From NCBI GenBank assembly GCA_043757775.1, contig JAYVOS010000074.1, positions 1-32,383 of the forward strand: a DNA stretch of 32,383 nt, read 5' to 3'. Positions 1 to 32,383 of this stretch are shown here, piece by piece. Each line of letters begins with the position of its first letter. The stretch's first letter is position 1. Source of the DNA: Chloracidobacterium sp. Its GTDB lineage: Bacteria > Acidobacteriota > Blastocatellia > Pyrinomonadales > Pyrinomonadaceae. The notes under the pieces are model-generated. The model was not told the origin of the DNA, ran no database searches, and was given only the letters and a program-made list of their open reading frames with translations. Both the position numbers and the translations under genes were made by a program.

Positions 1-172
1 CATAACGGTTTCTCCTGTCAAAGAGCGAATTCTTGTCTGTCAACATCGATTCTACTCGATGCCTCGAGAAACCGTCTTTATAACATCAGGTCAGACCCCG
101 TTTTTACCTTCATCGTCACTGATTTTCGAGATCTTCTGCGAGGTGTTTCGAGAATCTAGATTTAGCGATATT

Positions 173-311
173 ATGGACAAGCGCTACCAGGTATTCGTAA
201 GCTCGATTTACGTTGACCTTAAAAAGGGAACGCCAAAAAGTAATTCAAACCTTGCTTGAGGCAGATTACATTCTTATGTTTGAAATCAGAGCGGTTCGTA
301 GGACCGCGTAG
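173..311 (+). pseudogene. Degenerate N-terminal fragment of a DUF4062-domain protein (frameshift, then in-frame TAG)
   Basis: ATG 173 reads MDKRYQVFVSSIYVDLK. Shifting one base inside the A5GGG run (221-228) continues KRERQKVIQTLLEADYILMFEI. Together these reproduce the DUF4062 N-terminal signature as I remember it (YxVFVSSTxxDLxxERQxVxxALLExD). The reading stops at TAG 309-311 and only about a third of the domain is present. Confidence 0.5.
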
Positions 312-329
312 CGGACCTTGGGAAAGAGC

Positions 330-782
330 ATGTTGGAAATTTGGAAAAAGCGACGAAGACTTGAAGCAGAGGCCCGGAGACTTGATGACGATTTTGCCGA
401 CGCCGAAAAACGACACGACATCGATGACATGGAGGCTATCGATTATCAGAGGGAACATAAACGAATGTGGATCGATTCAATCGACACACATAAGTTGCAA
501 AAGAAGCTCACCAAACGGGGCATTGAATTACCACGGGACAAACCTTCGTGGTGGTACACCGATATGCACTGGGACTTGGATCCAGCTGAAGCACCAGAGT
601 ACCTTTCTCCCGTCGGAAAAGCCGGAGCCACGAAACTGATCCGCGAGGATAGACGTGAAACAATCAAGTTTTGGATGAAAGTCTTGACACTGATTCTAAC
701 CGTATTGACGGGACTGGCTGGTGCAATAATTGGAATCATAACGACTCTGAAAGACCTGCCCACCATATCCCCTGTACAATAA
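330..782 (+). CDS. Hypothetical protein with a charged coiled N-terminal part and one C-terminal TM helix
   Basis: ORF 318..782 (TTG). The first ATG is at 330 (MLEIWKKRRR...). The C-terminus VLTLILTVLTGLAGAIIGIITTL is a clear hydrophobic helix. No family recognised. It lies in the same frame as the second half of the DUF4062 remnant. Confidence 0.45.
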   Translation: MLEIWKKRRRLEAEARRLDDDFADAEKRHDIDDMEAIDYQREHKRMWIDSIDTHKLQKKLTKRGIELPRDKPSWWYTDMHWDLDPAEAPEYLSPVGKAGATKLIREDRRETIKFWMKVLTLILTVLTGLAGAIIGIITTLKDLPTISPVQ

Positions 783-1005
783 ATACGGGGAATATCACGT
801 GGGGATCAGGCGTTCGATCCTGCTCCTCCTAAACTGTCTGAAAACGCAGCAACGCTCGTTGACCCTATCTTTTGCTAGGCGAAGAAGCCACTAAAGACTT
901 GAGTCCCAGTTATAAAGCCCTTAATCATTGGAAAAAGCTGTAGCCTTCGATGCGGTGCCGTCTTATAATTTTGCATTTTTTTGCAGAAGCAGTTAATCTT
1001 CATTT

Positions 1006-1581
1006 ATGCTGAAATCAAAGCTTTCAACCTCAGGAATCATTTTTATTCTTATCGGAATGGGTTTTACATTTCCTGCATTAGCCCAACGTAAGACTGCGAG
1101 TTCTCCGTCTAAAGTCGCTGCCACTAACAAACCTAAGTGTCTTTCCACAATTGATATTGATACAACCTATGATCGATTTGCGAATCAGTCCCTCAGAATG
1201 CTCTTCCTCGGATTTTTAAATGAAACCGATAGATTGAATCTTGGTTACGCATTTTCGGGACAGGTATTGACCAAATCTCCGCTGAACATTAACTTTCAAG
1301 TGATATCTTCACCTCCAACCTTTATAAGCACAACAAAACCGCAAGCCATATTCATAATCGACGGTCGTCGATTGATTCTCAATTCAACGGGTTGCTCAAA
1401 TATGGACCCGTATCATTGTGACTTCAATTTAAGTATTCCGGTACTTACTCAAATTGCAAATGGAGAAGCCGTAGAGTTTAAACTACATCAAAATGAGTAC
1501 AGTATATCGAAGGAATCATTAGAAGCCATTAAAGAGTTTATTAGAAGTACAAACCCTTTCTATCAGGGCTGTGAACGCTAA
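1006..1581 (+). CDS. Exported hypothetical protein
   Basis: 191-aa ORF with an N-terminal signal-like segment (GIIFILIGMGFTFPALAQ). No recognisable domain. Confidence 0.55.
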   Translation: MLKSKLSTSGIIFILIGMGFTFPALAQRKTASSPSKVAATNKPKCLSTIDIDTTYDRFANQSLRMLFLGFLNETDRLNLGYAFSGQVLTKSPLNINFQVISSPPTFISTTKPQAIFIIDGRRLILNSTGCSNMDPYHCDFNLSIPVLTQIANGEAVEFKLHQNEYSISKESLEAIKEFIRSTNPFYQGCER

Positions 1582-1648
1582 GAGAACATTTGCGGGCAAA
1601 TAATAGGCAAATAATTTGAACAATCGGGTTCAAACAATCGAGGCAACA

Positions 1649-1727
1649 ATAAAAAAAGAAGGTAAAAAAAGAAGGGGGTCAAAAAAGAAGGAAAAAGAAG
1701 GGGGTCAAAGGAAAAAGAAGGGGGTCA
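1649..1727. repeat. Purine-only tandem repeat array, unit A5-7GAAGG(GGGTCA)
   Basis: There are three full copies of AAAAAGAAGGGGGTCA (1666-1681, 1692-1707, 1712-1727) plus two truncated copies (1651-1662, 1681-1691). It lies in a non-coding gap between convergent genes. Confidence 0.85.
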
Positions 1728-1847
1728 GGCGAGCGATTCTTGAGTTGGCGGAGCGGACATGGATAGCTTTAGCCCCACGTGGAGCGTTTCGCGGAACGTG
1801 GGATGGACGTAAACCGATATTCGAGCGTGTGGAACACGCGGCATAAA

Positions 1848-1979
1848 CTCGCCGAGCGGAAAAGCTATGCTTTTCCGTGAGTCCCTAAAAAGTTATTGCG
1901 GTTATGCCGCCGTTCGGAGGCATAGCCTCTAATGTTTTTTATAACAGCACGGTGAAGCATAGCTTCACCGCTCGGCGAG
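1848..1979. repeat. 132-nt imperfect palindrome / triple-hairpin element (candidate MITE-like element or structured RNA)
   Basis: CTCGCCGAGCGG (1848-1859) is perfectly complementary to CCGCTCGGCGAG (1968-1979). The enclosed region holds two perfect 21-nt hairpins, CGGAAAAGCTATGCTTTTCCG (1857-1877) and CGGTGAAGCATAGCTTCACCG (1950-1970). A central 9-bp stem pairs GGTTATGCC with GGCATAGCC (1900-1927). Confidence 0.8.
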
Positions 1980-2025
1980 AAGGCAAGGATTGGGGTCGGG
2001 CCTGCGATTCTTGCAACAAGCGGAT

Positions 2026-2075
2026 AAAAGAAAAGGCTGTTCGACACGTAGTTGTCGAACAGCCTTTTATTATTT
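2026..2075. terminator. Bidirectional rho-independent terminator
   Basis: A 16-bp perfect stem (2031-2046 pairs with 2053-2068, loop CGTAGT) is flanked by an A-rich tract upstream and TTATTATTT downstream. It therefore gives a U-tract on either strand. It sits 20 nt past the stop of the minus-strand gene 2089..2640. Confidence 0.8.
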
Positions 2076-2088
2076 AGATCTCGGTGAC

Positions 2089-2640
2089 CTATGATTTCTT
2101 TACAAATACTTTCGTAGTTGTATCGGTTCCGCCGTCGCGGTTTGGGCGGGATGATTCGACGGAGAGTGTTCCGTCGGTACCGAGCCACCATTTTTCGGTG
2201 CTGGTGCGGTCGCCCATCGGGGTGACGATCGTGCGGGTGATGTCGAGCTTGCCGCCGTCGAGTTTGGCCTTCGTCGAGACCTGCATAGTTCCCTGACCGC
2301 CCTGCATTTCGGTTTTGACCTCTTTGCCGTCGAGCGTGTAGGTCATCGGCATATCGCCGCCCATTCCGCCGCCCATGCGTCCGCCGCCACCGCCCGGAGG
2401 GCCTCCGGCGGGTGCACCTGCGGGTGGTGCGATACGTTTTGTGGCTGTTTCGACTTTGATGTCGGTCGCCGTCTGGGTGACGGTCATGACTTGCGATTCG
2501 ATCGAGTTACGGTCGCCGAGTTTCGATTTGCTGACGTCGAGATTCCACGTGCCGCTAAAATCTACAGTCTTCTGTGCCGACGCCGAGACTGCCAGAACGA
2601 ACAGCGAAAAGACCGCCGCTAAGATAAATTGCTTCTTCAT
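2089..2640 (-). CDS. Exported hypothetical protein with a Gly/Pro/Met-rich internal loop
   Basis: Signal peptide MKKQFILAAVFSLFVLAVSASAQ. The internal low-complexity segment is PPAGAPAGGPPGGGGGRMGGGMGGDMPM. The rest is beta-strand-like. A terminator follows. Confidence 0.6.
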   Translation of the reverse strand: MKKQFILAAVFSLFVLAVSASAQKTVDFSGTWNLDVSKSKLGDRNSIESQVMTVTQTATDIKVETATKRIAPPAGAPAGGPPGGGGGRMGGGMGGDMPMTYTLDGKEVKTEMQGGQGTMQVSTKAKLDGGKLDITRTIVTPMGDRTSTEKWWLGTDGTLSVESSRPNRDGGTDTTTKVFVKKS

Positions 2641-2741
2641 AAAAAATTGCTCCTTACTAAATTGAATTAAAACTATGTACGCCTTTAAGACGCAATCTTA
2701 ACCCAATTAGTTAGTGCGAAAATGTAAAGAATTGTAAACCT

Positions 2742-4742
2742 TTATGCCTGGTCTTTTGCTCCACGCGATCTTTCTGAAAATACACCGATCAATCCGGCTA
2801 TCAGACCGGTAAAAAACAGTCCTACCTCGAAATTGAAAACAAAATTGACGGTAAGTGTCGGGAAAAAGTAGATCAAAAGATCTGAGATAAATGTAAAGGC
2901 AGAGATACCCAATCCCAACGCTGCCCCCAAAAATCCTATCGACGCGAGAATAAGATTTGAATTTAGCTTTTTCGCTCTGGTGTAATCGCCCTGTAGATGA
3001 CTGTGGACGTAGCCGTAACCAAAATAGATCGACATGCCAAACAGCAGCCAGACAGCGAACCGCGTCCAGTTGGTCACGCCGAGTTCGGTCATAAGATATG
3101 CACACAGCAACAATCCGGCCACGGGAATAAACGTAAGCTTTTTGACGATCGTTGCAATACCCAGCCCGAGACAAAGCAACAGAAACGCGATCATAGGGAT
3201 CTTGTGTGTAAAGGCCGCGAATGCGGTTTCGCCGTCGGCAGGTAGGATCTTAAAGAAATTAGAGACCGCCTCAGGGTTGAGGTAATAAAGCAGCCCGGCG
3301 GCGATAAGCAGCAAGACAGGTATGATCAATTGCCCATTAATGTAGGGGACAAATCGTTTCTCGCGTCCAAACTCCACATCCTTAAACAAAACGCCCGCGC
3401 ATACAACGACGAATGCGAAAAGCGTTCCGATACTCGCAAGATCAGTGACCTCGGTGAGGTTCATAAACAGCGCCGGGATCGCCACAACAAATCCCGTAAT
3501 GATCGTCGCAAACCATGGTGTTTTGAATTTCGGATGGATAGACGAAAACTTTTTCGGCAGCAGACCGTCGCGGCTCATCGCCATCCAGAGCCTCGGCTGG
3601 CCGATCTGAAATACAAGGAACACCGTCGCAAGAGCGATCACCGCACTTACCGAGATCACGCCTGCGATCCAAGGGATGTTTGCACCCTCAGGGCCGAAAA
3701 CAAAAGCGAGCGGGTCGCCGACATTCAGCTTGGTAAAACTGACCATTCCGGTCAACACCAGCGCCAGAGAGCAATAAAGGATCGTACATATTATTAGCGA
3801 CCAGATCATCGCTCGCGGCAGATCACGCTGCGGATTTACGCACTCCTCAGCCGTGGTCGAGAGTGCGTCAAAGCCAATGTAGGCAAAGAATACGGCCGAA
3901 ACGCCCTTCATCACGCCGGCAAAACCGTTTGGTGCAAACGGCGACCAGTTAGCCGGATTTACATAAAAGAATCCGACAAAGATCACCATCAAAATAATGC
4001 CGATCTTGAGGATCGTCATCGCGTTTCCGGCGTATTTTGATTCGCGGATGCCGATGTAAACCAGGCACGTAATGACGAATACGATCAGCAAGGCGGGCAG
4101 GTCCATCACCATGTGTATGCCGCCGACCTGAGGTGCGTTTGCCCAAGCGGAATACGAATCAAGCTGGCCGCAGCTGATAGCCGCGTCTGTGGCATCGCAA
4201 GTTGCCTTTAGCGAATCGAGCGTACCGCCCGCAGTCAAAGCCTCGCTAACAGCAGAAAAACCGCGTTTGGCGGTCAGGAAATCCATCGTGAAATGCAGCG
4301 GAATGTTAATGCCGTAGCCTTTGAGCATCCCTGTAAAATAGTCGCTCCACGATATTGCGACCGCGATGTTGCCGATGGCGTATTCGACGATCAGATCCCA
4401 GCCGATGATCCACGCAATCAGTTCGCCCAAACTCGCGTATGAGTACGTGTAAGCAGAACCGGCGACGGGAATCCGCGATGCAAATTCGGCATAGCAGAGT
4501 GCCGCGAAAGCACACGCAAGAGCCGTAAACGCAAACAGGAATATGACCGACGGCCCGCCGTCATAGGTGGCTTTGCCGACCATCGCGAAAATGCCTGCAC
4601 CGACTATGGCTGCAACGCCCATCAGCGTCAGGTCAAATTGTTTTAGCGTCCGGCGCAAGCCGCCTGTGCCGTCGTGATCGCTCAAGCCTGCGGCCGCGTC
4701 GGCCTGTATCTGCGAAATGGATTTGGTTCTGAATAGGTTCAT
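2742..4742 (-). CDS. Amino acid permease, APC superfamily (cationic amino-acid transporter-like, with extra C-terminal TM helices)
   Basis: 666 aa and polytopic. The N-terminal motif LTLMGVAAIVGAGIFAMVG and the overall APC/CAT-type layout are recognisable by eye. Confidence 0.85.
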   Translation of the reverse strand: MNLFRTKSISQIQADAAAGLSDHDGTGGLRRTLKQFDLTLMGVAAIVGAGIFAMVGKATYDGGPSVIFLFAFTALACAFAALCYAEFASRIPVAGSAYTYSYASLGELIAWIIGWDLIVEYAIGNIAVAISWSDYFTGMLKGYGINIPLHFTMDFLTAKRGFSAVSEALTAGGTLDSLKATCDATDAAISCGQLDSYSAWANAPQVGGIHMVMDLPALLIVFVITCLVYIGIRESKYAGNAMTILKIGIILMVIFVGFFYVNPANWSPFAPNGFAGVMKGVSAVFFAYIGFDALSTTAEECVNPQRDLPRAMIWSLIICTILYCSLALVLTGMVSFTKLNVGDPLAFVFGPEGANIPWIAGVISVSAVIALATVFLVFQIGQPRLWMAMSRDGLLPKKFSSIHPKFKTPWFATIITGFVVAIPALFMNLTEVTDLASIGTLFAFVVVCAGVLFKDVEFGREKRFVPYINGQLIIPVLLLIAAGLLYYLNPEAVSNFFKILPADGETAFAAFTHKIPMIAFLLLCLGLGIATIVKKLTFIPVAGLLLCAYLMTELGVTNWTRFAVWLLFGMSIYFGYGYVHSHLQGDYTRAKKLNSNLILASIGFLGAALGLGISAFTFISDLLIYFFPTLTVNFVFNFEVGLFFTGLIAGLIGVFSERSRGAKDQA

Positions 4743-4833
4743 AGTCGTATTCCTTGAAACTAAATTGATCTTGCTTACTTATTCTGAAAGGCTGGTTTTA
4801 GCGAATTTTGAACCAATTTGGCTTGAGAGTCAA

Positions 4834-4929
4834 GGAAGTCTAGAATGTCGTGGAAGTCTTGGAAGTACGTGAGTCAACAATTCTACCCCCTTTCTAGACT
4901 TTCCAGACTCTTCCAGACTGTCTAGACTA
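4834..4929 (+). promoter_or_regulatory. Imperfect ~30-nt inverted repeat built from AGTCTRGA/TCYAGACT units in the UPF0016 leader
   Basis: The left arm is GGAAGTCTAGAATGTCGTGGAAGTCTTGGAAGT (4834-4866). The right arm is four tandem 9-10-nt units, TCTAGACTT TCCAGACTC TTCCAGACTG TCTAGACT (4892-4929). The arms are largely complementary. The right arm ends 5 nt before ATG 4935. Confidence 0.45.
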
Positions 4930-4934
4930 TTGAA

Positions 4935-5207
4935 ATGGACTGGAAAATATTTGGAACGGCGTTTATAACACTTTTTTTGGCGGAGCTTGGGGATAAGACA
5001 CAGCTCGCGGTCATAACGATGACATCGAGTACTGAGTCTAAGGTCTCGGTATTTCTCGGTGCGGCGACTGCATTGGTCGTTGTAACGCTGATCGGTGTGC
5101 TGGTCGGCGGTGTTTTAAGCGAATACATCCCGACTGAATGGCTGCAGCGGATAGTCGCTGTGGCCTTTATCGTGATCGGCGTGCTGATGCTGCTGGGTAA
5201 GCTTTAA
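4935..5207 (+). CDS. UPF0016 (GDT1/TMEM165/MneA-type) family membrane protein, single-repeat half-size form; putative Mn2+/Ca2+ transporter subunit
   Basis: 90 aa with three hydrophobic segments and the family-defining ELGDKTQ motif (FLAELGDKTQLAV). Confidence 0.85.
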   Translation: MDWKIFGTAFITLFLAELGDKTQLAVITMTSSTESKVSVFLGAATALVVVTLIGVLVGGVLSEYIPTEWLQRIVAVAFIVIGVLMLLGKL

Positions 5208-5209
5208 AT

Positions 5210-5242
5210 ATAAAAAGGGACGGTTGCGTTAACAACCGCCCC
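5210..5242 (-). terminator. Rho-independent terminator of the minus-strand gene 5277..6584
   Basis: The hairpin GGGACGGTTG/CAACCGCCCC spans 5217-5242 with one mismatch. On the minus strand it is followed by CTTTTTATAT. Confidence 0.6.
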
Positions 5243-5276
5243 TAGGCCCGGGAGAGAAATACTGCTAACCAATAGA

Positions 5277-6584
5277 CTATTGGTCGGCAACAAAATCGAG
5301 ATCGGCAATATTATCAGTCAGCGAGATGACGCGGACAGGTTGGCTGAATGTAAAGCGTCGCGATCGGACACTCACCATAACAGACTGCCCATCAGGTATT
5401 TCGCTAAAGTTATAAAAACCGCGACGTCCGGTCAAAGCTAGATGCATCGTTCCATTAGCTTCGGTCAAGATCACGCGAGCGTTTGCCAAACCTCTACCGT
5501 CAGACAATGTTACGCGTCCCCCGACCGACACATTAGCTGCCGTGGGTGCGGCGACGATCTGGGCAATCACCGAAGAAGAGGAAAAATCGCTATTGTAATG
5601 ATAGCTGCTGCCCGAGAAATCGTATATCAGAGTGTTAAGAGTCTGCGACGTACCGGCACCTGACATGACCTTTACGGTGTAGGTAAGCGTCACGGCGCCG
5701 CCCACTTTCCCGCCCGCAATATTTGCTGGCCCTGTGCACGAGCGATACGTGCCGTTGGCGGGGTCTGAATTCCAGCCGCATGCATCTTCATAAACCTTAT
5801 TGCCATTGTAGCCTGACGGCGCCGAATAGGTCGATGACACGCTAAGTGTCTGAAAGATCACGTTTGGCAAATTGATAAAACTCGCAAGCTGTTCGTAGCC
5901 ATTGGTCGCCGTTGATCCAATTAGCTGGATAGTGTATGTATTTCCGACAACAAGGTTCATCGTGCCGCCAAAAGGGACGCTCACGCCGTTAAGTTTGATC
6001 CCCGAGACGCTGTTGCGGTTTTGCGAGACTAGTCTCTCGACATAGAACTCGCGGGGCGTCGGAGTGCTTACGACACCAAGCGTGTCTGCCGTCGCCGTTA
6101 TGTGATAACTCCGAGTTGCATCATAGGCCGAGCTTGAGCGTGTTATAGCTACTTCGTAGTAAAAATCGGTACATGCTCCCGCTCCGAGCGAAGCTGCACT
6201 CACGGACGAACTCGAACCCGTACGAAGGTTTACCAAAGCATTTGCGGTGTCCCACACGAACGCAGAGGTGACATTTATCGCGGCAGCGTTTCCGGTGTTG
6301 CAGACACGAGCGCCCACCGGAAATGTATCCGGGCCGGCAGTCACATTATTGCTGTCGAGTCCGGTGACGCCCCAGGAGATCGGTGTGACAGTCAGTGCCG
6401 GGGCAACCGCGGCTTCGTCGGAGACGATGTCAAACGAGCCTTTCTCCAAGGAGAGACCGGTAAACTTTTCCTGCATTCGAACATTCGGAAAAAGGTCTTG
6501 AGAGGCTGCTCCCAAAAACGTCAACATCATTACAAAAAGAGCGATCACAGCCTTAGGGCCGTTCAAGGGGTTTTTGTTTAGCAT
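5277..6584 (-). CDS. Exported large hypothetical protein with a C-terminal carboxypeptidase-regulatory-like (CarboxypepD_reg) beta-sandwich
   Basis: The ORF runs to 6704, but the M at 6584 starts a signal-like MLNKNPLNGPKAVIALFVMMLTFLGAAS. The C-terminus VGGRVTLSDGRGLANARVILTEANG...GFYNFSEIPDGQSVMVSV matches the CarboxypepD_reg pattern. The Thr/Ser/Gly-rich body is Ig-like. Confidence 0.6.
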   Translation of the reverse strand: MLNKNPLNGPKAVIALFVMMLTFLGAASQDLFPNVRMQEKFTGLSLEKGSFDIVSDEAAVAPALTVTPISWGVTGLDSNNVTAGPDTFPVGARVCNTGNAAAINVTSAFVWDTANALVNLRTGSSSSVSAASLGAGACTDFYYEVAITRSSSAYDATRSYHITATADTLGVVSTPTPREFYVERLVSQNRNSVSGIKLNGVSVPFGGTMNLVVGNTYTIQLIGSTATNGYEQLASFINLPNVIFQTLSVSSTYSAPSGYNGNKVYEDACGWNSDPANGTYRSCTGPANIAGGKVGGAVTLTYTVKVMSGAGTSQTLNTLIYDFSGSSYHYNSDFSSSSVIAQIVAAPTAANVSVGGRVTLSDGRGLANARVILTEANGTMHLALTGRRGFYNFSEIPDGQSVMVSVRSRRFTFSQPVRVISLTDNIADLDFVADQ

Positions 6585-6771
6585 ATTTTTGGTTAAAAGC
6601 CGTCGGGAACGCGACGGCATAAGAATTTTATTCGGTTTAGCAATATCAAACTGATATTTCGAGGCGTGGCTTACTGGGGTGCAAGACCGTCCCTCAATAC
6701 CCAATAAAGATTAACAACAATGTTTAACCCTGTCAAGATTTTTTTTGCGTCACTGACTTCAAGAGGTGAGG

Positions 6772-7317
6772 TCAGCCTTTTAGTCGAGAGAGAAACTTCT
6801 GACGAAACTTTGCGACCTTTGGCGCGACGACGGCGTTGCAATACGGCTGATTTGGGTTGTTGGCGAAATATTCCTGATGGTAATCTTCGGCGGGCCAAAA
6901 TTTGTCGAAAGCGGTGACCTCGGTCACGATCGGGTTGTCGTAGATGCCCTCGGCGTCAAACTGAGCGATGGTTTCTTCGGCAGTTTGTTTTTGCTGATCT
7001 GAATGATAAAAGACCGCTGAGCGGTATGATGTGCCGATGTCGCCGCCCTGACGGTTGAGCGTGGTCGGGTCGTGGACGGTAAAGAAAACCTGCAAAAGTT
7101 CTTTGAATGACAGCTCGCTCGGGTCAAATCTGATCTGCACAACCTCGGCATGGCCGGTCGTCTCGGAGCAAACCTCTTTGTACGTAGGATTTTCAGTATG
7201 CCCGCCGGAGTAGCCGGACACGACATCCTCGACGCCTTTCAGATCGTCAAATATCGCCTCAACACACCAAAAACACCCTGCCGCCAGCGTCGCCGTTTCT
7301 ATGTTATCCATAACCAA
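6772..7317 (-). CDS. msrA: Peptide-methionine (S)-S-oxide reductase
   Basis: GCFWCVEAIF active-site motif, GYSGGHTENPTYKEVCSETTGHAEVV, and a typical length of 181 aa. Confidence 0.95.
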   Translation of the reverse strand: MVMDNIETATLAAGCFWCVEAIFDDLKGVEDVVSGYSGGHTENPTYKEVCSETTGHAEVVQIRFDPSELSFKELLQVFFTVHDPTTLNRQGGDIGTSYRSAVFYHSDQQKQTAEETIAQFDAEGIYDNPIVTEVTAFDKFWPAEDYHQEYFANNPNQPYCNAVVAPKVAKFRQKFLSRLKG

Positions 7318-7383
7318 ATCTTACCAAACTTTGAATGATGACACACCATTTAGGCCATATTGATGTGTCGCTTATGGTTTTCG

Positions 7384-7412
7384 TTGACAGGTCACGTAAA
7401 AATACGTATTAT
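7384..7412 (+). promoter_or_regulatory. Sigma-70-like promoter upstream of the TPR-CHAT gene
   Basis: TTGACA (7384-7389), a 17-nt spacer, then TATTAT (7407-7412), 45 nt upstream of ATG 7457. AAGAGG motifs lie in between. Confidence 0.4.
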
Positions 7413-7456
7413 TTCGCAATCAAGAGGATAACCATTAAGAGGCAGGTAAACGGTCA

Positions 7457-10400
7457 ATGAGAATTCGATTTGTCGGTTCTGTAATCATCGCAGTGATGTT
7501 GGGCCTAATCTTCCTCTTTGGAGTAAGCCCAATTACATATGGACAAACACCCGATATCCAGCCATTGACGCTTGGCAAGCCAATCGAACGCACGCTAAAG
7601 AGCGACGAGTTTCACTCTTATACCCTGATATTGCAGGCCGGGCAATTTCTTAATGTAGTCGTCGAACAAAAAGGCATCGACGTTGTTGTTACACTCTTCG
7701 ATGCCAATAACAAAAAAACCGTGGAAGTGGATAGCCCGAACGGTACACAGGGGCCGGAGCCTATTTCAATAATTATTGAAACAACCGGGGCTTATCGTCT
7801 GGACGTGCGCTCACTGGATAAGACTGCTTCTGCCGGTAAATACGAAGTACAAATACTTGAGCAGCGCGCCGCAACCGATAAAGACAAAGATCGTATGGCC
7901 GCAATGGCCGGATTGGCCGAAAGTAATGAGTTGAGATCAAAAGGGACCGCCCAATCTTTGACTCTTGCGACACAAAAACTAGGTGCGGCATTGGCTCTGT
8001 TCAAAAAGATTGATGACGCCCCGCATCAGGGAGAAACGCTTTTTACATTGGGCGCGGTTTACTCGGATTTAGGCGATAGCCAAAAAGCTCTTGAAAATTA
8101 CAATCTCTCTTTAGAGATGTTCCGAAAGCTTGGCGACAAGCGATCCGAAGCTACCACACTAAATGACATTGGCGGTGTTTACTTGGAATTGGGTGTCGGT
8201 ACAACCGCTCTGGATTATCTTAACCCAGCCCTTGCACTACATCGAATCACGAAAAACCTGGATGGCGAGGCAACTACACTCTCAAATATAGCTGTGGCCT
8301 ACGAGTATTTGTCCGAAAACCAAAAGGCTATGGATGCAAACATTAATGCCCTCGAGATCGACAGGCAAATAAACGATAAATCCGGTGTCGGATTCATCTT
8401 AGCCAATATAGGTAAACTCCATTCGATTATGGGCGAGCAGCAAAAAGCCCTTGATGATTATGGCCAGTCCCTCCAGATTTTTGAGGAACTTGGTGACCGC
8501 CGCACAGAGTCCGGTGTTTTGAGCCATTTGGGCGGTATTTATCGGGATCTTGGTGAACTACAACGAGGTCTTGATTATTATAATCGAGCCATAACTATTG
8601 CTCATGAGATCGGTGATTCGGCACAGGAAGCAACGGCACTTGGGGGCAGTGGTATGATTTTTATACGGCTTGGTGAATTTCAAAAAGCTATTAATGTTAA
8701 TGAAAAAATACTAGGCATTTTTCGAACTCTTGGTGACAAACGATCGGAAACACAAGTATTGAATAATATCGGCCTAGCGTATTCACACCTCAAGGATTAT
8801 AGGAAAGCTCTCGAATATTACGCACATGCCCTGAGTCTTAACAAGGTTGCTGGTGACAAGTCACAAGAAGCAACCACTCTTGATAACATTGGACGGGTTC
8901 ATTCCTTAATGGGCGAAAGCCGGGCGGCGATTCAGTATTACTACCAGAGCCTGCCGCTGAGACGGGAAAGTAATGATAATAGCGGCGAAGCATTTTCGCT
9001 TGAGTACCTCGAATATGATTGGAACTTACTCCAGAACAAGCGTTACTCTGCATTTTTCGGAAAAAGAGCGGTTAATCAATATCAGTCGCTTAGAGCTAAT
9101 ATCTCAGGCCTTGATAAGGGTGTCCAGAAAACATTTCTGAATTCCGTTGAAAGTGTCTATCGGCGATTAGCATCGTCCTTGGTTGCACAGGGGCGGTCAA
9201 ATGAAGCTTTACAAATTCTTAATTTGTTTAAAGACCAACAGTATTTTGATTTTAAGTCTTCAAAACAAACCGCTCCAATAATATTTACCGAACGCGAGAC
9301 GAGATTGTCTGCGGAAATGGATACGAGAATTGAGGCAGTTGTGACAGCGAGTCGGGCGATTGAGGAATTCAGACGGTCGGTTGGGAAGCGAGAACCAACG
9401 GCTAATGAAGCGATACAAATCAAATCGATTGAGTCTAAAGTTGCGACCGCCAACTCCGATTATTGGGCTTTTCTCAAAAAAGCTGAGTTCGAGTTTACTG
9501 CACCGCTTGATGATAGAGACAGGGTTCCTGAGGTGGCGGATCTTGGGGCGATGCAGGCGGCGCTAAGAGAGACTTCTGCAAAGACGGGGCAAAAAACTGT
9601 TGCGGTATACACGCTTGTCGGTGATGACGGCTTTAGGACGCTGCTGGTAACGCCGGAGGGGATCAGGTCGTCGGCATATGCGATAAAAGGCAGAGATCTG
9701 AACGACAAGGCCCTACAGTTCTGGAAGCTGCTTCGCACGCCGAAATACGATCCCAGAGAGGCGGCGAACGAGCTTTACAGGATCGTGTTTGAACCACTTC
9801 TGGACAAGTTGCCGCGGGACACAAAGACGATACTCTGGTCATTGGACGGCAATCTTCGTTATGTGCCGATGGCGACGCTCTTTGACGGCAGGCAGTATCT
9901 GGTCGAGCGTTATCAGAACGTCGTGTTTACGAGAGCCGACAAGGAACAGATGACGCGGGATGTGAGCAATGGCGGGAGCGGGACAGGAATGGGCGGCAGC
10001 GAGGCTCACAAAGTAACGCTCAGCGGAGTGAATTTTAATGCAAGTGCATTGCCCTCCGTCAAGACGGAACTTAGTCGGATATTCAAGAAAGGAAACCGTG
10101 GTGTTTTAAATGGCGAGGTCCTGCTCGACAAGAGGTTTACAAAAGCCACAATGCTCGACGCGTTGAAAGCGAGAAAACCTCTTGTCCATATCGCCTCTCA
10201 TTTCCGGTTTGTGGCGGGGGATGAGGCAAATTCGTTCCTGCTGCTCGGCGACGGCACGCCGTTCACTCTGGACGAGATGAAGCAGCAGAAAGACTTGTTC
10301 GGCGGCGTCGCACTGCTTGCACTGTCCGCCTGCCAAACGGCAGCCCAGCGTCCCGACGCCAACGGCCGCGAGGTCGACGGCTTTGCAGAACTGGCCCAAA

Positions 10401-10726
10401 GGTTGGGTGCCGGCGCGGTGATGGCGTCGCTGTGGGAAGTGTCCGACAACAGCACAGCCGAATTGATGACCCGGTTTTATAAAAATTACACTAAAACCGG
10501 TGTAAACAAGGCAGAGGCGATCAGAAAGGCGCAACTCGCCCTACTGACAGGTGAATACAAAACAGCATCGTCGGCTAACCGGCAGTTGACGCAAGACGAC
10601 GCGGAAACTGGTACGAATATCAAGATCAATCCGGCAAAGCTCCGTTTGTACAAACCGAACCCCAACGCGCCTTTCGCACATCCGTTCTACTGGTCGCCGT
10701 TTATCCTCATCGGCAACTGGAAGTGA
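7457..10726 (+). CDS. Exported TPR-repeat / CHAT-domain (caspase-HetF-like) protease-family protein
   Basis: N-terminal signal/anchor (VIIAVMLGLIFLFGVSPITYGQ), then a beta-sandwich-like segment, then eight exact 40-aa TPR units. The C-terminal CHAT features are the HIASHFRF (His) and LLALSACQTA (Cys) dyad and the terminal HPFYWSPFILIGNW. Confidence 0.9.
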   Translation: MRIRFVGSVIIAVMLGLIFLFGVSPITYGQTPDIQPLTLGKPIERTLKSDEFHSYTLILQAGQFLNVVVEQKGIDVVVTLFDANNKKTVEVDSPNGTQGPEPISIIIETTGAYRLDVRSLDKTASAGKYEVQILEQRAATDKDKDRMAAMAGLAESNELRSKGTAQSLTLATQKLGAALALFKKIDDAPHQGETLFTLGAVYSDLGDSQKALENYNLSLEMFRKLGDKRSEATTLNDIGGVYLELGVGTTALDYLNPALALHRITKNLDGEATTLSNIAVAYEYLSENQKAMDANINALEIDRQINDKSGVGFILANIGKLHSIMGEQQKALDDYGQSLQIFEELGDRRTESGVLSHLGGIYRDLGELQRGLDYYNRAITIAHEIGDSAQEATALGGSGMIFIRLGEFQKAINVNEKILGIFRTLGDKRSETQVLNNIGLAYSHLKDYRKALEYYAHALSLNKVAGDKSQEATTLDNIGRVHSLMGESRAAIQYYYQSLPLRRESNDNSGEAFSLEYLEYDWNLLQNKRYSAFFGKRAVNQYQSLRANISGLDKGVQKTFLNSVESVYRRLASSLVAQGRSNEALQILNLFKDQQYFDFKSSKQTAPIIFTERETRLSAEMDTRIEAVVTASRAIEEFRRSVGKREPTANEAIQIKSIESKVATANSDYWAFLKKAEFEFTAPLDDRDRVPEVADLGAMQAALRETSAKTGQKTVAVYTLVGDDGFRTLLVTPEGIRSSAYAIKGRDLNDKALQFWKLLRTPKYDPREAANELYRIVFEPLLDKLPRDTKTILWSLDGNLRYVPMATLFDGRQYLVERYQNVVFTRADKEQMTRDVSNGGSGTGMGGSEAHKVTLSGVNFNASALPSVKTELSRIFKKGNRGVLNGEVLLDKRFTKATMLDALKARKPLVHIASHFRFVAGDEANSFLLLGDGTPFTLDEMKQQKDLFGGVALLALSACQTAAQRPDANGREVDGFAELAQRLGAGAVMASLWEVSDNSTAELMTRFYKNYTKTGVNKAEAIRKAQLALLTGEYKTASSANRQLTQDDAETGTNIKINPAKLRLYKPNPNAPFAHPFYWSPFILIGNWK
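8069..9028 (+). repeat. Eight in-frame 120-nt tandem coding repeats (40-aa TPR units) inside the CHAT gene
   Basis: Units begin LGDSQKAL, LGVGTTAL, LSENQKAM, MGEQQKAL, LGELQRGL, LGEFQKAI, LKDYRKAL and MGESRAAI. Phase checked at 8069 and 8189. CTTGGTGACAAxCGATCxGAA recurs at the DNA level. Confidence 0.8.
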
Positions 10727-10730
10727 ATAT

Positions 10731-11585
10731 CTATTGAGGCCATTCGCCGGAATATGAGAGGTCGGCACGGCCGGTGAGGAGGATCTCGTCATCGTCACGC
10801 CAGAGGACGTCGGTCGTGCCACCCTCGGAATGGACCATGACCTTGCGGTCGGTTTTTAACATAAATGCCGAGAGGACAGCGGCTCCGGCTGAGCATGTGC
10901 CTGAGGCTGACGTTTCACCGGCACCGCGTTCCCAGATGCGGAGCTCGATATTTTCGCGGTCGTCGATCTTTACAAAGACGATATTGGCACGCTCGGGAAA
11001 TTTCTCGTGCGTTTCCATCGCCTTGCCTACTGCTCGCCAGTCGAAATTGAAATTTTCGACAAAGATACATGCAACCGGATTACCGACATTGACGGCGGAA
11101 AACGCATAGTGGCGCCCATCGACGATGATCGGTTCGTTGATGACATGATCACGACGAGTCTCGGTCAGAACGGGAACCTCTTCGCTGGCAAATCGGGGCT
11201 TGCCGATCTCGGCCTCGAACCAAAATTCGCCGTCACCTTTGCGCGTCATCAAGTGATAATTCTTTACACCGCTGCGCGTCCGCAGGCGAAGATCAGTGTC
11301 CGTCCAGATGTCTTTGTAATGCAGATACGCGACAGCGCAGCGTGTACCGTTACCCGAAAATCCGACGATGCTGCCGTCCGGATTAACGATCTCGCAATGA
11401 TAATCAGCTTCGATGTCGTCGAGCTTTTCCAGCACGGCGATCCCGTCCGAACCGGCTCCGGTATTACGGTGGCACATGGCTATCGCTAATTGATCAAGCG
11501 GTAGCGAATCGGGAATATCTTCTCGCTCAATGACTATATAGTCATTGCCAAAGCCCTGAAATTTGCTGAATGGAATAGCGGTCAT
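10731..11585 (-). CDS. dapF: Diaminopimelate epimerase
   Basis: FSKFQGFGNDYIVIE N-terminus, GNGTRC (first catalytic Cys) and ASGTCSAGAA (second Cys), 284 aa. Confidence 0.93.
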   Translation of the reverse strand: MTAIPFSKFQGFGNDYIVIEREDIPDSLPLDQLAIAMCHRNTGAGSDGIAVLEKLDDIEADYHCEIVNPDGSIVGFSGNGTRCAVAYLHYKDIWTDTDLRLRTRSGVKNYHLMTRKGDGEFWFEAEIGKPRFASEEVPVLTETRRDHVINEPIIVDGRHYAFSAVNVGNPVACIFVENFNFDWRAVGKAMETHEKFPERANIVFVKIDDRENIELRIWERGAGETSASGTCSAGAAVLSAFMLKTDRKVMVHSEGGTTDVLWRDDDEILLTGRADLSYSGEWPQ

Positions 11586-11941
11586 GGGATCTTTTTAATG
11601 CTTACGATAGTCTCGGCGGGATGTTTGTATTCGACAACAAACTCGACACTATCGCCGACCTTTAGGCCGTCAAGTATTGCCTTATCTTTGACATAAAACT
11701 CCATTGTCATCGGCGGCATCAGACCGACGATCTCTTCGTGGTTAAGCTCGACCGAACCGATCTTGAGATCGATCTTTGTCACCTTACCCTTGCCGGAATA
11801 ATTGCCATCTTTTGGCACCGTAACCGTCGGTTTTGTCTGTGCGGGCACGGCAGCATTTGGAGGAGGCACGGCATTATTGCTTATCGACTGCTGCCCGCCG
11901 CAGGCTGCTAAGCAGAGCACAAATACGTAGAAGATCTTCAT
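11582..11941 (-). CDS. CusF-like periplasmic copper/silver-binding lipoprotein
   Basis: Lipobox LCLAACGG. GKGKVTKIDLKIGSVELNHEEIVGLMPPMTMEFYV...GDSVEFVV fits the CusF/copper-binding fold pattern. Its stop overlaps the dapF start (ATGA). Confidence 0.65.
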   Translation of the reverse strand: MKIFYVFVLCLAACGGQQSISNNAVPPPNAAVPAQTKPTVTVPKDGNYSGKGKVTKIDLKIGSVELNHEEIVGLMPPMTMEFYVKDKAILDGLKVGDSVEFVVEYKHPAETIVSIKKIP

Positions 11942-12001
11942 AAATTGGAATTTAATATAACTTTAGTGACTGGAGAAGGGGCAAAGTTAAGAATGTAGAA
12001 T

Positions 12002-13048
<1,047 letters not shown>

Positions 13049-13177
13049 AATTTCGATTATATTATTAAGGTCACAAATTCACGCATCTGAAATTAGTAGT
13101 TTAGCGAATTACAGCATTAAGCGGAATTAAATTGCACACAATTGGATGCGGGATTTCGAAAATCAGGCGATCTAGTT

Positions 13178-14020
13178 ATGAATTTTGAGACAAACAAGGA
13201 TGTTTTGGATTGGTACGAGCGGCAGGAGCGTGTTCTGACACCCGAATTTATCAGCGATATACCCTGGAAAAAGGTCAAAGATCACCCTGTCGATGAAAAA
13301 CTCATCCCCGTGCTGTTATACATGCGTGATGTCGAGACGCTCACAGATATGTACCACCGCGAGCTACTCCGCACGCCGACTGGCAAAGATCCGCACATCA
13401 GTAAGTTTATGGAACGTTGGGGGATCGAAGAGATCACACACGGCGAGGTCCTAAATAGATTCCTTAACGAGATCGGTGTCGAGACCGATGACAAATGGCA
13501 GACGCAGGTGAGAAACGAAGTTTCGACCAGCTACAACACCATCTCATATCTAATGATGGTCTTGACCAATCTGATAGGCAAAAAATTTACAGCAACGCAC
13601 ATGACATTCGGAGCGATCCACGAAATGGAAGCTGCCCAAGGCTACCGTCGCCTGATCGCCCTCGCCGAACATCCCGTGCTGACATACATTGTAAATGGCA
13701 TCATTCGCGAAGAGGCCGTTCACGCACAGTTTTACCGCAGCGTAGCCCGGATCGAATTAGAAAATAACGAGTTTGCTCAGAAAATGGCAAGATGGGTGAT
13801 TGAGCATTTCTGGGCGCCGGTCGGGCAAGGCTCTTTGGCAAAAGAGCGGACCGAATATACGATCGCGACATTATTTGCCGCCGACCATGCTATCGAGGGA
13901 CTCGACAAGACCGTGACCCAAAGAGTGCGTCTGCTACCCGGCTTTGACGGTATAACTAAGATCACCGACACCATTGGTGAGATGGCCGGACACCCATTGC
14001 TGAAGTTTGAAGCCGCCTAA
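13178..14020 (+). CDS. Ferritin-like di-iron carboxylate protein (acyl-ACP desaturase-like)
   Basis: Two EXXH motifs (WGIEEITHGE, IIREEAVHAQ) with helical spacing typical of di-iron oxygenases/desaturases. The ORF opens at TTG 13142 and the first ATG is at 13178. Confidence 0.55.
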   Translation: MNFETNKDVLDWYERQERVLTPEFISDIPWKKVKDHPVDEKLIPVLLYMRDVETLTDMYHRELLRTPTGKDPHISKFMERWGIEEITHGEVLNRFLNEIGVETDDKWQTQVRNEVSTSYNTISYLMMVLTNLIGKKFTATHMTFGAIHEMEAAQGYRRLIALAEHPVLTYIVNGIIREEAVHAQFYRSVARIELENNEFAQKMARWVIEHFWAPVGQGSLAKERTEYTIATLFAADHAIEGLDKTVTQRVRLLPGFDGITKITDTIGEMAGHPLLKFEAA

Positions 14021-14976
14021 TTCGACCGGTAAAACTCAACTCCGCTGCTCGTTTCAACCCCAATCTTCCCTTCCGAATCGGCATAGTCGAGGTGAGCTAT
14101 TGACTCAGAAATAGCCAGGAAACGATGAACATCGTGATCAAACGAATCAGGAAACAGCCTCTTTGCTATTTCGTAAGCAGTTACACCGTCACCTGAAACC
14201 AGTCCGACCACCTTTTTCTGCCGGTCGTCTATCGCACGGACATATCTGTGAAATATCTCTTCGAAATCCGTGACTGGTTCCCCGTGTCCACCGTAAGCAA
14301 GCGTTGGCGAAAAACTGCGAAGTCGTGCGAGACTGACCAAGTATTCGGCAAGCGAAGGAAAACGCTTTGACTGATCGACCGGGTCGGGCGAGAGTATCGG
14401 GTTTGGCGTGATGCGTTTTAGTATGCAATCGCCGCAGATCAATGTCCGGTCGGCTTCGCGAACGAACGAACACGAACCGGGCGTGTGTCCCGGCGTGTGC
14501 AGGACACGCAAAGAGCCGCCGTCAAACTCAAGCTCCATATCATCGTGCAGCGGCTTGAAATCGCTCTCTTCGAGCGAATCAGTTAGTAAGCTGATGTCCT
14601 CGTATAAGGACTGCATCTCACCAAACACCTTTTCCGGCACTCCGGATCGCATCATCAACTGCCGATGATCTTCGTGAGCGAGCCTTCCAAACAGATGCCC
14701 GGTTTCCCATTCGTGTATCAATATCTCGGCATTTTTCGCTTCGTCGCGGATCTGTTTCGCCAGCCCGCAATGGTCTTCGTGAGCGTGCGTGAGGACGATC
14801 CTTTGAATATCGGCAAACTTGATGCCGTGCTGCCCGAGCTTTTGCCTGAGAGCTGCTGCTGCCTCAGGCGTTTTCGGCCCGACATCTATCAAGGTCAGCG
14901 GATCTTCTTTGACCAGATAGACATTGACATCACCGACATAAAACGGCGTCGGTATCGAAAGTGGTATGATATTCAT
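14017..14976 (-). CDS. MBL-fold metallo-hydrolase
   Basis: The LTHAHEDHCG (HxHxDH) motif plus a downstream HTPGHTPGS. 319 aa. Confidence 0.9.
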   Translation of the reverse strand: MNIIPLSIPTPFYVGDVNVYLVKEDPLTLIDVGPKTPEAAAALRQKLGQHGIKFADIQRIVLTHAHEDHCGLAKQIRDEAKNAEILIHEWETGHLFGRLAHEDHRQLMMRSGVPEKVFGEMQSLYEDISLLTDSLEESDFKPLHDDMELEFDGGSLRVLHTPGHTPGSCSFVREADRTLICGDCILKRITPNPILSPDPVDQSKRFPSLAEYLVSLARLRSFSPTLAYGGHGEPVTDFEEIFHRYVRAIDDRQKKVVGLVSGDGVTAYEIAKRLFPDSFDHDVHRFLAISESIAHLDYADSEGKIGVETSSGVEFYRSN

Positions 14977-15375
14977 ATAAAAACCAAGACGATCCTGAAA
15001 GGAAATATATTACCAAACCTGTAGGTTTTCAGCTTGTACGAGCAGAGAAGAATCTCTCAGGTTCGATTAGCAATAACATGCCAAGTTGAAACAATTTTAA
15101 AACTTATCGAGTATAATTGGGCAAACCAGTTAATTTGGGACTATAATTACAAAATTATTACATTTTTACTTGCCTTAATTTGGTTTTTGGGGTAAAAAGT
15201 TCAAAGCAATTCATTTCCGTTTAAATATCCGTAGGGAAAAGATAGGAACAGCGTTTAATTTTCAAGCTGAGCTTTCGGAAACCACGTGAAGCATCGATGT
15301 AGATTCTTTAGGTTGATCTTCCCAGATTTTTCGACAGAATTTTTTAATGTATCAAAAGTGCGAAGGAGAAAAATA

Positions 15376-18300
15376 ATGAGAGTATTTTCGTCCAAGATTT
15401 CAACGATCTTGCTTGCCATAGTCGCCACGGCTTTTATGGCTCTGTCAGTGATGGGACAATCCCAGTCAGCCGCCGCTGACCTTTCCGGAACGGTAATCGA
15501 TCCGACCGGTGCGGTGGTTGCAGGGGCGACCGTCCATGCCAAAGGCATCGGCAACGGTATTACCCGAACTGTCACATCAAACGCCGAAGGCAATTATCAG
15601 TTTATCAGCCTGCCTCCGGGAGAATACGAAATTTCTGCCGAAGCAGCTACTTTCAAAAAGGTTGTTATTTCGCCCGTCAGGCTCACTGTCGGACAGAGTG
15701 CTGATCTGACTATCAAGCTCGAAATTGGAGCAGCCAATGTGGTCGTCAATGTCACCGGCGATGATGTTCAACTCGTCGAGACCACTCGTTCGACCGTATC
15801 AAACACGATCGATCAGGAAAGGATCAATAATCTCCCGATCAACGAACGCAGTGCAACAGGTTTTGCATTGACGCTCTCGACCGTTGGGCGTGATAACGGA
15901 CGCCCCATCGGCCCGGCTCCGACCTCAGGCCTCAACATCGGCGGACAACGCGGACGTTCAACGCAAGTAAATGTGGACGGTGCTGACTTCACGGATAATT
16001 CGATCAACGCATCCCGCACAACAGTTTCGATGGAAGCCGTTCAGGAGTATCAAGTCGCGACAAACTCATACACAGCCGAGTTTGGCCGTGCTACAGGCGG
16101 TGTCGTTAATGTCGTCACTAAACGTGGTACAAATGATTTTCGTGGTAATGTTTTCGGATTTATCCGCGACAAGAGCATCCAGGCTCGCAATGCTTTCTCG
16201 CCTGTTGCCAATCCCGCTTTTCGCAGAACACAATATGGCGCAACGCTCGGCGGCCCGATCGTTAAAGACAAGACTCATTTCTTTGCAGCTTACGAAGGCC
16301 GTCATCGTGACGAGTCAGGATTCTTCACTTCTAATGTAGTTGGCAACCTAACATCGTCTGTTACTATTGGGGTGATTCCAGGATTAAACCCAACAGCACA
16401 AACATTTAATAACTTAACCGCTGCTCAGGCATCTGCGATCAACGCTTTGATCACAGCCGGCGGTGCCGCTAATATATGTGGTGCCCGTGCTTATGCATTC
16501 TTTGCATCAAGCGGCGGACAAACGGCATTGACAGGCACGAATCCTTTGTCCAGCCCAAACGACGGTAGTGGCTGTCCGGCTATTTCGCCTATCGGTCCCG
16601 GAGCCATCGGATCCCGCTTTATTCTTTCATCGGCTCTGGTGCCGACTGGAACAACCAACTCCGCGGGTCAGTTCATAGCCTTTCGACCGCTCAATAATCT
16701 ACAAAAGATTTTCCCGGTCACCGACCGTTCTAATTTCTTCACAACCCGTATCGATCAAAATATTAATGCAAATAACCAGTTGAACGTCCGTTTTGGTTAT
16801 AACACCGGTAATGTGACGGGTATTCAGGTTGAGTCGCAAAACCAGTCGCTGGGCCAAAACGACTTTTCACGAACGGGTATCACTAATATCAAAGACACCT
16901 CGTTCAACGTCGGCTTGACCACCACGCTTAACAGTTCGATGGCAAACGATTTCCGATACAGCTTTGGCAGACGTAATACGACTTTCAAATCACAGAACGG
17001 CGATGCTGTCGCTTTCAACATTTCGGGAACGGCATTTATCGGACGTGAACTTTTCTCGCCAGTAGCCCGTGTCGAAAACCGAAATCAGTTTGTTGACAGC
17101 TTTAATTGGGTTGTCGGAAACCACACACTGAAATTCGGCGGAGATCTAAACTTTGTTAAGATCCCAACGGCCCATTTTGAGTTAAATTTTGCAGCTCTTT
17201 TTAACTTCGGCGATTTTGCCGCATCTAATCTTAACCCGGCATTTGCAGGTTTACCGGCATTTACACCGGTTCAGAGCTATGGCCTTGGCCTGCCATCAAC
17301 CTATGTCCAGGGGTTTGGCAATCCTGACAGTACGATCAAAAATACACCGATCGCTTTTTTTGGACAGGATTCGTGGCGGGTCACACCGCGTCTGACGGTA
17401 AATTACGGTATTCGTTATGACGTCGAATTGACCCAGACGATCGCTCCGGTCGGCATCAAAGATCCGCTCACAGGCATAACTTTGTCGGCAAGCGACATCC
17501 TTGCAGCTCAGGACGCTGTCGGGGTTCAGCAGGGTATTCCCCGCGACAAAAATAACTGGGCTCCGCGTCTTGGTTTTGCGTATGACATTATGGGCAATGG
17601 CAAAACTGTTATCCGCGGATCTTTTGGTCTGTATTATGACCATCCGCTACTGGCAGTTGCATTTAACTCCGACATCGCCGACTCGTCACAGCAGCAACAG
17701 GCAGTGTTGACAGCCGGTAGCCCCGTGCCATCTAACACAAATCTGTTAAATGCCGCATTAGTATTTCACGGAACGGTTTGCGGTAATTCAGGTTCAAATG
17801 CGGCTCTTTGTGCTGCTTTTGGCAGCCCCACCACTCCTGGTGTAGCAACAACAGCACAGTACCAGTTTGGCCGTCAGCGTTTTAACGACCAGACCTATAC
17901 AGGATTTGGAGCTGTCCTGCCATTCTCATTGCCGATCGCAAAAAACTTTGAATATGCCTCGGCAACTCAGGCAAATTTCTCGGTGGAACGCCAATTGACA
18001 AAAGATATGTCGCTGTCCGCTACATACATTTACGTTGGTGCCCATCATTTGCCGCATCCGACCGATCTTAACACGCCAAATACTTCGTTGCAGATCCAAA
18101 ACTACCAGCGCTACAACGGCGGAGCTTCGCCGACCTCGACACAGCAGGTTGCTACGGTGTCAATCGCTAGTACCGCTCCGGGAACAGCGACGGGCGTCGG
18201 TTGTGTTGTTGTAATACCGGGAATGGTCGCACAATGTCCGACGGGACGTGTCGTCAATCCGGCGATCGCCAATTTCTTCCGTCCAAATGCCCCCAACTAT

Positions 18301-19149
18301 TTCCTCGCCGCCGCTCTTTCTGGCGGGGCTGTGTCGAAAGCTGTTTTGGACACGCAGTTGGCAGGCAGCCTAAGAACGCCGGGTGCGATCACACCTTTTG
18401 GTTCGGTTAACGCCCAACTCTCAGATGGCAATTCAAGCTATAACGCAATGAATCTTGAATTCAAACGGCGTTTTTCGAATAATTTCACATTCCTTGCCAG
18501 CTACACTTGGTCACACTCGATCGATGATTCGTCCGACCTGCAGACCCTGCTGATTGCACAGGATGTAAATAACTTTAAGGCTGAAAAATCCAATTCATTA
18601 TTTGACCAACGGCATCGTTTTGTTTTCAGCGGATTGATGACATCACCGACGAGATGGAGAGACGGTAGCACTTGGCAAAAGATATTGTCCAATTTCACTG
18701 TTGCACCGATCCTCGAGCTCTCGTCAGGACGTCCATTTAACATCATCACTAATGTTGATGCGAATAACGACCAAACGGCACAGACAGACAGACCAAGTGT
18801 TGGCACAAACGGAACTCTTTGTGTTCCGGGAACAGCAGGCTGTACGGCACTGATCACTAATGGTGTATTTTCCAGCGGCAATCTGGGACGCAATATGGGA
18901 ATAACCCACGGATATGCATCGCTTGATATGCGTCTTTCACGTGCAATCAATTTTGGTGAAAGATTCCGCATTGACCTGATCGCTGAGGGCTTTAACCTCT
19001 TTAATCGGTTCAATGAGGGTTCGGCAACTCCGTTTTCGGCTGATGTGAATACATTCGGTCAGCGTGCAAGCAACGGACATTATTACAGCCGCCCGACCGC
19101 TGCATACGATTCACGTCAGTTCCAGTTCGGAGCAAAATTCAGCTTCTAA
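15376..19149 (+). CDS. TonB-dependent outer-membrane receptor with an N-terminal carboxypeptidase-regulatory-like domain
   Basis: AAGGAG lies 7 nt upstream of ATG 15376, followed by the signal peptide MRVFSSKISTILLAIVATAFMALSVMG. The CarboxypepD_reg part reads LSGTVIDPTGAVVAGATVHAKG...GNYQFISLPPGEYEI. A plug region follows (VNVTGDDVQLVETT), and the C-terminal residue is aromatic (...GAKFSF). Confidence 0.9.
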   Translation: MRVFSSKISTILLAIVATAFMALSVMGQSQSAAADLSGTVIDPTGAVVAGATVHAKGIGNGITRTVTSNAEGNYQFISLPPGEYEISAEAATFKKVVISPVRLTVGQSADLTIKLEIGAANVVVNVTGDDVQLVETTRSTVSNTIDQERINNLPINERSATGFALTLSTVGRDNGRPIGPAPTSGLNIGGQRGRSTQVNVDGADFTDNSINASRTTVSMEAVQEYQVATNSYTAEFGRATGGVVNVVTKRGTNDFRGNVFGFIRDKSIQARNAFSPVANPAFRRTQYGATLGGPIVKDKTHFFAAYEGRHRDESGFFTSNVVGNLTSSVTIGVIPGLNPTAQTFNNLTAAQASAINALITAGGAANICGARAYAFFASSGGQTALTGTNPLSSPNDGSGCPAISPIGPGAIGSRFILSSALVPTGTTNSAGQFIAFRPLNNLQKIFPVTDRSNFFTTRIDQNINANNQLNVRFGYNTGNVTGIQVESQNQSLGQNDFSRTGITNIKDTSFNVGLTTTLNSSMANDFRYSFGRRNTTFKSQNGDAVAFNISGTAFIGRELFSPVARVENRNQFVDSFNWVVGNHTLKFGGDLNFVKIPTAHFELNFAALFNFGDFAASNLNPAFAGLPAFTPVQSYGLGLPSTYVQGFGNPDSTIKNTPIAFFGQDSWRVTPRLTVNYGIRYDVELTQTIAPVGIKDPLTGITLSASDILAAQDAVGVQQGIPRDKNNWAPRLGFAYDIMGNGKTVIRGSFGLYYDHPLLAVAFNSDIADSSQQQQAVLTAGSPVPSNTNLLNAALVFHGTVCGNSGSNAALCAAFGSPTTPGVATTAQYQFGRQRFNDQTYTGFGAVLPFSLPIAKNFEYASATQANFSVERQLTKDMSLSATYIYVGAHHLPHPTDLNTPNTSLQIQNYQRYNGGASPTSTQQVATVSIASTAPGTATGVGCVVVIPGMVAQCPTGRVVNPAIANFFRPNAPNYFLAAALSGGAVSKAVLDTQLAGSLRTPGAITPFGSVNAQLSDGNSSYNAMNLEFKRRFSNNFTFLASYTWSHSIDDSSDLQTLLIAQDVNNFKAEKSNSLFDQRHRFVFSGLMTSPTRWRDGSTWQKILSNFTVAPILELSSGRPFNIITNVDANNDQTAQTDRPSVGTNGTLCVPGTAGCTALITNGVFSSGNLGRNMGITHGYASLDMRLSRAINFGERFRIDLIAEGFNLFNRFNEGSATPFSADVNTFGQRASNGHYYSRPTAAYDSRQFQFGAKFSF

Positions 19150-19173
19150 GCTCTGCTTAGAACATTCTCAAGA

Positions 19174-19206
19174 GCCGGATAGTTTTAATACTATCCGGCC
19201 TTTTTA
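19174..19206 (+). terminator. Rho-independent terminator after the TonB-dependent receptor gene
   Basis: GCCGGATAGT (19174-19183) pairs with ACTATCCGGC (19190-19199) and is followed by CTTTTTAT. Confidence 0.75.
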
Positions 19207-19240
19207 TGCTCTCAATCTTGTTTTGATAGATAATCTTTAT

Positions 19241-20176
19241 ATGCTTTCGTTTTTGGACAAGATCAAGCAAAAAGCTACTGAGATCGGCTTTGATAAATGC
19301 GGCATCGTCAGAGCTGTGTCGTTGAACGCCGAAGGCGAAAGGCTGGCTGAATGGTTAGACCTCGGTTATCAAGGTGAGATGGCATGGCTCACACGCGAAC
19401 CAGAAAAGCGAAGCGACCCGCGTTTGTTGTTTTCCAGTGCCAAGTCCGTCATCGTAGTCGCTCTCAACTACTACACCAAACATAAACACGATCAGTCATC
19501 CGACAAAGGTAAACTCTCCCGTTATGCCTGGGGCGACGATTATCATGATGTCGTTCGTGAGAAACTAAACGAACTACTTAGCTGGATCAAGTCCGAAGAC
19601 ACAACAGCAGACGGCAAGGTATGCGTCGATACAGCTCCGATGATGGACAAAGCCTGGGCAGTGCGGGCCGGACTCGGCTGGCTCGGCAAACATTCCAATG
19701 TCATCACCACCGATCTAGGCTCATGGGTATTTATCGGTGAGATCATTCTAAATATCGATCTCGACTATGAAACTCAGATCGTCGAAGATCATTGTGGCAC
19801 TTGTACGGCATGTCTTGACGCTTGTCCTACAAATGCGATCGTCGAACCGTATATCGTCGATTCCCGCAAATGTATCTCTTATGCAACCATCGAGCTTCGT
19901 GACGAGACGCTTCCGCCAGACATTGCCGAAAATCTCGAAGGCTGGATCTACGGTTGCGATATTTGTCAGGACGTTTGCCCTTGGAACCGTTTTGAAAAGC
20001 AGACGGCCGAATCGCGATTTGAGCCAAGACTGGGCGAAACTTCGCCCGACTTGAATTCTGTTGCCGCAATGTCTCATGACCAATACGTTGAGCGTTTTCG
20101 ACGCTCTGCGATCAAACGCACCAAACTAACCGGCCTGAAGCGAAATGCCGCCACTTTGCAGAAGCCCGCACGTTAG
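19241..20176 (+). CDS. queG: Epoxyqueuosine reductase
   Basis: MLSFLDKIKQKATEIGFDKCGI N-terminus. Two 4Fe-4S motifs are present (CGTCTACLDACPTNAI, CDICQDVCPWN). The longer ORF from 19064 overlaps the receptor gene and is rejected. Confidence 0.9.
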   Translation: MLSFLDKIKQKATEIGFDKCGIVRAVSLNAEGERLAEWLDLGYQGEMAWLTREPEKRSDPRLLFSSAKSVIVVALNYYTKHKHDQSSDKGKLSRYAWGDDYHDVVREKLNELLSWIKSEDTTADGKVCVDTAPMMDKAWAVRAGLGWLGKHSNVITTDLGSWVFIGEIILNIDLDYETQIVEDHCGTCTACLDACPTNAIVEPYIVDSRKCISYATIELRDETLPPDIAENLEGWIYGCDICQDVCPWNRFEKQTAESRFEPRLGETSPDLNSVAAMSHDQYVERFRRSAIKRTKLTGLKRNAATLQKPAR

Positions 20177-20209
20177 TAAGGGCATCCGGCGATGCGATAT
20201 GATTAGATC

Positions 20210-21199
20210 ATGCTCCGCGACGCACACAACCGTACGATCCGCGATCTGCGAATTTCGCTGACCGATAGGTGTAACTTTCGCTGCTTTTACTGTCTGCCAA
20301 ACGGTGAGCCGCCGCTAGCACGAAAGGAGACAATTCTTACATTCGAAGAGATCGCGTATCTCTCGGATATTTTCGTCTCGCTCGGCATCGAAAAGATACG
20401 GTTAACAGGAGGCGAGCCGCTCATTCGCAAAGACGTTCCCCTGCTTGTCCGCGAACTCTCGAAACTAAAGCCTGCATTACAAGACCTCGCCCTGACGACA
20501 AACGGCTTTGATTTCCCTCGTCACGCTGCGGCATTAAAAGATGCCGGACTCGACCGTGTAACACTCAGCCTCGACAGCCTAGACCGTGACAAATTTCTCG
20601 ACATTACCGGGGTCGATGCTCTGGACAAAGTTTATGAGGCGATAGACGCGGCAAAAGAATTTGGCTTTGATCCGGTAAAGATCAACGCCTGCATTGTTCG
20701 CGGCCGCAATGACGACGAGATGGTCGCATTCACCAAGTATGCCCGCGAGCACAATGTTGCGATGCGGTTTATCGAGTTTATGCCGCTCGACAGCGGCCAC
20801 GAATGGAGCCGGGAAATGGTTGTTCCGGGCCGCGAAATTCACGACACTATCAATACGATTTATCCACTCAAACTAAAAGAAACTTCACGCGGCAGCGAAA
20901 CGGCGTGGAAATATGAATTCGCCGATGGTGCTCCCGGCGAGATCGGCATCATCGCACCCGTCACGGAGATGTTTTGCGGAGCCTGCTCCCGCATCCGCCT
21001 AACCGCCGACGGCCAGATCCGCACCTGCCTCTTTTCAACCACCGAACACAATCTCCGCGACTTTGTCCGCAACGGTGCAGCGCGGGACGAGATCGTCGGC
21101 TTTATCGAAGATGTTGTAATGAAAAAAGAACCGCGTCATTACATCAACGACGCGGAGTTCGTGCCCGCAAGCCGGACAATGAGTTTTATTGGGGGTTAA
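20210..21199 (+). CDS. moaA: GTP 3',8-cyclase (molybdenum cofactor biosynthesis protein A)
   Basis: Radical-SAM CNFRCFYC, LTGGEPL, and a C-terminal CGACSRIRLTADGQIRTCLF cluster. 329 aa. Confidence 0.95.
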   Translation: MLRDAHNRTIRDLRISLTDRCNFRCFYCLPNGEPPLARKETILTFEEIAYLSDIFVSLGIEKIRLTGGEPLIRKDVPLLVRELSKLKPALQDLALTTNGFDFPRHAAALKDAGLDRVTLSLDSLDRDKFLDITGVDALDKVYEAIDAAKEFGFDPVKINACIVRGRNDDEMVAFTKYAREHNVAMRFIEFMPLDSGHEWSREMVVPGREIHDTINTIYPLKLKETSRGSETAWKYEFADGAPGEIGIIAPVTEMFCGACSRIRLTADGQIRTCLFSTTEHNLRDFVRNGAARDEIVGFIEDVVMKKEPRHYINDAEFVPASRTMSFIGG

Positions 21200-21200
21200 G

Positions 21201-21329
21201 TTAAGGTTTGAGTTCCATGGGCAAGAGACGGTTTCCATGAACTAAAGTGCCAACGATTATCTCGTCGCCAAAGATTCGGTAGATCGCATACGTGACCCTA
21301 AATTTTTTTATTAACCATGCAAACTGCCT
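21201..21329 (-). pseudogene. Start-less C-terminal stub of a RelE/ParE-superfamily toxin
   Basis: The minus-strand reading directly after the XRE stop, in the same frame, is RQFAWLIKKFRVTYAIYRIFGDEIIVGTLVHGNRLLPMELKP*. The xYxIxYRIxGDEIxIxxxxHGxR tail is the typical ParE/RelE C-terminus. There is no start codon and the N-terminal ~55 aa are absent. Confidence 0.55.
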
Positions 21330-21638
21330 TCACTTAGCGGCAGTTCTATTTTTCTCACCTAAACTCTTTTCATAACTTGGAATAATATTCGGCAGGTTAA
21401 GAGCATCATCAACTAATACTTCTAAATAAACATTTGCTAATTTGGCGTAGGCATAAAGCACCAATAAAGGTGGTTCACGCTCGCCGCGTTCATAACCCGA
21501 TATACTGCTTCTATTGATGCTGGAGTTTTGGCATCCAAGTTTGATCAATATCCCGTCTTGAGAAAGTCTCAGCGTTTCCCTGATCTGTCCAAGTTTCTCG
21601 GCCAATCTAGAAGACCTTTCCCGCGAAGCTCTGCCCAT
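21330..21638 (-). CDS. XRE-family helix-turn-helix transcriptional regulator
   Basis: HTH_3-type core LRLSQDGILIKLG...SSISGYERGEREPPLLVLYAYAKLANVYLEVLVDD. 102 aa, divergent from the SET gene. Confidence 0.8.
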   Translation of the reverse strand: MGRASRERSSRLAEKLGQIRETLRLSQDGILIKLGCQNSSINRSSISGYERGEREPPLLVLYAYAKLANVYLEVLVDDALNLPNIIPSYEKSLGEKNRTAAK

Positions 21639-21684
21639 AACAAAGTTTTAACCTTGTTATGAAATGCTTTCTTGTCTTCAATAG

Positions 21685-21713
21685 TTGAAATCAGCACTAT
21701 TTAGTGCTATGCT
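21685..21713 (+). promoter_or_regulatory. Candidate promoter of the SET operon with a palindromic operator in the spacer
   Basis: TTGAAA (21685-21690), a 17-nt spacer, then TATGCT (21708-21713). The perfect inverted repeat AGCACT-ATTT-AGTGCT (21693-21708) fills the spacer. Confidence 0.4.
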
Positions 21714-21829
21714 TCGCAGGAAAATGAAACCGTATGGCAGAGGAAATCAAGAAAATTCCCAAAACCCCAGTATTCGAACGATTGGGCATTCTGGGAACTG
21801 AGCGTTGAACGGTTTCACGCTGTAAATCA

Positions 21830-22354
21830 ATGCTCGTAGCCTTTAATCAACAGAATGTGTATTGCGGACGCAGCCCTCTGGGCTATGGATTCACGCATTT
21901 TGCTAAGAAACATTTAGAGAAGGGGCAGGTTGTGGTGAAGGGGTACGGAAGAGTAATTGACCATCAGACAGGTCATTTTTCGATCCAGATGGAATTCACA
22001 AGACACTTTCTCCCTACCAAGTGGACAGGCAGATATTGGAACCACTCATGCGAAGCAAACTGTTATGCGAGAACGAGAAAGGACGGCTTTCCTGAGTTGG
22101 TGGCTCTACGAAATATTCCACCGGGGGATGAGATCACCTATTCCTACTATATGACGGAATATCAATGGTGTCGGAGCGCTAAAGAAAATACCTTGCGTTG
22201 CTTATGTAAGACTGATGTATGTAACGGACAAATAATGTCGTTCTTTCAGCTACCGGAAGTGCAGAAGCGGGCGATTCTCGATCGAGGGACTCTTTCCGAT
22301 TATCTAAAGTCGTACTTTCCAGCTAAAGCAACAACGTCGTATAAGGAGATTTAA
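21830..22354 (+). CDS. SET-domain protein with post-SET zinc motif (putative protein-lysine N-methyltransferase)
   Basis: Motifs RYWNHSCEANC (NHSCxxN), GDEITYSYY (ELxxxY-type) and GYGFTHFAKKHLEKGQVV (N-SET GxG region), plus the post-SET CLCKTDVC (CxCx4C). Confidence 0.85.
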   Translation: MLVAFNQQNVYCGRSPLGYGFTHFAKKHLEKGQVVVKGYGRVIDHQTGHFSIQMEFTRHFLPTKWTGRYWNHSCEANCYARTRKDGFPELVALRNIPPGDEITYSYYMTEYQWCRSAKENTLRCLCKTDVCNGQIMSFFQLPEVQKRAILDRGTLSDYLKSYFPAKATTSYKEI

Positions 22355-22569
22355 AAATATGGAACGTGCGTTTGGGGCATTGTCTTTCAGTAAAGTGGAC
22401 GCTTCGACTAAACGCGGGGAATAAAGATGGAGATTTGGTCAAATACTGACTTGCCGTATCAGTGTCTGCTGGACGTCGAACCCACGACTTCCTTTCAAAC
22501 GGCTATTTGAGCCGTGGTCAAGAACGGCGTAATTCTCCCTGCACGTGAAAATTTTTGAGTGAATAAAAT

Positions 22570-22938
22570 ATGTCCGTCGAACAGCTAAAATTGCTCTGTA
22601 TCATTATCGGCATGACGCTCGTATCGGGATTTGCTGATTCTCAAGGGTTTATACACGCCGCCAAAATGTGGGAGAACGGTAGCATAGTCTGGACTGAGTT
22701 TCTTAAATCGGCCGTAGGTTTTGTGGTTGGGATTACAACATACTGGGTGGCCGTGAAGTATCTCGGTGAGTTTGGACTTCTCTCACCGGAGATACAAACA
22801 CTGATATGGTTCGGTGTAACAATGATCGGCGTTGCGCTGGTTAGTCGCAGGTTTTTTTCCTGGCAAACCATAGATCAAATAGTAGGCGCTGTGGTTTTTA
22901 TGGGAGTATGCTGGCTTCTATCCCGCACGGGAGCGTAA
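22570..22938 (+). CDS. Small integral membrane protein with 4 predicted TM helices, unknown function
   Basis: 122 aa with four hydrophobic ~20-aa segments. No family recognised. It lies between the SET and AdoMetDC genes on the same strand. Confidence 0.55.
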   Translation: MSVEQLKLLCIIIGMTLVSGFADSQGFIHAAKMWENGSIVWTEFLKSAVGFVVGITTYWVAVKYLGEFGLLSPEIQTLIWFGVTMIGVALVSRRFFSWQTIDQIVGAVVFMGVCWLLSRTGA

Positions 22939-23051
22939 CGCCCAATTTAATCCTCTCACCTCTTGGCAAATACAAGCACGATTTAGGGCTTCAGGCTTAA
23001 TCTAAAGAGTCTGACTTATGATGAGGAAATCCCGAGTTTTTCTAGAAGAAG

Positions 23052-23453
23052 ATGGCAACTAACCATTTCGGAGAGCATTTAACAATTGACGGCTACGGCG
23101 GTTCATACGCGAAGTTGGCGGACAACGAGATCGTTCTTAAATGTTTGAACGATCTTCCCGAACAACTCGGAATGAATATACTCGCCGAGGCCGTTGTTCA
23201 TTTTGCACCCGAAGGTGAAGGAAAAGACCCCGGCGGATGGAGCGGTTTTGTCATTGTCATGGAAAGCCACATCAGCATACATACATTTCCCGGCAGAGGC
23301 TTCGTAAGTGCCGACGTTTATACGTGTAAGAATGGGATGGACGTTGAGTTTATTCTTAAGTATTTCAAAGAAATATTCCTTCTCAACGATATTGAGTATC
23401 ATTTAATAATTCGGGGAACAAAATACCCGATAGCGAATATTGTCGATGTATAG
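23052..23453 (+). CDS. speH: S-adenosylmethionine decarboxylase proenzyme, small pyruvoyl-dependent (type 1) form
   Basis: FGEHLTIDGYG N-terminus, the self-cleavage/pyruvoyl motif VMESHISIHTFPG, then DVYTC. The 133-aa length matches Bacillus/Thermotoga-type AdoMetDC. Substrate specificity is unverified. Confidence 0.8.
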   Translation: MATNHFGEHLTIDGYGGSYAKLADNEIVLKCLNDLPEQLGMNILAEAVVHFAPEGEGKDPGGWSGFVIVMESHISIHTFPGRGFVSADVYTCKNGMDVEFILKYFKEIFLLNDIEYHLIIRGTKYPIANIVDV

Positions 23454-23693
23454 CTAAAGGGTACGAACCGACATATACTCTTTGAAATCATCGAGTGGTT
23501 CATCAAAGTCTGGAGCCATTGAAATCAGACCTTTGGCGCTGCCGAACCGCCGCTTGCGTTTTTTTTGGGTGCGCGGAACAAGCTGCACAGACAAATTGTC
23601 ATCCCGCGTGATAAAAATTTCTTCGCCTGCTGCTGCGGCATCTATAAGCCCGACTAAGTTTGTTTTTGCTTCATTAAGCGTAACTGTTTGCAT
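23454..23693 (-). CDS. Phd/YefM-family type II antitoxin (orphan)
   Basis: MQTVTLNEAKTNLVGLIDAAAAGEEIFITRDDNLSVQLVP is the classic Phd/YefM N-domain. The C-terminal tail is GSAKGLISMAPDFDEPLDDFKEYM. The start is taken at ATG 23693. No toxin ORF lies downstream, and its stop abuts the speH stop (TAG|CTA). Confidence 0.75.
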   Translation of the reverse strand: MQTVTLNEAKTNLVGLIDAAAAGEEIFITRDDNLSVQLVPRTQKKRKRRFGSAKGLISMAPDFDEPLDDFKEYMSVRTL

Positions 23694-23710
23694 ATATCTC
23701 ACCAAACTGC

Positions 23711-23737
23711 ATTATACGTCAAAACAAAAAATTGCAA
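23711..23737 (-). promoter_or_regulatory. Candidate promoter of the antitoxin gene
   Basis: On the minus strand, TTGCAA (23737-23732), a 15-nt spacer, then TATAAT (23716-23711), 18 nt upstream of ATG 23693. The spacer is short and ATTGCAAT is palindromic. Confidence 0.3.
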
Positions 23738-23756
23738 TGAAACATTTTCTAGACAG

Positions 23757-24893
23757 TTAGTTCTGCCTCCTCCCCGCCATATCCAGACCGACTGCCGCGA
23801 CTAGGATCGAGCCTTTGATGATGTCCTGCATAAAATCGCGGACGTTGAGCAGCGACATTCCGTTATCGAGGCTTGCCATTATTAATGCACCAAGACACGC
23901 GCCGAATATTGTGCCGCGTCCGCCCATAAGCGATGCTCCGCCGATGACGCATGCTGCGATGGCATCGAGTTCTTTTAAAACGCCGGCGTCCGGTGCGGCA
24001 CTACCGACACGGGCCGTGAAAATAAGAGAAGCAATACCCGTTAAGGCGCCGAGTAGAGCATAAACTTTAATGATGTTTCGTTTGTTATTGATACCGGAGA
24101 GCCGTGCGGCGTCGGCGTTGCCGCCGATAGCGTAAAGGTAGCGGCCAAATGTGGTCGAGTTGGTCAAAAACCCGCCGAGCAATGCGACCGCAAGCAATAT
24201 CAGCACCGGTATCGGCACACCCTGATATGAATTCATCACCCATATAAACGCGACGATGCCGCCGACGGGGATGATCGCTTTGAGCAGTTCATTGCCGTAA
24301 TTTGCCTCGCCGAGGCCGTAATCCTTAGCGACCCGCGCGTTGCGATAAGCCATAAATAAAACAAAAGCTATTGCCGCTGCTGCTAATATCCAGCCGACCG
24401 ACAGCGGCAGATTATTGTTGCCGATGGCCTTAAAAGTCTCATTAGATATCGGAATCGTGTTGCCGCCGAGCAGCCATTTCACCGCACCGCGCCAAGCAAG
24501 CAGTCCGCCTAGAGTTACGATAAATGCCGGGATATTAAGATAAGCCGTCAATGCTCCGTGAAATGTTCCGATAACGACACCTACCACGATCGCGGCAACT
24601 ATAGCCGTCGGCAGGCCGTATTCCATCACGGTCACAGCATAGGCCGTAATGCCGCCCGCAAACCCCAGCACCGAACCGACCGAGAGATCGATATTGCCGG
24701 ACACAATCACCATAAGCATACCCACCGCAATTATTGCTGTGACCGACATCTGCGTCATCAGGTTAGACAGGTTACGCGGCGTAAGAAATATACCGTCCGT
24801 CGCCCAGTGAAAATACACCCAGATCAACCCGAGGACGGCGATCATAATGTATGCCCGTAAACTGGCTTTGTTAATTTTTGTCTTTTCTTCCAT
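23757..24893 (-). CDS. xylH: Sugar ABC transporter permease, XylH-like
   Basis: Close by-eye resemblance to E. coli XylH along its length (NLSNLMTQ..., IDLSVGS, AIGGNADAARLSGIN, ELDAIAACVIGGASLMGG, MASLDNGMSL). Confidence 0.8.
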   Translation of the reverse strand: MEEKTKINKASLRAYIMIAVLGLIWVYFHWATDGIFLTPRNLSNLMTQMSVTAIIAVGMLMVIVSGNIDLSVGSVLGFAGGITAYAVTVMEYGLPTAIVAAIVVGVVIGTFHGALTAYLNIPAFIVTLGGLLAWRGAVKWLLGGNTIPISNETFKAIGNNNLPLSVGWILAAAAIAFVLFMAYRNARVAKDYGLGEANYGNELLKAIIPVGGIVAFIWVMNSYQGVPIPVLILLAVALLGGFLTNSTTFGRYLYAIGGNADAARLSGINNKRNIIKVYALLGALTGIASLIFTARVGSAAPDAGVLKELDAIAACVIGGASLMGGRGTIFGACLGALIMASLDNGMSLLNVRDFMQDIIKGSILVAAVGLDMAGRRQN

Positions 24894-24898
24894 TGTGG

Positions 24899-26410
24899 TT
24901 AATTGCTGCCGGTCGCGGCTGCCATTACTTTTTCAGGTGTCGCCTCGCTACGTGTAAATTCACCTGTCAGGCGGCCTTCGTGGAGGACGATCACGCGGTC
25001 GGACAGTCCTAAAACCTCAGGCAGCTCCGATGAAACAAGCACTATTGCTAATCCATCTTTCGCAAGTTTATTGATCTCAGCATAAATTTCCTGCTTTGCC
25101 CCGACATCGATGCCGCGTGTTGGCTCATCGAGAAAGAGAACTTTTGGGTTAGTGAGCAGCCATTTCCCCAAAACGACCTTTTGCTGGTTGCCGCCCGAAA
25201 GAGTGTTTGTGACCACCAAAGGCGAATTTGCCTTAATCCGTAGTGATCGCATAGGCTCTTTTGCGGCCATCGACTCGCGCGTTCTATTCGTTACAAATTT
25301 CCCGGAAATCGTTTTTAACCCCGCGAGTGTCATATTGTCGAGGATCGTTTGCTCAAGTATCAGCCCGAAACGCTTGCGATCCTCCGTAACAAAACCGACA
25401 CCATTAGCGATAGCGTCCGATGGCTCTTTGATACTGACCGCCTTACTGTCGATCTCTATCTCGCGCGAATACTTCCCTTGCCAGGCTCCAAAGATCGTCA
25501 TCAACAGTTCGGTCCGGCCCGCTCCCATAAGGCCTGCGATTCCCAACACCTCGCCTTTTTTGACCTCGAACGAAACATTGTCAACCAGCTTTTTATCGGC
25601 AATATCAGGCGAATACGCTGTAAGATGTTTGACCTTTAGCGCTGTCGCTCCGTGCTCGTGTTCGGCTACCGGATAAATATCACCGACCTCGCGCCCGACC
25701 ATCGCGGCGATAACGCCGTTCTTGTTCGTCTCATTAGCGGCGTGTGTCGCGACAGTTTTACCATCGCGCAGCACGGTGATGTGGTCGCTCATTTGGAAAA
25801 CCTCGTCCAGCTTGTGCGAGATGTAGATCATCCCGACATCCCGCTCTCGCAGTTTTTCGAGAATGCCAAATAGTATTGCAACTTCGGATTCGGTCAATGC
25901 AGCGGTCGGCTCATCGAGCACGAGAATTTTTGCGTCCTGGGACAGAGCTTTTGCGATCTCGACAAGCTGCTGCTGGCCTATGCCAAGCGAGCCGACCTTA
26001 ACACGCGGATCTATCGGTAAATGTAGGTCGTGCAATAGTTCAGACGCCTTGTGATAAAGCTCGGACCAGTTGATGATGCCAAATCGTGACGGTTCCTTGC
26101 CAAGAAAAATGTTCTCTCCGACGGTCAATTCTTTGACCAGCGACAGCTCTTGAAAAATGATCGCAATACCCGCGTTTTCCGAATCGCGTATGTTGCGAAA
26201 GTGTCGTGCCCGATCGTCAACGAGTATTTCGCCTTCGAAAGTTCCCTCAGGATAAACGCCTGAAAGCACTTTCATCAACGTCGATTTTCCGGCTCCATTT
26301 TCACCTACGAGCGAGTGAAATTTGCCCGCATCGAGCGTAAAACTCACGCCGTCTAATGCCCGGACGCCGGGAAACTCTTTGACGATATTTCGCATTTCGA
26401 GAAGTGGCAT
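24899..26410 (-). CDS. xylG: Sugar ABC transporter ATP-binding protein with duplicated ABC domains, XylG-like
   Basis: MPLLEMRNIVKEFPGV matches the XylG start MPYLLEMKNITKTFG. Walker A GENGAGKST, signature LGIGQQQLVEIAKAL and LSGGNQQK, and Walker B ILVLDEPT and LFLDEPT are present. The ORF extends to 26479 and the alternative ATG 26422 is possible. Confidence 0.88.
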   Translation of the reverse strand: MPLLEMRNIVKEFPGVRALDGVSFTLDAGKFHSLVGENGAGKSTLMKVLSGVYPEGTFEGEILVDDRARHFRNIRDSENAGIAIIFQELSLVKELTVGENIFLGKEPSRFGIINWSELYHKASELLHDLHLPIDPRVKVGSLGIGQQQLVEIAKALSQDAKILVLDEPTAALTESEVAILFGILEKLRERDVGMIYISHKLDEVFQMSDHITVLRDGKTVATHAANETNKNGVIAAMVGREVGDIYPVAEHEHGATALKVKHLTAYSPDIADKKLVDNVSFEVKKGEVLGIAGLMGAGRTELLMTIFGAWQGKYSREIEIDSKAVSIKEPSDAIANGVGFVTEDRKRFGLILEQTILDNMTLAGLKTISGKFVTNRTRESMAAKEPMRSLRIKANSPLVVTNTLSGGNQQKVVLGKWLLTNPKVLFLDEPTRGIDVGAKQEIYAEINKLAKDGLAIVLVSSELPEVLGLSDRVIVLHEGRLTGEFTRSEATPEKVMAAATGSN

Positions 26411-26462
26411 AGAATTGCCCATGTAGGATATTCGGAAGTTGATGATAACACAATCGCAGACT

Positions 26463-26491
26463 TTGACTCGCCTTAACAACCAGCTTAAAAT
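26463..26491 (+). promoter_or_regulatory. Sigma-70-like promoter positioned for a leaderless transcript of ORF 26499
   Basis: TTGACT (26463-26468), a 17-nt spacer, then TAAAAT (26486-26491). Only 7 nt separate the -10 box from ATG 26499. Confidence 0.35.
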
Positions 26492-26498
26492 CTGACGT

Positions 26499-26795
26499 AT
26501 GACTCAGGCTGAACACGAATTAAGGTTGCGCAAGATCGAGGCCGAAACCGAAGAAATAAAGCGCCAGATAATGCAGTTTGAATTCCAACATAAGAAAGAT
26601 AATGCCGATGCCGACCGCCGTTTTGAGGCATGGAACAAGGCAATGACAGCAAAGCAGGATCACACTCAGAGACAGATTGACCATTTAGTCAGTTTGATTG
26701 GGCTCACTTACGACGAATTAGATGAGATCGACGCGACCTTGACACAAACCGGCATTGTTCTCACCCGTCCTCGTAAAAGAGCGAGGGTCAAATAG
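26499..26795 (+). CDS. Hypothetical coiled-coil protein with a basic C-terminus
   Basis: 98 aa, charged and helical ([22 protein letters not shown]...), ending RPRKRARVK. It lies 20 nt upstream of acs on the same strand. No family recognised. Confidence 0.45.
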
Positions 26796-26815
26796 CCTCT
26801 CGTTACGACCCGCAA

Positions 26816-28768
26816 ATGTCCAAACAACTAGCTATTGAGTCAATTCTTCACGAAAACCGCGTCTTTCGGCCGCCGGCAGAATTTTCGGCAAATGCTCACA
26901 TAAAAAGCTTTAAGGAATATGAGGATTTGTATGCTGAAGCCGCGACAGATCCTGCCGCATTTTGGGCGAAACAGGCCGAAGAGCTTCATTGGTTCAAAAA
27001 ATGGGACACAGTGCTGGAATGGAATGAGCCGCACGCTAAATGGTTTGTCGGAGGCAAGATCAATATCGCGTATAACTGTCTCGACCGACACCTGACGACA
27101 TCGCGAAAGAACAAAGCGGCCATCATCTGGGAAGGCGAGACCGGCGAGATCAAAACGATCACATACCTCCAACTTCACCAGGAAGTATTGCGATTCGCTA
27201 ACGTGCTGAAAAGCCTAGGCGTTTTGACCGGTGACCGCGTCGCTCTCTATATGCCGCTGATCCCGGCGCTTGCGGTTGCGATGCTTGCGTGTGCCCGGAT
27301 CGGTGCGACACATACCGTAATCTTTGGCGGATTTTCAGCCGACGCTATCCGCGACCGCGTCAACGACTGCGGATGTAAGGTGATCGTCACCGCTGACGGC
27401 GGCTATCGACGCGGGGCCGAGATCAAGCTTAAGGAAATCGTTGATGAGGCCGTCGACCAATGCCCGACCGTCAAAGACGTTGTCGTCTTTCAACGAACAA
27501 ACTCTAAAGTTACAATGCGTCCGGGCCGCGACCATTGGTGGCATGAGCTTACTAAAACGGTCAGCACCATTTGCCCTGCCGAGGAGCTCGATGCAGAGCA
27601 TCCGCTCTATATCCTCTACACGTCGGGCACGACCGGCAAGCCGAAGGGAATTCTACACACGACGGGCGGATACCTTACGCAGACGGCATATACGGCAAAG
27701 CTGGTCTTTGACCTCAAGGACGACGATATTTACTGGTGCACAGCCGACATCGGCTGGGTGACCGGCCACAGTTACGTCGTTTACGGGCCGCTTGCTAACG
27801 GCTCGACTGTGTTTATGTACGAAGGTGCTCCGAATTACCCTGACTTTGACCGTTTTTGGGACATCATCGAGCGGCATAAGATCACGATCTTTTACACGGC
27901 TCCGACGGCGATCAGGGCATTTATTAAATGGGGTGAGCAATACCCGCTAAAGCACGATCTATCGTCCTTGAGGCTGCTCGGTTCTGTCGGAGAGCCGATA
28001 AATCCTGAGGCATGGGTGTGGTATCACGAGATCATCGGCAAAGGAAAATGTCCGATCGTCGATACGTGGTGGCAGACCGAGACAGGGTCGATAATGATCT
28101 CGCCGCTGCCCGGTGCGACACCGACCGTACCCGGAACGGCAACGCGACCCATACCAGGAATAATGCTCGATATCGTCACAAAAGCCGGTAAGTCCGTCGG
28201 CCCAGGCGAGGGCGGATATCTCGTTGCAACATATCCCTGGCCGTCTATGCTCCGCACATTGTGGCGTGACGACGAGCGATATAAGCAGGCGTACTGGTCC
28301 GAGATACCGGGCTATTATTTCGCGGGCGACGGAGCCAGACGTGACGAACGCGGCTATTATTGGATAATGGGCCGCGTCGATGACGTGATAAATGTCAGCG
28401 GCCATAGGCTCGGCACCGCCGAGATCGAATCGGCTCTCGTCTCGCACGAGGCCGTCGCCGAAGCTGCAGTCGTCGGACGCCCGGATGATATCAAGGGACA
28501 GGCAATATCAGCTTTTGTCACACTCGAAGGCGGCCGTAAAGGGAATGATGAGTTGAAAGACGCCCTGCGGGTGCACGTTGCTAAAGAGATCGGCTCGCTC
28601 GCAAAGCCTGACGATATTCGCTTTACTGATATGTTGCCAAAAACCCGCTCCGGCAAGATCATGCGGCGTCTGTTGAGGGAACTGGCAACGAGCGGCAGTG
28701 TCGCCGGAGATGTAACAACGCTTGAGGATTTTTCGGTGCTTGAAAAACTTCGCGAGGATGAGGAATAG
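26816..28768 (+). CDS. acs: Acetyl-coenzyme A synthetase (AMP-forming)
   Basis: 650 aa. [16 protein letters not shown], the AMP-binding motif [18 protein letters not shown], and a C-terminal [15 protein letters not shown]. Confidence 0.97.
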
Positions 28769-28784
28769 AACGCCGACGGATTGA

Positions 28785-29228
28785 TTAGTCCGGGATGGAT
28801 TCGGACACATCGGCCCGCGACCAATCTAACTTGTCCGATACAACCACCGTGCCTGCGAGCATATCGCCGATCCGCTGCTTTCGCTCACTGGAAATAAGAA
28901 CCAGTCCGGCGGGAATACCGCCGAACAACGCAGGATTGACCTCAATGATTCGCAAAAGAGTCCTGATAAGAGCGGAGACCCAGCCGGCTTTTACGCCATC
29001 AAGCTTGAGGACGACCAGCCCCTGGAAATACTTACCTAACGTCCGTCCCCAAAGGCCTTCAAGAATGAGAAAGTAGCTTAGGTAGCCGACAACGACAAAT
29101 ATTCCCCTGAGTACTGTCCAAGTTTCAGGAACCAAACTCACCACCACCAACATCACTCCCAATGCGATGACGTTATCAACAATCGCTGCGATAAAGCGCG
29201 CTTTGGATGCGTCTCCTACTATATTCAT
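28785..29228 (-). CDS. RDD-family membrane protein
   Basis: ARFIAAIVDNVIALGV..., LWGRTLGKYFQGLVVLKLDG and RIGDMLAGTVVV fit the RDD domain. The start is taken at ATG 29228 (MNIVGDAS), not the ORF top at 29288. Confidence 0.8.
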   Translation of the reverse strand: MNIVGDASKARFIAAIVDNVIALGVMLVVVSLVPETWTVLRGIFVVVGYLSYFLILEGLWGRTLGKYFQGLVVLKLDGVKAGWVSALIRTLLRIIEVNPALFGGIPAGLVLISSERKQRIGDMLAGTVVVSDKLDWSRADVSESIPD

Positions 29229-29307
29229 AAAGTAATAATACGGCGTGATAAGTTTGTCTAGCAAGGGTGGTAAGCACATTGCCCGCAATTACGCTAAAAT
29301 AGCTACA

Positions 29308-30390
29308 GTGACGGAAAAGATACATATCACAGGACTGAAACGAAGCGAGCTCGAAGAGCTCGCCGCAGAATCAGGTGAGCCTAAATATCGTGCAACACAG
29401 GTTTTTAAGGCCGTTCACGAACGGCGGCTGACGGCGTTTAATGAGATAAGCGATCTGCCGAAAAAGTTTCGCGCTCGGCTCGTCGAGACTGCTGATATCT
29501 CGCGGCTCAAGGTCGATGCACGTTATGTATCTACCGACGGCACGCGGCGTTACCTGATGACTACGCCTGACGGCTACCCGGTCGAGACGGTCTATATCCC
29601 GTCAGAGGGTCGCGACACGATCTGTTTTTCGTCGCAATCGGGCTGCCCGCTAAAATGTGATTTCTGCCTGACGGCGAAGCTCGGCCTGCTCCGCAATCTG
29701 ACCTCAGGCGAGATCGTCGAGCAGGTAATTACTGTACTCAATGACGTTTACGGCGTCGGGGTTGAGACACCGCACGGGACAAATCTTGTTGGAATGGGAG
29801 CCGGCGAACCTTTCCTAAATTTTGACAATCTGATCGATGCCCTCGAAATAATGGCTGACGCAGATGGCCTTTTCATCGTGCCAAACCGCGTGACGATCTC
29901 GACCGCCGGCATCGTGCCTCGTATCTATGATTTTGCCAAACTCGAAAATCGCCCGCATCTGGCGATCTCACTTTCGTCGGCAAATAACGAGCTTCGAGAT
30001 AGACTGATGCCGATAAACAAACGCTGGGACCTGTCGGAGATTATGACCGCGGCAAAAGAATTTGAAACTAGCCTAAGACGCGGCGAGCGTTTTACTTTCG
30101 AATATGTGATGCTTGGTGGCGTAAATGATGCGGACGCGGATGCAAATATCCTGGCAGATCTGGTCGAGCAGTATCAGCTCAAGCGGGTCAAGATCAACAT
30201 GATCCCGCACAACGGTGCGGAGCAGCTCGATTACACCGCATCGACGCCGGAGCGTGTCGACCGGTTCAAATGGATACTCGAGTCTCGCGGCGTTTCGGCA
30301 TACGTCCGGCAGCCTCGTGGACGTGATATTTATGCCGCGTGCGGACAGCTCGCCGCAATGGAGGAGCAAAAGGAAAAAATTCTGTCGTAA
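29308..30390 (+). CDS. rlmN: 23S rRNA/tRNA (adenine-C2)-methyltransferase, radical SAM
   Basis: EPKYRATQVFKAVHERR, radical-SAM CPLKCDFC, GMGAGEPFLNFD, and the catalytic Cys context IYAACGQL. The start is uncertain: GTG 29308 is preferred and GTG 29245 is possible. Confidence 0.9.
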   Translation: MTEKIHITGLKRSELEELAAESGEPKYRATQVFKAVHERRLTAFNEISDLPKKFRARLVETADISRLKVDARYVSTDGTRRYLMTTPDGYPVETVYIPSEGRDTICFSSQSGCPLKCDFCLTAKLGLLRNLTSGEIVEQVITVLNDVYGVGVETPHGTNLVGMGAGEPFLNFDNLIDALEIMADADGLFIVPNRVTISTAGIVPRIYDFAKLENRPHLAISLSSANNELRDRLMPINKRWDLSEIMTAAKEFETSLRRGERFTFEYVMLGGVNDADADANILADLVEQYQLKRVKINMIPHNGAEQLDYTASTPERVDRFKWILESRGVSAYVRQPRGRDIYAACGQLAAMEEQKEKILS

Positions 30391-30393
30391 GTT

Positions 30394-30915
30394 ATGTTAG
30401 CTATTCTTATTCCCGGACTAATTCTTGTGGCATTGATGGTGTGGGCATCGACGCGGATAAAGAAAATGGCCGCTGCGGCGTTTGAGGCCGAAACCATCGA
30501 ATCGGATGATTTCATAATCCTAAAACCTGAGGGCTTTTTAAATAATCTCAACGGTGACCAGAAACATACTTTTGAGGTATATTCGAAAGAGTTTGGCGGC
30601 GACGGTGCCGAAGATATCAAACAGGGACGAGCAGACCTGACTGTCCTAGATGAGAAAACATTTGAGGAAGTCATTTCGGAAATAAAGCAGTCAGGCGACT
30701 CGATATATGAAGATATTACTGAAGTTATAGGCTCAACACATTTTCGCGTGATTGAGACTTCGCGTGTCGAAAAAGGTGTCGATCTTTTGGTTATCTACAA
30801 GATAGCGGAAAAGAACGGTAAAGTATTTGTGCTAGAGGCCGTCAAAATGGCCATCACATCGGATGAGTTTTCGCGTAAATTTGAGACGTTTGTCGCAGGT
30901 TTTGAACTAAAATAG
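30394..30915 (+). CDS. Hypothetical protein with an N-terminal membrane anchor
   Basis: 173 aa. MLAILIPGLILVALMVWAS is the anchor and the soluble remainder is acidic. It starts 3 nt after the rlmN stop. Confidence 0.5.
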   Translation: MLAILIPGLILVALMVWASTRIKKMAAAAFEAETIESDDFIILKPEGFLNNLNGDQKHTFEVYSKEFGGDGAEDIKQGRADLTVLDEKTFEEVISEIKQSGDSIYEDITEVIGSTHFRVIETSRVEKGVDLLVIYKIAEKNGKVFVLEAVKMAITSDEFSRKFETFVAGFELK

Positions 30916-30962
30916 AATAAATAAATTCCGCAAAGGAATTATTTCGTTAAGGACAATTTCTT

Positions 30963-31436
30963 ATGATAAAACAATTGATCAGAGTTGGATTTTTGGCAAC
31001 GATAGTGATCGCGGTAGGTTTTTTCACCAGCATCAACGCTCAGAGCGTCAGCGGCTCGATTGCGAGCGGCGCGGTCACCCGCGGTATAGCCGCCAAGGGA
31101 AAGGTCGTTTTGAGCATTCCCGGCGGACTGCATGTTAATTCAAACCGGCCAAACGGCGAATATGCCATTGCTACTACGGTAAAGGTATCTTCAAATGGCG
31201 TAAAACTCAGCTCCGTTACCTATCCGCGTGGCACCAACCGCAAATTTGAGTTTTCCGAAAAGCCGCTAAATGTCTATGAGGGCCGTGTCACATTTGGGTT
31301 TAATGTGACTGCTCCGGCAACATTCCGCGGCCGTACAGTCACCGTCAACGTGACCGTCCGCTATCAGGCATGCACCAACGAGGTCTGCTACGCACCAAAA
31401 AGCAAGCAGATCACTCTCAAAGCACAAGTCAATTAG
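30963..31436 (+). CDS. Exported DsbD N-terminal (DsbD-alpha/DsbC-like) domain protein
   Basis: Signal peptide, then LSIPGGLHVNSNRP...VYEGRVTFGFNV...VRYQACTNEVCYAPK. This matches the thiol:disulfide interchange DsbD N-domain pattern ending in the Q-x-C-x-x-x-x-C-Y-x-P motif. Confidence 0.65.
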   Translation: MIKQLIRVGFLATIVIAVGFFTSINAQSVSGSIASGAVTRGIAAKGKVVLSIPGGLHVNSNRPNGEYAIATTVKVSSNGVKLSSVTYPRGTNRKFEFSEKPLNVYEGRVTFGFNVTAPATFRGRTVTVNVTVRYQACTNEVCYAPKSKQITLKAQVN

Positions 31437-32260
31437 CTGCGGCGACCGATGACAGACATCAGCCGTCCGGTCTTGCCGTTTTTTATTTTTTCGAGTCGGT
31501 AGGAAAAGAAAAGGTCGGGCCGCTCCATCGTGCAGAAAGGAGCAGTCCAAATATTTTCGTTAGACAAGCCGCTCGAGATCAATTGATCCCGGTTGGCGAG
31601 GTGTAGATCGACCCGAGCATGTCCCTCGCGTGTCGCTGTAAGGTATTTTTCACTGCCCTCAAAGTTTTCAGCAAATGCGGTAATTACATCTTCGCCAATC
31701 TCGTAATTGCCGCAGCTCGCGGCCGGACCGATCGCAGCTATAATATCTTTCGGGTCGCTGCCGTAATCAGCCGCCAGCTTTGCAACCGCTTTTTTTACAA
31801 TAGATCGAACAGTTCCGCGCCAGCCCGCATGTATCGCGGCAAACGCTCCGGTAACCGGATCGCCTATCAAAACAGGCACGCAATCTGCAGTTTTCGCTGC
31901 CGCTAAAAAGCCTGTGATGTTTGAAATGACGGCATCAGCGTGGTCCTCGGAATCGCCGATATCGTCTATCGTGTTGATCGTTTTTATGGTATCACCATGA
32001 ACCTGCCACACCGCCGCGATCTGCATATCACCGCCGATAACATTCAAAAAACGGCGGCGGTTTTCATAAATATTCTCAGCCAAGTCTTCGTTAAACCCTG
32101 CGAGATTTAGATCTCCGGAGGGAAAATCAGACACACCGCCGAGCCGCGTCGAAAAGCCGTTAACAAAACCGGCATCTTCCAAAGCACGACTCACCAGTAC
32201 CTTAACGCCATCGCGTTCTCGCCAAAAAAACCCCGAATCTGCTAAAGTTTCATCAGTCAT
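31433..32260 (-). CDS. pgeF: Peptidoglycan editing factor / purine nucleoside phosphorylase, YfiH (laccase-domain) family
   Basis: GFSTRLGGVS, TADCVPVL, HAGWRGT and CTMERPDLFFSYR are the family hallmarks. Confidence 0.9.
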   Translation of the reverse strand: MTDETLADSGFFWRERDGVKVLVSRALEDAGFVNGFSTRLGGVSDFPSGDLNLAGFNEDLAENIYENRRRFLNVIGGDMQIAAVWQVHGDTIKTINTIDDIGDSEDHADAVISNITGFLAAAKTADCVPVLIGDPVTGAFAAIHAGWRGTVRSIVKKAVAKLAADYGSDPKDIIAAIGPAASCGNYEIGEDVITAFAENFEGSEKYLTATREGHARVDLHLANRDQLISSGLSNENIWTAPFCTMERPDLFFSYRLEKIKNGKTGRLMSVIGRRS

Positions 32261-32262
32261 TT

Positions 32263-32383
32263 ATGATCTTATCTATCGGCATCGACATTACGGAAGTTTA
32301 TCGCATACGCCAGACTATCGCCAGAACACCGCGTTTTGCGGAGCGTGTCTTCACCGCAAATGAACGGGCATTTTGCGAAGGCA
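32263..32383 (+). CDS. acpS: Holo-[acyl-carrier-protein] synthase, 3'-truncated by the window edge
   Basis: MILSIGIDITEVYRIRQTIARTPRFAERVFTANERAFCEG matches the AcpS N-terminus (IGIDIxEIxRI...RxFTxxE). Confidence 0.8.
   Translation, partial: MILSIGIDITEVYRIRQTIARTPRFAERVFTANERAFCEG

Follow-up and report, generated by a model that had tools for sequence, protein, structure and literature searches.

The locus between moaA and a xylH-like gene in Chloracidobacterium sp., a host described as a soil/sediment acidobacterium, raises the question of how a headless toxin gene and a toxin-less antitoxin gene came to lie on the two sides of about 2.2 kb of unrelated DNA. We analyzed a stretch of 32,383 nucleotides (contig JAYVOS010000074.1, hereafter the window), for which a preliminary description had proposed that a single phd-parE module was split by an inserted cassette. 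Our analysis points to another answer: most probably the locus is a high-turnover spot, in which the debris of two unrelated toxin-antitoxin (TA) modules surrounds a patchwork of newer DNA. The features of the locus are:

20210–21199, plus strand: moaA, radical-SAM GTP cyclase, the conserved left anchor (Pfam Radical_SAM and Mob_synth_C)
21201–21290, minus strand: remnant of a ParE-family toxin gene, last 29 codons and stop (syntenic ParE profile, tblastn, position)
21291–21329, minus strand: junction zone of 13 codons, free of stops, that separates the XRE stop from the ParE remnant and has no homology detected to either
21330–21638, minus strand: XRE-family HTH regulator, 102 aa, intact, part of the imported DNA (Pfam HTH_3)
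21636–21661, no strand assigned: palindrome of 12+12 nt that covers the start codon of XRE (inverted repeat I8, complementarity 92%)
21830–22354, plus strand: SET-domain methyltransferase gene, 174 aa (Pfam SET, E = 4.6e-11)
22427–22537, plus strand: third pseudogene, 35 codons from the 5′ part of a PRMT/TRM5-like methyltransferase gene (tblastn, nucleotide matches)
22570–22938, plus strand: membrane protein gene, 122 aa, unnamed family (no Pfam match)
23052–23453, plus strand: speH-like S-adenosylmethionine decarboxylase proenzyme gene, 133 aa (Pfam AdoMet_dc, E = 4.6e-24)
23454–23693, minus strand: orphan Phd-N/VapB-C antitoxin gene, 79 aa (PF10047, PF02604, NF050009; L086 orthologue)
23757–24893, minus strand: xylH-like sugar ABC permease gene, the conserved right anchor (Pfam BPD_transp_2; synteny)

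Both anchors belong to a tonB-queG-moaA...xylH-xylG synteny that is present in 42 related loci, and the length of the moaA-xylH gap in these 42 related species with both anchors ranges from -3/+2 bp up to 5266 bp. The gaps of the relatives hold ParE pairs and PIN, HEPN, BrnT, DUF433 and HNH genes together with metabolic genes, TA genes being frequent among them. For the five intervening genes of the window (XRE, SET, membrane protein, speH and phd), the 42 gaps contain no homologue. One locus (L002) is a mirror case, in which an antitoxin remnant was retained and a HEPN pair stands in place of the toxin. The convergent moaA|xylH junction of the Pyrinomonadaceae is most probably a high-turnover spot. 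Elements bearing vapC are common there.

The closest relative found, L086 (96% amino acid identity for MoaA and 98% for XylH), has the gene order xylH-phd-vapC(PIN)-HNH-moaA. At the nucleotide level even this genome is only 87–91% identical, with 91% over moaA and 87% over phd-xylH-xylG (2052 nt, unbroken from phd codon 74), and the homology breaks at position 21198 on the left and 23471 on the right. The right-hand break falls at the last phd codon, so that vapC is missing and the phd gene of the window reads five codons into foreign DNA. The empty site predicted in the preliminary description (moaA, intact toxin, phd, xylH) was not found as such; instead, there are two separate forms of the site, moaA-parE-antitoxin-xylH (L055, L044, L008) and moaA-HNH-vapC-phd-xylH (L086). 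In no sampled genome do the ParE and VapBC modules stand side by side, and an ancestral moaA-parE-antitoxin...vapC-phd-xylH arrangement is therefore a reconstruction.

On the left side, the minus-strand frame 21204–21329 comprises 42 codons and translates as RQFAWLIKKFRVTYAIYRIFGDEIIVGTLVHGNRLLPMELKP. The coordinates given for it in the preliminary description were confirmed: the frame has no usable start codon and opens directly 3′ of, and in frame with, the TGA of the XRE gene (21330–21332), start-type codons in frame are confined to its last 8 codons, and its stop (21201–21203) is 1 nt apart from that of moaA (21197–21199). The stub has neither a complete ORF of about 90–100 codons nor a cognate antitoxin gene directly upstream. 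Its assignment as a RelE/ParE C-terminus stood for the last 29 codons and fell for the first 13. Searched alone against Pfam and NCBIfam, the 42-aa stub gave no match at E <= 1, PF05016 included, an outcome which the preliminary description had named among those that would refute its reading and which is superseded by a profile from five syntenic ParE toxins. This profile matches the stub with E = 4.4e-6 among 955 six-frame segments of the window, every other segment scoring no better than E = 7. The alignment covers profile positions 70–99 of 99 and begins at stub residue 14; the homology, and with it the identification, is limited to 29 residues (21204–21290), the 13 codons at 21291–21329 being not homologous. 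In tblastn, the toxin of L033 is 52% identical to the stub over residues 73–99.

Intact 99-aa ParE homologues adjoin the moaA stop in four related Pyrinomonadaceae (L008, L033, L044, L055), in the same slot as the stub, and these toxins match PF05016 at E = 2e-18 to 3e-17 as well as the PDB ParE chains 6x0a, 5cw7 and 5czf. The resemblance to ParDE modules (PF05016) lies in the alignment of the stub to the beta-strands and tail at the C-terminus (...YRI...VHGxR...LKP) of the 99-aa toxins and, in the relatives, in an antitoxin gene that is located upstream and overlaps the toxin gene. In contrast to such modules, the window keeps 29 of 99 codons, no start codon and no antitoxin; a search of the window with a profile of the ParE-linked antitoxin yielded nothing (best E = 2.6). 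The partner antitoxin of the relatives (62–65 aa, LPxDxxIEDxQYxLYV; L008, L033, L044, L055, L037) is not of the Phd type. Nor is it a classical ParD, since searches of Pfam, NCBIfam and PDB gave no match for it. Judged by profile and position, the 29-codon frame next to moaA is the C-terminal remnant of a ParE-family toxin gene. L086 carries no ParE trace, so the stub could stem from recombination through moaA and not from descent.

The XRE gene directly upstream of the stub, on the same strand and in frame, offers another origin for it, namely that both arrived together as one HigA-like HTH antitoxin/RelE-ParE toxin module with a 5′-deleted toxin. HTH antitoxins with RelE-fold toxin partners exist, and the XRE protein has a weak MqsA-like match (E = 0.019). 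Nevertheless, we regard a common arrival as very unlikely. The XRE protein has full-length homologues with up to 80% identity, and the gene lies in a nucleotide block that is shared with unrelated loci (21342–21717 with 76–78% identity to L097 and L101, 21333–21645 with 73% identity to L099), but none of these three loci has a ParE/RelE partner, and the shared block ends at 21333–21342, at the XRE stop. Furthermore, homologues of the stub fill the same moaA-proximal slot in relatives without XRE, and an in-frame placement has a 1-in-3 chance.

On the right side, the phd ORF (23693–23454) is intact and has a GGTGAG ribosome-binding site, its TAG adjoins the stop of the convergent speH gene (23451–23456), and no toxin ORF was found after it in the window, in agreement with the ORF coordinates described before. 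Codons 1–74 (23472–23693) are resident, and codons 75–79 (SVRTL) with the stop (23454–23471) come from foreign DNA; phd homologues are 74–75 aa long and end with ...FKEYM(E), which leaves the copy of the window with five extra codons. The preliminary description had already cautioned that the antitoxin tail is of a kind linked to VapC partners, and this was borne out: PF10047 (DUF2281/VapB C-terminal tail) reaches 33.6 bits, above its cut-off of 26.5, and the L086 orthologue overlaps a PIN/VapC gene. NF050009 (VapB) matches with E = 2.7e-15 and 56.6 bits, just below the equivalog cut-off of 60, the N-terminal Phd/YefM profile PF02604 with E = 1.7e-5 and 24.9 bits (gathering score 29.8) and TIGR01552 with 16.9 (cut-off 20.8). 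PDB sequence searches with Phd and with the ParE-linked antitoxin returned nothing.

The window antitoxin shares the DUF2281/VapB tail of VapBC systems in which this tail follows a Phd/YefM N-terminus (NF050009), its own Phd/YefM domain being putative, and as in such systems the orthologous loci have a PIN gene that begins only a few bases away from the antitoxin stop: a 128-aa PIN toxin gene overlaps this stop by 1 nt (TAATG) in L086 and by 4 nt in L087. The window differs in that it has no PIN gene or remnant, in that the native antitoxin stop was lost and five residues were gained, and in that its antitoxin scores just under two of three curated cut-offs. A search of the window for remnants of PIN, HNH and ParE-antitoxin genes found none (best PIN E = 1.5), and the local alignment of the window to the L086 vapC gene scored at the shuffle mean. 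An apparent 14/19 match between the 3′ end of speH and vapC codons 2–8 was rejected, as it is not above shuffle level.

It could be argued that the whole interval including phd is one imported low-GC island without any resident remnant, for the GC content is low in phd (0.46) and in the phd-xylH spacer (0.30) as well, and no Phd homologue was found among 80 species-level loci. This is difficult to reconcile with L086, which has a 93%-identical phd gene, overlapping vapC, in the same place, with homology unbroken through xylH into xylG. In addition, the dS between window and L086 is similar for phd (0.53) and xylH (0.56), and the ParE remnant occupies the slot of the relatives' intact ParE genes. 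We consider an island of this extent highly improbable.

These comparisons also decide on the single phd-parE module between xylH and moaA, in which a cassette would have replaced the 5′ part of the toxin gene. Phd/YefM antitoxins with RelE/ParE-fold toxin partners are known, and both remnants indeed share one strand and are ordered as such a module would require, with the antitoxin upstream and the toxin tail downstream. Against this, the antitoxin tail is of the DUF2281/VapB type, the phd orthologues of L086 and L087 overlap a PIN gene, the ParE toxins at this site use the different 62–65-aa antitoxin, and a Phd homologue is present in 0 of the 42 gaps. The reading as one split module is effectively refuted and retains only a minimal probability. 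The caveat of the preliminary description that the remnants may derive from separate TA loci that have decayed, and would then mark a hot spot for insertions, is upheld by the two module types of the relatives and the variable gap.

Either the antitoxin became an orphan only recently, or it is still subject to constraint. The intact frame, the retained ribosome-binding site, a conserved upstream region and a dN/dS of 0.07 against the paired L086 copy favor retention, and the lineage-specific replacements are no more than in that paired copy. It is conceivable, though unlikely, that selection has kept the Phd/VapB protein after the loss of vapC, either for anti-addiction or immunity against incoming vapC elements or as a regulator.

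The preliminary description rightly noted that the interval is AT-richer than its flanks: the GC content of 21200–23756 is 0.438, the lowest among all 2557-bp windows in the 32 kb (mean 0.496, sd 0.021), and GC3 is 0.38–0.50 in the interval versus 0.56–0.60 in moaA, xylH and xylG. The dip is modest, as tonB has a GC3 of 0.48 and some core genes of the window are similar. Next to the XRE gene, the palindrome at 21636–21661 is a candidate operator of the XRE/SET divergent region, and a promoter-like site (21685–21713, plus strand) faces SET; promoter and terminator scans gave counts not above shuffles. Homologues of SET (about 50% identity) occur in unrelated metagenomic contexts with no conserved cassette, and none was found in viral contigs. 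The methyltransferase pseudogene contains an in-frame stop and has lost about 240 codons. It is 66% identical to the methyltransferase of L105 over residues 65–99 (tblastn, E = 7e-10), with nucleotide matches to L105 and L106, and the full gene lies directly 5′ of the membrane protein homologues in L104–L106. The 122-aa membrane protein has 80 homologues, whose neighbors include methyltransferases and PvlArgDC, and this neighborhood of methyltransferase, membrane protein and pyruvoyl-dependent decarboxylase may be an undescribed amine/polyamine-modifying module. The speH product scores 80.4 bits with TIGR03330 (cut-off 75.65), its sequence includes the ES-H self-cleavage motif, and the stop codon of the gene lies 17 nt inside the right breakpoint. 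The intervening DNA of about 2.2 kb (approximately 21291–23470) is a patchwork of at least three blocks with an internal pseudogene and not the one cassette that had been assumed.

All ORFs in 21200–23756 are accounted for and no recombinase gene is among them. Short direct repeats flanking the interval, for which the preliminary description had suggested a search, were not found: no exact match shared by the two junction zones exceeds 6 nt, a length near the lower limit of what shuffled sequences give (at least 6 nt in 282 of 300 shuffles). A 10/11 repeat (D11) at 21320 and 23703 is at chance level (expected 0.79 times), its right copy lying in resident DNA, and in general direct or inverted repeats at the junctions are not beyond chance. 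Scans of the 32-kb window returned neither a tRNA or tmRNA gene nor an Rfam match, and PADLOC detected among the intervening proteins only weak generic HTH matches for XRE (E >= 1.6e-4) and nothing for SET, the membrane protein, speH and phd. The locus resembles integrase-mediated islands and integron cassettes in having lower-GC accessory DNA between conserved genes with TA genes near; it differs from them in the absence of a recombinase, a tRNA, att-like direct repeats, attC and inverted repeats, and in its content, a mosaic with an internal pseudogene and no discrete element.

In four sediment metagenome runs, Logan contigs agree with the window over 21127–21488 and 21525–23832 with zero differences. 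As both junctions are present in these independent contigs, an assembly chimera does not account for the arrangement. When the exact SET and phd proteins were looked up, all that came back were short Logan contigs of identical arrangement, none with an alternative allele, and a search of the read data for the joints of an alternative "empty" allele found none. The cassette contigs have a lower depth (4.5–5.4 versus 7.5–8), but the word depth of contigs is too coarse a measure for an interpretation. That the MAG-like source has joined unrelated sequences, or that the stub, which alone has no Pfam or NCBIfam match, is a chance open frame, is scarcely credible in view of these matches with zero differences, the gap between the profile hit and the next segment, and a position like that of the relatives' intact toxins.

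We therefore return to the high-turnover spot with debris of two unrelated modules, at which small accessory modules, in many cases type II TA pairs, would be gained, overwritten and eroded. One module would have been a parE-type toxin gene adjoining the moaA stop with its own 62–65-aa antitoxin gene upstream, of which the last 29 codons are left. The other would have been a phd/vapB-vapC(PIN) pair adjoining xylH, of which the antitoxin is intact and vapC was removed from its first codon on. The replacement may have occurred by illegitimate recombination or deletion, possibly following homologous exchange via the conserved flanks. Both remnants could be accounted for by a single event that reached from about codon 70 of parE to the start of vapC, but several successive events would fit equally. 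Presumably, only outcomes that remove or disable the toxins are viable, which would explain what is left, namely an antitoxin without its toxin and a headless toxin, and no intact toxin without its antitoxin.

For Photorhabdus, a clustering of TA systems in small spots of high turnover has been described, where pseudogenisation affects either only the toxin or both genes (Belot et al. 2026, PMC13617665). In Klebsiella, orphan antitoxins are a common finding (Horesh et al. 2020, PMC7192599). Our locus is in line with these findings in being a small TA spot between conserved core genes, in the loss by deletion or toxin pseudogenisation with an antitoxin outliving its toxin, and in a site that was filled independently many times. 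It departs from them in that the phylum is Acidobacteriota and uncultured, in that no transposase or integrase is seen at the spot in the window, and in that two different modules were eroded from the inner sides of one insertion. Both the clustering of TA genes at sites of high turnover and the loss of the toxin ahead of the antitoxin have been described before, and the moaA|xylH case reveals no new mechanism. The window is a clean example of this process: the death of chromosomal TA modules can be followed here with a left breakpoint defined to about 40 bases and a right breakpoint defined to a single base, the toxin side being overwritten by incoming DNA, with the headless toxin on one flank and the toxin-less antitoxin on the other. 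Furthermore, it extends the picture of small high-turnover TA spots from Gammaproteobacteria to uncultured Acidobacteriota, and as a variable spot across the family, moaA|xylH could be mined for accessory genes.

Re-reading of the region on both strands agreed with the preliminary description of its two ends. Next to xylH, the antitoxin ORF (phd, minus strand) is intact, with an ATG at 23693, a GGTGAG ribosome-binding site and a stop codon at 23454-23456 that abuts the stop (23451-23453) of the convergent speH-like gene, and no toxin ORF follows it. Next to moaA, a minus-strand frame of 42 codons (the stub) opens straight after, and in frame with, the TGA of the XRE gene (21330-21332), reads RQFAWLIKKFRVTYAIYRIFGDEIIVGTLVHGNRLLPMELKP without a usable start codon and ends at a stop (21201-21203) one base off the moaA stop (21197-21199). 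Both junctions are genuine, since over 21127-21488 and 21525-23832 the window is identical to Logan contigs of four runs on sediment metagenomes. Over 21203-23727 the exactly matching contigs have a word depth of 4.5-5.4, with values reaching about 8 in two of the runs, against 7.5-8 in the flanks; some cells may lack the insert, or the difference may simply come from GC or k-mer effects. The AT-richness described for the interval was borne out by windowed analysis: no 2557-bp window of the 32-kb sequence, where such windows average 0.496 (sd 0.021), has a lower GC content than 21200-23756 (0.438), and the GC3 of the interval genes is 0.38-0.50 versus 0.56-0.60 in moaA, xylH and xylG. This dip is genuine but modest, as tonB also has a GC3 of 0.48.

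A MoaA search of one-genome-per-species contigs retrieved 80 loci (these and the other loci compared carry L numbers), nearly all labelled Pyrinomonadaceae or other Acidobacteriota, with a conserved gene order tonB-queG-moaA(+) ... xylH-xylG(-). Both anchors are present in 42 of the loci, and the distance between moaA and xylH in them varies from -3/+2 bp (L006, L074) to 5266 bp (L009); it is 2557 bp in the window. Besides tryptophanase-like genes, methyltransferases and hydrolases, the relatives' gaps contain, among others:

ParE pairs: L008, L033, L044, L055
PIN genes: L012, L059, L016, L033
HEPN pair: L002
BrnT and DUF433 genes: L033
HNH endonuclease genes: L018, L052, L054

Homologues of XRE, SET, memb (a 122-aa membrane protein gene), speH or phd were found in none of the 42 gaps. 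The gap is a high-turnover spot across the family. The slot proximal to moaA, held by ParE in some relatives, is filled by a small HNH endonuclease gene in four others:

L086, 2569-2877
L018, 10988-11275
L052, 10987-11316
L054, 11131-12255

In L055, L033 and L044 a 99-aa gene on the convergent strand ends a few bases from the moaA stop, which is exactly the position of the stub; L008 carries a gene of the same type but with an in-frame stop, and the copy of L037 lies about 550 bp from moaA. These five toxins match PF05016 ParE_toxin (E = 2e-18 to 3e-17) and the PDB ParE chains 6x0a, 5cw7 and 5czf. A profile built from them was run on all 955 segments without a stop that the six frames of the window yield, and its sole match was the stub (profile positions 70-99 versus stub residues 14-42, E = 4.4e-6; runner-up E = 7). 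The stub is therefore the 3' end, 29 codons long (21204-21290), of a parE gene of the resident type. The RelE/ParE C-terminus described earlier for the frame holds for this part; codons 1-13 (21291-21329) have no homology to the toxin, and Pfam and NCBIfam models did not match the stub alone.

Upstream of parE and overlapping it, every relative carries the partner gene, whose product of 62-65 aa shows the motif LPxDxxIEDxQYxLYV (followed by ...G):

L055, 11271-11468
L033, 1407-1595
L008, 11279-11470
L044, 3584-3772

This antitoxin matches nothing in Pfam, NCBIfam or PDB, is not Phd, and left no detectable remnant in the window. Further erosion stages of the same ParE module are found in L002 and L008. 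L002 (3988-4968) is the mirror case, in which only an N-terminally truncated antitoxin is kept beside xylH and a HEPN gene paired with a 132-aa gene has taken the toxin's place. In L008 the toxin gene (10992-11291) is interrupted in frame by a stop at codon 13, unless this is an error of long-read assembly.

The phd product combines a weak Phd/YefM N-terminus (PF02604, 24.9 bits, under cut-off) with a DUF2281/VapB tail (PF10047, 33.6 bits, over cut-off) and scores 56.6 bits with NF050009 VapB (cut-off 60). Among the listed matches of its 519 homologues most are 74-75 aa long, with alignments that cover about 94% of the query; the retrieved sequences finish with ...DFKEYM(E), where the window protein runs on with SVRTL. 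The best match, 93% identical, comes from NCBI contig JBKJRA010000256 (L086), the closest relative found (MoaA 96%, XylH 98%, XylG 96% identity), in the order xylG-xylH-phd-PIN(128 aa)-HNH(102 aa)-moaA, with the vapC ATG overlapping the phd TAA (TAATG). In L087, a second locus with a phd homologue, a PIN gene likewise comes next. Nucleotide homology between window and L086 is 91% across moaA, breaks off at 21198 and restarts at 23471 with 87% through xylH into xylG. As the restart is at the last phd codon, phd is resident and vapC has been removed from its first codon on; the phd frame now reads five foreign codons up to its TAG. No PIN or HNH remnant was detectable in the window. Between window and L086, phd has an omega of 0.07 (dS 0.53, dN 0.036), similar to xylH (0.02) and moaA (0.06), and, set against outgroup proteins, the window copy does not seem to have gathered more replacements of its own lineage than the paired L086 copy; phd is either recently orphaned or still constrained.

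A single phd-parE module split by a cassette, as proposed in the preliminary description, is rejected, because the ParE partner in relatives is not Phd and the phd orthologue in L086 precedes a PIN gene. Its caveat, a PIN/VapC-type antitoxin and remnants of two decayed TA loci at a hot spot, is favoured instead and agrees with the VapB tail, the PIN genes of L086 and L087 and the gap variability.

The intervening DNA contains no recombinase, tRNA or Rfam feature, its proteins match no defence-system model, and the short direct repeats sought at the junctions do not exceed chance (a 10/11 repeat at 21320 and 23703, 0.79 expected, has its right copy in resident DNA). It is a mosaic. The XRE block (21342-21717, gene plus about 80 nt upstream) has 76-78% nucleotide identity to blocks at the unrelated loci L097 and L101 and 73% to L099 over 21333-21645, where full-length XRE always stands opposite a different divergent gene and without ParE neighbour. 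In L101 a gene for a 99-aa membrane protein and a distant SET gene hold that position, and TA pairs (DUF433/DUF5615, MazE) adjoin the block there. A 12+12-nt palindrome at 21636-21661 (CATAACAAAGTT/AACCTTGTTATG) spans the XRE start codon and is a candidate operator for XRE autoregulation or control of the divergent SET operon. Homologues of the SET gene (about 50% identity) lie in unrelated contexts. In the SET-memb spacer, 22427-22537 (+) retains the 5' 35 codons (MEIWSNTDLPYQCLLD...), interrupted by a stop in frame, of a methyltransferase gene of PRMT/TRM5 type (tblastn E = 7e-10); intact, this gene lies directly upstream of memb homologues in L104-L106, and the remnant is a third pseudogene with about 240 codons deleted. 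It is followed by memb (22570-22938, +; an unnamed family with 80 homologues, no Pfam match) and by an apparently intact speH (TIGR03330 over cut-off, ES-H cleavage motif). In the contexts L104-L110 and the window, memb genes often stand beside methyltransferases (PRMT-like in three, NNMT-like in one, SET in the window) and also beside pyruvoyl-dependent decarboxylases (PvlArgDC with agmatine deiminase in L105, AdoMetDC-like in the window); L109 has neither. The neighbourhood may represent an amine- or polyamine-related module.

The two remnants come from two different type II modules that once held opposite ends of the spot, and the inner parts of both, the 5' part of parE with its antitoxin and the whole vapC, have been replaced by patchwork DNA. 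The replacement would have occurred by illegitimate recombination or deletion, possibly following exchange through the conserved flanks, and one or several events fit equally well. Viability would act as a filter, tolerating loss or truncation of a toxin and not the loss of an antitoxin beside an intact toxin. No sampled genome has both modules side by side, and L086 shows no ParE trace. HNH nucleases at the moaA-proximal slot might contribute to turnover. In Photorhabdus, TA genes cluster in small high-turnover spots where one and the same site gained them several times independently, and erosion for the most part took away the toxin alone or both genes (185 and 186 copies versus 8 for the antitoxin alone; PMC13617665), and in Klebsiella orphan antitoxins are abundant, with anti-addiction among the proposed roles (PMC7192599). 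The moaA-xylH spot is the same kind of system rather than a new one, and adds a further example in another phylum.
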